Positions 1 to 64,000 of a DNA stretch of 64,000 nt are shown here, in pieces. Made by a program: the position numbers and the translations under genes. Source of the DNA: Haemophilus sputorum CCUG 13788 (GTDB lineage: Bacteria; Pseudomonadota; Gammaproteobacteria; Enterobacterales; Pasteurellaceae). Under the pieces are notes generated by a model that was not told the origin of the DNA, did not search any database, and saw nothing but the letters and a program-made list of their open reading frames with translations. Within the stretch, counting starts at the first letter, position 1; each line of letters starts with the position of its first letter. The stretch lies in the NCBI RefSeq assembly GCF_000238795.1, contig NZ_AFNK01000035.1, positions 1 to 64,000 on the forward strand, written 5' to 3'.

Positions 1-1892
1 GGTTTGCGCTGTCGCTGCAGCAGTTTTCGCTGCTGTTGCAGTGCTTGCTGTTGCATTAACTGCAGTAATCACGTGATAAAGCTGCGAACCGTTAATTGCA
101 TCAGTAGAAGTTGCACTAATTGAACCTGCTGCCACATATTGAATTTGACGTTGGTTAGTTGCATTACCTACCGCTACAGTACCAGTACCAGTACCAGCAC
201 CGTTGTTACCAACTTCAGTTGTTCCACTAATTTTGATTGAGGTTAATGCATTTTTAGCACCGCTTGTTGAGCCAGCACCTAAAGCGACATCTTGTGCATT
301 TGCTGCTTTTGCATCTTTACCTAAAGCAACAGCGCCTGCTGCAGTAACATTTGCATTTTGACCTAGCGCAACCGCACCTGCCGCAGTAGCATTCGATGCT
401 GAACCAATAGCAACTGCATAATCTGCCGAAGTATTCGCATTCGTACCTACAGAAATACTTTCTTGCCCACTAGCCTTAGCATAACGGCTGGCCGCTAAAG
501 AAAATGAACCCGTTGCTTGCGCGCCTAAACCAACAGCAACAGCACTATCTTTACCCGCAACGGTATTACGACCTAATGCGATGGCGTTATCTTCTGTTGT
601 TGATACATTAGCATTACGACCAATTGCAAGACCAAAGTTGCCAGATACGTTTGCCTCGCGACCAATAGCAATACCGCTTTCTTTATTAGCCTTCGCAGTC
701 ATACCCATAGCGATAGTATTTTCGCCAATTGTTTTAGCGCCAAAGCCCATAGCAATAGCATTATTACCTTGTGAGGCACCTGCTGAATCATTAACTGTCG
801 CACCAGTACCAATTGCAATAGCATTATTACCTTTTGAGCCACCAGTTGGACCGTTAACTACCGCACCAGTACCAATTGCAATAGCATTATCTGCCCATCC
901 TCCAACAGTACTGCCCGAGCCCATAGCAACACCAGCTATCGCACCATTGACGGAATTTTTACCAATCGAAATCGCTTGAAAGTTTGATGCATTCGCATTT
1001 GTACCTAATGCTACGCTATCAATATAGCCGCCTCTTGCATTAGAACCAATTGCTGTTGAGTTAGTACCATTTGAAACTGATGAAACACCGATTGCAATCG
1101 CTTGAGTACTGTTTGTGGTAGCCGTTGCATCTTCACCAATTGCAATACCTTTTTCACGTTCAACAACAGAATTTCTACCAATCGCAATAGATGCATCTGC
1201 TTTTGCATTAGCTAAAGTACCAATTGCAGTAGAATTTCCTGCATTTGAGGATGCTGCTGTACCGAATGCAATCCCTTGGTTACTAGTTGCCGTAACAGTT
1301 GCCCCATTACCAATGGCGATACCCTGTTCACGTTGAACATTCGCATTCTGACCAATCGCAACTGCAGAAATTCCGTTTGCATTAGCAAAACCACCGATTG
1401 CAGTCGCATTCGTAGCTGTTGCGTTTGCAAATCCACCTTGCGCAATTGCAAAATCAGCCTCAGCATGAGCATCAGAACCTACAGCAACAGATTTAACAGC
1501 TGTTGATTTTGTAGCAATACCTAAGGCAACACTATTATCTCCAGTGCCAGTAGCTGCACGCCCAATAGCAACACCACCTTTGTTAGCGTCTGAGCTTCTA
1601 CCTATCGCAATAGAACCTGTACCTGTCGAAGTACCGCCCGCGATAGCAGTTAGATGATTACCATTATCACCAACTATTTGGTTCATGCCTCCAGCAGTAA
1701 TCGCATTCGCCTGCCCTGCAACCCCTAATGTTGCTAACGCAATCGCGCTTAATTTAAACAATTTATTAGCGGTACTTGTTACTGACGAGACAGAAACATC
1801 AGATGAAGCTTTCACCTGTCCTCTCGCCAATTCGGAAGTAACCACCAATGATTGTGTGGTTCTATTCCAAATAACCTTAAAAATCTTGTTCA
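1..1892 (-). CDS. Trimeric autotransporter adhesin (Hia/Hsf/YadA-like), N-terminal part only; the CDS continues past the left edge of the window
   Basis: The reverse complement from the ATG at 1892..1890 reads MNKIFKVIWNRTTQSLVVTSELARGQVKASSDV..., the extended signal peptide typical of trimeric autotransporter adhesins. It is followed by many degenerate SIAIG/AIAIG/NSVALG head-repeat motifs. The nucleotide sequence is highly repetitive (caattgcaatagc and variants). No stop codon is reached before position 1. Confidence 0.7.
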
Positions 1893-2324
1893 TGAGATTC
1901 CTTATATTTTAAAAATCACAAATTATTCATTATGTATGAATATACATGCATTTGTTAAAAATGCACTATAACCCCTATTAAGGGATTGTTGATTATATAC
2001 CAAATTAAAAAAAATTGAACTTTTAAAAAAATTTAAACCACATAAAAAAGAAAATTTAAAAACACCTTTAAAATCAAAGCATTGCGAACGCTCCATCAGT
2101 TTACCCTTAGTGAAAAATTCACTCCAAAAGCTAAAAAAATAGCGTAAAGTGGTCGTACCTTACTGAAATTTACAAAAGTATTTGTAAAAAATTTAGAAAA
2201 CTTCACCGCTTGCAGTTTGTCTGAAAAACCATTGCAGTAAAGATTGCAAAAATTTACTTATTTTCACTATGTGGAAATGCTTTTGTGATATGATGGTACG
2301 CTGTTTTTAGCTATAAAATTTGAT

Positions 2325-2921
2325 ATGAATATTCGTTTAACTGCTATTTTACTGATAATTGTGGCAGGACTAGGCGGCTGGTGGTATAGCCTGCAGCCAA
2401 AGGATGCCAACCCGTTAGATAACCTAATTAAACAACAAGGCACGCCAGACTATACAGGCGAGAAACTGTCTACTGAAGTATTCGACCTACAAGGTAAGCC
2501 TCAATACTATGCCGAAGCGCAAGAAATTAAGCGTTTTGAAGAAACAGAATTGACTGAATTTGTGCGCCCATTAGTGAATTTATTCGATAAAGAAAGTTCG
2601 CAAAAATTATGGGAGCTTACTGCAAATCAGGCAGAAATTACCAAAGAGAAAATCTTAACGCTTTCAGGCAATGTAAAATTAAATGCGCTAGATAAAACTT
2701 CTCGCTTACAACGCATTGAAACTGAAAAACTGATTGTGGATTTAAACACGCAAGATATTCAAACTGATGAAAGCGTGAAATCAACCGGTTTGGGCTTTAC
2801 GACCACTGGCGTGGGGCTAAAAGGAAACTTAAAACAACAAGTGGCAACGCTGTTAAAAGATGTCAAATCTTTTATTGAGCCGACTGTCGTTCGTGAGAAT
2901 AACGAACAGCCAACTCCATAA
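2325..2921 (+). CDS. lptC: LPS export protein LptC
   Basis: 198 aa with an N-terminal transmembrane anchor. Similar to E. coli LptC (C-terminal region ...LSGNVKLNALDK...GLKGNLKQQ). Gene order lptC-lptA-lptB is conserved. Confidence 0.8.
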   Translation: MNIRLTAILLIIVAGLGGWWYSLQPKDANPLDNLIKQQGTPDYTGEKLSTEVFDLQGKPQYYAEAQEIKRFEETELTEFVRPLVNLFDKESSQKLWELTANQAEITKEKILTLSGNVKLNALDKTSRLQRIETEKLIVDLNTQDIQTDESVKSTGLGFTTTGVGLKGNLKQQVATLLKDVKSFIEPTVVRENNEQPTP

Positions 2922-2940
2922 TGATGAGGATTAACTAAGA

Positions 2941-3453
2941 ATGTCTATGAAAAAATTTGCAATAAAATCTGCTTTTTTGACCGCTTGTCTTGCGATGAGC
3001 TTTTCAGCTTATGCGTTAAAAGGCGATACCGATCAGCCAATTAACATTGATTCTGGCAGCCAATCTTTAGATATGAACAGTAACACCGTTATTTTTAGCG
3101 ATGGCGTTTCGATTACTCAAGGCTCGATTAAAGTGAATGCCAGCAAAGTCACGATTGTTCGCCAAGAAGGCAAAAAAGAAACCTTAGATGCGACCGGCTC
3201 TCCAGTGACTTTCCAACAAACTTTAGATGATGGTAAGCCTGTGAATGGTAAAGGCAACAGTGTGCATTACGACTTAAATAGCGAATATTTAATCCTGATT
3301 GGAAATGCGGAACTGAAACAGTTAGACAGCAAAATTCAAGCTGAGCGCATTACTTATGATGTGAAAAAACAACAGTTAAAAGCTACTAGCGGTGGTAAAT
3401 CGCGCGTGAAAACGGTGTTAATTCCAAATCAATTAAACAATAAGAAAAAATAA
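2941..3453 (+). CDS. lptA: LPS export periplasmic protein LptA
   Basis: 170 aa with a signal peptide. [18 protein letters not shown] matches E. coli LptA GDTDQPIHIESDQQSLDM. Confidence 0.85.
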
Positions 3454-3461
3454 GGGCAAAT

Positions 3462-4187
3462 ATGGCGACTCTTTATGCGGAACACTTAGCTAAGAGCTAT
3501 AAAAATCGTCAAGTGGTAAAAGATGTAAGCTTGGCTGTTAACACTGGCGAAATTGTTGGATTGTTAGGCCCGAATGGTGCGGGTAAAACCACTTCGTTTT
3601 ATATGGTGGTGGGTTTAGTTCGTCATGATAATGGTGTGGTGCGCATTGATAATGAAGACATTAGTTTACTCCCTATGCACGACCGCGCTAAACAAGGGAT
3701 TGGTTATTTGCCACAAGAGGCTTCTATTTTCCGCCGTTTAACCGTATATGAAAACTTAATGTCCGTGCTACAAATTCGTAAAGATTTAATCAATGCGGAA
3801 CGTAAAGCTCGTGCAGATGAGTTAATTGCTGAATTTCGTATTGAACATATTCGCGATAGTTTAGGGCAATCACTTTCTGGTGGTGAACGTCGCCGTGTAG
3901 AAATTGCGCGCGCTTTAGCAGCAAATCCGCAATTTATTTTGCTTGATGAACCTTTTGCTGGGGTTGACCCAATTTCGGTGATTGATATTAAAAAAATTAT
4001 CGTTAATCTAAAAGAGCGCGGTTTAGGCGTGTTAATTACCGACCATAATGTGCGTGAAACTTTAGATGTTTGCGAACGTGCTTATATCGTGAAAGACGGG
4101 CATATGATTGCAACCGGCACCCCAAATGAGATTTTAAATAATCCATTAGTGAAAGAAGCCTATTTAGGTGAGCAATTTAAGTTGTAA
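3462..4187 (+). CDS. lptB: LPS export ABC transporter ATPase LptB
   Basis: Walker [13 protein letters not shown] signature [15 protein letters not shown], Walker B ILLDEP. Lies in the lptCAB context. Confidence 0.9.
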
Positions 4188-4199
4188 ATTTTTATTATT

Positions 4200-4760
4200 A
4201 TGTTATTAACTGAATTTTTAACTGCGGAAAATATCCATTTAGATACGCCCGCCTCTTGTAAAAAACGTGCATTAGAAATTGCTGGAAAACTCCTTGCCGA
4301 TGCGATGCGCAAACAGCTTCCAGAAGAAATTGATAGCGATGAGGCTTGCCCTATCGCTTGTTTTGATGCGCTTTTAAAACGAGAAAAATTAGGCTGTACT
4401 GCCTTAAATAATGGTGTGGCAATGCCGCACGCTAAACTGGCGAATGCTTGTACACAATCGCTTGAAAAACCGATTGCAGTATTCCTTAAACTAGAGCAAC
4501 CTGTTGACTATGAAGCGCAAGATCGCAAAGAGGTGGATTTAATTTATGCTATTCTTTTTCCAGCGCAATCTTGTGATAACTATAAAGCGTATTTACCTAA
4601 AATCGCTGAAAAATTAAGTGATAAAAATATCATTAAACAGATCCGTACGGCTGAAACGGAAGAAGATATTTGGCAACTTTTCTGTTATTTAGACAATCAA
4701 GAAGAACAAGCTGAAGAAGCTCAAGAAACAGAAGAACAAGCCAACGAAAAAACAGAATAA
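4200..4760 (+). CDS. ptsN: PTS IIA-Ntr nitrogen regulatory protein
   Basis: KKRALEI...REKLGCTALNNGVAMPHAKL aligns to E. coli PtsN (KKRALEI...REKMGSTGIGNGIAIPHGKL). Sits downstream of lptB as in enterics, with rpoN absent as in Pasteurellaceae. Confidence 0.75.
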   Translation: MLLTEFLTAENIHLDTPASCKKRALEIAGKLLADAMRKQLPEEIDSDEACPIACFDALLKREKLGCTALNNGVAMPHAKLANACTQSLEKPIAVFLKLEQPVDYEAQDRKEVDLIYAILFPAQSCDNYKAYLPKIAEKLSDKNIIKQIRTAETEEDIWQLFCYLDNQEEQAEEAQETEEQANEKTE

Positions 4761-4795
4761 TAAATATTATACAAACACAAATAATTTGAGGTCTT

Positions 4796-5662
4796 ATGGA
4801 ATTAATTATTATCAGTGGGCGTTCAGGCTCAGGGAAATCTGTTGCAATACATGCATTAGAAGATATGGGATATTATTGCGTAGATAATATGCCACTTCCT
4901 CTTATTCCCCAACTAGCTGAATTTCTCGCTCAGACCAATAGCTCCGCGGTGATTAGTTTAGATATTCGTAATTTGCCGAATAATCCAAATGAAATTATCG
5001 ACTTACAAACTCAACTAGAACATTACAACACAAAAATTATCTTTTTAGATTGTGAACGTAATACCTTGATTCGCCGTTATAGCGATTCTCGCCGTTTACA
5101 TCCGCTTTCAACAAAAGATCTTTCATTAGAAAGCGCGATTGATTTAGAAGATTCATTATTAGATCCGCTTATTCATCAAGCTAATCATATTATTGACACT
5201 ACCCACCTTTCATCTCATGAATTAGCTGAAAGTTTACGGATGTTATTACAAGGTGCTAGCGTTAAGGAACTCAATATTGTGGTGGAATCTTTCGGCTTCA
5301 AATATGGCTTGCCGTTAGATGCCGACTATGTTTTTGATGTGCGTTTTCTGCCTAATCCGCATTGGAATCCTGAACTTCGTCCAATGACAGGGCTTGAACA
5401 GCCTGTGATTGATTTCCTTGAACGCCACACAGAAGTGCATCAATTTATCTACCATACTCGCAACTATTTAGAGTTATGGCTTCCGCAACTTGAACAAAAT
5501 AATCGTAGTTACTTAACGATTGCAATTGGTTGTACAGGCGGAAAACATCGTTCTGTATTTGTTGCCGAACAAATTGGGAAATACTTTGAAGCTAAAGGAA
5601 AAAAAGTCCAAATTCGCCATCGTAGTCTTGAAAAATATACAAAACAGCATAAGCCAGACTAA
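4796..5662 (+). CDS. rapZ: RNase adapter protein RapZ (YhbJ), P-loop NTPase
   Basis: N-terminal Walker [11 protein letters not shown]; length 288 aa; conserved position downstream of ptsN. Confidence 0.85.
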
Positions 5663-5760
5663 AATCTACACAAATTTACCGAACTAATATAACAATTGCT
5701 TGTCCATTGAGGTACAATTATATTACCGGTTGACGGTACTAACTTTATAAGGATTGAATT

Positions 5761-6366
5761 ATGACTAAATTTACTAAAATCAGTGCAACTGCATTATTTG
5801 CATTATTTTTAACCGCTTGTGACAAACCAGCTAACAAACCAGCAGAAACTGCAGCACCAGAAAAAACACCAGCGGCAGCGACTCAAGAAAAAGCAGCAGC
5901 ACCTGCAACAGAAGCGGCAAAACCTGCAACAGAAGCAGCGAAACCCGCAGCAGCTGATGAAATGGCACAAGGTAAAGCTGATTTAGAAAAAGTACTTGCT
6001 TGGGATAACCAAAACCAAGGTCAAATGGTTAAACTTCAACAAGAATTACAAGCTAAAGCAGCATCTGGCGATCCAAAACAAATTGAAGAAGCAGTAAAAG
6101 GCTTTACTGCATATATCGATGATACGATTAAATCATTAGATTCACTTGATATTAAAAATACACAAGTGGTTGACTTCCGTAATTTAGCTAAAGATGTTTT
6201 AGGCTTATCTCGCGATGTGATGGTTGATTCATTAAAAATTGCTTCAAACCCACAAGATGCAGATTTACAAAAAGGTCTTCAAACTAAAGTTCAAGACTTA
6301 ATGCAAAAAAGCCAAAATCTTTTAAACTCACAAAATGAGTTAAAAACAAAATTTGGTATTAAATAA
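5761..6366 (+). CDS. Lipoprotein with an Ala/Pro/Glu/Thr-rich repeat linker, unknown function
   Basis: Signal peptide with lipobox LTAC. The lipobox is encoded by a USS (ttaaccgcttgt). Contains a 21-bp tandem repeat encoding PATEAAK x2, followed by a predicted helical C-terminal domain. Confidence 0.5.
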   Translation: MTKFTKISATALFALFLTACDKPANKPAETAAPEKTPAAATQEKAAAPATEAAKPATEAAKPAAADEMAQGKADLEKVLAWDNQNQGQMVKLQQELQAKAASGDPKQIEEAVKGFTAYIDDTIKSLDSLDIKNTQVVDFRNLAKDVLGLSRDVMVDSLKIASNPQDADLQKGLQTKVQDLMQKSQNLLNSQNELKTKFGIK

Positions 6367-6438
6367 TTTTAACTTTTCTTTTTTAAAGGTTAGGTGATTG
6401 CCTAACCTTTTTTATCTTGGATGATTAAAGGTATCACG

Positions 6439-7107
6439 ATGAAAAAATTCACTGCTCTAAGCACAGCTGCATTATTAGCGATTTTTTTAACCGCTTGCGA
6501 TAAACCTGCAAGTCAAACAACAGAAGCTGCAACACCAGCAAAAGAAACAGCTGCGGCATCAACACCAGCAAAAGAAACAGCAACATCTGCGCCAGCAAAA
6601 GAAGCTGCACCAGCGCCAAAAGCAGATACAGGTGAACAAGATTACAAAACATTCCGCCAATGGAAAGCTGAACAAGAACGTGCAATTAACGCCGCATCTG
6701 AAGAAGCGATGAAAAAATTAGGCGAACAGGCTGATCCAAAAGTGATGCAAGAAACGCTTAACAAAGTGTTAATGGAACAAATTCAAGCAGTTAAAGCGAG
6801 TGCAGAAAAATTAGACATTCAAGATGAGAAAGTTAAAGCATTAAAAGATAAAACATTAGAAGTGTTAGCGCTTGGGCTAAAAATGATGGAAGCGACTGAA
6901 ACTGTCGCAAAAAACCCAACAGAAGAAAGCCATAAAGCACTTGGTGAACTACAAACTCAACTCAATAAGCTGGCAGATGAAGGCCTAGCATTAGAATCTG
7001 AATTAACACAGAAATATGAACCTGCGCCAGCTCAACCTGCAGCGCCTGCAGAACAGCCAGCAGCTGAAGCACCTTCTGCGCCAGCAGAAGCGCCAAAAGC
7101 ACAATAA
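6439..7107 (+). CDS. Lipoprotein, paralog of the preceding gene, with a low-complexity linker
   Basis: Near-identical signal peptide and lipobox (AIFLTACDKPA). Degenerate ~27-30-bp repeats encode TPAKETAA-type units. C-terminal AP/AE-rich tail. RBS aaagg lies upstream of the ATG at 6439. Confidence 0.5.
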   Translation: MKKFTALSTAALLAIFLTACDKPASQTTEAATPAKETAAASTPAKETATSAPAKEAAPAPKADTGEQDYKTFRQWKAEQERAINAASEEAMKKLGEQADPKVMQETLNKVLMEQIQAVKASAEKLDIQDEKVKALKDKTLEVLALGLKMMEATETVAKNPTEESHKALGELQTQLNKLADEGLALESELTQKYEPAPAQPAAPAEQPAAEAPSAPAEAPKAQ

Positions 7108-7174
7108 TTTTTCCTATTTAGGGGCGTATAATACGCCCCTTATATATTTTTAATTCCTTTAATAATCAGAAAAA

Positions 7175-7843
7175 ATGGCATTAATTGAATATCATCCGCC
7201 ACTTGAGCCTTTTTTAGATGAGGTTTATCGAGATAACCATATTTTAGTGATTAACAAACCTAGCGGTCTGCTCTCTGTTCCTGGCAATCGCCCTGAATAT
7301 TTTGATAGTGCAATGACTCGCGTGCAGAAAAAATATGGTTTTACTGAGCCAGCCCACCGTTTAGATATGGCTACTAGCGGTATTTTACTATTTGCTTTAA
7401 GCAAAGCTGCAGAAAAAGAACTCAAACGCCAATTTCGCGAACGTGAACCGAAAAAACACTATATTGCTCTGCTTTGGGGAAAATTAGGCGAAAAAGCGGG
7501 CGATACGGGTGAGATGAATTTTCCTCTGATTTGTGATTGGGAAAATCGTCCTCGTCAAAAGATTTGTTATGAACGCGGTAAAAAAGCAATTACGCATTAT
7601 GAAGTCTTAGCGCATTTGCCAAACAATACAACGAGAGTGAAATTAACCCCAATTACTGGACGCTCTCATCAATTACGCGTTCATAGCTTAGCACTAGGCC
7701 ATCCTATTTTAGGCGATAAATTTTATGCCAATCCACTAGCAAAAAGTTTATCTCCCCGCCTTTGCTTACATGCTGAGAGTTTAACAATCACTCACCCAAT
7801 TACCGGTGAGCCGATGACATTTAGCGCTGCGCCTGAGTTTTAA
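7175..7843 (+). CDS. rluA: rRNA/tRNA pseudouridine synthase RluA
   Basis: YHPPLEPFLDEVYRDNHILVINKPSGLLSVPG matches E. coli RluA YNPPQEPWLVILYQDDHIMVVNKPSGLLSVPG. Catalytic motif HRLDMATSG is present. Confidence 0.8.
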   Translation: MALIEYHPPLEPFLDEVYRDNHILVINKPSGLLSVPGNRPEYFDSAMTRVQKKYGFTEPAHRLDMATSGILLFALSKAAEKELKRQFREREPKKHYIALLWGKLGEKAGDTGEMNFPLICDWENRPRQKICYERGKKAITHYEVLAHLPNNTTRVKLTPITGRSHQLRVHSLALGHPILGDKFYANPLAKSLSPRLCLHAESLTITHPITGEPMTFSAAPEF

Positions 7844-8393
7844 TTTGAGTTAATAACTGGCGATAATAGTCCCAAGCAAAATAACGACCGGGGTCGGCTT
7901 TTCTTCCTGGAGATATATGCTGATGCCCGGTAATCCGCTCATCAACAATTTTCGGATAAGCTTGTTGAAGTTTATCCGTTAATTTTGCCAAACTTTCATA
8001 TTGTGCTTGAGTAAATGGCTGATTATTCGAGCCCTCTAACTCAATACCAATCGAAAATTCGTTACACTTCTCTCTTCCTTCAAATATAGAAAGCCCCGCG
8101 TGCCACGCCATTTCATTAAAATTCACGTATTGCGTGATTTCACCTTGTCGGTTAATTAAACAATGCGCAGAAACTCGTAAATCTTTAATTTCTTGAAAAT
8201 AAGGATGTGCCGTTGGATCTAACTTACCTTGAAAGAAATCATCAATAAAATGCGCGCCAAACTGCTCTGGTGGCAAACTAATATAGTGAATCACTAATAG
8301 CGAAATTTCAGTCCCTTCGGGACGGGCATTGAAATGAGGGGAAGGCACTTGTTTTTGATGAATCAGCGTACCGTTTTTAAGCGTTAAATCCAT
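7821..8393 (-). CDS. ampD: 1,6-anhydro-N-acetylmuramyl-L-alanine amidase AmpD
   Basis: VPSPHFNARPEG...LLVIHYISLPP...HPYFQEIKDLRVSAHCLI...WHAG closely parallels E. coli AmpD over its full length. Confidence 0.85.
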   Translation of the reverse strand: MDLTLKNGTLIHQKQVPSPHFNARPEGTEISLLVIHYISLPPEQFGAHFIDDFFQGKLDPTAHPYFQEIKDLRVSAHCLINRQGEITQYVNFNEMAWHAGLSIFEGREKCNEFSIGIELEGSNNQPFTQAQYESLAKLTDKLQQAYPKIVDERITGHQHISPGRKADPGRYFAWDYYRQLLTQIKTQAQR

Positions 8394-8441
8394 AAGCGTT
8401 TGTGATAAAATGGCTAAAATTGAACAAAACTAGAGAAAATT

Positions 8442-9284
8442 ATGCTGAGCTATCGTCACAGTTTTCACGCCGGCAATCATGCCGATGTGCTCAAACACAT
8501 TGTAGAGCTTTTGATTCTACAATCCTTACAACAAAAAGAAAAAGGCTTTTTATATTTAGACACCCACTCGGGCGTTGGGCGTTATAGCCTATTTAGTGCT
8601 GAATCTGAAAAAACAGGCGAATATTTAGAAGGCGTTGCCCGCCTTTGGGAACGTGATGATTTACCCGAAGAAGTGGCGCTTTATATTGATGCACTCAAAA
8701 AAATCAATCGTGGTAATAAACTGAAATATTATGCAGGTTCGCCATTACTGGCTGTTAATCAGCTTAGAGCACAAGACCGTGCAATTTTAACTGAACTTCA
8801 CCCTAATGATTTTCCATTATTGCGCCAAGAGTTTGCCAAAATTGAAAATGTACAAACCAAGCGTGAAAACGGTTTTCAACAATTAAAATCAGCTCTGCCT
8901 CCGAAAGAACGTCGTGGTTTTATTTTAATTGATCCGCCTTATGAGCTTAAAGAAGATTATGAGTTAGTGGTTAAGGCTATTGAAGAAGGCTATAAACGTT
9001 TTGCGACCGGCATCTATGCAATTTGGTATCCAGTTGTGCTTCGCCAACATAGCAAACGCATTGTGAGAGGATTGCAAGAATCTGGAATCCGTAAAATTTT
9101 GCAAATTGAGTTAGCTGTGCGCCCAGATTCTGATCAACGTGGCATGACCGCGAGTGGAATGATTGTCATCAATCCGCCATGGCAGCTAGAAGCGCAAATG
9201 AAAAAAATTCTGCCTTATCTGACTGAAGTTTTAGTACCAGAAGGCACTGGTTCATGGACTGTTGATTGGATTACGCCAGAATAA
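8442..9284 (+). CDS. rlmJ: 23S rRNA (adenine2030-N6)-methyltransferase RlmJ
   Basis: N-terminus MLSYRHSFHAGNHADVLKH is the RlmJ signature. The IDPPYE motif is present. Length 280 aa. Confidence 0.8.
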   Translation: MLSYRHSFHAGNHADVLKHIVELLILQSLQQKEKGFLYLDTHSGVGRYSLFSAESEKTGEYLEGVARLWERDDLPEEVALYIDALKKINRGNKLKYYAGSPLLAVNQLRAQDRAILTELHPNDFPLLRQEFAKIENVQTKRENGFQQLKSALPPKERRGFILIDPPYELKEDYELVVKAIEEGYKRFATGIYAIWYPVVLRQHSKRIVRGLQESGIRKILQIELAVRPDSDQRGMTASGMIVINPPWQLEAQMKKILPYLTEVLVPEGTGSWTVDWITPE

Positions 9285-9292
9285 TCACATAA

Positions 9293-9318
9293 AAAAGGGG
9301 AATACTCCCCTTTTTTCA
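9293..9318 (+). terminator. Rho-independent terminator after rlmJ
   Basis: aaaaggggaatactccccttttttc: GC-rich stem followed by a T-run. Confidence 0.6.
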
Positions 9319-9463
9319 TTTCTGCAAGCGGGCTATTTTCCGCTTTATTTTGCAAATGCCTTTAAAGATATGTTTTAGTCAAACAAATCCTGTTTAGTTG
9401 CTTTACGAAAACGTTTGTCATCTATTAGAATACCTTTACCGATCACCCCTAACAGGAAGCATT

Positions 9464-10105
9464 ATGCAATCTTACAAACATCAATTCATTGAATTCGCGC
9501 TAAGTCGTCAAGTATTAAAATTCGGTGAATTTACGCTTAAATCAGGCAGAAAAAGCCCTTATTTCTTTAATGCAGGATTATTTAACACAGGAAAAGATTT
9601 AGCTAAATTAGGCGAATTCTATGCCCAAGCCATTCAAGCTGCCAAAATTGATTTTGACGTTCTCTTTGGCCCTGCCTACAAAGGAATTCCCATCGCAACA
9701 ACCGTTGCTGTGGCACTTGCTAACCACTTTGATTTAGACAAACCTTGTTGCTTTAACCGCAAAGAAGCCAAAGATCATGGCGAAGGCGGAAATCTTATCG
9801 GCGCACCATTAAAAGGGAATATTTTATTGGTTGATGATGTGATTACCGCAGGCACCGCAATCCGTGAATCCATGGCGATTATTGAGGCTAATCAAGCAAA
9901 TCTAGCCGGCGTTTTCATTGCTTTAAACCGAAAAGAAAAAGGCAAAGGTGAACTTTCCGCGATTCAAGAAGTAGAACGTGATTATCACTGCCAAGTGTTT
10001 TCGATTATTGATTTTGATGACTTATTACAATTTATCGAAAAATCAACTGAATATGCGCCATTTTTACCTGCAATGAAAGCTTACCGAGAAGAATATGGTG
10101 TTTAA
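9464..10105 (+). CDS. pyrE: Orotate phosphoribosyltransferase
   Basis: [43 protein letters not shown] is nearly identical to the E. coli PyrE N-terminus. 213 aa. PRPP-binding motif [12 protein letters not shown]. Confidence 0.9.
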
Positions 10106-10931
10106 AAAGCTCCTACAAGCGGTTGGATTTTCTCTCTGTTTTGCAACCGCTTATGCTAATAATGAAACAACAGAAATAAAGCCAAGTGTGCTAAAACCCG
10201 TTCGCATGAGCAAAGCTGAGCTTGTGAACATTTGTCAACAAATTAGAAATGACTGCAAAGGAGAAGAACATTATCTCTATCAAAGTGACAATGGCGGTTA
10301 TTATTATATCAACGATGTGCCGCAGTTTGTTATGCTGAATAAAACGGATAGTGGCTACGAAGTCAATACCATGTGGTATTTTGGCGACTATAAACAGAAT
10401 AAAAATCAGGAAAAAAGTTATAGCCACTCTCAAGAAGAACTTTCTTATGTGGGGCTAAAAATTCATCCGGCTTTCTATCCAATTCATGATGACGACAGCG
10501 TCATTGCCCTAAAACGTACTTTTTATAAACCGCTTTCTGAGGGGGAATCTGTTTCTGAAATCGTCGATTTTATAGACTTAAAGCATTATGGCGAATATGA
10601 AGTCGTGATGGAAAACATTCCTTTTTATCAATACGAGAAAAAGCGTGCTTGTTTTAATGCAGAAGATTATAAAAATAGCCCACATTGCTATGATGAGTTC
10701 AGTCGTATTTTACAAATAAAATTCCACCGAAACGAACCAGCGGCGGACAATAATGCACAATCGCCCTCTATATATGAAAATAATTTTAAATGGGAATTAC
10801 TTTATACCGATAAAATTTGGCCCGCTCATCAAGCCAAAAGCGAGCAAAAAGTGATACACAAACCCTCGCTTTTTGTGAGCCCTTATCAAAAAGCGATTTT
10901 AGAATGGCCTACTGAAGATGGCGCTCAATAA
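10095..10931 (+). CDS. Hypothetical secreted protein (278 aa, signal peptide, several Cys)
   Basis: N-terminal signal peptide [21 protein letters not shown]. No family recognised. Start overlaps the pyrE stop. An Apl-type USS lies in the 5' coding region. Confidence 0.45.
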
Positions 10932-11107
10932 TTTGGAATCACAATGATGACCAGCCCTATTATCAGTGGGGCTTAAGCTATACTACAATCATTTGGAAAG
11001 CAGGGGTTTCTGATAAGATGAAAACAAAAGAAGTTTCACCTGTTAAATGGGTAAGACCATTTGAGAAATAAGAATAGTTAGAACGTTTATCGCAAATTTT
11101 TCATCAA

Positions 11108-11136
11108 AAAAGACCGCTTGCAAGCGGTCTTTTTTC
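11108..11136. terminator. Bidirectional terminator formed by a palindromic USS pair
   Basis: aaaaaagaccgcttgcaagcggtcttttttc: perfect palindrome, i.e. USS plus inverted USS, flanked by A and T runs. Lies between convergent genes. Confidence 0.65.
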
Positions 11137-11148
11137 TTCAATTTTTGG

Positions 11149-12129
11149 CTAAATCCAGCCAATCTGTTTTAAAAGGAATAATCCCACATTAGTACTAATG
11201 ACTGAACCAATTGTGGTAAGTCCAATTAAATTCGCCGCGCCAGTACCATTGCCGCCATAAGCACGAGTCATCGCATAAACAGCTGCGGCAACTGGTGCGG
11301 ATGCCGTTAAGAAAATTATACCTAACTGAATCGGGGAAAGTTGGAAAACCCATTTGCCTAGTGCAAAAAGAAATATTGGCGCAAACACAAGGCGAATAGC
11401 TGCCGAATAAAGTACGACACGATTAAGCTCTTGTTCAGCTTTATCTTCACTTCTTAGGCGGTATAACGCTTTAAAGTCAATGCTCGCTCCGATACAAATG
11501 AGCGCTAATGGCAACGTTACTTGGGCAAGCGGTTGCAATGATTTCATCACTGGCGTTGGAATACGAATTTCAAAATAGTTAAATACCATGCCCACAATAA
11601 TGGCTAAAATCAGAGGATTTTTGATAACCGCTTGCAATAGTTTCATTGCATTCGGTTTTTCATTACTCAATGAATTAAGAATTGTCACCACACCAAGACT
11701 ATTGAAAATAAGCACTAAAAATGCTGTATAAAGCGAAACAGGGGCAATCCCAGCATCGCCATAAGCATTGATAACTAAAGCCAGCCCTAAAATCGCAGCA
11801 TTTGTTCGGAAAGTGCCTTGCGTGAAAATACAACGATATTCACGCGTTTGAATATTTCGCGCGGCCCACCACTCTGCCCAAAGGTAAATGATCAACGTGC
11901 CGACTAAACCAGTTAGAATCAAATTGATTTCTTGTGCAAAATTCAGCGGGCTTTTAATGACATTTAAAAACAACATTGGCGGCAAGGTAAAATTAAAGAC
12001 CAGCTTAGATGCCGTATGACAAAAAGCATCATCTACAAATTTTCGACGACGTAAAAATACGCCCACGAACATGAGAAAAATAATTGGGAAAGTAACCCCA
12101 AAACTATATTGCAATGATTCCCAAAACAT
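11149..12129 (-). CDS. AEC-family (auxin efflux carrier-like) membrane permease
   Basis: Polytopic membrane protein of ~326 aa. The start at MFWESL has a good RBS (aggtaag). Resembles the YfdV/malonate transporter family. Confidence 0.55.
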   Translation of the reverse strand: MFWESLQYSFGVTFPIIFLMFVGVFLRRRKFVDDAFCHTASKLVFNFTLPPMLFLNVIKSPLNFAQEINLILTGLVGTLIIYLWAEWWAARNIQTREYRCIFTQGTFRTNAAILGLALVINAYGDAGIAPVSLYTAFLVLIFNSLGVVTILNSLSNEKPNAMKLLQAVIKNPLILAIIVGMVFNYFEIRIPTPVMKSLQPLAQVTLPLALICIGASIDFKALYRLRSEDKAEQELNRVVLYSAAIRLVFAPIFLFALGKWVFQLSPIQLGIIFLTASAPVAAAVYAMTRAYGGNGTGAANLIGLTTIGSVISTNVGLFLLKQIGWI

Positions 12130-12248
12130 ACTGCTTACCTGATTTTTTGTGATTATTTGGCATAATGAGAAGTAAAAAATAGCACGAACAAAATACAAAT
12201 AGAAATAATTTTTTGAAAGCCTTAGCTTATTTTCACTATAAAAAAAAC

Positions 12249-12275
12249 ATAGCCCGAAATTCGGGCTATGTTTTG
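12249..12275 (-). terminator. Rho-independent terminator downstream of prfB
   Basis: catagcccgaatttcgggctatg hairpin with flanking T-run on the minus strand. Confidence 0.55.
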
Positions 12276-12284
12276 ATAGGATGC

Positions 12285-13383
12285 TTAAAGTCCGGCTTTA
12301 AGGCTGGCTTCGATAAATTTATCTAAATCACCATCTAAAACCGCTTGAGTATTACGGTTTTCTACGCCTGTTCGTAAATCTTTAATGCGAGAATCATCTA
12401 ACACATAAGAACGAATTTGGCTTCCCCAACCAATATCAGATTTACTCTCTTCCATTGCTTGTTTTTCCGCATTCTTTTTCATCATTTCCATTTCAAACAA
12501 TTTTGCTTTTAACTGCTTCATCGCCTGATCTTTATTTTGATGTTGAGAACGACCGTTTTGGCATTGCACCACAATACCCGACGGCATATGGGTAATACGC
12601 ACTGCAGATTCAGTTTTATTGACGTGCTGACCGCCCGCACCAGAAGCACGGTAAACATCAATCCGTAAATCTGCTGGATTGATTTCAATATCAATATCAT
12701 CATCGATTTCTGGATAAACAAAAGCCGCAGCAAACGAAGTATGGCGACGATTATTTGAGTCAAACGGACTCTTACGGACTAAACGATGAATGCCTGTTTC
12801 AGTGCGTAACCAGCCAAAAGCATATTCGCCAGAAATCTTAATGGTTGCAGATTTCAGACCAGCTACATCACCATCAGAAACCTCAATCAGTTCGGTTTTA
12901 AAGCCTTTACTTTCCGCCCAACGTAAATACATTCTGAGCAACATTTCTGTCCAGTCTTGCGCTTCTGTTCCGCCTGATCCTGCCTGTAAATCGACATAAC
13001 AATCTGCTGCATCATGCGCACCACTAAACATTCTTTGGAATTCTAATTTTGCTAATTTTTCTTCTAGCTGATCAGCTTCGGCTTGCGCTTCTTGGAAAGT
13101 ATCTATATCTTCTGCTTCAACCGCTAATTCAATTAAGCCTTCAACATCTTCAATCCCTTGATCTAAGTCTTTAATGGTATTGACCACCAATTCTAAACTC
13201 GCACGCTCTTTTCCTAGCGCTTGCGCTTTTTCAGGTGTATTCCAAATTTCAGGTTGCTCTAATTCAGCATTCACTTCTTCTAAACGTTCAACTTTCAGAT
13301 CAAAGTCAAAGATACCCCCGAAGCAAATTTGTGCGTTCAGCCAAATCCGCTAATTGGGTTTTAATGGGATTTAATTCAAACAT
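12285..13383 (-). CDS. prfB: Peptide chain release factor 2, made by a programmed +1 ribosomal frameshift
   Basis: Short ORF0 [25 protein letters not shown] ends at an in-frame TGA inside the canonical CUU UGA C shift site (complement of 13305..13311). The +1 frame continues into the 329-aa ORF, which carries the GGQ motif ([11 protein letters not shown]) and the SPF motif. Confidence 0.9.
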
Positions 13384-13593
13384 GATTTTTCCTTCTAAAT
13401 AATTCGGCGCGTATTATAACGTAAGCGGTTAAATTGTTGGAAAGTTTTGCAAATCAGAAAGGCAGAAAAAAAGAACCCTACGGAAAACCCGCAGGGCAAA
13501 TCTTTTGTTCTAATTCTGGAGGTATGAATCAACTGTTTTATAAAAGGAGACAAATAAAACAAAGAACAAAAGTAAAAACTAAAGGAAATTAGT

Positions 13594-13669
13594 TGGCTCC
13601 TCCTGCGGGACTCGAACCTGCGACATATGGATTAACAGTCCACCGTTCTACCGACTGAACTAAGGAGGA
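13594..13669 (-). tRNA. tRNA-Asn (anticodon GUU)
   Basis: The reverse complement reads tcctccttagttcagtcggtagaacggtggactGTTaatccatatgtcgcaggttcgagtcccgcaggaggagcca. 7-bp acceptor stem, GUU anticodon in a CU-GUU-AA loop, T-loop TTCGAGT, 3' CCA encoded. Near-identical to enterobacterial tRNA-Asn. A terminator-like hairpin lies downstream (~13466-13500). Confidence 0.85.
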
Positions 13670-13752
13670 ACAAAACAAGGTTATAATAGGCGAATTTATC
13701 AAATGAGTCAAATGCTCCGTTTAAAATTCACTTTTTATTGCATTTTTTACAA

Positions 13753-14499
13753 TTAAGGCTGGCAAATTACACAATTTGACATTTGAGGTAGCTTCATTTC
13801 GCGTACAGAAAAATGTAAGCCATCTATCAATAATAATTTCCCAGCTAAACTTTTCCCAATATTCAATAAGAGTTTAATCGCTTCTAATGCTTGCAAGCTA
13901 CCAATCACTCCCACAATAGGCGCTATCACCCCGGCTTCTACACAGCTTAAGGTTTGCTCGCCAAATAATTGGCTTAAACATTGATAACAAGGCTCGCCTT
14001 GTTGATACGTAAAGACTGAAACTTGCCCTTCAAAACGAATAGCCGAACCAGAGACAAGCGGTCGTTTTTGTGCAAAACATTGCAAATTGAGCTGATTTCT
14101 CACCGTAACATTATCTGTACAATCTAATACTAAATCACAGTTCGCAATCAATTCTGCCCAAGTTGCCTCATCGCAATGCTGATTAAGCGCTTTAATCTGA
14201 ATATGGGGGTTAATCGCTTCCAATCTTGCTTTTGCAGAAAACACTTTTGGCTGTCCAATGTTTGCATCTGTATGCAATATTTGACGTTGCAAATTAGAGA
14301 GTGAAACCGTATCAAAATCGACCAACGTTAAATGCCCTACTCCAGCTGAAGCTAAATATTGTGAAGCAGCACAACCTAACCCACCTAAACCAACAATTAA
14401 CACGCGTGCTGCTTTGAGTTTTTCTTGCCCTTCAAAATCGACGCTTTTTAATGCAATTTGGCGGTTATAACGCAGCATTTCTTGATCGGAGAGTTCCAT
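13753..14499 (-). CDS. moeB: Molybdopterin-synthase adenylyltransferase MoeB
   Basis: ThiF/MoeB fold with GLGGLGC nucleotide-binding motif and C-terminal CxxC pair. 248 aa. Adjacent to moeA. Confidence 0.85.
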   Translation of the reverse strand: MELSDQEMLRYNRQIALKSVDFEGQEKLKAARVLIVGLGGLGCAASQYLASAGVGHLTLVDFDTVSLSNLQRQILHTDANIGQPKVFSAKARLEAINPHIQIKALNQHCDEATWAELIANCDLVLDCTDNVTVRNQLNLQCFAQKRPLVSGSAIRFEGQVSVFTYQQGEPCYQCLSQLFGEQTLSCVEAGVIAPIVGVIGSLQALEAIKLLLNIGKSLAGKLLLIDGLHFSVREMKLPQMSNCVICQP

Positions 14500-14568
14500 A
14501 ACGTTTGAGTCTCTTTATTGATAACAATGGGCGTACAAAGTACGCCCTAAAATATTTCGTGAAAAGGT

Positions 14569-15792
14569 TTAACTTAATAACGCATTAAACGGTTGAATTG
14601 TCACTTTTTCGCCTGCTGCCACATTACTGCGTTCAGCCTCTAATACGATAAAGCAGTTACTTTCATAAAATGCGCTAAAGATATGTGAACCTTGCATCCC
14701 AACGGCTTTTACCATCAAGTTGCCTTGTTCATCTAAATAATAAAATCCGCGTTGGAAATCTTGTCGTCCAACCGCTTTTTTCAGATTTGTTGCCGCGCAA
14801 GCGGTTAAATTTGTCGTTAAATTTGCAATTCCTTGAGCATTAAAGCCAGATAATTTGGCTAATGCTGGCTGTACTAATTGGTAAAATGTGACTAACGCCG
14901 AAACTGGGTTACCCGGTAATCCAAAGAACCATGTTTTGCCTAACTGACCAAAAGCAAAAGGTTTGCCCGGCTTCATCGCAATTTTCCAGAAATTTACTTT
15001 GCCCAATTTTTCTAACACCGCTTTAGTGAAATCAGCTTCCCCAACAGAAACACCGCCGCTTGTAATCAATACATCACTAGCCGCTTGTGCTTCACTAAAC
15101 GTTTTTTCAAAAAGCGCTGGATCATCAGATAAAATGCCATAATCTAGAATTTCACAATTTAATTTTTCTAGGAGTAAGCTTACAGTAAAGCGATTAGTAT
15201 CATAAATTTTGCCAGCTTCTAATGGTTCACCAACACTGGTTAACTCATCTCCCGTTGAAAGAATGGCAACTTTTAAACGGGAAAAAACAGAAACATGCGC
15301 AATACCTAATGAAGCCAATAACGGTAAGCTAGCCACGTTAAGTTTGCTGCCTTTCGCTAACACTAAAGCGCCTTGCTTCACATCTTCCCCGACTCGGCGA
15401 ATGTTCGCACCGAGCTTAGGTTGTGCATTAAAACGAATACGATCATCGGCAACCGTTTCTGCCTGTTCTTGCATAATCACAACATCTGTGCCAGCTGGAA
15501 TCATCGCTCCTGTCATAATCCGTACACATTCGCCAGCTTGAATTTGTCCAGTGAATGGATTGCCTGCAAAACTTTTTCCAATAACGCGAAAATCAGCAAA
15601 TTTTTCTAAATCTTCAAAACGAAGCACATAACCATCCATCGCTGAATTATCAAAGCCTGGCACATCAATCGGGGAAAAAATATCTTCTGCCAGAATACGA
15701 TTTGCACATTGATTTAATGGAAACGTTTCGATTGAGCTTGGTGTAGGTAATTGACCTAGCATCTCTTCTAACGCTTGATTTAATGGAAGCAT
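14569..15792 (-). CDS. moeA: Molybdopterin molybdenumtransferase MoeA
   Basis: 407 aa with typical MoeA domain order (...SGGVSVGEADF...GLPGNPVSA...). Lies upstream of moeB. Confidence 0.85.
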   Translation of the reverse strand: MLPLNQALEEMLGQLPTPSSIETFPLNQCANRILAEDIFSPIDVPGFDNSAMDGYVLRFEDLEKFADFRVIGKSFAGNPFTGQIQAGECVRIMTGAMIPAGTDVVIMQEQAETVADDRIRFNAQPKLGANIRRVGEDVKQGALVLAKGSKLNVASLPLLASLGIAHVSVFSRLKVAILSTGDELTSVGEPLEAGKIYDTNRFTVSLLLEKLNCEILDYGILSDDPALFEKTFSEAQAASDVLITSGGVSVGEADFTKAVLEKLGKVNFWKIAMKPGKPFAFGQLGKTWFFGLPGNPVSALVTFYQLVQPALAKLSGFNAQGIANLTTNLTACAATNLKKAVGRQDFQRGFYYLDEQGNLMVKAVGMQGSHIFSAFYESNCFIVLEAERSNVAAGEKVTIQPFNALLS

Positions 15793-15947
15793 TACGTTCT
15801 CCTTTTACGTTTTTATGACTACTGTGGCACATCAATCTATATAAATAGAAAGAATACCGACCAGTAAATGATTCATCACCACAGAGGCTAAATTTATCGT
15901 GTAAATCTTATCATAGCCAAGGTATGAATTTAATTCAGCAAGCAAAT

Positions 15948-16721
15948 TTATTTGCTTTCGGCTTGTAATAGCTTATCAATCACGCGACCTACTGCAAAAA
16001 AAGCGAACGTCGCAGTGACTATAGTTACCGCACCAAAGCCATTCGCACAATTCATTGTGGCTGAGATTTCACAACCTTCGCCCATCTTCGGGAAAATTAG
16101 GGGCTGGGTAGAAAAAACACAATCTACGCCAAATTTGCGTTTTGGATTTTGACTAAAATGATATTCCTTGCGTAGCAGCGCTCGAACTTTTGAGGCAAGT
16201 GGGTCTTGAATCGTCTTGCTTAAATCCGCAATTTGAATTTGACTCGGATCTGTCTGCCCGCCAGCGCCACCTGTAGTAATGAGGCGAATTTTATTGCGTT
16301 TACAATAGGCAATCAGTGCGGCTTTAGTTTTTACCGAATCAATCGCATCAATCACATAATCATAACCGCGGTTTAAATAATCCGCCAGATTATCTGGGCT
16401 AATGAAATCATCAATAATTTCAACTTGACATTCTGGGTTAATTTCCGCAATTCGTGTTTTCATGGCTTCCGTTTTTAAGGTTGCCACCGTGCTCGTTAAG
16501 GCATGAATTTGGCGATTGATATTGGTGACACAAATATCATCCATATCAATCATGGTAATTTTTCCGATACCAGAACGCGCCAGCGCTTCGACCGCCCAAG
16601 AGCCAACACCACCAATGCCAATCACACAAATATGCGATTGGCGCAATTTGGCTAAACCTTCTGGCGTATAAAGGCGACCAATGCCACCGAAACGTTGTTC
16701 AAAGTTATCTACTCTCGCCAT
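15948..16721 (-). CDS. tcdA: tRNA threonylcarbamoyladenosine dehydratase TcdA (CsdL/YgdL), E1-like
   Basis: QRFGGIGRLYTPEGLAKLRQSHICVIGIGGVGSWAVEALARSGIGKITMIDMDDICVTNINRQ matches E. coli TcdA. The start at MARVDN overlaps the uup stop. Confidence 0.8.
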   Translation of the reverse strand: MARVDNFEQRFGGIGRLYTPEGLAKLRQSHICVIGIGGVGSWAVEALARSGIGKITMIDMDDICVTNINRQIHALTSTVATLKTEAMKTRIAEINPECQVEIIDDFISPDNLADYLNRGYDYVIDAIDSVKTKAALIAYCKRNKIRLITTGGAGGQTDPSQIQIADLSKTIQDPLASKVRALLRKEYHFSQNPKRKFGVDCVFSTQPLIFPKMGEGCEISATMNCANGFGAVTIVTATFAFFAVGRVIDKLLQAESK

Positions 16722-18652
16722 TATAGATTTCCGTTTTTGATATTTTCTAATTGCTCCCAACGCTCGAAGGCTTGTTCTAATGCCATTTCTGCCTCAGCGA
16801 GTTTTTGCAGTTGCGCTTGTGTATAACTGGCTTCTTTACTAAAGAAATCCGCAGAATTCACTTCTGTTTGTAAGGCTTCCATTTCAGCTTCTAACGCTTC
16901 CATTTGTGCTGGCAATGCCTCTAACTCACGCTGTTCTTTATAGGAAAGTTTTACTTTCTTTTGCTCTGCTTTTGGCTTTTCAGCTTTCACTGGTTCGATT
17001 GCAAGCGGTTCATTTTTCTTCACATTTTGCGAATGGGCTGCAAGGCTTGCGTGATATTGGATTTGTTGCTGTTTCGCATCAAAATATCCGCCAATATATT
17101 TATTTACCACACCATCGCCTTCAAAGAAGAAACACTCTTCCACCGTATTATCAATAAATTGACGATCGTGACTCACAATAATCAAAGTGCCTTGGTAATC
17201 TGTTAACAGCTCTTCTAACAATTCTAAAGTCTCAACATCTAAATCATTGGTCGGTTCATCAAGAATTAACAGGTTATTCGGTTTGAGCAATAATTTAGCT
17301 AATAATAAACGATTACGTTCACCCCCAGAAAGTGCTTTAACTGGCGTCATTGCACGTTTTGGCGGAAATAAGAAATCTTGCAAATAACCTAAAACATGGC
17401 GTTTTACCCCGTTGACTTCAATATCTTGTTTACCGTCAGCAACGTTATCCATCACGGTTTTTTCTAAATCTAATTCTGCACGATATTGGTCAAAATAAGC
17501 CACCTCAAGCTTTGTGCCACAATGAATGGTGCCCGAAGTTGGTTGTAACTCGCCTAGTAATAATTTAATAAATGTTGTTTTACCACAACCGTTTGCACCA
17601 ACAAGTGCAATTTTATCGCCACGTTGAATAGTTGCGCTAAAGTTTTTCAACAAAGTTTTTCCTGCCACTTCGTAGCTTGCATTTTCAATGTCAAAAACGA
17701 TTTTGCCTGAACGCGTGCTTTGATCGATTTGAATTTTAGCACTACCCTGCACTTCTCGACGGTTACGGCGCTCTTCACGTAATTTTTTCAAAGCACGCAC
17801 GCGCCCTTCATTTCGTGTACGGCGAGCTTTAATGCCTTGACGAATCCAAACTTCTTCTTGCGCTAATTTTTTATCAAAGAGGGCATTTTGCAACTCTTCT
17901 ACACGCAAATCTTCCGCTTTGGTTTCTAAATAAAGATCGTAATTGCTCGGATAAGAGACCAACTTACCCCGATCTAAATCCACAATTCGTGTTGCCATTT
18001 TGCGGATAAAGCTACGGTCATGCGAAATAAAAATAATTGAACCTTTGAAATTAAGCAGTAAATCTTCTAACCAAGTAATGGCTTCCACATCTAAATGGTT
18101 GGTCGGCTCATCTAACAAGAGAATATCGGGATCAGCAACTAACGCTCGCGCTAATGCCGCACGGCGTACCCAACCGCCTGACAGTTCACACAATTTTTTA
18201 TCTGGGTCTAATTCTAATAATTTCAGTGTATCTTGAATGCGATTCTCAAATTGCCAACCATTATTATGTTCAAGCTGTGCTTGAATATGCGAAAGTTTTG
18301 TTAATAACTCATCGCTATAATCTGTCTGCATTTGTTGTGAAATGTGATGATATTGCTTTAATAAGTCGCTTAAATGTGCAATTCCTTCCGCCACATAATC
18401 AAATACGCTTTCTTGAACATGTCTTGGTGGGTCTTGCTCAAGACGGGTTATCACAATATCTTTTTCAAGCGTGAGCTTACCATCATCTAACTGAATCTCT
18501 CCGGCTAATACTTTCATTAAAGTCGATTTGCCAGCGCCATTTCGTCCAACTAAACAGACTCGTTCATTCGGTTCAATATGTAATTCGGTATGATCTAATA
18601 AAGGATGATCACCAAAACCTAAATAGGCATTGGATAAATTAAGTAGTGCCAT
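16721..18652 (-). CDS. uup: ABC-F family ATPase Uup
   Basis: Two ABC cassettes (GRNGAGKST / GANGCGKTT, both with LSGG signatures) and a C-terminal coiled-coil domain. The N-terminus from MALLNLSNAYLGFGD aligns to E. coli Uup. Confidence 0.8.
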   Translation of the reverse strand: MALLNLSNAYLGFGDHPLLDHTELHIEPNERVCLVGRNGAGKSTLMKVLAGEIQLDDGKLTLEKDIVITRLEQDPPRHVQESVFDYVAEGIAHLSDLLKQYHHISQQMQTDYSDELLTKLSHIQAQLEHNNGWQFENRIQDTLKLLELDPDKKLCELSGGWVRRAALARALVADPDILLLDEPTNHLDVEAITWLEDLLLNFKGSIIFISHDRSFIRKMATRIVDLDRGKLVSYPSNYDLYLETKAEDLRVEELQNALFDKKLAQEEVWIRQGIKARRTRNEGRVRALKKLREERRNRREVQGSAKIQIDQSTRSGKIVFDIENASYEVAGKTLLKNFSATIQRGDKIALVGANGCGKTTFIKLLLGELQPTSGTIHCGTKLEVAYFDQYRAELDLEKTVMDNVADGKQDIEVNGVKRHVLGYLQDFLFPPKRAMTPVKALSGGERNRLLLAKLLLKPNNLLILDEPTNDLDVETLELLEELLTDYQGTLIIVSHDRQFIDNTVEECFFFEGDGVVNKYIGGYFDAKQQQIQYHASLAAHSQNVKKNEPLAIEPVKAEKPKAEQKKVKLSYKEQRELEALPAQMEALEAEMEALQTEVNSADFFSKEASYTQAQLQKLAEAEMALEQAFERWEQLENIKNGNL

Positions 18653-18745
18653 TTTTCTAATTGCTCTCTTTAAATATGCAAGCGGTCGCTTTTCCCAAAT
18701 TTTTTGCAAAAGGTTTGGAAAAAACGACCGCTTGTTATGCTGTCA

Positions 18746-21439
18746 TTATGCCTCGCTTGAGGTTTCTACTGAAGTGTCATGATTTTCTGCACCATCGACA
18801 GATTCTTCATCTTCTTCAGGTTCACACACGCGTTCAAGGCTTACTACGCTTTCATCATCTGCAGTACGAATAATTCGTACCCCTTGCGTGTTACGTCCAA
18901 CTAGGCTCACTTCTGCAACGCGAGTACGTACTAAGGTACCAGCATCAGTAATCAACATAATTTGGTCTGCTTCTTCAACTTGTACTGCCGCAACCACTTT
19001 ACCGTTACGCTCATTTACTTTGATTGAAACAACCCCTTTCGTTGCACGAGATTTAATTGGATATTCACTTAATGCTGTTCGTTTACCAAAGCCATTTTGG
19101 GTTACAGTCAAGATTTCGCCTTCATTATGCGGAATCACCAGTGAAACCACTTTGTCAGTATTAAGATTTACTGCGCTCTCTTCTGCTTCTTCGTTTTCAA
19201 GATCAACAATTTCTGCTTCTTCGATCTCTTCTGATGAAATCTCGGTAGTAGCAAGTTTAATACCGCGCACCCCTGTTGCAGTCCGTCCCATTGCACGAAC
19301 CGCTTTTTCTTCAAAGCGAACCACTCGACCTTGTGCAGAGAACAACATAATTTCGCTCTCGCCGTTGGTAATATCTACACCAATTAGCTCATCGCCTTCG
19401 CGAAGTTTTAACGCAATCAGACCGCTTGAGCGAACATTGCTGAATGCATCTAACGTTACTTTCTTCACCACACCACTTGCGGTAGCCATAAAGACGAATT
19501 TATCTGCGCTAAATTCGCCGTTTGGAATTGGCAGAATCGCGGTAATACGTTCGTTTTCTTCTTTCACTAACGGCAGAATATTCACAATTGGTGTGCCACG
19601 TGCACCACGACTTGCTTGCGGTAATTGATACACTTTCAGTTGATATAAACGACCACGACTTGAGAAGCAAAGAATAGTGTCGTGAGTATTGGCCACTAAT
19701 AATTTTTCGATGAAATCATCTTCTTTCATCTTAGTAGCGGATTTACCTTTACCACCACGGCGCTGCGCTTCGTAATCTGAAAGTGGTTGATATTTCACAT
19801 AGCCTGCATGAGAAAGTGTCACAACCACATCTTCTTGTGCGATTAAATCTTCAATATTGATATCGCCTGAAGCCGCGGTAATTTCAGTACAGCGCTCATC
19901 ACCAAATTCTGCTTTTACACGCTCTAATTCTTCACGAATCACTTCCATTAAGCGGTCTGCGCTATTTAGAATATGAAGAAGTTCCGCAATTTCGGTTAAT
20001 AACTCTTTATACTCTTCAACGATTTTTTCGTGTTCTAAACCAGTTAAACGGTGTAAGCGAAGTTCTAAAATCGCACGAGCTTGCGCTTCAGAGAGATAAT
20101 ATTCGCCATCACGAATACCGAAATTTTCAGGTAAATCTTCAGGGCGAGAAGCATCTACGCCTGCTGCTTCAAGCATCGCAGCCACATTACCTAACGACCA
20201 GCTACGAGAAAGCAACCCTTCACGTGCTTCTTCAGCCGTTTTCGATTGACGAATTAACGCAATCACCGGATCAATGTTAGCTAACGCAATCGCTAAACCT
20301 TCTAAAATATGTGCACGTTCACGAGCTTTACGCAATTCAAAAATTGTACGGCGAGTAACGACTTCACGACGGTGTTTAACGAATGCTTCGATGATCTGTT
20401 TTAAATTCAAGACTTTTGGTTGGCCATTATCTAACGCCACCATGTTGATCCCGAAAGTGACCTGCATTTGAGTTAATGCATAAAGGTGGTTTAAAACAAC
20501 TTCACCTACGGCATCACGCTTAATTTCGATAACAATCGCGATCCCTTTTTTATCTGAGTGATCCTGAATGCCGCTGATGCCTTCAATTTTTTTATCTTTT
20601 ACTAATTCCGCAATTTTTTCGATAAGCTTAGCTTTATTCACTTGGTATGGTAACTCAGTCACCACAATTTGTTCGCGGCCTTTGTCAGTGGTTTCTACGC
20701 TAGCTTTTGCGCGCACATAAACTTTACCACGGCCTGAACGATAAGCCTCTTCGATCCCTTTACGGCCATTGATAATTGCCCCAGTTGGGAAATCTGGGCC
20801 CGGAATAAAATGCATCAACTCTTCTAAGCTGATTTGTTCATTCTCAATATACGCTAAGCAGCCATCTAAAACTTCACCAAGATTATGTGGCGGAATATTC
20901 GTTGCCATCCCTACCGCAATCCCCGATGAACCATTTACTAATAATGCAGGAATTTTAGTTGGCAAGACATCTGGAATCATCTCTTTGCCATCATAGTTTG
21001 GCGAGTAATCAACCGTTTCTTTATCTAAATCAGTGAGCAACTCTTGCGTGATTTTTTGCATCCGTACTTCGGTATAACGCATTGCCGCAGGTGCATCACC
21101 ATCAATAGAACCAAAGTTACCCTGCCCGTCTACAAGCATATAACGTAAAGAAAAAGGTTGCGCCATACGCACAATAGTGTCATACACCGCAGAATCGCCG
21201 TGTGGGTGGTATTTACCGATTACGTCACCAACGACACGTGCCGATTTTACGTGTGGACGGTTGAAAGTATTGCTATTTTGATCCATCGAGAACAATACGC
21301 GACGGTGAACCGGTTTTAAGCCATCACGCACATCTGGTAATGCACGTCCAACAATGACAGACATCGCATAATCGAGATAAGACGTTTTTAGCTCGTCTTC
21401 AATACTGACGGGGGTAATATCTTTGGCTAATTCGCTCAT
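18746..21439 (-). CDS. gyrA: DNA gyrase subunit A
   Basis: 897 aa. N-terminal region [22 protein letters not shown] with active-site Tyr region. QRDR-like segment [17 protein letters not shown]. Acidic C-terminal tail. Confidence 0.95.
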
Positions 21440-21832
21440 TGAGATTTCCTAATCAAGTTTATTAAAAAATTGCCCAATCTACCTTGGGCGAAAAAATTCG
21501 TACAAGTATAGCATAAAAAAGCAAAAAATGGCGTAAAAAGAGACACAACTGCACATCTACAAGCGGTCAACTTTTTGCATTTTTTTACCAAAATTAGACC
21601 GCTTGCTTTTCACATGAAAAAATAATGCCCGATTTTGCCTTGAAAATAGCAAATTCCATGCTTATAAAAACACCTTTCGGCAAGAAAGCTGTAATAAAGC
21701 AAACAAAGGCGATATTTTCTACTCGTTAAATGGCGCAAACTATGCTATTTTATCGCCCAATTTTCTCTGATTTTCTAATGAATCTGAGTAAACCCCGTTT
21801 TTATATTCACTTATTGATTACAAGGAGCTCTT

Positions 21833-22138
21833 ATGCAACAAGGTGGCGGTTTAGAGATGATTATTCTTCTCGTCGTATTTGGTTTAATTTTTTATTTCTT
21901 CGTGATTCGTCCACAATCAAAGCGTCAAAAAGAACAACGTGATTTACTTTCAAACTTAGCAAAAGGCGATGAAATCATGACCAATGGTGGTCTTATCGGT
22001 AAAATCACTAAAGTGAGCAACGATAACGAAAATATCATCATTGCATTAAACGATAGCACTGAAGTCATGATTTCACGTAACTTCGTGGTAGCAACTTTAC
22101 AAAAAGGCACCATGAAAGCATTAAGAGATCAACAATAA
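21833..22138 (+). CDS. yajC: Sec translocon accessory protein YajC
   Basis: LLVVFGLIFYFFVIRPQSKRQKE matches YajC. Strong RBS aggag. Lies upstream of secDF. Confidence 0.8.
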   Translation: MQQGGGLEMIILLVVFGLIFYFFVIRPQSKRQKEQRDLLSNLAKGDEIMTNGGLIGKITKVSNDNENIIIALNDSTEVMISRNFVVATLQKGTMKALRDQQ

Positions 22139-22162
22139 TTTTAATTATTCGGGAGAACTATT

Positions 22163-24010
22163 TTGTTAAACCGTTTCCCATTGTGGAAGAACTTAATGAT
22201 CATCATCATCGTTCTGATTGGTGGTCTTTATGCACTTCCTAACTTATATGGAGAAGACCCTTCCGTCCAAATTTCTGGCACTCGTGGCCAAGAAGTCAAT
22301 ACGGAAACGCTTTCTCAAGTTGAGCATGCTTTAGCCAACGCCAATATTTCACCAAAATCTACGTTGTTAGAAAACAATGCGATTTTAGTGCGTTTAAATA
22401 GCGATGAGCAGCAACTTCCAGCAAAAGAAAAAATCGCAGAGGCACTTGGTGACAAATACTCTGTAGCGCTTAACCTTGCGCCAGCAACCCCTTCTTGGTT
22501 AACAGATGTGGGTGGTAGCCCAATGAAACGGGGCTTAGACTTACGTGGTGGTGTGCGATTTTTAATGGAAGTCGACATGAATACTGCCTTGCAAAAACAA
22601 CAAGACTCTTTGCAAGACAGCCTTCGTGGTGAATTTCGTCGTGAAAAACTGCAGTATAAATCGATGAAAAAAGGCGAAAATTTTGCCGTAGAAATCGAAT
22701 TTGCTGATAAAGATAACGCAGATAAAGCCGTACGTTATATTAAACGTAACCACCCAACACTTCAGGCATTACCCGTTTCTGAAAATACCGTCAATTTCTT
22801 ATTATCAGATCAAGGTTTAGCTGAAGCACGTGATAAAGCGATCGAGCAAAACTTATCAATTTTACGTAAGCGTGTTGAAGAATTAGGGGTTTCTGAACCA
22901 ACCATTCAACGTCAAGGTGCGGATCGTATTGTTGTAGAATTACCGGGTATCCAAGATACTGCTCGCGCAAAAGAGCTATTAGGTGCAACAGCAACACTAG
23001 AATTCCGTTTAGTGAATGATAGCGTCGCCCCAGATGCAGTAGCACGAGGCATTATTCCCGCAAACTCTGAAGTGAAATATAACCAACATGGCGATCCTGT
23101 TGTGTTATTACGTAGCCCTAAATTAGGCGGTGAGCATATTATTGATGCTAAATCTGAAAAAGGCGAAGGTGGCTTACCACAAGTAAGTATCACTTTAGAT
23201 TCAGAGGGCGGTAATCAAATGTCTGAGATTACTAAAACCTTCTATAAAAAAGGAATGGCTACACTTTATCGTGAATTTAAAGATTCTGGCCGCCGTGATG
23301 AAAATGGCAAAGTTATCTTAGAAAAACACGAAGAAATTATTAGCGTAGCAACCATTCAAGCTCGTTTTTCTAATAGATTCCAAGTTTCAGGTAGCATGAG
23401 CCAAGCGGAAGCACAGAACTTTGCCGTGTTACTACGTTCTGGTGCATTAATTGCGCCTATCGTAATTATCGAAGAGCGTACTATCGGAGCATCTCTTGGT
23501 GCAGATAACGTTGAAAAAGGGATGACGGCAGGGATGTATGGTTTAATCCTAACCATCTTCTTCTGTTTAGTTTACTATAAAGTCTTCGGCGTATTTGCTT
23601 CACTTGCTTTGACTGTAAACATGGTATTAACCATTGGTTTAATGTCTTTAATTGGCGCAACACTGACAATGCCGGGTATTGCAGGTATTGTATTAGCTGT
23701 TGGGATGTCGGTGGATGCCAACGTACTGATTTATGAACGGATTAAAGAAGAGCTTCGTAACGGACGTTCTGTTCAACAAGCGATTTATGAAGGCTATAGT
23801 GGCGCCTTTACCTCTATTTTTGACTCAAACTTAACCACGGTATTAACCGCATTAGTACTATATGCTGTGGGTACAGGTCCAGTAAAAGGCTTTGCAATTA
23901 CGCTTGCTTTAGGGGTAATGATCTCCATGTTTACTGCAATTACGGGAACGCGTATGTTAGTAAACTGGGTATATGGCGGAAATAAACGCGTGAAAAAACT
24001 TTGGATTTAA
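22163..24010 (+). CDS. secD: Protein translocase subunit SecD (TTG start)
   Basis: MLNRFPLWKNLMIII parallels the E. coli SecD N-terminus. 615 aa. Confidence 0.95.
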   Translation: MLNRFPLWKNLMIIIIVLIGGLYALPNLYGEDPSVQISGTRGQEVNTETLSQVEHALANANISPKSTLLENNAILVRLNSDEQQLPAKEKIAEALGDKYSVALNLAPATPSWLTDVGGSPMKRGLDLRGGVRFLMEVDMNTALQKQQDSLQDSLRGEFRREKLQYKSMKKGENFAVEIEFADKDNADKAVRYIKRNHPTLQALPVSENTVNFLLSDQGLAEARDKAIEQNLSILRKRVEELGVSEPTIQRQGADRIVVELPGIQDTARAKELLGATATLEFRLVNDSVAPDAVARGIIPANSEVKYNQHGDPVVLLRSPKLGGEHIIDAKSEKGEGGLPQVSITLDSEGGNQMSEITKTFYKKGMATLYREFKDSGRRDENGKVILEKHEEIISVATIQARFSNRFQVSGSMSQAEAQNFAVLLRSGALIAPIVIIEERTIGASLGADNVEKGMTAGMYGLILTIFFCLVYYKVFGVFASLALTVNMVLTIGLMSLIGATLTMPGIAGIVLAVGMSVDANVLIYERIKEELRNGRSVQQAIYEGYSGAFTSIFDSNLTTVLTALVLYAVGTGPVKGFAITLALGVMISMFTAITGTRMLVNWVYGGNKRVKKLWI

Positions 24011-24011
24011 G

Positions 24012-24995
24012 GTGGAATCAATGACTGTTAATGTTAAAGAAAAAGATATTGCAGAAGTAAAACTGCCTTATAAACTCATACCGTTTATGAAGTACCGCTT
24101 CATCGGTTATGCCTTTTCATTGTTAATAACTGCATTTTGTATTTTTACTATTGCAACTAAAGGCTTTAACTGGGGGTTAGATTTTACTGGTGGTACGGTA
24201 ATTGAAACAACCTTCTCACAACCAGCAGATCTAGAGAAAGTTCGTGTTTCGTTAGAAAAAGAAGGCTATGGCAGTGCATTAGTACAAACAACCGGTAGCC
24301 TAAAAGATTTAATGATTCGCTTACCTGCTTCAGCTGGTGATAAAGACCTCGGTAATAAAATTATCAACATGGTACACCGCGATCTCGATCAAAATGCCAC
24401 CATTAAGAGTGTTGAGTTCGTAGGGCCAAACGTAGGTGAAGAACTGACTCAAGGGGCAATTTATGCCACTTTAGCAACTTTAGCGATGTTATTACTCTAT
24501 GTTGGTAGCCGATTTGAGATTCGTTTAGCTGTCGGTGGGGTGCTTGCACTCTTCCACGATGTTATCGTAACTTTGGGGGTCTTCTCTTATCTACAAATTG
24601 AAGTAGATTTAACCTTTGTGGCTGCAATTCTGTCTGTAGTTGGTTACTCGCTAAATGACTCCATCGTGGTATTTGACCGTGTGCGTGAAAACTTCAGTAA
24701 AATCCGCCGTGTAAGCTCAAAAGAAGTTATTGATATTTCATTAAGCCAAACGCTTTCACGAACATTGATGACCTCTATCACAACATTATTCGTGGTTGCA
24801 GCATTATACTGGTTTGGTGGACCAACCATTCATAGCTTCTCATTAGCGCTATTGATTGGTATTGGTTTCGGGACTTACTCTTCAATCTATATTGCTATCG
24901 GCGTAGCATTAGAATTAGGTTTAACCCGTGAACATATGAATAAACCGGTAGTGGAAAAAGAAGGGGCAAATACAGATTCCTTTATTGATTACTAA
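24012..24995 (+). CDS. secF: Protein translocase subunit SecF
   Basis: GFNWGLDFTGGTVIE...SLNDSIVVFDRVRENF aligns to E. coli SecF. Start is GTG 24012 or ATG 24021. Confidence 0.9.
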   Translation: MESMTVNVKEKDIAEVKLPYKLIPFMKYRFIGYAFSLLITAFCIFTIATKGFNWGLDFTGGTVIETTFSQPADLEKVRVSLEKEGYGSALVQTTGSLKDLMIRLPASAGDKDLGNKIINMVHRDLDQNATIKSVEFVGPNVGEELTQGAIYATLATLAMLLLYVGSRFEIRLAVGGVLALFHDVIVTLGVFSYLQIEVDLTFVAAILSVVGYSLNDSIVVFDRVRENFSKIRRVSSKEVIDISLSQTLSRTLMTSITTLFVVAALYWFGGPTIHSFSLALLIGIGFGTYSSIYIAIGVALELGLTREHMNKPVVEKEGANTDSFIDY

Positions 24996-25337
24996 TTTAG
25001 AATCTGTTTAATCCATTTAAAAGGCGTGCTAATTGGCACGCCTTTTTCATATTTATTGAAAATTTTCTCAAAAATTACTTTACTTTTTATCTTAACGGGA
25101 TTAAATTCATTCTCATTTAAAGCTCGCAAATGAGAATACTTTTTATTTAAATCGTTTAAACTTATCAAAAATTAAAATTTATTAGAAAAAACCTATCTAA
25201 ATACTTGATTAGTTTTTCTTCCTTTACTATAATGGTTGTGTTTTAAGGGCAGATTGATTCTGTCCTTTGCTATATTAAAATTTAGAAATGAGATTGGCTC
25301 TCATTTCATTAACATTATCTTTACACAAGGAGTAAAA

Positions 25338-25838
25338 ATGTTACAACAATCTATTATTGATAAGCTCAATGAGCAAATCAACCTAGAGTTCTACTCTTCA
25401 AATGTTTATCTTCAAATGTCTGCATGGTGTTCAAAACATGGTTTTACTGGTGCAGCAGACTTCTTACTTCGTCACGCAGATGAAGAATTAGAGCACATGC
25501 AAAAATTATTTGACTATGTTTGCGAAACGGGTGCAACACCATTATTAGGCAAAATTGAAGCACCTCGTAAAGAATATGCTTCATTAAAAGAGCTATTTGA
25601 TGTTGTGTTTGCACACGAAAAACACGTTACTGCAAAAATCAACGAATTAGTTGAAGTAACATTTGCAGCAAAAGATTACTCAACCTTCAACTTCCTACAA
25701 TGGTATGTGGCTGAGCAACATGAAGAAGAGAAATTATTCGGTGAAATCTTAGACAAATTCGCAGTTGCAGGTGAAACCAATAAATCACTTTACTTCATCG
25801 ACAAAGACTTAGAAACTTTAGACCAAGGAGCTGAATAA
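25338..25838 (+). CDS. ftnA: Bacterial non-heme ferritin
   Basis: 166 aa. Ferroxidase-centre residues in the ferritin fold ([14 protein letters not shown]...EELEHMQKL...AEQHEEE). The first of two tandem ferritin genes, as in Haemophilus. Confidence 0.85.
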
Positions 25839-26335
25839 TGTTATCTCAAAACATCGTAAAATACTTAAACGACCAATTAAACTTAGAATTCTATTCTTCA
25901 AATGTGTACCTTCAAATGTCTGCTTGGGCAGATAACAATGGTTTCCCAGGTGCAGCAAAATTCTTAAAAGCGCACGCAACAGAAGAAATGGAACATATGC
26001 GTCGTTTATTCACTTACTTAAACGAAACTGGTGCATTAGCAGAAATCTATGCAATTGAAGCACCAAAAGCAAAATATGATTCTTTAAAATCATTATTTGA
26101 AACCGTTTTCGAGCACGAAAAACACGTTACTGCAAAAATCAACGAATTAGTTGAAGTTGCATTTGATGCAAAAGACTACTCAACCTTCAACTTCTTACAA
26201 TGGTATGTTGCAGAACAACACGAAGAAGAGTTCTTATTCAACTCTATCTTAAACAAATTCCGTTTATTAGGTGAAGATGGTAAAGCGCTATACTATATCG
26301 ATAAAGATTTAGAAAAAATGGCAGCAGCACACTAA
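25838..26335 (+). CDS. ftnB: Bacterial non-heme ferritin, second tandem paralog
   Basis: 165 aa, ~60% identical to the upstream ferritin. Its start overlaps the upstream stop (TAATG). Confidence 0.85.
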
Positions 26336-26356
26336 TTTTCGTTTAGCTTAAAGTAC

Positions 26357-26421
26357 ACAAGCGGTTGATTTTCTTACGAAGTTTGCAAATTGCAAATCAG
26401 GTATAAAAATCAACCGCTTGT
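26357..26421. terminator. Inverted USS pair forming a long hairpin after ftnB
   Basis: acaagcggttgattttc ... gaaaatcaaccgcttgt: 17-bp perfectly complementary arms, each containing an Apl-type USS, followed by tttt. Confidence 0.55.
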
Positions 26422-26508
26422 TTTATATTAAATTAAGCAAACGTTTGCTTATTAAAATCGGATTCTGTAAAATCTGTACCTCATTTTTCCTTTGAGGTCT
26501 TTTTTTTT

Positions 26509-27810
26509 ATGTCATTATTCGATTTTGAAGGGCGAGGCTCTAATGTCCGCCAAGAAGTTATCGCTGGATTAACCACCTTTTTAGCAATGGTTTACTCGGT
26601 CATTGTTGTGCCAGGTATGTTAAGCCAAGCCGGCTTTCCAGCTGAATCTGTCTTTATTGCTACCTGTTTAGTTTCAGGCATTGGCTCGATTATCATTGGC
26701 TTATGGGCAAATGCGCCAATGGCAATTGGTTGTGCGATTTCTCTTACAGCCTTTACTGCATTTAGTTTAGTGTTAGGTCAAAAAATCGAAATCCCTGTTG
26801 CACTTGGTGCGATTTTCTTAATGGGTGTGCTTTTTACCTTAATTTCTGTTACTGGTATTCGCTCTTGGATCTTACGCAATCTTCCATCTAGCATCGCACA
26901 TGGTGCAGGTATCGGGATTGGACTATTCTTATTATTGATTGCAGCAACCAACGTAAAATTAGTGATCAACAGCGGTTTAGCGATTCCGGTTAAAATGGGC
27001 GATTTTACTTCATTCCCCGTCATGATGTCGTTACTTGGCTTAGCGGCTATCATCGGCTTAGAACGCTTAAAAGTGAAGGGTTCGATTTTATGGGTAATTA
27101 TTGCAATTACGATCATCGGCTTAATCTTCGATCCTTCTGTAAAATATAGTGGTTTTATTAAACTGCCTACTTTTGGTGAAAACTCTCAATTCTTAAGCTT
27201 AGACATCATGGGTGCACTGAATGCCGCTGTATTACCAATTGTATTTGCCTTAGTGATGACGGCTATTTTCGATGCAACTGGCACTATCCGCGCGGTAGCT
27301 GGACAAGCAAATTTATTAGATAAAGATGGACAAATCATCAACGGTGGGCGTGCTTTAACCTCTGATTCTTTAAGCTCTATTCTTTCAGGTTTATTCGGTA
27401 CAGCCCCTGCTGCCGTTTATATTGAATCTGCTGCTGGTACTGCAGTTGGCGGTAAAACAGGCTTAACGGCCGTAGTTGTTGGTATTGGTTTCTTATTAAT
27501 GCTCTTTTTCCAACCGCTTGCATTTTTAGTACCACCTTATGCGACAGCACCAGCATTGATGTATGTTGGCTTATTGATGTTGAGTAACGTATCTAAATTA
27601 GATTTCAACGACTTTATTGGCGCAATGGCAGGTTTAATTTGTGCAGTATTTATCGTATTAACCAGCAACATCGTTACTGGCATTATGCTAGGCTTTGCTA
27701 GCCTTGTAATTGGTCGTGTAATTGCTGGAGAATTCAAAAAATTAAATCTCGGTACGGTTATTATTGCCGTTGTATTAGTTGCTTTCTATGCATTTAATTT
27801 AGCGATTTAA
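26509..27810 (+). CDS. ghxP: NCS2-family guanine/hypoxanthine permease
   Basis: [25 protein letters not shown]...[16 protein letters not shown]...[14 protein letters not shown] is near-identical to E. coli GhxP (YjcD) across the whole protein. Confidence 0.8.
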
Positions 27811-27827
27811 TTCTTCTTTTGGCACAA

Positions 27828-27880
27828 AAAAGCGGTGGAGTTGCAAAAAGTTTCGCAAAATCCACCGCTTGTCTTTTATT
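27828..27880. terminator. Bidirectional terminator between ghxP and the flotillin gene
   Basis: aaaaagcggtggag ... ctccaccgcttgtctttt: inverted repeat built on a USS and a USS-like arm, with a T-run. Confidence 0.5.
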
Positions 27881-27887
27881 AAATGAA

Positions 27888-29321
27888 CTATTTCGCTTCA
27901 GGTTCAGATTGATTTCCCGCAGGTTTAGTGCCTAAGAATTTATCAATCACCGCTTTACCTAAATCAGATTGATTCAACCCTTCCAACGCTGCTGCAATTT
28001 TCGTACCGCCTGTAGAGCTAAATAATTCCCCTACACGGGTAAGCCCTTTATCGACTTTTTCATCATTGATGATAAATTTCATCTCAGAATGAGAAAGTGC
28101 TTTTGCTTGTTCAATACCAATTGCTTGATTTGCTTCAATTTGGCGAATACTAATCAAATAATGTTGATAACCTTCATTTCCACCAATCTCTTTTGCCAAC
28201 TCAATTTGACCAGACACCATAGAAACTTCCAATTTTTGTTTCGCTTCTGCTTCTGCCGCACCAATTTTGGCAATACCTTGCGCTTCTTTATCTTTGGTTT
28301 CTAATAAAGCTTCTGCGGCTAAGAAGGCTTTTTGTTTCTCCCCTTCTGCCACTAAAATTTGATGCTGACGTTCTGCCTCAGAATCAATAATTAACGCATT
28401 TTTATTCGCTTCTGCTTTAATTTCCTGCGTACGTTTTTCTTGATCAGCTTTCACAATTTCAACATCTTTTGCAATTTCAGCTTGTTTTACTTCTGCAACA
28501 CGTTTAACGTCCATTTCACGTTCTTTGGTGATTTTTTCTTGTTCTTTCACCAATTGTTGCGCTTGCTCATTAGAAACAGCAACCTCACGTTGATTTTCAA
28601 CCGTTTTCAACCCTACCGCTTTTTCTGCTTCTTGTTGTTTTACATCAGCTTCTTTTTTCGCTTCAATTTCTGCAATTTGCGCTTCTTTTTGGTTGCGTGC
28701 GACTTCAACACGACTCTCTTTTTCAATAAAAGATTTTTTAATTTCCATAATATTGAAAATTACTTTAGAGTTGCCGCTATCGCGAATATCCATCAGTTCA
28801 ATATTTTTAACTGGCTCAATCCCCCAGCTTTTGAGCTGTTCTTTAACTGCCATTGTAAAATCATCGCCCAGTTCAGAACGCACTTGCAAAATGTCGTTTA
28901 AGTTACGGCTAGAGAGAATCGAACGCACCGAACCTTGAATAATATCCACCAACTGCACATTCATATCATGAAAATCTGATACACGTTGCGCTGCTAAATT
29001 AGAATCAGATACGCGGAAAAACGCGGTGATATCTACAACAAAGGGTAAACGCTCTAAATCATAGGCTTCATAGTTATCAATTTTAATTGAGAACACTGAC
29101 ACCGGTAGCACAATCGTACTCACCCCGATTAACGGTAGCCAAGACGGGAACGCATAATAAACGTTACCATTACCGGTATCTTTACCATATGAGGTTGTTT
29201 TGCCGCCAGACTGCACAATATGCACTTCATTGGTTTTCACCACCCGACGAAATAATAATGCCACTACTAAAAATATAGCGAGTAGCACAATAACAGCAAT
29301 GACTGGAATGATAATTTCCAT
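27888..29321 (-). CDS. Flotillin-like SPFH/band-7 membrane protein (YqiK-like)
   Basis: N-terminal transmembrane helix (start MEIIIPVIAV with strong aggag RBS), SPFH domain, then a long Glu/Lys/Ala-rich coiled coil. Confidence 0.7.
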   Translation of the reverse strand: MEIIIPVIAVIVLLAIFLVVALLFRRVVKTNEVHIVQSGGKTTSYGKDTGNGNVYYAFPSWLPLIGVSTIVLPVSVFSIKIDNYEAYDLERLPFVVDITAFFRVSDSNLAAQRVSDFHDMNVQLVDIIQGSVRSILSSRNLNDILQVRSELGDDFTMAVKEQLKSWGIEPVKNIELMDIRDSGNSKVIFNIMEIKKSFIEKESRVEVARNQKEAQIAEIEAKKEADVKQQEAEKAVGLKTVENQREVAVSNEQAQQLVKEQEKITKEREMDVKRVAEVKQAEIAKDVEIVKADQEKRTQEIKAEANKNALIIDSEAERQHQILVAEGEKQKAFLAAEALLETKDKEAQGIAKIGAAEAEAKQKLEVSMVSGQIELAKEIGGNEGYQHYLISIRQIEANQAIGIEQAKALSHSEMKFIINDEKVDKGLTRVGELFSSTGGTKIAAALEGLNQSDLGKAVIDKFLGTKPAGNQSEPEAK

Positions 29322-29540
29322 GATGACTCCTTGTTGATAAGAATTGCCGAAAGATAGCGCAAATATAGAAACCAAGCGGTCAAAATGCAAGATGCTTTTG
29401 CAAAAAAGCCTAAAAATGATAGGAATTTGTGTTTTTAGTTATAGCATATCGCTTTTTTATCTAATAACTACTGCGCTAAACGGTTGTAAATCTTTAGCTA
29501 TCGCCTATGATAGGCACATCATTTATATAGGAGAAACAAT

Positions 29541-30083
29541 ATGTCAACATTCCAAATTCATACCATCGAAACCGCACCAGCTGAAGCAAAAGAAGCTTTA
29601 CAAGCCGTACAAAATGCAAACGGTTTTATTCCTAATTTAATCGGCGTTTTAGCCAATGCGCCTACTGCGCTTGAAACTTACCGCACCGTAGGTGGCATCA
29701 ACAATCGCAACAGTTTAACTGCGATTGAGCGCGAAGTGGTGCAAATTACTGCAGCCGTCGTTAATGGTTGTGGTTTCTGTGTTGCAGGCCATACTAAAAT
29801 TGCTTTAAAAGCCTTAAAAGCACCAGAAGAATTAGTCAAAGCAATCCGTGAAACCGCGCGTATTGAAGATGAAAAATTAGATGCCCTTGCACGTTTTACC
29901 CTTGCTGTTATCTTACAAAAAGCTCAATTAACCGAAGCACAATTAGCAGCCTTCTTCAAAGTTGGCTACAACCAACAAAATGCAATTGATGTCATTCTCG
30001 GTGTTAGCCTTGCTACCCTTTGCAACTATGTAAACAACATCGCAAAAACCCCAATCAACCCAGAATTACAAGATTTTGCATAA
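29541..30083 (+). CDS. Carboxymuconolactone decarboxylase / AhpD-like family protein
   Basis: 180 aa carrying an AhpD-type C-x-x-C-x-x-H motif (NGCGFCVAGH). Confidence 0.55.
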   Translation: MSTFQIHTIETAPAEAKEALQAVQNANGFIPNLIGVLANAPTALETYRTVGGINNRNSLTAIEREVVQITAAVVNGCGFCVAGHTKIALKALKAPEELVKAIRETARIEDEKLDALARFTLAVILQKAQLTEAQLAAFFKVGYNQQNAIDVILGVSLATLCNYVNNIAKTPINPELQDFA

Positions 30084-30330
30084 TGTTGTAAAAATATAAC
30101 CGCTTGTTAGACAAAAAGGACTGAAATTGATTATAAAATCAAAATCAGTCCTTTTGGTTTTTAAGTATATTCTTTCTATCTCATATTATTTTCGATAAGC
30201 CCCATTCTGCTGTGTTTATTTAATAAGATAAAAACTATTTTGCCATTCATTACTTGCTATTTTTTAGATAGAATACTTGCCATTTATACCTACTATTTAA
30301 AGTTACCCGAAATCAGAAGGATATACATTT

Positions 30331-32001
30331 ATGGATAAGCCAGAAACCACTAAAAATGCGCTTGATAACCCCGCTTTACAACAAGCCTTCCTAAACGATC
30401 TAGATGAAAAACTTTGGTCATCTGCCGATAAACTGCGCCAGCAGCTTGATGCTGCCAATTACAAACACATCGTACTCGGCCTCATTTTCCTGAAATACAT
30501 CTCCGACAGCTTCACCCATCAGCAAGAAAAAATTCAGGCTGAACTGACCGATCCTGAAAACGCTCTCTATCTTGACCGCACTTTTTACGATACAGACGAA
30601 GAATATCAAGAAGCCTTAACCGTCGAACTGGAAAACCGCGACTACTACACCGCCGACAATGTGTTTTGGGTGCCGCAACAAGCCCGTTGGGACGAAATTA
30701 AAGCCGTTTCCATCTTAAACATCGGCGCAGAGCTGCCTTGGGGAGGGAAATTTTCCGGCGTGGCCAAACTGATTGACGATGCCTTCGATGCCATTGAAAA
30801 AGATAACGAAAAACTCAAAGGCGTACTCCAACGCATCAGCGGCTATGCCGTAAACGAAGACACCCTGCGCGGGCTGATTATCCTCTTCTCCGATACCAAC
30901 TTTACCCGCCCGACTTACAACGGCAAGTCCGTGCATTTGGGTGCAAAAGACATTCTCGGCCACGTTTACGAATACTTCCTCGGTCGCTTTGCCCAAGCCG
31001 AAGGCAAACGCGGCGGGCAATATTTCACGCCGAAATCCATTGTTTCCCTGATTGTCGAAATGCTCGAGCCATACTCCGGCCGCGTCTATGACCCGGCTAT
31101 GGGCAGCGGCGGCTTTTTCGTGCAAACCGAACGCTTTATCACCGCCCACCAAGGCAACATCAACAACGTGTCTATCTACGGGCAAGAATTCAACCCGACC
31201 ACATGGAAGCTCGCTGCGATGAATATGGCGATTCGTGGCATTGATTACGACTTCGGCAAACACAATGCTGACAGCTTCACCCAGCCGCAACACATCGACA
31301 AAAAGATGGATTTCATTATGGCAAACCCGCCATTCAACATCAGCGATTGGTGGAGCGAATCCCTAGCCGACGACCCACGTTGGGCATACGGCACGCCGCC
31401 CAAAGGCAACGCCAATTTCGCTTGGCTGCAACACATGATTTACCACCTCTCGCCAAACGGCAAAATGGCATTATTGCTGGCCAACGGCTCCATGAGCAGC
31501 CAAACCAACAACGAAGGCGAAATCCGCAAAGCCATCATCAATGCCGACTTGGTGGAATGTATGGTTGCCCTGCCCGGCCAGCTCTTCACCAATACCCAAA
31601 TCCCCGCCTGTATTTGGTTCTTAAACCGCAACAAAAAGCGCAAAGGCGAAGTGTTGTTTATCGATGCCCGCCAAATCGGCTATATGAAAGACCGCGTATT
31701 GCGCGATTTCACCTCTGACGACATCGCCAAAATTGCCAACACCCTCCACGCTTGGCAAAAATCAGACGGCTATGAAGACCAAGCCGCCTTCTGCAAATCC
31801 GCTACGTTAGAAGAGATTAAAGACAACGACTTCGTCCTCACACCGGGGCGCTATGTCGGCACCGCAGAACAAGAAGACGACGGCGTACCATTTGCAGAAA
31901 AAATGCAAAATCTGACCGCTCTTTTGAAGGAACAGTTTGCGAAGAGTGCGGAATTGGAAGCGGAGATTAAGAAGAATTTAGGGGGATTGGGTTATGAGTG
32001 A
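30331..32001 (+). CDS. hsdM: Type I restriction-modification system, methyltransferase subunit HsdM
   Basis: N-terminal HsdM domain (LWSSADKLRQQLDAANYKHIVLGLIFLKYISD). AdoMet motif DPAMGSGGF. Catalytic NPPF (IMANPPFN). 556 aa. GC content is clearly higher than the flanks. Confidence 0.9.
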   Translation: MDKPETTKNALDNPALQQAFLNDLDEKLWSSADKLRQQLDAANYKHIVLGLIFLKYISDSFTHQQEKIQAELTDPENALYLDRTFYDTDEEYQEALTVELENRDYYTADNVFWVPQQARWDEIKAVSILNIGAELPWGGKFSGVAKLIDDAFDAIEKDNEKLKGVLQRISGYAVNEDTLRGLIILFSDTNFTRPTYNGKSVHLGAKDILGHVYEYFLGRFAQAEGKRGGQYFTPKSIVSLIVEMLEPYSGRVYDPAMGSGGFFVQTERFITAHQGNINNVSIYGQEFNPTTWKLAAMNMAIRGIDYDFGKHNADSFTQPQHIDKKMDFIMANPPFNISDWWSESLADDPRWAYGTPPKGNANFAWLQHMIYHLSPNGKMALLLANGSMSSQTNNEGEIRKAIINADLVECMVALPGQLFTNTQIPACIWFLNRNKKRKGEVLFIDARQIGYMKDRVLRDFTSDDIAKIANTLHAWQKSDGYEDQAAFCKSATLEEIKDNDFVLTPGRYVGTAEQEDDGVPFAEKMQNLTALLKEQFAKSAELEAEIKKNLGGLGYE

Positions 32002-33346
32002 TAACTTTAAAACTGATACTTTAGATAGCTTATGTGAATTAATCGTGGATTGTCCACATTCAACTCCGACATGGACAACTTTCGGCTATGTAGTAATTAG
32101 AAATCAAAACATCACTGATGGTGTATTAGATTTATCATCACCGAGCTATACGGATTACTCAGGGTACAGAGATAGAACCAAAAGAGCCAGCCCACAAGAA
32201 AATGATATCGTAATCACCCGAGAAGCGCCGATGGGAAGAGTTTGCTTAATTCCTAAAGAACCAATCTGTTGTCTAGGGCAAAGACAAGTATTACTTCGTG
32301 CCGATAGAAACAAAATAAGTGCTGAATATCTCTACTGGTCTCTACGCTCCTCATTTGTTCAACGACAAATTCTAATAAATGAAGGAACAGGAGCAACCGT
32401 TAGTAATATGAGAATACCTGTGTTAAAAGCACTAGAAATTCCGCGGTTAGCATCCATTGAAATAGAAAATAAGAAAGCGAGAGATTTATCTAATATTCAA
32501 AATAAAATCCAACTCAACACCCAAATCAACCAAACCTTGGAACAAATCGCCCAAGCCCTGTTTAAAAGTTGGTTTGTCGATTTCGACCCCGTGCGTGCCA
32601 AAGTCCAAGCCCTTTCAGACGGCCTTAGCATTGAACAAGCAGAGCTGGCAGCCATGCAGGCAATCAGCGGAAAAACACCCGAAGAACTGACCGCACTTTC
32701 ACAAGCCGAGCCTGACCGCTACGCCGAACTAGCAGAAACCGCCAAAGCGTTTCCGTGTGAGATGGTGGAAGTTGATGGGGTTGAAATGCCAAAGGGGTGG
32801 GAATATTGCAGCTTTGGTGATGTTTCAGAATGCTTTGATAGTAAACGTATCCCTTTATCTAAACAACAACGAGAAAAGAGAAAAGGTAATATTCCTTATT
32901 ATGGTGCAACATCTGTTATGGATTATGTAGATGAAGCTATTTTTGATGATATTTATTTATTAGTTGGCGAAGATGGTTCCGTTTTAAAAGAAGATGGAAC
33001 GCCATTTACTCAATACATTTGGGGTAAATCTTGGGTAAACAACCATGCACATATCCTCAAAGGAAGGAATGGTATAAGTACTGAACACTTAATGATATTT
33101 ATTCAACAAACAAATATATCTGCTTATATCACAGGAGCTGTTCAGCTTAAGTTAAACCAAAAAAATATGAATAGTATTCCATTTTTAAGAGCTAATAATG
33201 CAATTAATGCTTTTTTTGCAGAATATATTGAATCTCTATATGCAAAAATCAGAAAAAATTTTGATGAGAATAAAGTATTAGAGGCAACTAGAGATTTATT
33301 ATTACCTAAATTATTGAGTGGGAATTTTTCAAATGGAAAAAACTAA
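31994..33346 (+). CDS. hsdS: Type I restriction-modification system, specificity subunit HsdS
   Basis: Start ATGAGTGA overlaps the hsdM stop. Two target-recognition domains, separated by a conserved central region (LEQIAQALFKSWFVDFDP...) and followed by a C-terminal conserved helix (LLLPKLLSGNF). The target-recognition domains are low-GC. The central region is high-GC and contains a Neisseria DUS. Confidence 0.85.
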   Translation: MSDNFKTDTLDSLCELIVDCPHSTPTWTTFGYVVIRNQNITDGVLDLSSPSYTDYSGYRDRTKRASPQENDIVITREAPMGRVCLIPKEPICCLGQRQVLLRADRNKISAEYLYWSLRSSFVQRQILINEGTGATVSNMRIPVLKALEIPRLASIEIENKKARDLSNIQNKIQLNTQINQTLEQIAQALFKSWFVDFDPVRAKVQALSDGLSIEQAELAAMQAISGKTPEELTALSQAEPDRYAELAETAKAFPCEMVEVDGVEMPKGWEYCSFGDVSECFDSKRIPLSKQQREKRKGNIPYYGATSVMDYVDEAIFDDIYLLVGEDGSVLKEDGTPFTQYIWGKSWVNNHAHILKGRNGISTEHLMIFIQQTNISAYITGAVQLKLNQKNMNSIPFLRANNAINAFFAEYIESLYAKIRKNFDENKVLEATRDLLLPKLLSGNFSNGKN

Positions 33347-34184
33347 TCTTATCGGGAATGATAGAGTCCCTGTTTTAGCAGAAATCAATACATTAGATGA
33401 ATTAAAATCCCTTTTATCTGCTCACTCTTATATATTTGATGAAGAAACGCCTGATATATATAAAAGCATACCATCAACAAGTGAAAGTTATACTATTTAC
33501 GCTCGATATTATCGCGGGCATAGCCGTGAAGATTATCGTTTGCAATCAACTTTAGAGCGATATTTAAAAAAGTTTGATAAACAAATTGATATTGAAAAAG
33601 AGTATGAAAAGCTACAAGGAAAATATCTTGAGCATTGCAAACGTATTCTGCTTAATCAAAGTATTGACGGCTATATTTCATTACCAAGTAACCTTGAAGA
33701 TAACGATATTTGGGCATTTGGACAGCATTATCAATTAAAAACGCCTTTATTAGACTGGACTAAATCTTTCTTTATTGCACTTTATTTTGCTTTTGAGAGT
33801 CATGAAGAAAATCAAAAAGAAAATCAATATCGTGTTATTTATGAATTAAATGAATTTTTTAATGTTGGTGAAAAGCTCATTATTGAACCAATAATTAAAA
33901 TTGGAAATCGTATCAATGCACAAAAAGGCGTTTTTACGAAGTTATCATCTAGGGAATTTGATGAGATTGCCAAAATGAATACAAACTTTGGTAATGGGTA
34001 TGTTTTTCATAGATTAAGTAAAATTCTTATTTCTAATGAATTAAGAAAAGATGTTTTAGCTTATCTTGCCTCAATTAATATTGATGCTTCAACAATTTAT
34101 CCTGATTTATTAGGAAAAATAAAACTTTGTGAAATTGGCATTGATAATGCGATTACAGAGATTAATTTAGAATATCAAGACTAG
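33333..34184 (+). CDS. FRG-domain-like protein of unknown function (~283 aa), embedded between hsdS and hsdR
   Basis: The ATG at 33333 is preceded by gagtggg and overlaps the last 14 nt of hsdS (alternative GTG at 33318). Low GC. Motifs YRGHSREDYRL, WAFGQHYQLKTPLLDWTKSFFIALYFA and NRINAQKGVFTKL correspond, by my recollection, to the FRG, QHYGLPTRLLDWT and R-x-x-aQ-x-G-x-F signatures of Pfam FRG-domain proteins. This was not searched. Confidence 0.5.
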   Translation: MEKTNLIGNDRVPVLAEINTLDELKSLLSAHSYIFDEETPDIYKSIPSTSESYTIYARYYRGHSREDYRLQSTLERYLKKFDKQIDIEKEYEKLQGKYLEHCKRILLNQSIDGYISLPSNLEDNDIWAFGQHYQLKTPLLDWTKSFFIALYFAFESHEENQKENQYRVIYELNEFFNVGEKLIIEPIIKIGNRINAQKGVFTKLSSREFDEIAKMNTNFGNGYVFHRLSKILISNELRKDVLAYLASINIDASTIYPDLLGKIKLCEIGIDNAITEINLEYQD

Positions 34185-34206
34185 GAAGAATAGCAGCAAT
34201 CCTCAC

Positions 34207-34215
34207 ACAAGCGGT
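34207..34215 (+). repeat. Apl-type USS (ACAAGCGGT) immediately downstream of the FRG-like gene
   Basis: Exact 9-mer followed by a T-run (acaagcggttattttttc). This is the only Pasteurellaceae USS inside the RM island. Confidence 0.6.
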
Positions 34216-34259
34216 TATTTTTTCAGAGCGTTTTGTAAATGATGAGGTTTATTTCACCT

Positions 34260-34447
34260 CTGCCAAATCTCCCCTCCCCCTCTTTGCTAAAGAGGGGATT
34301 GGATCGAAGGTAATTTAAATTTTGGCTTTCTACTTTAATATGCGATGAGAAATTGAAATTTTCTTAGATTAACAATGAGCCAGTTGCTGACAATTTACTC
34401 AAGGAATCCCCCTCTTTAGCAAAGAGGGGTTAGGGGAGATTTGGCAG
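34260..34447. mobile_element. Unclassified MITE-like element: two ~42-bp near-perfect inverted arms around ~104 bp
   Basis: Left arm ctgccaaatctcccctccccctctttgctaaagaggggatt (34260-34300). The reverse complement of the right arm (34405-34447) is ctgccaaatctcccctaacccctctttgctaaagagggggatt. Each arm holds an internal palindrome cccctcttt-gct-aaagagggg. No ORF inside. Confidence 0.4.
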
Positions 34448-34513
34448 TATCAATAAACGAAGAAATTAATCCATTAGCTCCCCAAAGACAGCAAATACAC
34501 AAAAGGACACTCT

Positions 34514-37500
34514 ATGCTCAACGAAAACGACATCGAACAACTTACCCTTCAACGCCTGCAATCCCTCGGTTGGGAATATCGCTACGGTAAAGACTTGCCT
34601 GTTCATGAAGGCGAGTTTGCACGTGGCGATTTAAGCGGTGTGGTCTTTATTGAGCAACTGCGAGAGGCAGTGCGTAAGCTTAATCCGCAACTGCCTGAAA
34701 GTGCGGTTGATTCGGTGGTGAAATCGGCGACGAAAAGCGATATTGGCGACTTGGTGGTGCGTAATCAGGCGTTTTATAAACTGTTGCGTGATGGCGTGCG
34801 GGTGGAATATCAGGCAAACGGTGAACAAAAAATCGAGATGGCGCGCTTGGTGGATTTTGAGCATGTGAAGAACAACCGCTTTATTGCCGTCAATCAGCTG
34901 GAAATCCGCAGCCGTAAAGGGGGGAAACGAATTCCCGATATTATCGGCTTTGTGAATGGCCTGCCCTTGGTGGTATTTGAGCTGAAAAATCCGTTGCGTG
35001 AATCGGCGGATTTGTTGCAGGCGTTTAATCAGTTTGAAACCTATAAAGATGAAATTGCCGAGCTGTTTGTTTACAACCAAGCCCTGATTATTTCAGACGG
35101 CATAGCCGCACGTTTGGGCTCGCTTTCGGCAGATTTCCAACGCTTTACGCCGTGGAAAGTGGTTGATGAAAAAAATAAAAGCGCGCGCTTATATTTTGAT
35201 GATGAATTACAAAGCCTGCTCAATGGCTTAATGAAGCCTGAGGATTTATTGAACTATATCCGCTATTTCGTCTTATTTGAGCGGGATTCCAGCGGTAAAA
35301 CCATTAAAAAAATCGCAGCGTACCATCAATATTACGGCGTAAATGAAGCGGTAGATTCCACGCTTTTTGCAACTTCAGAAAAAGGCGACCGCCGCATTGG
35401 CGTGATGTGGCATACGCAAGGTTCGGGTAAGTCAATTTCCATGTTGTTTTATGCCGGCAAACTGCTTGCGCAGCCTGAATTGAAAAATCCGACGATTGTG
35501 GTGGTTACCGACCGTAACGATTTGGACGGTCAGCTTTTCCAAACCTTTTCTTCAGGCAAAGATTTAATCAAACAAACGCCGCAACAAGTGGAAGACCGCG
35601 ATCAACTGCGCCAACTGCTCGCGCAAAATGAAGTCGGCGGCGTATTTTTTACTACGATTCAGAAATTCGCCCTAAATGAGGAAGAAAGCCGCTTCCCTGT
35701 TTTAAACGAGCGCAGCAATATTATTGTAATCAGCGATGAGGCACACCGCAGCCAATATGGCTTTACGCAAAAATTGCATAAAGGCAAGTTTCAAGCAGGC
35801 TACGCCCGCCATTTGCGCGATGCGCTGCCTAATGCTTCGTTTATCGGTTTTACCGGTACACCGATTAGCCTAGAAGATAAAGACACGCAAGATGTGTTCG
35901 GACGTTATGTGTCGATTTATGACTTACAAGATGCGGTGGAAGACGGCGCAACCGTGCCGATTGTGTATGAAGCGCGCCAAATCCGCTTAAACGAAAAAGA
36001 ACACGATGAGCTATTCAAAGAAATTGATGATTTGCTGGAAGAGGAGCAATCCCCTGCCCTGCGTTTGCAGGAAAAACTGCTGGGTTCGCAAGCCCGTCTG
36101 GCTGATTTAGCCGCGGATTTTGTGCAGCATTTTGCCAAACGCAATGAAGTCGTCGACAGCAAAGCGATGATGGTGGTTTCCAGTCGTCAGATTTGCGTGG
36201 ACTTATACAATGAAATCATCAAACTGCGCCCAGAATGGCATTCGGATAATATCAACGAAGGGGTGATTAAAATTGTGATGACGGGTTCTGCTTCCGATGC
36301 GCCGGAAATGCAGAAACACGTTTACAGTAAACAGGAAAAACAAACGCTGGAACGCCGCTTTAAAGACCCGAACGATCCGCTGAAAGTAGTGATTGTGCGC
36401 GATATGTGGCTGACGGGCTTTGATGCGCCTTGCTGTAATACGATGTATATCGACAAGCCGATGCAAGGGCATAACCTGATGCAGGCGATTGCTCGGGTTA
36501 ACCGTGTATTTCGCAATAAAAGCCGAGAAAACGGCGGCTTGATTGTGGATTATGTAGGCATTGCTGACAAGCTCAAAGAAGCGACCCAGCAATACACCAA
36601 TTCACAAGGCAAGGGCAAGCTGACTGATAACGTGATTGATGTGTTCTTTAAAATGAAAGAGCATTTAGAATTCGTCCGTAGCCTGTTTGCAACGCCGGTT
36701 GAAGGGAAAACCTTTGATGTTCAGACGGCCTTAGAAAAAGATAATCCGAATGATCTTCTGATGGCTATTCGTTTTGCCGCCAACCATATTTTTTGCCTCG
36801 ATCGATTACCGTTTGATGGCAAAGTGCACGAGCAACATTGGTTTAATAAAAAAGAAACCGAGCCACGTAAAAAAGCCTTTTTGAAAGCGGCGGGTTTGGT
36901 GAAAAAAGGCTATATGCTATGCGGCGCATTGGCTGAAGTTGAGCCATACAGCCAAGAAATTGCTTTTTATGATGCAGTACGCGCTATTCTCACGAAGAAC
37001 AAACAAAATGGTACGGGTTCTAATGAAAGACAGATTTTATTGAAAAAATTGGTCAATCAAGCCGTCTATTCCGAAGGCGTGATTGATTTGTTTGATCTGC
37101 TGGAAAAACCGCAGCCTCAAATCAATCTACTTTCTGAAGAGTTTTTGCAGACCATTAAAAACAGCCCGACTAAGAACTTATGGGTCAGCGCGGTGGAGCG
37201 TTATTTGGCAAGCGAAATCAAAGCCAAATCAGGCGCAAACCTCACCTTGCAAAAAGACTTCGAGCAGCGTTTAAAAGAAGCCCTAAATCAATACCACAAC
37301 CATAATTTAAGCGTGGTGGAAATTTTGGATGAGCTCTTCAAAATGAGCCAAGACTTCCAAGAACGCTTAGCTTTAGGTGAAAAGCTGGGGCTGAAAAAAG
37401 AAGAACTCGCTTTCTACGAAGCCCTCGCCCAAAACCAAAGCGCCCGAGAGCTGATGGGCGATGAAGTATTGAGCAAACTTGCCAAAGAAATTACCGATAC

Positions 37501-37678
37501 TTTAAGACGCTCAGTTACCATCGACTGGCAATACAAAGAAGGCGTACGTGCCAAAATGCGCATTCTCGTGAAACGAGCTTTACAGCGTTATAAATACCCG
37601 CCGGATAAACAGGAAGAAGCCGTGAGCTATGTGATTAAGCAAGCGGAGGAAATTGCGGAAGATCTCAGCCAACTTTAA
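34514..37678 (+). CDS. hsdR: Type I restriction-modification system, restriction subunit HsdR (helicase-nuclease)
   Basis: 1054 aa. Superfamily-2 helicase motifs (HTQGSGKS Walker A; DEAH box ISDEAHRSQYG). Typical N-terminal nuclease region. High GC, Neisseria-like codon usage. Contains two Neisseria DUS. Confidence 0.9.
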   Translation: MLNENDIEQLTLQRLQSLGWEYRYGKDLPVHEGEFARGDLSGVVFIEQLREAVRKLNPQLPESAVDSVVKSATKSDIGDLVVRNQAFYKLLRDGVRVEYQANGEQKIEMARLVDFEHVKNNRFIAVNQLEIRSRKGGKRIPDIIGFVNGLPLVVFELKNPLRESADLLQAFNQFETYKDEIAELFVYNQALIISDGIAARLGSLSADFQRFTPWKVVDEKNKSARLYFDDELQSLLNGLMKPEDLLNYIRYFVLFERDSSGKTIKKIAAYHQYYGVNEAVDSTLFATSEKGDRRIGVMWHTQGSGKSISMLFYAGKLLAQPELKNPTIVVVTDRNDLDGQLFQTFSSGKDLIKQTPQQVEDRDQLRQLLAQNEVGGVFFTTIQKFALNEEESRFPVLNERSNIIVISDEAHRSQYGFTQKLHKGKFQAGYARHLRDALPNASFIGFTGTPISLEDKDTQDVFGRYVSIYDLQDAVEDGATVPIVYEARQIRLNEKEHDELFKEIDDLLEEEQSPALRLQEKLLGSQARLADLAADFVQHFAKRNEVVDSKAMMVVSSRQICVDLYNEIIKLRPEWHSDNINEGVIKIVMTGSASDAPEMQKHVYSKQEKQTLERRFKDPNDPLKVVIVRDMWLTGFDAPCCNTMYIDKPMQGHNLMQAIARVNRVFRNKSRENGGLIVDYVGIADKLKEATQQYTNSQGKGKLTDNVIDVFFKMKEHLEFVRSLFATPVEGKTFDVQTALEKDNPNDLLMAIRFAANHIFCLDRLPFDGKVHEQHWFNKKETEPRKKAFLKAAGLVKKGYMLCGALAEVEPYSQEIAFYDAVRAILTKNKQNGTGSNERQILLKKLVNQAVYSEGVIDLFDLLEKPQPQINLLSEEFLQTIKNSPTKNLWVSAVERYLASEIKAKSGANLTLQKDFEQRLKEALNQYHNHNLSVVEILDELFKMSQDFQERLALGEKLGLKKEELAFYEALAQNQSARELMGDEVLSKLAKEITDTLRRSVTIDWQYKEGVRAKMRILVKRALQRYKYPPDKQEEAVSYVIKQAEEIAEDLSQL

Positions 37679-37693
37679 TAAAAAATGAGGAAT

Positions 37694-37733
37694 AAAAAAA
37701 TCAGGACGAATAATATTCGCCCTGATTTTTTAC
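37694..37733. terminator. Bidirectional rho-independent terminator at the right edge of the RM island
   Basis: aaaaaatcaggacgaataatattcgccctgattttttac: 11-bp stem flanked by A and T runs. Lies between convergent hsdR and the lipoprotein gene. Confidence 0.65.
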
Positions 37734-37780
37734 TAAATAATATAAGATTCAATTAAATATGTTGAATAAAAGCTCAAACC

Positions 37781-38632
37781 TTACCACTCTATCGGCGAGG
37801 TAAACACCGATAGCACATTCGGGTGGCTTCGTTGATTTTTTACTTCGCCATTGATGCTTAATTCATAAAAATTACCCCCTACGCTTGCGGAGTATTTTTT
37901 ATTAAACTTTCTTGCACTTTTCTTGCGGTATTGCACGGTAAAAGTCACTTTCTCTTCAACATCAAATTGTTTAGCATTTTCAACTTTTTCTACATCAAAA
38001 TTTTTAGCCAATTCAACGCCTTTTTCTTCATAAAATGGCCATAAAATGGATTCAGCAGAACCATATTTAAAGGCAAATTCTGTCTCAAGCGCTTTTTTCT
38101 GTTCTTCTGTTAGCGAACAAGCACCGCCTCGAGGCCAACTTACCTCAGAAATAAATTGAGTAAGCTCAGTAGTTGGATCAGGGAAATGACAAAACGCTGT
38201 CACTAACTCTCTAAGGCGTACTTCATTATATGCTGGTGTTTTATCGCTTTTACGATCTTCATATTGCTTACGCACCTTTTCAAATTCTTCCGCAGGAATA
38301 ACTTTTTTTGCAATCTCATCTAATCTAGAAAGCTCAGAGGCAAATCTTTGGCGTAATTGGAGATTCGTTTTACTATGGCAAACAACATTAACTTTTATTG
38401 AATCACTAACATCACCGCCTCTTTGCCACGTGATTTCATTCGATTCTTGCGACCATGTTGGATTATTACAACGGCCACTTTGTGCCAAAAGTTCAGCATA
38501 AGTGATTTCTTTACCATTGTGTTCTGTAACGTACGATTGAACTGTACTAATTGGATCTAAGGTTTCATTACAACCGCTGACAGCGAAAGCAAAAATTGCT
38601 GTTGTAGAAAGCATCAATAATGGTTTCTTCAT
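37781..38632 (-). CDS. Hypothetical lipoprotein (283 aa)
   Basis: Signal peptide with lipobox (AVSGC). No recognisable family. Low GC. Lies downstream of polA on the same strand. Confidence 0.45.
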   Translation of the reverse strand: MKKPLLMLSTTAIFAFAVSGCNETLDPISTVQSYVTEHNGKEITYAELLAQSGRCNNPTWSQESNEITWQRGGDVSDSIKVNVVCHSKTNLQLRQRFASELSRLDEIAKKVIPAEEFEKVRKQYEDRKSDKTPAYNEVRLRELVTAFCHFPDPTTELTQFISEVSWPRGGACSLTEEQKKALETEFAFKYGSAESILWPFYEEKGVELAKNFDVEKVENAKQFDVEEKVTFTVQYRKKSARKFNKKYSASVGGNFYELSINGEVKNQRSHPNVLSVFTSPIEW

Positions 38633-38664
38633 TCGAACTCCTGTTTTAGCTTCATTTAAAAAAT

Positions 38665-41544
38665 TTAATGCGCTTCATCCCAGTTATCACCCACGCCTAC
38701 TTCTGCAATGAGTGGCACTTTCATATCAATGGCTTTTTCCATTTCAGCTTTAATAATTTTGCTGTAATGTTCCACCTGATCTGCTTTAACTTCAAACACT
38801 AACTCATCGTGCACCTGCATAATAAGTTTAATGTTTTCATCTTGCGCAATCGCTTTATCAATGCCAATCATCGCAACTTTAATAATATCTGCCGCTGTCC
38901 CTTGCATCGGTGCGTTGATTGCAACACGCTCAGCAGCTTTTCGGCGCATGCCATTACTTGATTTGATTTCTGGTAAATATAAGCGACGACCAAATAAGGT
39001 TTCAACATAGCCTTTTTCTGCTGCAGAAACTCGAATATCCTGCATAAATTGTTGCACACCTGGGTAACGGTGGAAATAACGTTCCATATAATGTTTGGCA
39101 TCCGCACGAGAAATGCCTAGCTGGTTTGATAAGCCAAACTCGGACATGCCATAAATCAAGCCAAAGTTAATTGCTTTAGCACTACGGCGCTGCTCGCTGG
39201 TGACTTCTTCAAGTGCTATGCCGAAAATTTCCGCTGCCGTTGCACGGTGAATATCTTTGCCTTGCGCAAAAGCGGTAATCATGCCTTCATCATTAGATAA
39301 ATGCGCCATAATGCGTAGCTCAATTTGGGAATAGTCCGCCGCGACAATTTTATAACCTTCACGCGCAATAAAAGCTTGGCGAATCCGTCTGCCCTCTTCA
39401 TTACGAATTGGAATGTTCTGTAAATTGGGATCACTCGAAGAAAGCCGGCCTGTTGCAGTCACAGCTTGATGATAAGAAGTATGTACTCGTCCTGTTTTTG
39501 GGTTGATCATTTGTGGCAACTTATCGGTATAAGTTGATTTCAATTTACTCAATCCACGGTGTTCCATTAAAAGTTTTGGCACGATATGCCCTTTTTGTGC
39601 CAACTCTTCTAACACTTCTTCATTAGTAGAAGGTGCACCTTTTGGGGTTTTCTTCAAAATCGGCAAGCCTAACTTTTCAAACAGAATTTCTTGTAATTGT
39701 TTGGTTGATGCCAAATTAAATACCGCGCCCGCCTCACTATGCACCATCGTTTCTAATTCGGCGAGTCTCGCTTCAATTTCTGCAGATTGAGCTAATAATT
39801 TTTGCGGGTCGATCAATACCCCATTTCGTTCAATATGTGAAAGCACTGAAACTAACGGCATCTCAATTTCATTGAATAATTTATGCAAACTTGGAATCTT
39901 TTCTAACGTTGAGAAAAGAGTTTGATGTAACTTCATCGTCACATCTGCATCTTCTGCGGCATATTCACTGGCTTTTTCAATGCTGATTTGATCAAAAGTG
40001 AGTTGATTTTTACCTTTACCGGCAATCTCTTCAAACGAAATCGTTTGGTGGTTGAGATAACGGTTGGCTAACTCATCCATATTATGTCTGCCCACGCTAT
40101 TTAGCGTGTAAGATTCCAACATCGTATCAAATGCGACGCCTTGAACTGAAATACCATGGTTAGCCAACACCGTTAAATCATATTTCAAATTTTGACCCAC
40201 TTTTAACACAGCCGGATTTTCCAAAATCGGTTTTAATTGCGTTAAACAAGCGGTCAAATTTAGCTGATCTTTTACTAATGTCCACGCTAACGTATCCTCC
40301 TCTTCTTCAGTCGCAAATAAATCGCTCTGAACAGGCGCACTTTTGGCTTTATGCGCCAGCGGGATATAACAAGCTTGACCGTCAGGAAGTGCAAACGAAA
40401 CCCCCACTAAATTTGCTTGCATCGCATCTAAATTATCAGTTTCAGTATCAAAGGCTATCAATGGGGCAGCAGCCATTAACTCAATCCATTTTGCTAATTG
40501 TGATTCAGTGGTAATGGTTTCATAACGACTGCGATCAATCGTAATCGGATTAACTGTTGGTTCTGCAAAATTTTCAGTATTTTCGACCGCTTGTAAGGAT
40601 GCAGCAGCTTGATAAGCGCCTAATGTTTGGCGTTTTTCTCGACTTTCCGTGACGGGATTAGCATCGTTCATCACTTCATTTAGCCAACGTTTGAATTCAT
40701 AGCGACCAAATAACTGAACCAGTTCATCTTGATTCTGAGGCTGCATGACAAGCTCATCATGCTTAACCTCTAGCGGTACATCCGTTTTAATGGTTGCCAA
40801 TAAATAAGACAGATCCGCCATTTCTTTTTCTGCCAGTAATTTCGGCGCCATCGTTTTTGCACCACGGAAAGAGAGCGAGGCAACTTTATCTAAATTTTCA
40901 TAAATCGTTTTAAGTGAGCCAATTCCTTGCAATAAAGCAAGTGCGGTTTTCTCACCTACCCCTTTTACACCGGGGATGTTATCCGATGAATCGCCTTGTA
41001 GCGCCAAATAATCAATAATTAGCTCAGGTGGAATGCCATATTTTTCAATAACACCTTCACGATCTAGCAAGGTATTATTCATTGTGTTAATCAGCATAAT
41101 ATGCTCATTCACTAACTGCGCCATATCTTTATCGCCCGTGCTAATCAGCACATTTTTGCCATCACGGGCAGCTTGAACTGCAAGGGTGCCGATAACATCA
41201 TCCGCTTCAACCCCTTCAATTGAAATCAATGGAATCCCGAGCGCTTTAATAATTGCATGGAGAGGCTGAATTTGCGCACGTAAATCATCTGGCATGGGAG
41301 GTCGATGAGATTTATATTGCTCGAATAATTCATCACGAAAGGTTTTACCTTTAGCATCAAACACCACTGCAATATGACTTGGCGAAACTTGCGTAATCAG
41401 GCTTTTAAGCATATTGATTACGCCATAAACGGCGCCTGTTGGCTCACCGTCTCGGTTAGTCAACGGAGGGAATGCGTGGAATGCACGGTATAAGTAAGAA
41501 GAGCCATCGACAAGCACAAGTGGGTCTGAAGCGATTGTTGCCAT
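38665..41544 (-). CDS. polA: DNA polymerase I
   Basis: 959 aa. 5'-3' exonuclease N-terminus ([16 protein letters not shown]). 3'-5' exonuclease and polymerase domains, including the motif QVHDELVFE. Confidence 0.95.
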
Positions 41545-41607
41545 AATGTATAAACCTTTTAATGAGTAAGCGGTGAAATTTTTTGGATTTTTTGCAAATG
41601 TTATTGA

Positions 41608-42156
41608 CTAGTTCTCTGACTGCTCGTCTAATTCATCAGCCATTGCAGCCAGCGCTTCACGAGTTAGTTGCGCTAATGCGCGATAAAATGCGGAATCTTG
41701 CGCTTCCACTTTACCTAAAAATTTGCTCATCACGGGTAATAAAAAATCCGCAAATAACGCTTGTTGAGCCGCGGTAGAATCAAGGTTATCTTCAATCCAA
41801 GAAGCGGTCAGTAATAATAGTGCGACATGATCGTAATCACTTAATACTGGCATATCGCGCGTTAAGCGAAAAGCTTCAAACTCAGAAACATTGATTTGAT
41901 AATCAGAAATTTTTGTTGAAACATGACCTGAATCGGCAAAAATAGCTTGATAAGCAGCACTTAATTCCGTAGGGTGTGCGTGTTTTTCTATCAGCGTTAG
42001 CGCTAATTCGCTCTGCGCATCGGTGTTAAGCGCCCATTGCTGGCGTAATCCACCTTGAGCTAACCAGTTGAAAGTACCAGCTAATAAAGAATCAGTCGGC
42101 TGGCGGTAGAAAAGATTCCCAAATAAACGACATAATAGGGAAAAATCGTTAATCAT
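41608..42156 (-). CDS. TorD/DmsD-family redox-enzyme maturation (Tat proofreading) chaperone
   Basis: MINDFSLLCRLFGNLFYRQP and FYRALAQLTREAL resemble the DmsD signature segments (VAARVLGALFYYAP; FYRALGELARLTL). Confidence 0.5.
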   Translation of the reverse strand: MINDFSLLCRLFGNLFYRQPTDSLLAGTFNWLAQGGLRQQWALNTDAQSELALTLIEKHAHPTELSAAYQAIFADSGHVSTKISDYQINVSEFEAFRLTRDMPVLSDYDHVALLLLTASWIEDNLDSTAAQQALFADFLLPVMSKFLGKVEAQDSAFYRALAQLTREALAAMADELDEQSEN

Positions 42157-42231
42157 TGTTTCGTGCATTTTTTTCTCAAATGAAAGGAAAGTGCAGTTAT
42201 TTTACATGAAATTCAGTTAATAGGACACAAA

Positions 42232-43077
42232 ATGAAATATATCGGCGCACATGTGAGTGCTTCTGGCGGCGTAGAAAATGCCGTGTTACGCGCAGTAGAA
42301 ATTGGGGCAAATGCCTTTGCATTATTTACTAAAAACCAGCGCCAATGGCAAGCCCCTGCACTTAAAGCAGAAACCATTGAAAAATTTAAACGTTTTTGCC
42401 AAGTCCATGGGTTTTCTTCCGCCCAAATTCTGCCACATGACAGCTATTTAATTAACCTTGGCAGCCCAGAAGCCGAAGGCTTAGAGAAATCTCGTGCCGC
42501 TTTCATTGATGAAATGCAACGCGCCGACCAATTAGGTTTAACCTTGTTAAATTTCCACCCAGGCTCACACTTAAATAAAATTAGCGAAAGTGACTGTTTA
42601 GCACGTATTGCCGAATCGATTAACATCGCTATTGATGCAGTACCGAATGTGGTGGCGGTGATTGAAAACACGGCAGGACAAGGCTCAAATTTAGGTTATC
42701 GCTTTGAACATTTAGCTGAAATTATTGAACAAGTTGAAAATAAAAAGCGTGTTGGCGTTTGTTTAGATACTTGCCACACTTTCTCTGCAGGCTATGACAT
42801 CAGCTCATTAGCAGGCTGCCAAAGCGTATTTCAGGAATTTGACCAAGTTGTTGGCTTTGAATATTTACGGGGAATGCACTTAAACGGTTCAAAAACGCCA
42901 TTAGGTAGCCAAAAAGACCGTCACGATACCTTGCGCGAAGGAACCATTGGTACCGAATTTTGCAAATTTATTATGAAAGATGACCGCTTTAATGGCATTC
43001 CAATGATCTTAGAAACCATCAATCCAGATATTTGGGCAGAAGAGATTGCCTACTTACGCAGCCTAGAAAAAGTATAA
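42232..43077 (+). CDS. nfo: Endonuclease IV (AP endonuclease)
   Basis: [39 protein letters not shown] matches the Nfo N-terminus. 281 aa. Confidence 0.9.
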
Positions 43078-43204
43078 AAAGAATGGAATAAAAAATAATT
43101 TGCTGCCAAGCGTTAGATTAACGTTTGGCAGCAGATCTTTTTTATCTATCTAACTAGAATTTTACAGCGAAACCTGCAAAGTAAACCATTTGTTAAGTGT
43201 TGAG

Positions 43205-44386
43205 TTAGAAACCACCTGGCCCACGGCGCGGTTCACTGCTGATTTTTTCGCTATTTGAACGCTGGGTCGTAATCACTTTCTCCCCCTCATTCAAACCACT
43301 TAAAATTTCCGTATGCTGACCATCCGCTAAACCAATCTCGACTTTTTTCTCAATCGGCTGTTGATTTTCTAACACTTGCACGTAGTTTTCACCGTTACGT
43401 TTTGTTAATGCGGTATTTGGCACCACTAACACATTTTCACGTTTCGCGATATCGACTTGCCCCTGCACAGTCATCCCAATACGTAACCGTTGCTCACTAT
43501 TATCTACCAATGCATTGGCATAGTAATAAATTGCTTCCGTATTCCCTGATTGCTCCACATATTTATTCGATGAATTATCATCACTTAATGTTGTAAGCGC
43601 TGGATCAATGCTTTCAATTTGACTTTGAATCCGATAATTCGGCTCAGCTAAAGTGGTAAAACTCATCGCCTGACCTGCCCTAACCTGAGCAATATCGCCT
43701 TCTGAAATTTCTAACTTAATCAACATTTTAGAAAGATCGGCGACATGCACAATGGTTGGTGAACTTTGTGCAGAGTTTACCGTTTGTCCAATCGAAACCG
43801 GAATAGAAACAATCACGCCATCCATTGGCGATAAAATTTGAGTGTAATTTAAGTTAGTCCGCGCGTTATTTACCGAAATTTGAGATTGCTTAATCTGCGC
43901 GATCGCCTCATTCACGCTCGCTTTGGCTGAAGCTAAAGTATTTTTCGCGGTTTCAACTTCTGCTTCAGATGCACTATTTTGCTTATACAATTTGCTTAAT
44001 CGGTTATAGTTGGCTTGCGCCACTTCTAACGCCACTTTCGCTGAAGCCAGTTGGGCTTGATAAGAAGCTAATTGCGCTTCTGCAGTACTTAAACTATTGC
44101 TTTGGCTACTTGAATCAATTTCAGCAATTAAATCGCCTTTTTTGACTGTTTGCCCAAGCTTTACATACAAGTTAATAATGCGTCCAGATACCTGTGCGCC
44201 AACCTCTGTTCGCTGACTAGCGCGTACAGAACCTGTTGCTAGCACGGTTTTTTCTAAAGTTGTACGAGAAACAGCTTCAGTAATGTAATGGACTTGCTTA
44301 GCGTTATCTTCCTTGCTGTAGTAAACATAGCCTGCGACACCTAAAGCGGTAATACCAAGCAACAAAGCAAAAGATTTGAATTTCAT
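43205..44386 (-). CDS. macA: HlyD/MacA-family periplasmic adaptor subunit, with no adjacent MacB partner
   Basis: Alignable along its length to E. coli MacA (VGAQVSG...; NLNYTQILSPMDGVI...). No MacB-like ABC gene lies downstream. The next gene is nfo on the opposite strand. Confidence 0.6.
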   Translation of the reverse strand: MKFKSFALLLGITALGVAGYVYYSKEDNAKQVHYITEAVSRTTLEKTVLATGSVRASQRTEVGAQVSGRIINLYVKLGQTVKKGDLIAEIDSSSQSNSLSTAEAQLASYQAQLASAKVALEVAQANYNRLSKLYKQNSASEAEVETAKNTLASAKASVNEAIAQIKQSQISVNNARTNLNYTQILSPMDGVIVSIPVSIGQTVNSAQSSPTIVHVADLSKMLIKLEISEGDIAQVRAGQAMSFTTLAEPNYRIQSQIESIDPALTTLSDDNSSNKYVEQSGNTEAIYYYANALVDNSEQRLRIGMTVQGQVDIAKRENVLVVPNTALTKRNGENYVQVLENQQPIEKKVEIGLADGQHTEILSGLNEGEKVITTQRSNSEKISSEPRRGPGGF

Positions 44387-44481
44387 ATTATTTTCCCAAA
44401 GAAAGATAGCGGTTAAAATTGACTATCATTTTGCAAAATGGTTTCAAAATTTAACCGCTTGTTTCTTCTTTTTCGAGTAAA

Positions 44482-45297
44482 TTAAGCTAAATTAAACAGC
44501 TTACGTAAATAGCAAGCGACGGCTTCATCTTTATTCTCACCAATCACTTCATGCTCAGGTAATAGGGCTTTAAGTCGCTTATCAGCGTTTCCCATTACAC
44601 AGCCTTTTCCAGCGCGAGCGAGCATCTCTTTATCATTTAAGCCATCCCCAAAAGCAATGCAATCGCTAAGTTGATAGCCTCGATGTGTAACAAGTTCATC
44701 TAAAGCATTTGCTTTGGACACATTTTTATTCATCACTTCTAGACACTGTGGCGTGGAATAAGTCATATAAACTTGTTCACCGAATTTAGCTTGGATATAA
44801 GCCTCAATCGGGGCGAGATCTGCTGGTGTTCTGCCGATATAAAAAACTTTTTCGGTTTCTCTACCGTGATGATTCTGGAAATCAACCACTTTGTAGCAAT
44901 ATCCTGAATCTTGATGGTATTTTTTCAATGCTTCAATATCCACGTTGATAAACCAATCATCGCCTTGATAGCTATTTAAACAAACATTCAGTGGGTCAAA
45001 TGGCACTGACATTAAAGCTTTGGCTAAATTTTCTGGTAAATAGTGATTCAATACCGTTTTACCCGATAAAAAATTCGCTCGTGCCCCATTTGAGGTGACC
45101 AACATAGCCTCATCAACGGGCACTTTTTTAATCAGATGTTTCACATCCGGATAATTACGCCCCGTAGCAAAATAAATATCAACCCCTTTTTTAGCAAGCT
45201 GACTAAGAGTTTGAATCGTAAATTCTCCGATTCGATGCTCCCCGTTAAGCAATGTGCCATCCAAATCTGAAATAATGGCTTTAAACGGCATGGTCAT
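44482..45297 (-). CDS. Cof-type HAD-IIB family hydrolase (sugar phosphatase-like)
   Basis: N-terminal HAD motif I IISDLDGTLL. Motif IV FGDGLNDKEML. 271 aa. Confidence 0.7.
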   Translation of the reverse strand: MTMPFKAIISDLDGTLLNGEHRIGEFTIQTLSQLAKKGVDIYFATGRNYPDVKHLIKKVPVDEAMLVTSNGARANFLSGKTVLNHYLPENLAKALMSVPFDPLNVCLNSYQGDDWFINVDIEALKKYHQDSGYCYKVVDFQNHHGRETEKVFYIGRTPADLAPIEAYIQAKFGEQVYMTYSTPQCLEVMNKNVSKANALDELVTHRGYQLSDCIAFGDGLNDKEMLARAGKGCVMGNADKRLKALLPEHEVIGENKDEAVACYLRKLFNLA

Positions 45298-45653
45298 AAA
45301 GACTCCTTAGATTAAAAATTATCAAAGCTAGCCTATCAAATTCTCTAGGTTTGTTCAAAGAGAATCCTTTCATTTGATAGCTCATTTCAAATTGATTAAA
45401 AAATCATCAAACACTCCTTAAGATTAAATTACTTTAATTTTCAATAATTATTTAACATTTATTTGACATCACCATCTAAACTTGACACATTCATCTATAA
45501 ATCAACATATCTTTAGCATTTTACGCTATTTGAAATCACAATTTAATCTAGTAAACGTTTGCGCAAAGTGAAATACACTATTGACAATACTCCAAATGAG
45601 TTTAATATACACAGCGCAAACAAATTACAATGCAAACACAAACACACACAACA

Positions 45654-45701
45654 ATGGAAAAACAACTCTCACTCCGATTATCTCTGTTATCGTATTTTTG
45701 A
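45654..45701 (+). CDS. Candidate leu leader peptide (15 aa, MEKQLSLRLSLLSYF)
   Basis: Small ORF with 5 Leu codons in 15. A sigma70-like promoter lies ~70 nt upstream (ttgaca-16nt-taatat at ~45582-45609). A terminator hairpin lies ~50 nt downstream, ahead of leuA. Confidence 0.35.
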   Translation: MEKQLSLRLSLLSYF

Positions 45702-45750
45702 TGCGAGGATAAAGATTGTCTGAGAAATGAGTTCACTATCCACAACTTTC

Positions 45751-45777
45751 GCCCGCATCTCCATGCGGGCTTTTTTT
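45751..45777 (+). terminator. Candidate leu attenuator terminator
   Basis: gcccgcatctccatgcgggc followed by ttttttt, located between the leader ORF and the leuA start. Confidence 0.5.
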
Positions 45778-45851
45778 ATCTCTAAAAAGAGAATACAATC
45801 AAAGCGTTTGTGGCAAAACCATTCCCACACAACGCATACAGAGGACTGATT

Positions 45852-47396
45852 ATGAGCAATAACAACATTATTATTTTTGATACAACTCTTCGTGATGGTG
45901 AACAAGCATTAAAAGCGAGCTTAACCGTAAAAGAAAAATTACAAATTGCTTTAGCGCTTGAACGTTTAGGTGTGGATGTGATGGAAGTGGGTTTTCCAGT
46001 ATCTTCTCAAGGGGATTTTGAATCTGTACAAACGATTGCACGTCATATCAAAAATAGTCGTGTAGCCGCACTTTCTCGCGCAGTCGATAAAGATATTGAT
46101 GCAGCTTATGAGGCATTAAAAGTGGCTGAAGCTTTTCGTATTCATACCTTTATTGCCAGCTCAGCATTACATGTTGAGGCTAAATTAAAACGTTCTTTCG
46201 ATGATGTGGTAGAAATGGCTGTGGCAGCTGTGAAACGTGCACGCAACTATACCGATGATGTGGAATTCTCTTGTGAAGATGCAGGCCGTACCGGAATTGA
46301 TAATATCTGCCGAATTGTAGAAGCTGCCATTAACGCTGGCGCAACAACGGTTAATATTCCAGATACAGTAGGTTTCTGCTTACCAAATGAATATGGCAAC
46401 ATCATTGCTCAAGTGCGTAACCGCGTACCAAATATTGATAAAGCGATTATTTCCGTGCATTGCCATAATGACTTAGGTATGGCAACTGCAAACTCCTTAA
46501 CCGCAGTACAAAATGGCGCAAGACAAATTGAGTGTACCATTAACGGTATTGGCGAACGTGCAGGTAATACCGCATTAGAAGAAGTGGTGATGGGAATTAA
46601 AACCCGCCAAGATTTTATGGGCGTAGATACGCGCATTAACACACAAGAAATTCACCGTGTTAGCCAAATGGTTAGCCAACTTTGTAATATGCCGATTCAG
46701 CCGAATAAAGCAATTGTAGGTTCAAATGCCTTTGCGCACTCTTCTGGTATTCACCAAGATGGCATGTTGAAAAACAAAAATACCTATGAAATCATGTCAC
46801 CAGAAACCATTGGCTTGAAGAAAGAGAAATTAAACTTAACCGCACGCTCTGGTCGCGCAGCCGTGAAAGGTCACATGGCAGATATGGGTTACACCGAGCA
46901 AGATTATGATTTAGATAAATTATATGATGCTTTCTTAAAATTAGCCGATAAAAAAGGCCAAGTGTTCGATTATGATTTGGAAGCCTTAGCATTTATCGAT
47001 ATGCAACAAGGTGATGAAGATCGTTTAGTATTAGATAAACTTTCTGCCCACTCCACTAAAGAATATCCGGCCACAGCTTTTGTTCAAATCGAACTAGATG
47101 GTGAGAAATTAAGTACTTCTTCAATCGGTGGTAACGGCCCAGTAGATGCCGTTTATAATGCGATTTTGAACTTGACTGGCTTAGAGATCAAAATGTCTCA
47201 CTATAACTTAACCGCTAAAGGAGAAGGTGCTGAAGCCTTAGGTCAGGTAGATATTGTGGTTGAACACGAAGGCCGTAAATTCCACGGTGTAGGTTTGGCG
47301 ACAGACATTGTTGAATCTTCCGCACTTGCCTTAGTTCACGCCATCAATGCGATTTATCGTGCGCATAAAGTGGCGAATTTAAAAGCTAAACACTAA
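45852..47396 (+). CDS. leuA: 2-isopropylmalate synthase
   Basis: [18 protein letters not shown] matches the E. coli LeuA N-terminus [17 protein letters not shown]. ~514 aa with a C-terminal regulatory domain. Confidence 0.9.
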
Positions 47397-47421
47397 TCCA
47401 AAACTAAAGCTTGAAAAGCAA

Positions 47422-47465
47422 AAAGCGAGTGGCATAATTTACATCCACTCGCTTTTATTTTTATT
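47422..47465. terminator. Bidirectional terminator between convergent leuA and trpA
   Basis: aaaaagcgagtggcataatttacatccactcgcttttatttttatt. Confidence 0.6.
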
Positions 47466-47469
47466 GTAA

Positions 47470-48279
47470 CTAACTGCGCGTTGCCGCTTTCATTTCACTA
47501 ACAAAAGCCGATAATTCTCGAATTAAATTGGCTTGGTTATCTAAATTACGTTCAATAATTTTTACAATCGCCGAGCCTGAAATCGCACCATCACAACCTA
47601 GCGCTAGCGCTTCTTTGACTTGTTCTGGTTTGGCAATACCGAAGCCTTGCAAAATTGGAGCAGAATTCGACCGCTTGAGGCTTTCAACTAATGTATCTAA
47701 ATTGCCAGCATGAGATTGGTTTTCGGCACTAGTTACCCCTGCACGAGAAACTAAATAGGTATAACCTTCGGTTAAGTTGGCAATACGAGAAATTGTGGCT
47801 TCATCTGCGTTGGGCGGGCAAATAAACACAGGTTGAATACCATGTACTTTTGCAGTTGGTACAAACTCTTCTGCAGCTAAGATTGGTAAATCTGCAATTA
47901 ACACCGCATCAACGCCTGCCTTTTGGCAGCGTTTAAAGAAAGCTTCTTGAGTCGGTACAAAAACCAAATTAGCACACAACAGCAAACCAATCGGCATTTC
48001 TGGATATTTTGCGCGGATTTTCTCAATCAACTCAAAGCAATTATCTGTGCTAAAACCGCCATCTAATGCCCGTTTATTGGCTGCCTGAATCACCGGCCCA
48101 TCTAAAAGTGGATCAGAAAACGGAAAACCTAGCTCTAATGCATCCGCACCGTTGGCAATTAAAGTTTCAATAATTTCAAATGAACGGTCAAAATCTGGAT
48201 CGCAAAGGGTCACAAATGGCACAAATGCCCCTTCATTTTTTGCTTTTAAGCTTTGAAATAAAGTGTCAAAACGGCTCAT
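47470..48279 (-). CDS. trpA: Tryptophan synthase alpha chain
   Basis: 269 aa TrpA fold (...[22 protein letters not shown]...GFGI...). Its start overlaps the trpB stop. Confidence 0.9.
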
Positions 48280-49472
48280 TAGTTTGCTCCTCCATTTAAA
48301 ATTTTATCTACGGTAAAAATGTCTTTATCGCCACGTCCTGATAAATTCACCACTAATAATTGTTCTTTTTCTGGTTGTTGTTTAATCAGTTTTAACGCAT
48401 AAGCTAAAGCGTGAGAAGATTCTAATGCAGGAATAATCCCTTCATGTCTTGCTAGCGCTTGGAATGCTTCTAAAGCCTCATCATCAGTAATAGAAACATA
48501 TTCCGCTCGGCCTGTTGCATTCAAATAAGCATGCTGTGGCCCTACTGATGGGAAATCTAGTCCAGCTGAAATTGAATAGGATTCTTCAATTTGTCCATCT
48601 TTATCTTGCATAATTGGCGATTTCATACCGAAATAGATACCCGTTGTGCCATGTTTAAGCGGTGCGCCATGCTCGCCTGTTTCAATCCCTTTACCAGCTG
48701 GCTCAACACCAATTAACCCAACTGCAGTTTCATCAATAAAATCGGCAAACATACCAATCGCATTTGAACCGCCACCGACAGCGGCAATCACCGCATCTGG
48801 TAAGCGCCCTTCTCTTTCAAGAATTTGACGTTTGGTTTCAATGCCAATCATTTTCTGAAATTCTCTTACCATTGTTGGGAATGGATGTGGCCCTGCAGCC
48901 GTGCCAATTAAGTAATGAGTGGTTTCATAATTAGCAGCCCAATCTCGCATTGCTTCACAGCAAGCATCTTTTAACGAACAAGAGCCTTTTTGCACTGGAA
49001 TAACTTCAGCCCCCATTAAACGCATACGAAACACGTTTGGAGATTGGCGTTCCACATCTTTTGCGCCCATATAAACCACACAAGGCATATCTAACATAGC
49101 GCACGCTAAGGCAGTCGCGACACCATGCTGACCTGCGCCAGTTTCAGCAATAATTCTCGTTTTCCCCATGCGTTTTGCCAATAAAATTTGGCCTAAAACT
49201 TGGTTAGTTTTATGTGCACCACCATGTAATAAATCTTCTCGTTTAAGGTAAAGTTTAGTTTTACTGCCTTTCGTTAAGTTACGACAAAGCGTTAAAGCGG
49301 TTGGGCGACCTGCATAATTTTTCAGTAAATCGGCAAATTCGGCTTGAAATGTAGGATCGTTTTGCGCTTCAACAAAAGCTTGCTCAAGCTGTTTTAGTAC
49401 AGGCACTAAAATTTCCGGTACATACATTCCCCCAAATTCACCGAAATAAGGGTTTAAAAGTGTGTCTGACAT
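48279..49472 (-). CDS. trpB: Tryptophan synthase beta chain
   Basis: 397 aa. PLP-lysine region [13 protein letters not shown]. Motif GGGSNAIG. Confidence 0.95.
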
Positions 49473-49568
49473 ATTTTGTTATTTCCTTTTTAATTTTTTG
49501 TTCGATTGCTTTTATAAAGAATGGCTTAAAAACGGCGTACTCAGCACGCCCTTAAGGTACCCCATCTA

Positions 49569-50318
49569 TTATTTTCGGCTGACTGACATACCCGCAAAAC
49601 TTTGTGCAGTTGGCATAACTTCAATGCGGTTAATATTGACATGCTCTGGTTGTTGATTTAGCCATAGCACAATATTAGCAATATCCTCTGGGCTAACATA
49701 CTCAACATTTTCATAAACCTTCGCTGCTTTTTCATCATCGCCATGGAAGCGCACATTTGAAAATTCTGTACCACCACATAAGCCCGGCTCAACATTGGTT
49801 ACTCGTACATTGGTGCCGGCTAAATCTGCACGCAGATTCAAGCTAAATTGCTTCACAAACGCTTTCGTTCCACCGTAAACATTGCTACCCGCATAAGGAT
49901 AATTTCCTGCAATTGAGCCTAAATTGATAACATGCCCCGTATTACGCGCTACCATTTCAGGTAAAATTAAACGGGTAACCGTAATCAAGCCTTTAATGTT
50001 CGTATCAATCATCTGATACCAATCTGCTAAATTTGCTTGATGTGCTTGCTCAAGCCCTAAAGCAAGCCCTGCATTATTTACTAATAAATCAACATGCTTC
50101 CAACCTTCAGGACGGCTATTTAATGCCTGTTCAGTCGCTTTTTCATCGCTCACATCAAATGCAAGCGGTAAGAAATTATTGCCTAATTGCGAATGTAACT
50201 CTGCTAAACGCGCTGCGCGTCTGCCAGTTCCAATCACTTTATAACCTGAAGCAATCAGCAATTTACAAATAGCCGTACCAAATCCTGCTGTTGCGCCAGT
50301 CACTAATGCGGTTCTCAT
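49569..50318 (-). CDS. ydfG: NADP-dependent 3-hydroxy acid dehydrogenase, SDR family
   Basis: LVTGATAGFG...NNAGLALG...YGGTKAFVKQFSLNLR is alignable along its full length to E. coli YdfG. Confidence 0.8.
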   Translation of the reverse strand: MRTALVTGATAGFGTAICKLLIASGYKVIGTGRRAARLAELHSQLGNNFLPLAFDVSDEKATEQALNSRPEGWKHVDLLVNNAGLALGLEQAHQANLADWYQMIDTNIKGLITVTRLILPEMVARNTGHVINLGSIAGNYPYAGSNVYGGTKAFVKQFSLNLRADLAGTNVRVTNVEPGLCGGTEFSNVRFHGDDEKAAKVYENVEYVSPEDIANIVLWLNQQPEHVNINRIEVMPTAQSFAGMSVSRK

Positions 50319-50426
50319 GTTTACTCCTCATTTTAACTTGTACTATTAAAGTAGTACATTTTTATTTTTGATGCAAGTAGAAGCGGTGTGATTTTGCAAA
50401 AAATTCACAAAATCACACCGCTAGCA

Positions 50427-50888
50427 TTAAACTTCGTCAATCACAAACTCAAACCACTCAATCACATCCTTTTCGTGAACGCCATTGGCAATCAGAATTT
50501 GCGCTTGTTTAACGGAGTCAGGTCGTTGGGAAATGAGTGGATGCCAATCAAACAACGGCTTACCTTCATAAAGTAGGCGATAAGCACAAGTTTTAGGCAA
50601 CCAGCCGAAATCAGGTAAATTCTTTTTGGTGAGCTTAGTGCAATCTTGCTCGATTTTAAAACGGTTCGGATAATTCGTGCATCTTCCCGTTTCCACATCT
50701 AAAAGATTGCATGCCACGCGCGTATAATAAAGTCGCTCTCGCTTGCCTCTGCCTAAAATATATTTACGATAGCAGCATTTGCCACAGCCATCGCACAGCG
50801 CTTCCCACTCGGCATCATTCATTTCAAGCAGACTTTTATGCTTCCAAAATTCAGGGGTAATTTGTATTTGTTGGTCGTTTTGTTTCAT
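50427..50888 (-). CDS. ycgN: UPF0260 (YcgN) family protein
   Basis: EWEALCDGCGKCCYRKY...VACNLLDVETGRCTNY matches the YcgN Cys-motif pattern. Confidence 0.75.
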   Translation of the reverse strand: MKQNDQQIQITPEFWKHKSLLEMNDAEWEALCDGCGKCCYRKYILGRGKRERLYYTRVACNLLDVETGRCTNYPNRFKIEQDCTKLTKKNLPDFGWLPKTCAYRLLYEGKPLFDWHPLISQRPDSVKQAQILIANGVHEKDVIEWFEFVIDEV

Positions 50889-50906
50889 ACCGCAGATTCT
50901 AACATA

Positions 50907-51755
50907 TTAGCCTGCATAACGCTGAGTTAAACGCGCTAAATTTTGTGCAAAATAGGTTGGGCTTTTTAAATAAGCTTGCATTTGCGCCCAATCAAATTCG
51001 GTTTTTAACTGTTGATTTAGTGTGGCTAAATAAGCGCTATTTTCTGGATATTCTCGAATATAATCTGCCAACAGCGCTTCTTGTTTTAGCAAAGAATCGG
51101 CTTTGAGGATTTTTGCAATTTCTTCTGAAAATTTAACCGCTTGTCCTAAATAATATCCACGTTGTGCCTTGCTTAAATCGCTAAACCATATACCTTGCAT
51201 GACCGGCATTTGGGCAATTAACGCCAAAATATCTTTTAACTGCCCTGTTTTTAATTCAAACTCAAGCTCGCAAATTTTACATTCTCCCAATGGATTTCGA
51301 ATATTACCCTGATCTAACGCAATTTCGATTTGTGATTGCTGATAGTTAACTAGCCAAATATGTCGAGTAAAATCAGTACTGAAAGTCGGTAACAATTCGG
51401 CATTGATTTGAGCTGCATTTTCAAACCCTAACTGGAAATGTGTATTCAACTTAGCAAAATCAGGTTTAGGTTCATTTAATGGCAAATTATATTCAGGGCG
51501 GATGTGCACGCCATCAACGACTTTTCCTGCCGTTTTAAGTGTCATTTCATAGCGGGTATTTTCAGTGCGAACACGCAATCCCATTTGTTCATGGGCAAAA
51601 AAGCGATCTGGGGTGTCGTAATAAGTGTTACCTAAAACCACTTGATGATGCGCTGCATTCGGTAGGCCATTTAACCACGCCTGCATTTTCGCCACATTTT
51701 CTGATGCTAATCTGATTTTCAATTCAATTTCTGCGGTTTCTGCCAGCTTTGCCAT
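50907..51755 (-). CDS. CYTH-domain protein (YgiF-like inorganic triphosphatase, CYTH only)
   Basis: EIELKIRL (ExExK motif) and overall similarity to the N-terminal CYTH domain of E. coli YgiF (...RPEYN...STDF...QIEIALDQG...CELE.EL..G). Confidence 0.65.
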   Translation of the reverse strand: MAKLAETAEIELKIRLASENVAKMQAWLNGLPNAAHHQVVLGNTYYDTPDRFFAHEQMGLRVRTENTRYEMTLKTAGKVVDGVHIRPEYNLPLNEPKPDFAKLNTHFQLGFENAAQINAELLPTFSTDFTRHIWLVNYQQSQIEIALDQGNIRNPLGECKICELEFELKTGQLKDILALIAQMPVMQGIWFSDLSKAQRGYYLGQAVKFSEEIAKILKADSLLKQEALLADYIREYPENSAYLATLNQQLKTEFDWAQMQAYLKSPTYFAQNLARLTQRYAG

Positions 51756-51815
51756 TTTTTACCTCGCTGTTTTTTGCTATTATTTGGCTAATTTTTCGCT
51801 TTCTGCATTGTAACA

Positions 51816-53225
51816 ATGTTTCATCAAATCCAAAATAAACTCCATAAATTCGTCCAACGTGGTTTAGATAATCATATTCGCTTAGCCGTGACTGGATTAA
51901 GCCGTAGTGGCAAGACCGCATTTATTACCAGTCTTGTCGATCAGCTTTTGCATATTCGCAAAGATGAGGCAAATCATCTTAATCTTTTTGCGCCAGCACG
52001 CCATCATCAAATTCTTTCAGTTAAGCGTATTGAACATGGCGATCTCACTATTCCTCGTTTTGATTACGATAGAAACCGCCAATGTTTAGAAAGCCAACCG
52101 CCGATTTGGGCGCCATCTACCACTGGCATTAGCGAGATTCGCCTTGCCATTCGCTATCAGCGACAAAATGGGCTACTCAAACACTTTAAAGAAACAGGCA
52201 CGCTCTATTTAGATATTTTTGATTATCCGGGTGAATGGTTGCTTGATTTGCCAATGCTTTCGCAAGATTTCAAAACATGGTCGCAAAGCCAACAGCAAGT
52301 GCACGTTGGTCAACGGGCAGAATTAGCACAAGACTACTTACAAGCGGTCGAAAATCTTGATCTTTTTGCAAAAACCAATGAAAACCAACTCGCTGAGATT
52401 AGCGAACAATACACTCATTACCTGTTTGCTTGTAAAGATGCTGGTATGCAATACATTCAACCGGGGCGATTTGTGCTGCCAACAGAAATCATGAAAGGAG
52501 CACCGATTTATCAATTTTTCCCGTTATTAAATCAAACTGAAGCAGACTGGCAAAAATTAGAAAATAGCCCGAAAAATAGTGCTTACCATACATTGAAAAA
52601 ACGCTATCAGGCTTATCAAGAAAAAATTGTGAAACCATTTTATCAAGATTATTTTTCACAATTTGACCGCCAAGTCATTTTAGCGGACTGCTTAACACCG
52701 CTAAATCATGGTTATGAAGCCTTTTTGGAAATGAAGCTTGGTTTACAACAACTGTTTAAGCATTTCCATTATGGCAATCGCTCGCTGTTTCATCGCCTAT
52801 TTTCGGCTCAAATTGATAAACTCTTATTTGTGGCAACTAAAGCTGACCACATTACTAGCGACCAGCTGCCTAATCTTGAAAGCCTTATGCGTCAGTTGGT
52901 ACAAGAAGGTGGGCGTCATGCAGAATTTGAAGGGATTGAAACGGGTTATCACGCAATTTCCGCTATTCGTGCAACCGATCCTGTTATTACCAAACAAAAT
53001 GATGTGGCAATTAAAGCGATTCGAGGTATTCGTAGCCAAGACCGCAAACTGATTACGCTATATCCGGGAGATGTGCCTAATCGCTTACCCTCAAAAAGTT
53101 ATTGGCAATTTAACCGATTTGAGTTCGACCAATTCGAGCCGAAAGCGGTCGAATTTGACCAGCCGATTGCACATTTACGAATGGACGCTGCCTTACAGTT
53201 CCTATTGGCTGATCTGCTAGATTAA
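51816..53225 (+). CDS. ycjX: YcjX-family (DUF463) P-loop ATPase
   Basis: N-terminal [23 protein letters not shown] Walker A within a conserved YcjX-type N-terminus. 469 aa. Confidence 0.8.
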
Positions 53226-53262
53226 GGTAGAATTTCATTTATTTTTATTAAGTTTGAATATT

Positions 53263-53742
53263 ATGGCAAAAAAACCTAAAGTTGCTTCAAATACTATTGC
53301 GCTAAATAAACGCGCACGACATGAATATTTTATTGAAGAAGAAATTGAAGCCGGCTTAGAACTCCAAGGTTGGGAAGTGAAATCTCTGCGCGCCGGTAAA
53401 GCTAATATTGGGGATAGCTATGTTACCTTTAGAAACGGCGAAGCCTTTTTATTCGGTGCAACCATTACCCCGCTGAATATGGCGTCAACACATATCGTTG
53501 CCGACCCAACTAGAACCAGAAAATTATTACTCAATAAACGAGAACTCGATTCACTCTTTGGTAAAGTGAACCGAGATGGAATGACTGTTGTTGCCCTTTC
53601 CCTTTATTGGAAAGCCGCTTGGGCAAAAGTGAAAATTGGTGTGGCAAAAGGCAAAAAATTACACGATAAACGTGAAGATATTAAAGACCGCGAATGGCAA
53701 GTTGCTAAACAACGTATTATGAAAAACGCGAACCGTGGTTAA
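53263..53742 (+). CDS. smpB: SsrA-binding protein SmpB
   Basis: MAKKPK...[43 protein letters not shown] is near-identical to SmpB proteins. 159 aa. No ssrA follows; serS starts 30 nt later. Confidence 0.9.
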
Positions 53743-53762
53743 CGATTAAATTACATAATTAA

Positions 53763-55079
<1,317 letters not shown>

Positions 55080-55191
55080 TCAGCCGTACTTAAGGCATCA
55101 TTCATTGTAAGGCGTGCAATGCACGCCTTTTTAACATCATTATTTTTGTGACAATTTTGCAAAATACCGCTCAAATTTAACCGCTTTCACT

Positions 55192-57114
55192 ATGATATTT
55201 TTTACCGATTTAACCCTCAAAAGGGGGCTTTCTGTTTTATTAGACAAAACCTCAGCAACTATTCATACCGGTCAAAAAGTGGGATTAGTCGGCAAAAACG
55301 GCTGTGGGAAATCCTCTCTTTTTGCCCTCATTAAAAACGAACTTCAGCCTGAAGGCGGTGAAGTTTCACTTCCTAAAAACTGGTCAATTTCGTGGGTAAA
55401 TCAAGAAACGCCCGCGCTAGATTGCAGTGCGATTGATTATGTTATTTTAGGTGATCGAGAATATACCGCGTTAAATGAGCAACTTGAGATTGCAAACCAT
55501 GAAAATGATGGGAATAAAATCGCCACACTTCATGCCCAGCTAGATACCATTGATGCTTGGACAATCCAAGCGCGTGCAGCGACGTTATTAAACGGCTTAG
55601 GCTTCTCTACTGAACAACTTACGTTACCGGTAAAATCATTTTCTGGTGGTTGGCGAATGCGCTTAAATTTAGCACAAGCGTTGATTTGCCGTTCTGACTT
55701 ATTGTTATTAGATGAACCGACTAACCACTTGGATTTAGATGCTGTCATTTGGTTGGAAAAATGGCTAACTAATTATCGAGGTACTTTAATTTTAATTTCA
55801 CACGACCGAGATTTCCTTGACCCCATTATTGATCGCGTCATTCATATTGAACATCAACAACTTCACGAATACACAGGAAATTACACCTCGTTTGAAATTC
55901 AGCGTGCGACCAAAATTGCCCAACAAAATGCCGCTTTTCAACAACAGCAACGCAAAGTTGCCCATTTACAAAGCTTTATTGATCGCTTTAAAGCTAAAGC
56001 GACTAAAGCTAAACAGGCACAAAGCCGTATTAAAGCTTTAGAAAAAATGGAATTGATTGCGCCAGCTTATGCGGATTCTCCATTTGAATTTGAATTTAAA
56101 CCACCATTTTCACTGCCTAGCCCGCTGCTCATGATGGAAAAAGTCAGTGCAGGCTATGCAGATAAAATCGTATTAGAGTCAGTAAAATTAAACCTTGTTC
56201 CTGGCTCTCGTATTGGTTTGCTCGGACGAAACGGCGCAGGGAAATCAACGTTAATTAAATTATTAGCAGGAGAAATCCCACCATTAAGCGGTAACATTCA
56301 ATTAGCTAAAGGCGTTCAATTAGGCTATTTTGCACAACATCAAGTCGATACCCTGCGTTTTGATGAAAGCCCATTGTGGCATTTACAAAAATTAGCACCT
56401 GAAAAAACTGAACAAGAATTACGCAACTATTTAGGTGGCTTTGATTTTAAAGGAGATAAAGTCAATCAAGCGGTTACCTCTTTCTCTGGTGGTGAAAAAG
56501 CGCGTTTAGTATTAGCTTTAATTGTATGGCAACGACCAAACCTGCTGTTATTAGATGAGCCAACCAACCATTTAGACTTAGAAATGCGCCAAGCCCTAAC
56601 CGATGCGCTGACTTATTATGAAGGTTCATTAGTGGTGGTTTCGCACGATCGTCATTTACTCCGTTCAACCGTCAATGAATTCTACTTGGTGCACGATCAC
56701 AAAGTCGAAGAGTTTAAAGGCGACTTAGAGGATTATCAAAAATGGCTGAATGAACAAAATGCCCTATTATTAGCGACAAAACCAGCTGAAACTAACGAAA
56801 TAACAGGAAATACAAGTGGTGGTATTTCTGCGCAAGATCGTAAAGAGCAAAAAAGACAGGAAGCGGAACTGCGTCAACAAACAGCACCATTGCGTAAAAC
56901 GATTAGCCAATTGGAAAAAAATTTAGAAAAAGCGACCGCTTGTTTAGCCGAATTAGAAGCCTTACTGGCATCTAGCGAAATCTATGAGGCGGAAAATAAA
57001 GCAAAACTGACTGAAACATTGGCAAAACAGGTTGAGGCGAAAAAACAAGTCGAAGAAATTGAAATGCAATGGCTTGAAGCGCAAGAAACTTTAGAAACAA
57101 TGCTAAATGCATAG
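55192..57114 (+). CDS. yheS: ABC-F family ATPase YheS
   Basis: N-terminus MIFFTDLTLKRGLSVLLDKTSATIHTGQKVGLVGKNGCGKSSLFALIKNEL parallels E. coli YheS. Two ABC cassettes. 640 aa. Confidence 0.8.
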   Translation: MIFFTDLTLKRGLSVLLDKTSATIHTGQKVGLVGKNGCGKSSLFALIKNELQPEGGEVSLPKNWSISWVNQETPALDCSAIDYVILGDREYTALNEQLEIANHENDGNKIATLHAQLDTIDAWTIQARAATLLNGLGFSTEQLTLPVKSFSGGWRMRLNLAQALICRSDLLLLDEPTNHLDLDAVIWLEKWLTNYRGTLILISHDRDFLDPIIDRVIHIEHQQLHEYTGNYTSFEIQRATKIAQQNAAFQQQQRKVAHLQSFIDRFKAKATKAKQAQSRIKALEKMELIAPAYADSPFEFEFKPPFSLPSPLLMMEKVSAGYADKIVLESVKLNLVPGSRIGLLGRNGAGKSTLIKLLAGEIPPLSGNIQLAKGVQLGYFAQHQVDTLRFDESPLWHLQKLAPEKTEQELRNYLGGFDFKGDKVNQAVTSFSGGEKARLVLALIVWQRPNLLLLDEPTNHLDLEMRQALTDALTYYEGSLVVVSHDRHLLRSTVNEFYLVHDHKVEEFKGDLEDYQKWLNEQNALLLATKPAETNEITGNTSGGISAQDRKEQKRQEAELRQQTAPLRKTISQLEKNLEKATACLAELEALLASSEIYEAENKAKLTETLAKQVEAKKQVEEIEMQWLEAQETLETMLNA

Positions 57115-57154
57115 CAAAATAATGGCTAGGATTTCCTAGCCATTTTTATTGCGA

Positions 57155-58198
57155 TTATGCTTGCACTTCAATTAACGGTTTGCCACTATCAGCTGCCACT
57201 AATTTGCCAACAGGAATCAACGGCGTATTGGCTAATTTTGCAATTTCTTGCACTTTTTCGACCGCTTGCGGTTGAACGGCAATCAATAGCCCCCCAGAAG
57301 TTTGCGGGTCACACAAAATTGCTTTTTGCTCATCGGTGATTGGAGAAAGTAAGTGCCCATAACTGTCAAAATTACGTTGTGTACCACCAGGCACGGCACC
57401 TTGCGCAATATACGCTTTTACCCCATCTAAGGTTTGAATATGCGCAAAATCAACCACTGCACGCACGTTCGAGCCTTCACAAATTTCTTTAAGATGCCCC
57501 AATAAACCAAAGCCCGTGACATCAGTCATTGCGGTTACTTCTTCCAGTTGCGAAAATTCTGCACCGATTAGGTTCATTTGGCACATTACATCACGCGCTA
57601 AGCCTTGATGTTCTGCTTTCAACAACCCTTTTTTCTCAGCCGTCGTTAACACACCAATCCCTAATGGTTTGGTTAAGAATAATTGACAGCCTACTTCAGC
57701 ACTCGCATTTCGCTTAATTTTCTCAGTTGGGATAATACCTGTTACCGCTAAACCAAAAATAGGCTCAGGCGAGTCAATAGAATGCCCTCCCGCCAAAGCA
57801 ATGCCCGCTTGTCGGCAAGCAAAACGACCACCTTCAACAATTTTTTGTGCCACTTCTGCCGGTAATTTATTCACGGGAAAACCTAAAATAGCAATCGCCA
57901 TAATAGGTTTACCACCCATTGCAAAAATATCACTAATCGCATTTGTTGCCGCAATACGTCCAAAATCAAAAGGATCATCGACAATAGGCATAAAGAAATC
58001 CGTCGTGCTGATAATCGCCGTTCCGTTTCCAATATCATAAACGGCAGCATCATCAGCAGTTTCATTGCCCACTAATAAATTTGGATCGATAAAATTTTCT
58101 AGTTCACTGTGTAAAATAGTCCCTAAAACCTTAGGCGAAATTTTACAACCTCAACCAGCGCCATGGCTAAATTGTGTTAAACGAACAATTTCTGACAT
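57155..58198 (-). CDS. selD: Selenide, water dikinase SelD, with an in-frame UGA (selenocysteine) at codon 16
   Basis: From the ATG (complement of 58198..58196) the frame reads [59 protein letters not shown]... and continues without interruption into the 305-aa ORF in the track. TGA is the complement of 58151..58153. The G-x-G-U/C-GCK motif is the SelD active-site loop. Confidence 0.85.
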
Positions 58199-58231
58199 TT
58201 CTACTCCTTTGATAATACGTTTAAACTTTGC

Positions 58232-59554
58232 CTATGCTGCTTTCACAAAAACAGAAATAGACTCCAAGTGCCCCGTTTGCGGGAACATATCAATCATCGC
58301 GACTTTTTCAAGGCGATAACCTTGCTCAATAAGCTTTTGTGCATCACGCACAAGTGTTGCAGGATTACAAGAAACATAGCAAATCCGGTCAGGCGCCAAA
58401 GCACAAAGATGATCTAAACAAAACCATGCCCCATTTCTGGCTGGATCTAATAAAACTTTATTAAAGGGTTCTTGCGCCCAAGGCTGCTCAATAAACGGCT
58501 CATCTAAATTCGTTTGATAAAAAGCCACATTCTCTAATTGATTAAATTCAGCATTTTGTTTTGCCTGCTGCACCATCTCAATGACGCCTTCTACACCAAC
58601 GACTTGCCCTGCCATTTTAGCAAGTGGCAAAGTAAAATTACCCACACCACAGAATAAATCTAAAATTCGGTCATTTTTGCTCGGCACCAACCATGCCAGT
58701 GCTTGAGACACCATTTTTGCATTCAACTCAGCATTTACTTGAATGAAATCTCTCATCGAAAAACCGATCTGACAACCGCTAACCACATAATAAGGAGATT
58801 GCCCACACCAATGCTCAATCTGTTGTTCGCTGATCATCACGAAAAGGCTTAACTCTTCGCGCGCTGCGAAAATCTTTAAGGCTGCTGCATCTTTTTCAGA
58901 AAGAGTACCAACATGACGAAATAGCATTGCAATGGTGTTATCTGCTTGAACCAATTCAATATGACCTAACGCCTTTTTATTTTGCCAAGCAGTTAAAAGT
59001 TCGCTTAATTTTGGCAAAAGCGCAGAAAGGCTAGGCAATAGCACTTCGCATTCCGTTAATGGAATAATATGGTTTGAACCTTGTTGGCGAAATCCCATCA
59101 CCACTTTTCCAGCTTGTAAGGCAATACTTAACCGAGTACGGCGGCGATAACCTTTCGGTTCACCAACAATCATTGGTTGAAAATCAATTGGCGTATTTTG
59201 CAGTTTTTGAAGCCGTTGAAATAGGGCTTTTTGCTTAGTTTCGCGTTGTAATGCCAAAGGAATGTGTTGCATTTGACAACCACCACATTCATCATACACC
59301 GCACAACTGGGTAATTGGCGTTCACTGGATTTTTTGAGAATTTTTACCGCTTTTCCATGTCCATATTGGCGTTTTTCATCAATAAGGCGCATCTCAATTT
59401 CTTCACCAGGCAATGCATTTTCAATAAACCACGTTTTACCTTCAATTTTTGCCACGCCTAAGCCTTGATAATCTAATGATTGGATTTTTACTTGGCGACA
59501 AGCGGTCGTTTTTTTCGCTTTTTTTGTAAATTTTTCAGAATAAAATTGTGCCAT
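58232..59554 (-). CDS. rlmD: 23S rRNA (uracil1939-C5)-methyltransferase RlmD (RumA)
   Basis: TRAM-type N-terminus. Fe-S cluster cysteines CAVYDECGGCQMQH. C-terminal AdoMet methyltransferase domain (LDLFCGVGNFTLP). 440 aa. Confidence 0.85.
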   Translation of the reverse strand: MAQFYSEKFTKKAKKTTACRQVKIQSLDYQGLGVAKIEGKTWFIENALPGEEIEMRLIDEKRQYGHGKAVKILKKSSERQLPSCAVYDECGGCQMQHIPLALQRETKQKALFQRLQKLQNTPIDFQPMIVGEPKGYRRRTRLSIALQAGKVVMGFRQQGSNHIIPLTECEVLLPSLSALLPKLSELLTAWQNKKALGHIELVQADNTIAMLFRHVGTLSEKDAAALKIFAAREELSLFVMISEQQIEHWCGQSPYYVVSGCQIGFSMRDFIQVNAELNAKMVSQALAWLVPSKNDRILDLFCGVGNFTLPLAKMAGQVVGVEGVIEMVQQAKQNAEFNQLENVAFYQTNLDEPFIEQPWAQEPFNKVLLDPARNGAWFCLDHLCALAPDRICYVSCNPATLVRDAQKLIEQGYRLEKVAMIDMFPQTGHLESISVFVKAA

Positions 59555-59831
59555 TTTTCTTAATTCGAAACTCTTTTACTAGGTATTATAGCGAAAAGCT
59601 GACTAAATATAAAAAAGGAAACACCAGCTGCTCCGATGAGCATTGCTGAACTTTATTATTTTTACCCAGTCCTATTTTTTGACGGTTATTGTTTAAATAA
59701 CTTTAAAGACTTTATTTTTGTTCACTTAATTTTCATAAAGAAGGATTTCTATGAAAATATTGTCTAAAGCAACCTTAGTTGCATGTAGTTTTTTATACAA
59801 ACACTAATTTTGCATTTTAGACTCGGAAAGC

Positions 59832-59871
59832 AACCGCTTGTAACGTTGTATAAACAACATTACAAGCGGTT
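59832..59871. repeat. Inverted USS pair forming an extended hairpin in the rlmD/rapA divergent intergenic region
   Basis: caaccgcttgtaacgttgtataaacaacattacaagcggtt followed by ttttt. Outer 12-bp arms aaccgcttgtaa/ttacaagcggtt, plus an inner imperfect stem. Confidence 0.6.
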
Positions 59872-59978
59872 TTTTCTTGGTTTTCTGGCAGAAAAATAGT
59901 GTTGGATTTGCTAAAATAGCTAGCTTACTTACTCGGAAGAAACTTTGCTTCAATTTTATATATAAAAAGGAGAATATC

Positions 59979-62888
59979 ATGTTTGTCGTTGGACAACGCT
60001 GGCTTTCTTCAGCAGAAAACCAATTAGGGTTAGGCATTATTCAAGCCGTAGATAATCGCAGTGTGACTATTGCTTTTCCAGCTGCTGAAGAAGAACGAAT
60101 TTATGCACTTAATGCCTCACCGCTCGTCCGTGTACAATTTCAAGTAGGTGATCGCATCCGTAGCAGCGAGGGCTGGCAGTTAGTTGTTGAGCAAGTTATC
60201 GACAATCAAGGTTTTAGTATCTATTTAGGAAAACGACTCGATACCGAAGAAGAAGCCGTGCTACCTGAAATGCAGCTAGATCACAAAATCACTTTCAGCA
60301 AACCACAAGATCGCCTCTTCTCTGCTCAAATTGATCGTGCTGACCGTTTTGCCCTACGCTATCAAGCACTACAACATCAACAAGCGCAGTTTTTATCGCC
60401 GCATCGTGGTATGCGTGGCATTCGTGCAAGTCTCATTCCGCATCAATTACACATTGCCAAAGAAGTTGGGCAACGCTTAGCTCCTCGCGTGTTACTTGCT
60501 GATGAAGTTGGTTTAGGTAAAACCATCGAGGCTGGAATGATTTTGCAACAACAACTTTTCGCTGGCCGAGCTGAACGCGTGCTTATTTTGGTGCCAGAAA
60601 GCCTACAACATCAATGGCTAGTTGAAATGTTGCGCCGTTTTAATCTTAAATTCTCTTTATTTGATGAAGAACGCTGTGCTGATTTTGATAGAAGCGAAGA
60701 CGATGAAACCCCAGCTGATAATCCATTTGAAAGCGAATCTTTAGTGATTGCCTCAATTCAATGGTTAGCAAGTCATCCCCATCGAGCAGCACAACTTCTC
60801 GGCTGCGAATGGGATATGCTAATTGTGGATGAAGCACACCATCTTGCTTGGTCGGTTGATACGCCAAGTGAGGCTTACCTATTAGTGGAAAAACTTGCAA
60901 AACAGATTCCTTCTGTTTTGTTACTGACGGCTACACCTGAACAACTTGGACAAGAAAGCCATTTTGCTCGCTTAGCATTATTAGATCCCGATAGATTCTA
61001 CGATTACGAAGCCTTTGTTGCTGAACAACAAGCCTATAAACCCGTTGCTGATGCGGTCGCCACTTTATTAAACGATAAACCACTGACTGCGGCAGAACAA
61101 AATAGTATTGCTGAACTTTTAAGCGAAGAAGATACTGAGCCAATGTTTAAGGTTATCAATGGTAAAAATATTGCAGAATCTGACCGCTTGCAAGCGCGTC
61201 AATCGCTCATTAGCGAGCTTATCGATCGCCACGGAACAAGCCGAGTATTATTCAGAAATACCCGTCAAGGTGTGAAAGGCTTCCCTCATCGCATTTATCA
61301 TCAAATTACCTTAGAAATGCCTTCGCAATATGCTAATGCTTTGAAAGTAATGAATATGATGGGCGACTTAACCATCGCAGAACAGCTTTATCCGGAAAGT
61401 CTCTTCCAACGTATGAATCCTGCGGCAAAATGGACGGAATTTGATCCACGCGTTGAATGGTTAATCAGCTTTCTTAAAAATCACCGTGAAGAGAAAATTC
61501 TACTGATTTGTAAACAAGCACAAACTGCAATTTCATTAGAACAAGCGCTTCGTGAGCGCGAAGGAATTCGCTCTGCGGTATTCCATGAAAAAATGTCCAT
61601 TGTTGAGCGCGATAAAGCGGCTGCTTACTTTGCCCAACAAGAAGATGGCGCGCAAGTGTTAATCAGTTCTAACATCGGTTCTGAAGGGCGTAACTTCCAA
61701 TTTGCAAGTCAGTTAATTCTCTTTAACTTGCCGGACAACCCTGATCTACTAGAACAAAGTATTGGGCGATTAGATCGTATTGGGCAAAAACAGGATATTC
61801 AAATTTATGTCCCTTGCTTTGAGAACACAATGCAAATGGTACTTGCCAGCTGGTATCATCAAGGGTTAAATGCCTTCGAAGAGACCTGCCCGATGGGTTC
61901 AACCTTATTCCGTGAATTTGGTGAAACGTTACAAAGCTATTTACGCACACCACAAGCGGTCGGATTTGAAGAATTTCTTGCAAAAACCCGTGCTCGTCAA
62001 CAACAGTTGAAAATCGCTTTAGAGCAAGGTCGCGATCGTTTATTAGAACTCAACTCAAATGGTGGAGAAGCAGCTCAAACCTTAGCACAAGCTATTCAGG
62101 CAGAAGATAATAATCCTCATTTGGTGAATTTTGCCCTAAATCTGTTTGATGTGATTGGGCTTGAACAAGAAGACTTAGGCGAGCAGTCTATTGTGATTAC
62201 CCCAACCGGGCATATGCTTGTTCCCGATTTTCCGGGCATCGAAGAAGATGGAACAACCGTCACCTTCGATCGCGAACTGGCCTTAACGCGAGAAGAATTG
62301 GCATTCTTAACTTGGGATCACCCAATGATTCGCAACGGAATTGATTTGATTGTTTCAGGCGATATTGGCAAATGTGCCGTTTCACTATTGATTAACAAGC
62401 ATTTACCACCAGGCACCTTGTTACTTGAAACCATCTATGTTTTAGAAACACAAGCCCCTAAAGGACTAAATCTAAGCCGCTTTTTACCTCCAACACCAAT
62501 TCGCGTGTTGCTCGATAACAAAGGTAATAATATGGCTGCACAGGTTTCTTTTACTGGGCTTGAAAAACAGTTAAAACCGGTCAATAAACAAATGGCGAAT
62601 CAAATTGTAACGATGGCAAAAAATGATATTCGTAAACTTATTGCCATCAGTGAACAACGTGTTCAACCACAAGCACAAACGATGATGCAAGAATCGAAGC
62701 AACTTGCTGATAACGCATTAAGTGCGGAATTACACCGCTTAACGGCCTTACAAGCGGTTAATAAAAATATCCGAGCTGATGAAATTGCATTGCTTGAGGC
62801 ACAAAAATCGCAAACATTGCATCATCTAAGTCAAGCGACTTGGCGCTTAGATAGCTTACGTGTGATTGTAAGCATGCAAGAATCGTAA
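59979..62888 (+). CDS. rapA: RNA polymerase-associated SWI2/SNF2 ATPase RapA (HepA)
   Basis: [31 protein letters not shown] matches the E. coli RapA N-terminus [25 protein letters not shown]. SNF2 helicase motifs [15 protein letters not shown] and DEAH (LIVDEAHHL). ~969 aa from this start. Confidence 0.9.
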
Positions 62889-62894
62889 ACCGCT

Positions 62895-62946
62895 ATGATA
62901 TAAAAAATTGCCTCAATCTCATTTGATTGGGGCAATTTATTTTAGA
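62895..62946. terminator. Bidirectional terminator between convergent rapA and ycjF
   Basis: aattgcctcaatctcatttgattggggcaatttatttt. Confidence 0.5.
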
Positions 62947-64000
62947 TTATCGAACAATCTCTTCTGCTTGTTCACGATTCTTGCTAAAAACCATCTCTTT
63001 TACGCTAGTAAGCAGTTGCGCACGAATAGTTGATATTTTAGGTTTCTCGTTCTCTTGAAAAGCAATCGGGCGGCAAAACGTCATCGCTTTTACTCCTAAT
63101 CGGGCTGTTAACACCCCCACGCCAATGCCTTGGGTGGCACGCAAGGATAATTTTGCCAGCATATTTTGAGACAGAAAATCAGCAGCTACATCGCTTGCAA
63201 TCTCGCTTGCCCCAGCAAAAACCATATTAGTGAGCACTAATTTAAATAATTTCAAACGGCTAATATAGCCTAATTCCATACCATAAATTTTCGTAATTTT
63301 GTTCACTAAAGCAAAATTTCGCCAAGCAATCAATAACACATCCACCATCGCTAATGGGCTAACCGCAACCAGTAACGCATTTTCCGTTGCATTACGAGAA
63401 ATCAGCTTTTTTACTTGTTGATCTAACGGCGTGAGCACGTTTTCACTGAATAAATAAAGCACTTCTTTTGCATCATAAGCTTCGTTTAGCTGAGATTGCC
63501 AACGCTGCTCTGCTTGTGCAATTTGCGGTAAATGGCGCATATTCTCTAACACATTTTTGCAAAATGTTTGAGCATTTTCACCGCTTGTAGAGCTTAATGA
63601 TTCAAGAAGGATTTGCTCACTCATTGCCTGTTGCTGTTGATAACGACGCAGGTAAACCAATCTGCGCCATTCGCGAATAATGACACCAACACCCGTTAAG
63701 CTCAATAAAAAGAAAACAATGCCAAATGCTAAAGCAATCCAAGCATGGCTTTGATAACTATCCCAAAGCCACTGCACACTTTGTGCAATCACAGCAACAC
63801 AGAAAAGCACCAACGCACTTAATAGCACACGAATCCAAAAGCGATTTGGGCGAACCACTTCTTCAAACGATAAATCCGCCTCTTCAACTTCTTCCGTTTC
63901 CGTGTCTTCAAAAACCTCAAACGCCTCTGCTGAGAATTCCTGTTTAGGTTTGAGGGTTGGATTAAAATCTGATTCTGTTTCTTCAAAAATACGTTTAGTC
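62947..64000 (-). CDS. ycjF: YcjF-family (UPF0283/DUF697) membrane protein, 5' end beyond the right edge of the window
   Basis: IAQSVQWLWDSYQSHAWIALAFG...REWRRL...LLVAVSPLAMVDVLLIAWRNFALVNKITKIYGMELGYISRLKLFKLVLTNMVFAGASE...LTARLGVKAMTFCRP aligns closely to E. coli YcjF. The reading frame stays open upstream of 63858 through an acidic N-terminal region to position 64000. Confidence 0.7.
   Translation of the reverse strand, partial: TKRIFEETESDFNPTLKPKQEFSAEAFEVFEDTETEEVEEADLSFEEVVRPNRFWIRVLLSALVLFCVAVIAQSVQWLWDSYQSHAWIALAFGIVFFLLSLTGVGVIIREWRRLVYLRRYQQQQAMSEQILLESLSSTSGENAQTFCKNVLENMRHLPQIAQAEQRWQSQLNEAYDAKEVLYLFSENVLTPLDQQVKKLISRNATENALLVAVSPLAMVDVLLIAWRNFALVNKITKIYGMELGYISRLKLFKLVLTNMVFAGASEIASDVAADFLSQNMLAKLSLRATQGIGVGVLTARLGVKAMTFCRPIAFQENEKPKISTIRAQLLTSVKEMVFSKNREQAEEIVR

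What the first reader, a model, noticed from the sequence alone, without database searches (positions are those of the whole stretch)
30170..37740. Type I RM island of Neisseria-like origin in a Pasteurellaceae chromosome: high GC, Neisseria DUS copies, no host USS in the conserved parts
**What the sequence shows**
- The conserved parts of hsdM, the hsdS central region and hsdR have clearly higher GC than the surrounding ~38-40% GC genome. The codon usage is rich in CTG, GCC and GGC.
- Three exact copies of TTCAGACGGC (the reverse complement of the Neisseria DNA uptake sequence GCCGTCTGAA) occur at 32614-32623 (hsdS core), 35092-35103 (as the full 12-mer TTCAGACGGCAT) and 36720-36729 (hsdR).
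- About 0.01 copies of a given 10-mer are expected by chance in 7 kb.
- The host's own Apl-type USS (ACAAGCGGT, 23 copies across the window) is absent from these high-GC segments.
- The island is bounded by terminator hairpins (~30112-30156 and 37694-37733). There is no tRNA, integrase or direct repeat at the boundaries.

**Inference**
- This argues for an inter-family transfer of a Neisseria-type type I system into a naturally competent Pasteurellaceae, by transformation and homologous or illegitimate recombination. The target-recognition domains and accessory gene were later remodelled with low-GC DNA.
Basis: seen in the sequence. Interest (0 to 1): 0.75.

Follow-up and report, generated by a model that had tools for sequence, protein, structure and literature searches.

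The report
Restriction island carrying two uptake tags
A strain-specific type I restriction-modification island in the oral bacterium Haemophilus sputorum belongs to a gene pool that is swapped between Haemophilus and Neisseria, and its conserved genes carry the DNA-uptake "passwords" of both families as a record of that traffic.

Summary
There are three exact Neisseria DUS, hsdM and hsdR have high GC and Neisseria-like codon usage, both boundary hairpins fold, and there is no tRNA, integrase or direct repeat. The host is Haemophilus sputorum. The island (30161-37778) is absent from most conspecific contigs.

Both tag sets sit at homologous positions in many Haemophilus species and in two Neisseria chromosomes.

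The system is a HindVIIP-family type I RM. Its tree is rooted in Pasteurellaceae, with Neisseria and Eikenella copies nested inside. The USS sites are older, because Rodentibacter shares them. DUS1 and DUS3 are younger. In Neisseria the locus looks foreign: DUS-poor, below flank GC, and the only place with Hin-USS.

The low-GC target-recognition domains and accessory gene show the same pattern in the Neisseria copies, so they are not host remodelling. The window's TRD2+FRG cassette matches H. parainfluenzae-group loci. Its hsdR forms a 100%-supported clade with one Neisseria allele.

Verdict: real two-way Haemophilus-Neisseria exchange by transformation. The system is not Neisseria-native, and the immediate donor is unresolved.

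The parts
30161..37778 (+). The island. It is present in the window and replaced by about 13-21 bp in most H. sputorum contigs.
   Evidence: Alignment with the empty sites L081, L083, L084, L086, L088 and L089 and with L080. The right end abuts the stop codon of the 283-aa gene.
30114..30155 (+). Terminator hairpin of the upstream CMD-family gene. It belongs to the conserved flank, and the left junction lies just after it.
   Evidence: Fold energy -21.7 kcal/mol, z = -6.0. The hairpin is also present at empty sites.
30161..30330 (+). AT-rich leader and promoter region. It is island-specific and shared only with the other H. sputorum hsd allele (L082).
30331..32001 (+). hsdM (556 aa), with GC 0.50 and GC3 0.61. 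It has no simple-sequence repeat tract at its 5' end.
   Evidence: Pfam N6_Mtase and HsdM_N. PADLOC MTase_I. The exact protein is named H. sputorum subunit M. 5' end comparison.
30575..30583 (-). Hin-type USS 1 (aAAGTGCGGTc), inside hsdM.
   Evidence: It is exact in all crown alleles, in Neisseria, in Eikenella and in some Rodentibacter and Aggregatibacter.
31994..33346 (+). hsdS (450 aa). TRD1 spans about 32003-32485 (GC 0.38), the conserved core 32486-32802 (GC 0.50), and TRD2 plus the C-terminus 32803-33346 (GC 0.29).
   Evidence: Pfam Methylase_S with two matched stretches. Homology breakpoints. Segment GC. TRD comparisons.
32614..32623 (-). DUS1 (AG-DUS 12-mer), in the hsdS core.
32690..32698 (-). 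Hin-type USS 2, in the hsdS core, 76 bp from DUS1. It encodes TAL.
   Evidence: It is also exact in Gallibacterium anatis and Avibacterium homologues.
33333..34184 (+). FRG-domain accessory gene, a PADLOC PDC-S15 candidate defence gene. The likely ATG at 33333 overlaps the end of hsdS. GC is 0.29.
   Evidence: Pfam FRG. PDC-S15 at 3.9e-136, matching from residue 6 of the ORF. Sequence. Homologues in the same slot in L014, L094 and L095.
34207..34215 (+). Host-type (Apl-type) USS with an AT-rich tail, in non-coding sequence.
34260..34447 (.). MITE-like inverted-repeat element directly upstream of hsdR.
34514..37678 (+). hsdR (1054 aa), with GC 0.46.
   Evidence: Pfam HSDR_N, SWI2_SNF2, T1R_D3-like and T1RH-like_C. 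TIGR00348. The exact protein is named H. sputorum HsdR.
34699..34707 (+). Hin-type USS 3, in hsdR. It encodes ESAV.
35092..35103 (-). DUS2 (AT-DUS 12-mer), on the universally conserved ISDG motif. It may be fortuitous.
   Evidence: The same 10-mer occurs in Gallibacterium, Lonepinella and Moraxella homologues.
36720..36729 (-). DUS3 (AG-DUS 12-mer), in hsdR. It was created by an Ala-to-Thr change relative to sister alleles.
37695..37731 (+). hsdR terminator hairpin, inside the island.
   Evidence: Fold energy -16.4 kcal/mol, z = -5.2.

Best explanation
**What it is**
- This is an intact HindVIIP-family type I restriction-modification operon: hsdM, hsdS, an FRG/PDC-S15 accessory gene, and hsdR.
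- It sits in a strain-variable defence hot spot of Haemophilus sputorum, between a CMD-family gene and the 283-aa lipoprotein gene that precedes polA.

**How it works (inferred from the family)**
- M2S methylates a bipartite target set by the two target-recognition domains.
- R2M2S translocates along unmodified DNA and cuts it.

**Shared allele pool**
- The conserved modules (hsdM, the hsdS core, hsdR) belong to a mosaic allele pool.
- That pool is shared among human oral and respiratory Haemophilus and Aggregatibacter and, secondarily, Neisseria and Eikenella.

**History (inferred)**
- The family is native to Pasteurellaceae, where it acquired three Hin-type USS.
- Copies then entered Neisseriaceae. 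There GC3 rose and the AG-type DUS1 and DUS3 arose.
- DUS-marked alleles flowed back into Haemophilus.

**Mode of transfer (inferred)**
- Movement is by natural transformation.
- The conserved modules serve as homology arms around the hypervariable TRD and accessory cassette.
- Within H. sputorum the chromosomal flanks serve the same role.

**What remains open**
- The immediate donor of the H. sputorum copy is unresolved.
- The conserved arms are as close to oral Neisseria as to Haemophilus.
- The variable cassette and the inverted-repeat element are Haemophilus-like.
For: **Genes and host**
- The gene set is intact.
- The host is identified from exact proteins named H. sputorum.

**Island status**
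- Conspecific contigs show four alternative states at this site: empty, lipoprotein gene only, hsd island, or GmrSD.
- The junctions are clean, with no direct repeat, tRNA or integrase.

**Family assignment**
- The 90%-identity clusters hold 3469 HsdM and 3636 HsdR members.
- Named members are mostly Haemophilus, including some named HindVIIP, plus one Neisseria sp..

**Uptake tags inside versus outside the hsd region**
- In ten Pasteurellaceae loci, DUS occur only inside: 19 in about 70 kb, against 0 in about 187 kb of flanks.
- In four Neisseriaceae loci, Hin-USS occur only inside: 9 in 26 kb, against 0 in 54 kb of flanks.
- Neisseria flanks carry one DUS per 0.6 kb. The hsd region carries one per 2.3-3.7 kb.
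- Eikenella flanks carry 30 eikDUS each. Their hsd region carries one.

**Relative age of the sites**
- USS1 to USS3 are shared with Rodentibacter and Aggregatibacter.
- DUS1 and DUS3 occur only in the crown group. DUS1 also occurs in one Eikenella.

**Trees**
- hsdM: the crown group has 100% bootstrap support. Crown plus Eikenella has 99.5%, and adding Rodentibacter gives 100%.
- Deeper branches are all Pasteurellaceae or Moraxella.
- Neisseria alleles are nested in a subclade with the H. parainfluenzae group and H. sputorum (95-100%).
- hsdR: the window, L082 and Neisseria L090 form a clade with 100% support.

**Other lines**
- Segment-by-segment identity shows mosaicism.
- hsdM and hsdR composition is intermediate: above Haemophilus flanks and below Neisseria flanks.
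- Codon usage is Neisseria-like.
- In Pasteurellaceae hosts USS are kept in 27 of 28 cases and DUS in 15 of 26, Fisher p = 7e-4. The alleles are not independent.
- TRD2, the FRG gene and the intergenic stretch are 85-88% identical to H. parainfluenzae-group loci.
- DUS is needed for Neisseria transformation, and a USS does not substitute for it (PMC3630211).
- The two USS subclades have different uptake specificity (PMC1626085).
Against: - Direction is inferred from NJ trees on heavily recombinant genes, with one genome per species, and from parsimony on six short sites.
- GC3 is above the host level in every Pasteurellaceae member, Rodentibacter included. Elevated GC therefore need not come from a stay in Neisseria.
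- The DUS2 10-mer also occurs in Gallibacterium, Lonepinella and Moraxella homologues. It lies on the universally conserved ISDG motif and may be fortuitous. That leaves two clearly derived DUS.
- No uptake, transformation, methylation or restriction activity was measured.
- The competence of H. sputorum was not examined.
Confidence: 0.7

Rival explanations
1. A Neisseria-native type I system (NgoAV/NmeBI-like) was transferred directly from Neisseria into H. sputorum. Its target-recognition domains and accessory gene were then rebuilt with low-GC host DNA.
For: - Three DUS lie at the same positions as in Neisseria L003.
- Codon usage is Neisseria-like.
- Nucleotide identity to Neisseria L090 is 95-98%.
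- The hsdR clade of the window, L082 and L090 has 100% support.
- The window's hsdM has the highest GC3 of all Pasteurellaceae alleles, equal to the Neisseria value.
Against: - The family tree is rooted in Pasteurellaceae, with Neisseria nested inside.
- Only one Neisseria species representative appears among the best 80 genome hits, against more than ten Pasteurellaceae species.
- The three Hin-USS are older than the DUS.
- In Neisseria the locus is DUS-poor, lies below flank GC, and is the only carrier of Hin-USS.
- The low-GC TRD and accessory pattern is identical in the Neisseria copies.
- The window's TRD2+FRG cassette and its inverted-repeat element match Haemophilus loci and are absent from the Neisseria loci.
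- In the hsdR clade, L090 pairs with L082 inside the H. sputorum pair at 77.5% support. If anything, this favours transfer from H. sputorum to Neisseria.
Confidence: 0.15
2. The whole island came into H. sputorum from a Hin-type Haemophilus of the H. parainfluenzae group. On this reading the DUS are inherited baggage from an older stay in Neisseria, and the Neisseria L090 hsdR allele was exported from H. sputorum.
For: - L095 and L094 (Hin-USS-rich, with flanks 92-95% identical to H. parainfluenzae) share the full architecture.
- That architecture includes TRD2, the FRG gene and the intergenic stretch at 85-88% identity, with all three DUS intact.
- The best HsdR protein matches (98%) lie in this same chromosomal context.
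- The inverted-repeat element is shared with Haemophilus only.
- There is a published precedent for gene flow between H. sputorum and H. influenzae (Nielsen 2015, as cited in PMC6619384).
Against: - Nucleotide identity of hsdR to these loci (92-94.6%) is no higher than to Neisseria L090 (95.5-95.8%).
- Cassette identity of 85-88% is too low for a recent donor.
- Hin-type USS are a poor match to the Apl-type uptake specificity of the H. sputorum subclade (PMC1626085).
Confidence: 0.4
3. The DUS and Hin-USS copies are chance matches or by-products of coding constraints. They say nothing about history.
For: - DUS2 sits on the universally conserved ISDG motif.
- The same 10-mer appears in distant homologues from genera that do not use DUS.
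- TAL and SAV are common coding frames for USS (bioRxiv 10.1101/2025.10.24.684340).
Against: - The Poisson probability of three or more DUS 10-mers in 5.15 kb is 1.6e-7. For three or more Hin 9-mers it is 1e-5. No shuffle reached the observed counts.
- The motifs lie in different frames and orientations.
- DUS1, DUS3 and USS1 encode clade-specific residues, not conserved ones.
- Each tag occurs only inside the hsd region in the other family's genomes.
Confidence: 0.02
4. The Neisseria loci are mis-assembled or mis-binned Haemophilus DNA. On this reading there is no Neisseria carrier at all.
For: L003 comes from a metagenome-assembled genome.
Against: - Two independent assemblies show the same context: OPT gene, hsd, pyrD.
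- DUS-dense sequence of 53-55% GC lies on both sides. One locus sits on a 396-kb contig.
- The flanks of L003 and L090 are 95-96% identical to each other.
Confidence: 0.02

Closest known systems
HindVIIP (HindI-type) type I restriction-modification system of Haemophilus influenzae
   Same: - HsdM and HsdR fall in the same 90%-identity clusters as proteins that sources name HindVIIP M and R.
- The gene order is the same: hsdM, hsdS, a variable slot, then hsdR.
- The Pfam C-terminal domain T1RH-like_C is named after HindI.
- The Hin-USS lie at the same positions.
   Different: - The host is H. sputorum, in the Apl-type USS subclade, and the chromosomal site is different.
- The target-recognition domains are different.
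- An FRG/PDC-S15 gene occupies the variable slot.
- There is no pentanucleotide repeat at the hsdM 5' end, so this allele is not phase-variable by that route. The H. influenzae gene (hsdM3) is reported as phase-variable (PMC6156194).
- All three DUS are intact here, whereas the H. influenzae representative L015 keeps one.
Haemophilus-Neisseria intergeneric gene exchange recognised from foreign uptake sequences (Kroll et al. 1998 PNAS; recalled from memory, not retrieved here)
   Same: - Uptake sequences of one family lie embedded in genes carried by the other family, and they mark transfer by transformation between co-resident nasopharyngeal bacteria.
- Hin-USS occur only inside the hsd region of the Neisseria and Eikenella loci.
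   Different: - Here the marks run both ways in the same genes: DUS in Haemophilus copies and USS in Neisseria copies.
- The locus is a restriction-modification operon.
- A third, Apl-type USS is present in the H. sputorum copy.
- My library searches found no description of this locus.
EcoR124I/II (type IC), the only solved HsdR relatives
   Same: - HsdR shares the motor and nuclease core (E about 1e-33, residues 104-505).
- The gene order hsdM-hsdS-hsdR matches type IC, as far as I recall.
   Different: - The similarity is weak and partial.
- HsdM is far closer to PDB 3khk (E = 1e-211) than to the EcoR124 M subunit (1.5e-41) or EcoKI M subunit (1e-15).
- A type IA-IE sub-family was not assigned.
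NgoAV / NmeBI type I systems of pathogenic Neisseria
   Same: They are type I systems found in Neisseria.
   Different: - This was not tested directly, because no sequence was available in the tools.
- No N. gonorrhoeae or N. meningitidis representative appeared among the 80 best HsdM loci, which reach down to about 61% identity.
PADLOC candidate defence family PDC-S15 (FRG-domain proteins)
   Same: The accessory protein matches PDLC04940 over its whole length (3.9e-136). It also matches Pfam FRG.
   Different: - It is a candidate family only. I found no functional study.
- Longer PDC-S15 models share a C-terminal stretch with the HsdR C-terminus. This 283-288-aa protein lacks that stretch.

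Membership tests
Type I restriction-modification system | HsdM: an N6-adenine methyltransferase domain plus the HsdM N-terminal domain | tested here: met
   PF02384 at 4e-124 over the full profile, and PF12161. PADLOC MTase_I at 7e-181.
Type I restriction-modification system | HsdS with two target-recognition domains separated by a conserved core | tested here: met
   PF01420 matches in two stretches. PADLOC Specificity_I. The core 32486-32802 is conserved across loci while the flanking TRDs are unrelated.
Type I restriction-modification system | HsdR with an N-terminal nuclease domain, an SF2 translocase and a C-terminal domain | tested here: met
   PF04313, PF18766, PF22679 and PF11867, all at near-full coverage. 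TIGR00348 at 795 bits against a cut-off of 285.
Type I restriction-modification system | Methylation and ATP-dependent restriction activity on a bipartite target | not testable with these tools
   Needs a methylome and restriction assays.
HindVIIP-family hsd (Haemophilus) | At least 90% protein identity to proteins named HindVIIP M and R | tested here: met
   Cluster co-membership. Named H. influenzae HindVIIP R hits at 83-91% identity.
Neisseria DNA uptake sequence (DUS) | Exact 10-mer GCCGTCTGAA with an AT or AG 12-mer extension | tested here: met
   Three copies, extended as AG, AT and AG. Dialect definitions are taken from PMC3630211.
Neisseria DNA uptake sequence (DUS) | Present at the homologous positions in a real Neisseria genome whose own dialect matches | tested here: met
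   L003 has all three sites, with the same AG/AT/AG pattern. L090 has DUS1 and DUS2 intact and one mismatch at DUS3. The flanks of both carry almost only AG-DUS.
Neisseria DNA uptake sequence (DUS) | Each copy is derived in this lineage and is not an ancestral coding accident | tested here: inconclusive
   DUS1 and DUS3 are derived, with clade-specific residues. The DUS2 10-mer also occurs in Gallibacterium, Lonepinella and Moraxella homologues.
Neisseria DNA uptake sequence (DUS) | Enhances ComP-dependent uptake of this fragment | not testable with these tools
   Needs an uptake or transformation assay.
Hin-type Pasteurellaceae USS | Exact 9-mer core AAGTGCGGT | tested here: met
   Three copies in the island out of four in the window, all with the preceding A that makes the 10-mer AAAGTGCGGT.
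Hin-type Pasteurellaceae USS | AT-rich flanking segments downstream of the core | tested here: not met
   The tails are 50-54% AT, and all three copies are in coding sequence. The two Apl-type USS nearby have tails of 75-82% AT. Many genomic USS lie in coding sequence (PMC1626085); that coding USS usually lack the AT-rich flank is my own recollection.
Integrase-mobilised genomic island | Integrase or recombinase gene, a tRNA or other att site, and flanking direct repeats | tested here: not met
   No such Pfam domain in the island or neighbouring ORFs. The only tRNA is at 13594. No direct repeat of 8 nt or more links the junctions.
NgoAV/NmeBI-type Neisseria hsd | Close sequence relationship to those systems | not tested
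   No reference sequence was available. There is only indirect negative evidence.
PDC-S15 candidate defence gene | Match to the family HMM | tested here: met
   PDLC04940 at 3.9e-136, matching 280 of 280 profile positions.

The most novel reading that the evidence does not exclude
The conserved arms of this restriction-modification family are not just passively scarred. By carrying working uptake tags for two competence systems (ComP/DUS in Neisseria and USS in Pasteurellaceae, plus an Apl-type USS in the H. sputorum copy), they act as a dual passport. The tags sit in the arms and in the 300-bp hsdS core, flanking both target-recognition domains and the accessory slot. They would let specificity and defence cassettes move by natural transformation between two bacterial classes, and biased uptake would maintain them. 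On this reading a defence system has adapted to spread through the very route it is supposed to police.
Probability: 0.25. Interest if true: 0.65.

Novelty: new member of a known kind. Interest (0 to 1): 0.42.

Why it matters
- Uptake sequences are thought to restrict transformation to kin, and restriction systems to block foreign DNA. Here a restriction operon is itself one of the loci that crosses the barrier between Pasteurellaceae and Neisseriaceae.
- The locus keeps a readable, datable record of that traffic in both directions: older USS, younger DUS, and host-type USS only in the newest non-coding part.
- This gives a concrete locus for testing how much uptake tags govern inter-family gene flow in the human upper airway.
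- The family includes hsdM3, a gene reported as phase-variable in H. influenzae.
- As a type I RM island it is otherwise ordinary.

Tried and rejected
- **Host-USS depletion as evidence of foreignness.** It is not significant: 3.1 copies expected and 1 seen in the island (P = 0.18), and 2.1 expected and 0 seen in the conserved parts (P = 0.12).
- **Consensus terminator scan.** It did not report the two boundary hairpins. Folding confirmed them.
- **Island-mobility signatures.** I found no tRNA, integrase or direct repeats.
- **Later low-GC remodelling in the host.** Rejected, because the same GC pattern exists in the Neisseria, Eikenella and H. parainfluenzae copies.
- **Flank homology among the 79 genome loci.** None shares flanks with the window. 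The empty site was recovered through an exact-protein look-up of the CMD gene instead.
- **Relatives of TRD1 and TRD2 in close loci.** There were none initially. TRD1 resembles TRDs in Alcanivorax and an uncultured bacterium at 68% amino-acid identity. TRD2 was later found in L095.
- **Literature searches for a prior description.** I searched for DUS plus USS in hsd or HindVIIP genes and found nothing specific. One search failed on term length, and a search for the Kroll 1998 paper did not retrieve it.
- **Searches on the 283-aa neighbour.** Pfam, NCBIfam and PADLOC gave nothing. It has a lipoprotein signal peptide only.
- **Type IA-IE sub-family.** Not assigned. Only weak similarity to EcoR124 was found.

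Full report
**Observation**

The pattern GCCGTCTGAA occurs exactly three times in the 64-kb window, at 32614, 35092 and 36720. All three read TTCAGACGGC on the coding strand. Shuffles give 0.09 copies on average, and none reached three.

The 12-mers are AG-DUS, AT-DUS and AG-DUS. The copies lie in two reading frames: T-TCA-GAC-GGC encodes SDG twice, and GTT-CAG-ACG-GCC encodes VQTA once. The signal is therefore at the DNA level.

The ORFs are as follows:
- hsdM, 30331-32001
- hsdS, 31994-33346
- an FRG-domain gene, with its likely ATG at 33333, ending at 34184
- hsdR, 34514-37678

| Segment | GC | GC3 |
|---|---|---|
| hsdM | 0.50 | 0.61 |
| hsdR | 0.46 | 0.49 |
| hsdS | 0.37 | – |
| FRG gene | 0.29 | – |
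| rest of window | 0.397 | – |
| five host genes | – | 0.32 |

The fractions of CTG, GCC and GGC among their synonymous codons in hsdM and hsdR resemble Neisseria flank genes far more than H. sputorum genes.

ACAAGCGGT occurs 24 times. None lies in the three hsd genes, and one lies at 34207 in the intergenic stretch. This depletion is not significant (P = 0.12-0.18).

Both boundary hairpins fold well. There is no nearby tRNA, no recombinase domain and no junction direct repeat.

The island also contains three exact Hin-type USS (AAGTGCGGT). They lie at 30575 in hsdM, at 32690 in the hsdS core (76 bp from DUS1), and at 34699 in hsdR. Only four occur in the whole window, against 0.37 expected. 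They sit in three different frames or orientations.

**Host and island status**

The exact HsdM, HsdS, HsdR and CMD proteins are named Haemophilus sputorum by NCBI and UniRef. This is a human oral and respiratory species with an Apl-type USS.

An exact-protein look-up of the CMD gene returned conspecific metagenome contigs showing four states of the interval between the CMD gene and polA:
- CMD directly followed by polA (L080)
- CMD, a 283/284-aa lipoprotein gene, then polA (six of the ten contigs shown)
- a GmrSD gene plus a 292-aa gene (L085, L087)
- an hsd island with other target-recognition domains and a 199-aa accessory gene (L082)

Alignment puts the window's island at 30161 to about 37778. 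It starts just after the CMD terminator, ends at the stop codon of the lipoprotein gene, and replaces about 13-21 bp.

**Relatives**

| Group | HsdM identity |
|---|---|
| Crown group: H. haemolyticus, H. parainfluenzae, H. quentini, H. influenzae, H. sp. oral taxon 851, H. paraphrohaemolyticus, a Hin-type uncultured genome, one Neisseria MAG (L003) | 89-98% |
| Eikenella | 91-92% |
| Rodentibacter | 75-88% |
| Aggregatibacter | 88% |
| Gallibacterium | 74-76% |
| Avibacterium, Lonepinella, Mannheimia, Moraxella | 72% |
| Diverse gammaproteobacteria | about 61-65% |

No locus shared flanks with the window.

The 90% clusters hold 3469 HsdM and 3636 HsdR members. Named members are Haemophilus, including some named HindVIIP, plus one Neisseria sp.. 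The named HsdR hits are Haemophilus, Aggregatibacter segnis, Eikenella, Rodentibacter and Pelistega.

Looking up the Neisseria sp. HsdR gave L090, on a 396-kb contig. Its gene order is OPT, hsdM, hsdS, a 404-aa gene, hsdR, pyrD. This is the same context as L003.

L090 is 95.0%, 98.0% and 95.8% identical to the window at the nucleotide level in hsdM, the hsdS core and hsdR. That is as close as the conspecific allele L082.

**Tags inside and outside the hsd region**

Across ten Pasteurellaceae loci, DUS occur only inside the hsd region: 19 in about 70 kb, against 0 in about 187 kb of flanks. Across four Neisseriaceae loci, Hin-USS occur only inside: 9 in 26 kb, against 0 in 54 kb.

Neisseria flanks carry one DUS per 0.6 kb, almost all of the AG dialect. 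Their hsd regions carry one per 2.3-3.7 kb.

Eikenella flanks carry 30 eikDUS each, and their hsd regions carry one.

In the Neisseria loci, hsdR (GC 0.46) and the whole hsd region of L090 (0.42) lie below flank GC of 0.53-0.55. In every host, therefore, the locus looks partly foreign.

**Order of events**

Site-by-site comparison gave these results:
- USS1 and USS3 are exact in the crown group and in several Rodentibacter. USS1 is also exact in both Eikenella and in Aggregatibacter; Eikenella has one mismatch at USS3, and USS3 was not aligned in Aggregatibacter.
- USS2 is exact even in Gallibacterium anatis and Avibacterium.
- DUS1 (LSDG, where Rodentibacter has LAQG) is confined to the crown group, plus one Eikenella.
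- DUS3 (VQTA, where sister alleles have VQAA) is confined to the crown group.
- DUS2 lies on the universally conserved ISDG motif. The same 10-mer occurs in Gallibacterium, Lonepinella and Moraxella homologues, so it may be fortuitous. It is also the only AT-type 12-mer.

NJ trees with 200 bootstraps gave the following:
- hsdM: the crown group has 100% support. Crown plus Eikenella has 99.5%, and adding Rodentibacter gives 100%. Both Neisseria alleles are nested in a subclade with the H. parainfluenzae group, the window and L001 (95%).
- hsdR: the window, L082 and Neisseria L090 form a clade with 100% support. L090 pairs with L082 at 77.5%. L003 falls elsewhere.

Segment-wise identity shows a mosaic, in which the best partner changes every few hundred bases.

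In Pasteurellaceae crown alleles the USS are intact in 27 of 28 cases and the DUS in 15 of 26 (Fisher p = 7e-4). The alleles are not independent.

**Variable modules**

Homology among loci breaks at 32002-32486 and at 32803-34513.

The low GC of the target-recognition domains and the accessory gene (0.27-0.38) is the same in the Neisseria, Eikenella and H. parainfluenzae copies. It is a property of the family, not remodelling in H. sputorum.

The closest HsdR proteins (98%) come from metagenome contigs that are rich in Hin-USS and whose flanks are 92-95% identical to H. parainfluenzae. All three DUS are intact in them. Two of the five (L094, L095) carry an FRG gene. L095 matches the window from the hsdS core through TRD2, the FRG gene and part of the intergenic stretch at 88%.

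The inverted-repeat element upstream of hsdR (34260-34447) is shared with Haemophilus copies and is absent from Neisseria L090.

**Interpretation**

The island is an intact HindVIIP-family type I RM operon in a defence hot spot of H. sputorum.

Four things are shown:
- the tags, and their distribution inside and outside the hsd region in each family
- the nesting of Neisseriaceae alleles within Pasteurellaceae alleles
- mosaicism of the conserved genes
- strain variability of the island

Four things are inferred:
- The family is native to Pasteurellaceae, where it acquired its USS.
- It entered Neisseriaceae, where it gained DUS1 and DUS3 and perhaps GC3.
- It returned to Haemophilus. Exchange continues by natural transformation, using the conserved modules as homology arms.
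- The last step into H. sputorum cannot be assigned. The arms are as close to oral Neisseria as to Haemophilus, while the cassette and the inverted-repeat element are Haemophilus-like.

Published work supports the functional meaning of the tags. DUS-less or USS-bearing DNA does not transform N. meningitidis, and AG-DUS works at about 90% of the AT-DUS efficiency (PMC3630211). The Hin-type and Apl-type subclades prefer their own USS (PMC1626085). TAL and SAV are the common coding frames of Hin-USS (bioRxiv 10.1101/2025.10.24.684340).

**Novelty**

Type I RM islands and Haemophilus-Neisseria exchange are both known. The classic Kroll 1998 report is cited from memory only. My searches found no description of reciprocal tags in this hsd family.

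I rate this a new member of a known kind, of moderate interest.

Noticed in passing
window 30331-30348; L082 10792-10960; L002, L004-L007, L011, L012, L014, L015, L069 at the hsdM 5' ends: Relatives carry simple-sequence repeats right after the hsdM start codon. H. influenzae, H. haemolyticus and H. quentini have (GAGAC)n. H. parainfluenzae has (GACAC)n. H. paraphrohaemolyticus, Aggregatibacter, Rodentibacter and the other H. sputorum allele carry 7-nt units, with at least 9 copies of AAGCCAG in the last. The window has a single AAGCCAG unit, and the Neisseria and Eikenella copies have none. The window allele therefore looks fixed in frame, not phase-variable.
   Followed up: partly
window 34260-34447: A MITE-like element sits directly upstream of hsdR, with terminal inverted repeats of about 40 nt, each itself a hairpin (CCCCTCTTTGCTAAAGAGGGG). 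It occurs only here in the window. It lies at the same place in several Haemophilus copies, in tandem duplicate in H. parainfluenzae L007, and is absent from Neisseria L090. In other copies the interior holds a USS-like GCAAGCGGTCGG; the window's interior differs.
   Followed up: partly
L080-L089, equivalent to the window interval 30161-38660: The interval between the CMD gene and polA is a defence hot spot in H. sputorum. Conspecific contigs have nothing there, a 283/284-aa lipoprotein gene only, a GmrSD gene plus a 292-aa gene, or an hsd island with other target-recognition domains.
   Followed up: partly
window 37781-38632 (- strand): A 283-aa predicted lipoprotein (signal peptide ending in the lipobox VSGC) has no family match in Pfam, NCBIfam or PADLOC. 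It is absent from one conspecific contig (L080).
   Followed up: partly
L023 14467 and 16429; L022 16505; L021 15498; L017 10184; L020 17440: Exact Neisseria DUS 10-mers also occur in the distant hsdR homologues (63-64% nucleotide identity) of Moraxella lacunata (two), Mannheimia cairinae, Lonepinella and Gallibacterium anatis. One more lies just downstream of hsdR in Avibacterium volantium. Three of them lie at the ISDG site. Two lie at a second shared site that corresponds to about window 37069.
   Followed up: partly
window HsdR residues 961-1051 (about 37394-37666): The HsdR C-terminus weakly matches the C-terminal part of the longer PDC-S15 (FRG) models in PADLOC (1.7e-9). Some FRG-family proteins may therefore share an HsdR-like C-terminal module.
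   Followed up: no
window 25368-25815 and 25868-26315: Two adjacent ferritin-family genes are about 74% identical at the DNA level. They form a tandem paralogue pair that is conserved in all conspecific contigs.
   Followed up: no
L009 13050 and L010 13164: In the Eikenella hsd operons, the single eikDUS copy lies about 180 nt into hsdR. That is next to the position of the degraded Hin-USS 3, which has one mismatch there.
   Followed up: no

Follow-up and report, generated by a model that had tools for sequence, protein, structure and literature searches.

The window (the whole stretch of 64,000 nucleotides of DNA that was analysed) carries a type I restriction–modification (RM) operon in which Pfam matches assigned hsdM to positions 30331–32001, hsdS to 31994–33346 and an FRG-domain accessory gene, which occupies the variable slot of the operon, to 33333–34184 of the plus strand. 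The hsdR gene, encoding a HindVIIP-type type I restriction subunit according to Pfam and to its homologues, follows at 34514–37678 on the same strand. An Apl-type DNA uptake signal sequence, ACAAGCGGT, is located at 34207–34215 (plus strand), between the FRG stop codon and the repeat element described here. No open reading frame of 50 aa or more was found in 34185–34513. An earlier inspection of this DNA, made from the letters alone and referred to below as the sequence-only reading, had described at 34260–34447 an unclassified 188-bp element at the junction between a low-GC and a high-GC block. The junction was confirmed, as the GC content was 0.27–0.31 5′ of the element and 0.48–0.50 3′ of it, with the FRG gene upstream and hsdR downstream.

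The two near-identical inverted arms of about 42 bp proposed in that reading were recovered by a repeat search of the 64-kb window as one inverted pair of 21 nt with 100% complementarity (34277–34297 and 34409–34429) and a second pair of 21 nt with 90% (34260–34280 and 34427–34447). The left arm extends over 34260–34300 and the right arm over 34405–34447, giving 188 bp in total upstream of hsdR, of which the window contains one copy; the hsdR ATG lies 67 nt downstream of the arm end. The arms differ by C versus AA and by one additional G, and by nothing else. The palindrome claimed for each arm was detected in both by repeat and palindrome searches, as CCCCTCTTT-GCT-AAAGAGGGG in the left inner hairpin (34277–34297) and CCCCTCTTT-AGC-AAAGAGGGG in the right inner hairpin (34409–34429), with an N3 spacer in each case, and the expectation from shuffled sequences was 0. 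The core between the arms, here called type A, comprises 104 nt (34298–34408 in hairpin-to-hairpin terms) with 31.7% GC, in agreement with its description as AT-rich and non-coding. Transcript folding, suggested earlier as a check, predicted for 34240–34470 on both strands a stem of about 43 bp, with energies of −93.2 kcal/mol (z = −7.8) and −87.6 kcal/mol (z = −8.2). The ssDNA hairpins of single arms had predicted energies of −8.5 to −8.9 kcal/mol (−8.6 kcal/mol for the left inner hairpin).

Although the arms are real, the limits given for the element proved too narrow. In an alignment of copies from 12 contexts the family unit ran from about 34234 to 34468, in the order outer module, arm, core, arm, outer module, and similarity stopped after ...CGAAGAAAT-TA. 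The outer module adds about 21 nt beyond the arm at each end and ends ...AACGAAGAAAT-TA. On the left, at 34234–34259 of the plus strand (start approximate), it is degenerate (TGTAAATGATGAGGTTTATTTCACCT), and homology to other RM loci whose upstream genes differ begins here. The left outer modules of loci L128, L227 and L125 have GAGGTTnATTTCACyT in common; that of L227 reads TAATTTCTTACAAGGTTTATTTCACCT and its start is the stop codon of the upstream gene. The right outer module, at 34448–34468 of the plus strand, is intact (TATCAATAAACGAAGAAAT followed by TA), faces hsdR and ends 45 nt from the ATG. Comparison of the first 40 nt after the arm gave 61 distinct outer modules among the matches listed, of the form (t/a)AGTAATTAA-CGAAGAAAT-TA, with similarity gone past the TA. 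When one copy per context was aligned, the conserved terminus measured about 63 nt and read TA, then ATTTCTTCGTTAATTACTA-CTGCCAAATCTCCCCTA-CCCCTCTTTGCTAAAGAGGGG. A gene start close by was faced by the outer module on 15 of 25 sides, and a gene end on 7 of 21, a trend too weak to serve as evidence.

The arm, whose 34-mer sequence is CCCCTCTTTAGCAAAGAGGGGTTAGGGGAGATTT, has the design CCCCTCTTT-N3-AAAGAGGGG-TTA-GGGGAGATTT, that is, a 9-bp pyrimidine/purine hairpin, a loop of 2–3 nt and a mirror purine tract, in which GGGGAGATTT mirrors AAAGAGGGG with T permitted opposite A. The joining of hairpin and tail into one mirror-repeat (triplex) motif is missing from the sequence-only reading. The class II intrastrand triplex (ITxF) is defined as a pyrimidine stem of 6–15 nt, a loop of 1–6 nt, a purine stem, a second loop of 1–6 nt and, as third block, a G/A(/T) stem that antiparallel-mirrors the purine stem, with at most one mismatch (PMC4666352). 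A scan of the window for such motifs with a stem of at least 8 nt and at most one mismatch detected only two, and these were the two arms, one per strand, each with 0 mismatches, stems of 8–9 nt and loops of 3 nt and 2–3 nt. The same window shuffled 30 times gave 0 class II motifs in 29 cases and 1 in the remaining case. The tail of the left arm (34260–34276, minus strand, GA-GGGGAGATTT-GGCAG) supplies loop 2 and the third (mirror) strand, and the tail of the right arm (34430–34447, plus strand) consists of loop 2 TTA, the third strand GGGGAGATTT and GGCAG. As judged from base order, the arms fit the published class II definition and are of the BoxC/PIT/TMECO type (PMC4666352), so that the label "unclassified" is wrong for the arms. 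Folded back antiparallel, the tail would contribute to nine triads, of the kinds G·G-C, A·A-T and T·A-T.

Hairpins with such tails were also present, among the matches listed, in Nitrospirota, Methylococcaceae, Acinetobacter, Deltaproteobacteria, Patescibacteria and others. Of 429 hairpins from the non-Pasteurellaceae loci among the matches listed, 160 (37%) had a tail that mirrored the stem of the same hairpin perfectly (8/8), compared with 17 of 2145 (0.8%) when tails were swapped between different stems; the stems AAAGGGGG and AAAGGGAG, for example, each have their own matching tail. The third strand therefore co-varies with the stem, and mirror symmetry is kept. In vitro, the isolated strand of TMECO folds into a stable triplex (Holder et al. 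2015, PMC4666352). A stable triplex was not shown by DMS footprinting in vivo in E. coli, and triplexes of the purine motif are not formed by RNA (PMC4666352). For the arms of the present element we infer that a triplex or a hairpin may be extruded in vivo.

Exact matches to the inner palindrome were found at no fewer than 119 loci (at least 119) in a scan of one genome per species. Among the matches listed, about 12 loci came from Pasteurellaceae, belonging to Ursidibacter, Glaesserella, Muribacter, Aggregatibacter and several Haemophilus species, with exact matches to the arm in about 10 Pasteurellaceae genomes, and in the Pasteurellaceae loci an identical CTGCCAAATCTCCCC(TAA) tail precedes the palindrome. 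The Muribacter form is divergent, with a GGCAA tail and an unmatched arm terminus, and was therefore left out of the family count. The tail together with the start of the hairpin was detected at at least 120 metagenome loci, with 188 arms among the matches listed. These matches included 50 inward-facing pairs, with lengths clustered at 159–172 and 188–202 bp, three single palindromes of 54–56 nt, many solo arms and some outward-facing arms; tandem arm arrays occur besides the solo arms and outward-facing pairs. The same assembly or sample contributes several loci, as with L023 and L081 from one Haemophilus genome.

Clustering of the flanks distal to the shared outer module resolved at least 37 distinct genomic contexts, all of them intergenic. 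The commonest among the matches listed were the positions 5′ of hsdR (31 loci), glyS (24) and ilvD (13) and the leuA–leuB spacer (9), and in other contexts the gene 3′ of the element was that of an ABC transporter. The element typically takes up most of a short spacer between the end of one gene and the start of the next. The sequence-only reading was to be given up if the element were single-copy with no related copies anywhere; related copies lie in at least 37 contexts, and therefore this objection falls away. Between contexts the arms shared 91% identity and the outer modules 67%; the cores reached 61%, compared with 57% once they were shuffled, and the flanks 56%. Within contexts identity was about 95% for arms versus 80–89% for cores. 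Since the arms are more conserved than the cores, the arm is the constrained unit. The case for common descent of whole elements draws mainly on the clustering of their lengths and on a small number of core motifs that copies have in common. Core similarity across contexts scarcely exceeds the shuffled level. The very high conservation of the arms across genera and their frequent location 35–70 nt upstream of start codons, with the outer module toward the gene, hint at a selected function for which the reading favoured below offers no explanation.

A search of the plasmid collection gave no match to the element. Among the phages, a single isolated triplex motif was detected, located between genes of Mannheimia phage 3927AP2, and the scan of viral contigs gave only 3 matches; an association of the family with phages or plasmids is therefore not indicated. 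Rfam, used at gathering threshold for the window and permissively for 34150–34560, returned only spurious sub-threshold hairpins of plant miRNA precursors and snoRNAs. The element is a member of a family of non-coding, MITE/BIME-like inverted-repeat elements of about 165–235 bp that are dispersed between the genes of Haemophilus, Aggregatibacter, Glaesserella and Ursidibacter.

Two orthologous sites alternate between a long form (arm–core–arm) and a single palindrome of about 55 nt. The long form of L245 and L219 is replaced by the short one in L162, and that of L230 by the short one in L141, and at both sites the two forms are separated by a deletion that falls precisely between the inner hairpins. 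Because they are palindromes, the inner hairpins repeat each other in direct and in inverted orientation alike, which would account for the collapse from long to short. The orientation of the core was identical at orthologous sites (glyS 11/11, ilvD 4/4, others 2/2, 1/1 and 1/1, and hsdR with core type B 4/4). TA is present at both ends of most complete copies. When all loci were compared flank to flank, the inward-facing type yielded no clean empty site and no target-site duplication; in the window, the site 3′ of leuA proved not to be an orthologue of the leuA–leuB copies. The sole clean filled/empty pair was that of an outward-facing variant in the ureA–ureB spacer, with AAAAT at both junctions. 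The suggestion of a miniature inverted-repeat element is supported in that the element is a dispersed, non-coding inverted repeat with related copies in at least 37 contexts; as a MITE in the strict sense it is a candidate.

The locus of the window was identical in the Haemophilus sputorum HK 2154 assembly and in two metagenome scaffolds, and the HsdR and PolA proteins were identical as well. Close HsdR homologues (87–98% identical) are encoded at differing chromosomal sites in other Haemophilus genomes, which indicates that the RM cassette is horizontally mobile, and the element was seen upstream of hsdR in four separate chromosomal locations. In the window, the Apl-type uptake sequence ACAAGCGGT is present in 24 copies where 0.47 would be expected, so the host uses the Apl type; the Hin-type sequence AAGTGCGGT occurs 4 times, and three of the four are inside hsdM, hsdS and hsdR. 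The element most likely came with the HindVIIP-type RM cassette and did not evolve as a control site of hsdR.

The gene order of this RM family is hsdM, hsdS, accessory gene, element, hsdR. The accessory gene 5′ of the element varies (FRG, Abi_C, HEPN_AbiU2 and several unknown proteins), and a DUF4172-Fic cassette, which was found behind three different accessory genes, lies between two copies of the element. When loci with different accessory genes were compared, the shared homology began at the left edge of the element. Cores of type A are 91–99% identical 5′ of hsdR in L128, L153, L163, L166 and L216; a core of type B, unrelated to type A, occupies the same site before hsdR in L110, L124 and L227; and the Ursidibacter copy 5′ of hsdR is of the short, single-palindrome form. 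In H. influenzae the site before hsdR retains a 17-nt remnant, TTGCCAGTTCTCCCTTA, after which about 215 bp have been deleted. The element is absent from the more distant homologous RM operons of A. actinomycetemcomitans, in which the genes overlap, and of Eikenella, in which the gap is 52 bp; the RM loci of these two and of Pasteurella are too divergent to fix an insertion point. The element marks the 3′ edge of the variable accessory-gene slot in this RM family. Repeats of the BoxC/PIT/TMECO type are associated with local genomic instability, and their deletions preserve the hairpin (PMC4666352). The position at the slot boundary, taken with this published link to instability, fits the proposal of the sequence-only reading that the element marks a recombination joint; the break of homology between RM loci at the element edge and, in some loci, the two copies around the Fic cassette speak for the joint. 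Taken as a whole, the sequence-only reading is partly supported.

Taking these observations together, we consider it probable that the element is a copy of a dispersed family with BoxC-like triplex-motif arms, and not a dedicated switch of hsdR. The alternative that fares best is a MITE in the classical sense, derived by deletion from an IS630/Tc1-like insertion sequence: a transposase supplied in trans would act on the terminal inverted repeats of about 63 bp and duplicate a TA target, and the triplex geometry would be incidental. The sharp ends ATTTCTTCG...CGAAGAAAT with TA on both sides in most complete copies, the small size and lack of an open reading frame, the length of the terminal inverted repeats (about 63 nt in complete copies), the many contexts and the discrete presence/absence polymorphism of the related outward-facing pair in the ureA–ureB spacer all agree with it. 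However, no empty site with a single TA was found, so the TA may merely belong to the repeat, and a partner IS was not seen in about 1 Mb of retrieved loci. The conservation of arms far above that of cores and the persistence of orthologous copies across species argue against recent bursts. In addition, the hairpin-plus-tail spans phyla that could not share one transposase, and arms commonly stand alone, pair in outward-facing orientation or form tandem arrays. We therefore judge a transposase-driven origin unlikely, if not negligibly so.

The sequence-only reading had also offered a regulatory role, and a dedicated cis-element of hsdR could be a promoter, an operator for a DNA-binding protein, or an attenuator or insulator by which restriction would set in later than modification. 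The recurrence of the element at the same place before hsdR in 31 loci among the matches listed, including the short form in Ursidibacter, would suit such a role, as would the very stable predicted RNA hairpin and the TTGGCA/TTGACA of the outer module, which usually points toward a gene start 35–70 nt from the arm. Yet the same element precedes glyS, ilvD, the ABC transporter gene and other genes, and hsdR is retained with a mere 17-nt remnant in H. influenzae and with no element in A. actinomycetemcomitans and Eikenella. A promoter and terminator scan predicted no sigma-70-like site on the hsdR strand and no terminator T-run, and the hexamer 17 nt 3′ of TTGGCA is AATTAA or AAATAA, a poor −10. 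PIT elements are without promoter or terminator activity in E. coli (PMC4666352). Since unrelated genes are served, homologous operons lack the element and promoter and terminator signals are missing, dedicated control of hsdR appears quite improbable.

That the operon genes are separated by two ordinary intrinsic terminators, or by a palindrome that arose by chance, is very improbable indeed. The G+C-rich 9-bp hairpins are intergenic and follow a gene end, as terminators do, but neither hairpin is succeeded by a T-run (its tail reads ATTGGATC or TTAGGGGAG), neither arm was reported by the terminator scan, and the copies lie mostly upstream of genes. The shuffles, the fold z-scores and the triplex-motif scan exclude chance, and the mirror tail and the dispersed family are unlike terminators. 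An invertible, phase-variable switch, in which recombination between the inverted arms of 42 bp would turn the core around and so switch hsdR expression on or off, is scarcely credible and was rejected: long inverted arms around a short core beside an RM gene recall the frequent phase variation of RM systems, but the core had the same orientation in every comparison of orthologous sites, with no orientation polymorphism, and no recombinase gene is adjacent.

For the dispersed triplex-motif repeat that we favour, the paired arms on DNA could act as a hot spot for slippage and recombination, in which the inner hairpins, as direct and inverted repeats, would lead to the collapse from long to short form. 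The repeat may also serve as portable homology at which cassettes of accessory genes are swapped. A read-through transcript from hsdM, hsdS and the FRG gene would contain an RNA hairpin with a perfect stem of about 43 bp, a plausible substrate of RNase III or a roadblock, which might partly uncouple hsdR from hsdMS. Membership of the family, the long/short polymorphism, the motif geometry and the position at the boundary of the variable slot were observed directly, and the role in recombination, the processing of RNA and the origin of new copies are proposed on their basis. One may go further and picture triplex-motif repeats as cassette boundaries that need no recombinase: FRG, Abi_C, AbiU2 and Fic genes, each with a 3′ copy, would be exchanged in the hsdS–hsdR slot by recombination between repeats after natural transformation, in an integron-like manner, and the cross-phylum 34-nt motif would be a general, structure-driven recombination signal. 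We put this forward as a speculative scheme that is rather unlikely to hold.

These results reveal no new molecular mechanism. They provide a name and a definition for a repeat that annotators of Haemophilus and other Pasteurellaceae will often meet, and which interrupts short-read assemblies; one public contig, from the Logan assembly, terminates within the loop of the right inner hairpin. They also widen the BoxC/PIT/TM class to a composite element of about 200 bp in naturally competent bacteria of the respiratory tract, and offer a concrete case for the link between motif and instability, namely the swapping of defence-gene cassettes inside a type I RM operon.

Among known repeat systems, the Correia elements (CREE) and neisserial intergenic mosaic elements of Neisseria resemble the family in being non-coding, intergenic inverted repeats of 100–200 bp with TA ends, often near gene starts, in a transformable mucosal pathogen, in the long hairpins of their transcripts and in their position at the boundaries of variable gene cassettes. 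RNase III processes Correia RNA. Unlike CREE, the present arms have their own hairpin and mirror tract, and no IHF site or promoter was identified in the element. The exclusion of a Correia element by the sequence-only reading was upheld, as the 26-nt Correia terminal repeat, which we take to be TATAGTGGATTAA..., had no match in or near the element.

The REP, BIME and REPIN systems share with the family the short palindrome of each arm, the inverted doublet and the coexistence of solo, doublet and tandem clusters. Differences are the conserved 5′ GTAG, which was absent beside the hairpin in all aligned arm sequences, and the distribution, since the arm motif is cross-phylum and REPs are lineage-specific. 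REP-associated RAYT transposases have been described by Nunvar et al. 2010 (PMC2817692).

The closest likeness is to the BoxC/PIT/TMECO repeats of E. coli and other bacteria, a motif credited to Hoyne et al. 2000 (cited by Holder et al. 2015, NAR, PMC4666352); these repeats are always intergenic and often in inverted pairs (PMC4666352). No prior description of the particular element was found in the searchable literature, and the supplementary tables of Holder et al. (PMC4666352) do not contain its motif sequence. Like the arms, these repeats are composed of a pyrimidine stem, a loop, a purine stem, a loop of 2–3 nt (TTA as in TMECO type A) and a mirroring purine tract; they are also about 35 nt long, strictly intergenic, conserved between copies, arranged in inverted pairs, subject to deletions that leave the hairpin and found at variable loci. 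The family behaves in the same manner, with at least 37 intergenic contexts, 50 inward-facing pairs and two sites with long and palindrome forms among the matches listed. The blocks CCCCTCTTT/AAAGAGGGG/GGGGAGATTT of the present motif contrast with CCCTCNCCC/GGGNGAGGG/GGGNGAGGG of TMECO, whose consensus CCCTCNCCC-N3-6-GGGNGAGGG-N3-GGGNGAGGG had no match on either strand of the window, and the host is a member of the Pasteurellaceae. In contrast to TMECO, the motif is also part of a larger unit, in which GGCAG and an outer module of 21 nt extend it and an AT-rich core of 80–118 nt separates the inverted motifs. With this element, the known class of intrastrand-triplex repeats of the BoxC kind gains a new member from the Pasteurellaceae, composite in its architecture and with MITE/BIME-like features.

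The interval between hsdS and hsdR in HindVIIP-type type I RM operons is a variable accessory-gene slot. Among the compared operons this slot was occupied by FRG, Abi_C, HEPN_AbiU2 or unknown proteins of 199, 218, 298 and 303 aa (window 33333-34184; comparison loci L125 5290-5931 and L252 2084-2719; also L243, L142, L145, L110 and L163). A gene for a DUF4172-Fic protein of 368 aa, placed between the accessory gene and hsdR, carries a copy of the repeat on each side (L153 476-1582; also L156, L163 and L175), and this cassette was found with three different accessory genes upstream. At some loci three or four arms were observed in tandem upstream of hsdR with a period of about 145 nt (L156 757-1233, L217 3462-3938 and L110 3895-4190). 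The type B core of these tandem-array loci, which is unrelated to the type A core of the window copy, contains a near-Apl-type uptake signal sequence (USS), GCAAGCGGTCG.

The Apl-type USS, ACAAGCGGT, occurs in 24 copies in the 64-kb window against 0.47 expected (one of them at 34207-34215) and is the uptake sequence used by the host. The Hin-type USS, AAGTGCGGT, was detected four times in the window. Since three of these four copies lie inside hsdM (30575-30583), hsdS (32690-32698) and hsdR (34699-34707) of an Apl-type host, their distribution suggests that these high-GC RM genes were acquired from a lineage that uses the Hin-type USS. Elsewhere in the window, a match to Rfam Arrc14 (Actinobacillus sRNA 14; 121.8 bits, 45618-45784) directly 5′ of leuA may represent the leu leader region.

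The triplex motif that forms each arm was also observed outside RM operons. The ureA-ureB spacer exists in two states, filled with an outward-facing pair of triplex motifs of about 130 bp (L190 ~1500-1640 and L247) or empty (L132 ~7750 and L140 ~6230). The filled form shows AAAAT at both junctions, a possible 5-bp duplication, and the surrounding DNA is very AT-rich. The temperate Mannheimia phage vB_MhM_3927AP2 carries one solitary motif, CCCCCTCTTTGAAAAAGAGGGG-CTA-GGGGAGATTTTT, in an intergenic spacer (L256 700-740, record 5603-5638), where it is nested within another short inverted repeat, AATGCCCTT/AAGGGCATT. The inverted-repeat element upstream of hsdR interrupts de Bruijn assemblies, and a public short-read contig (L004 1-94, Logan SRR446555) terminates exactly in the hairpin loop of the right arm.

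Among the matches listed (L005-L123), the motif CCCCTCTTT-N3-AAAGAGGGG-TTA-GGGGAGATTT was nearly letter-identical across phyla, its carriers including Nitrospirota, Methylococcaceae, Acinetobacter, Deltaproteobacteria, Patescibacteria and others (for example L045 2038, L071 3851, L078 3510 and L093 1659). This cross-phylum motif is often adjoined by a second hairpin, CCTCCCTTT...AAAGGGAGG, which carries its own matching mirror tail.
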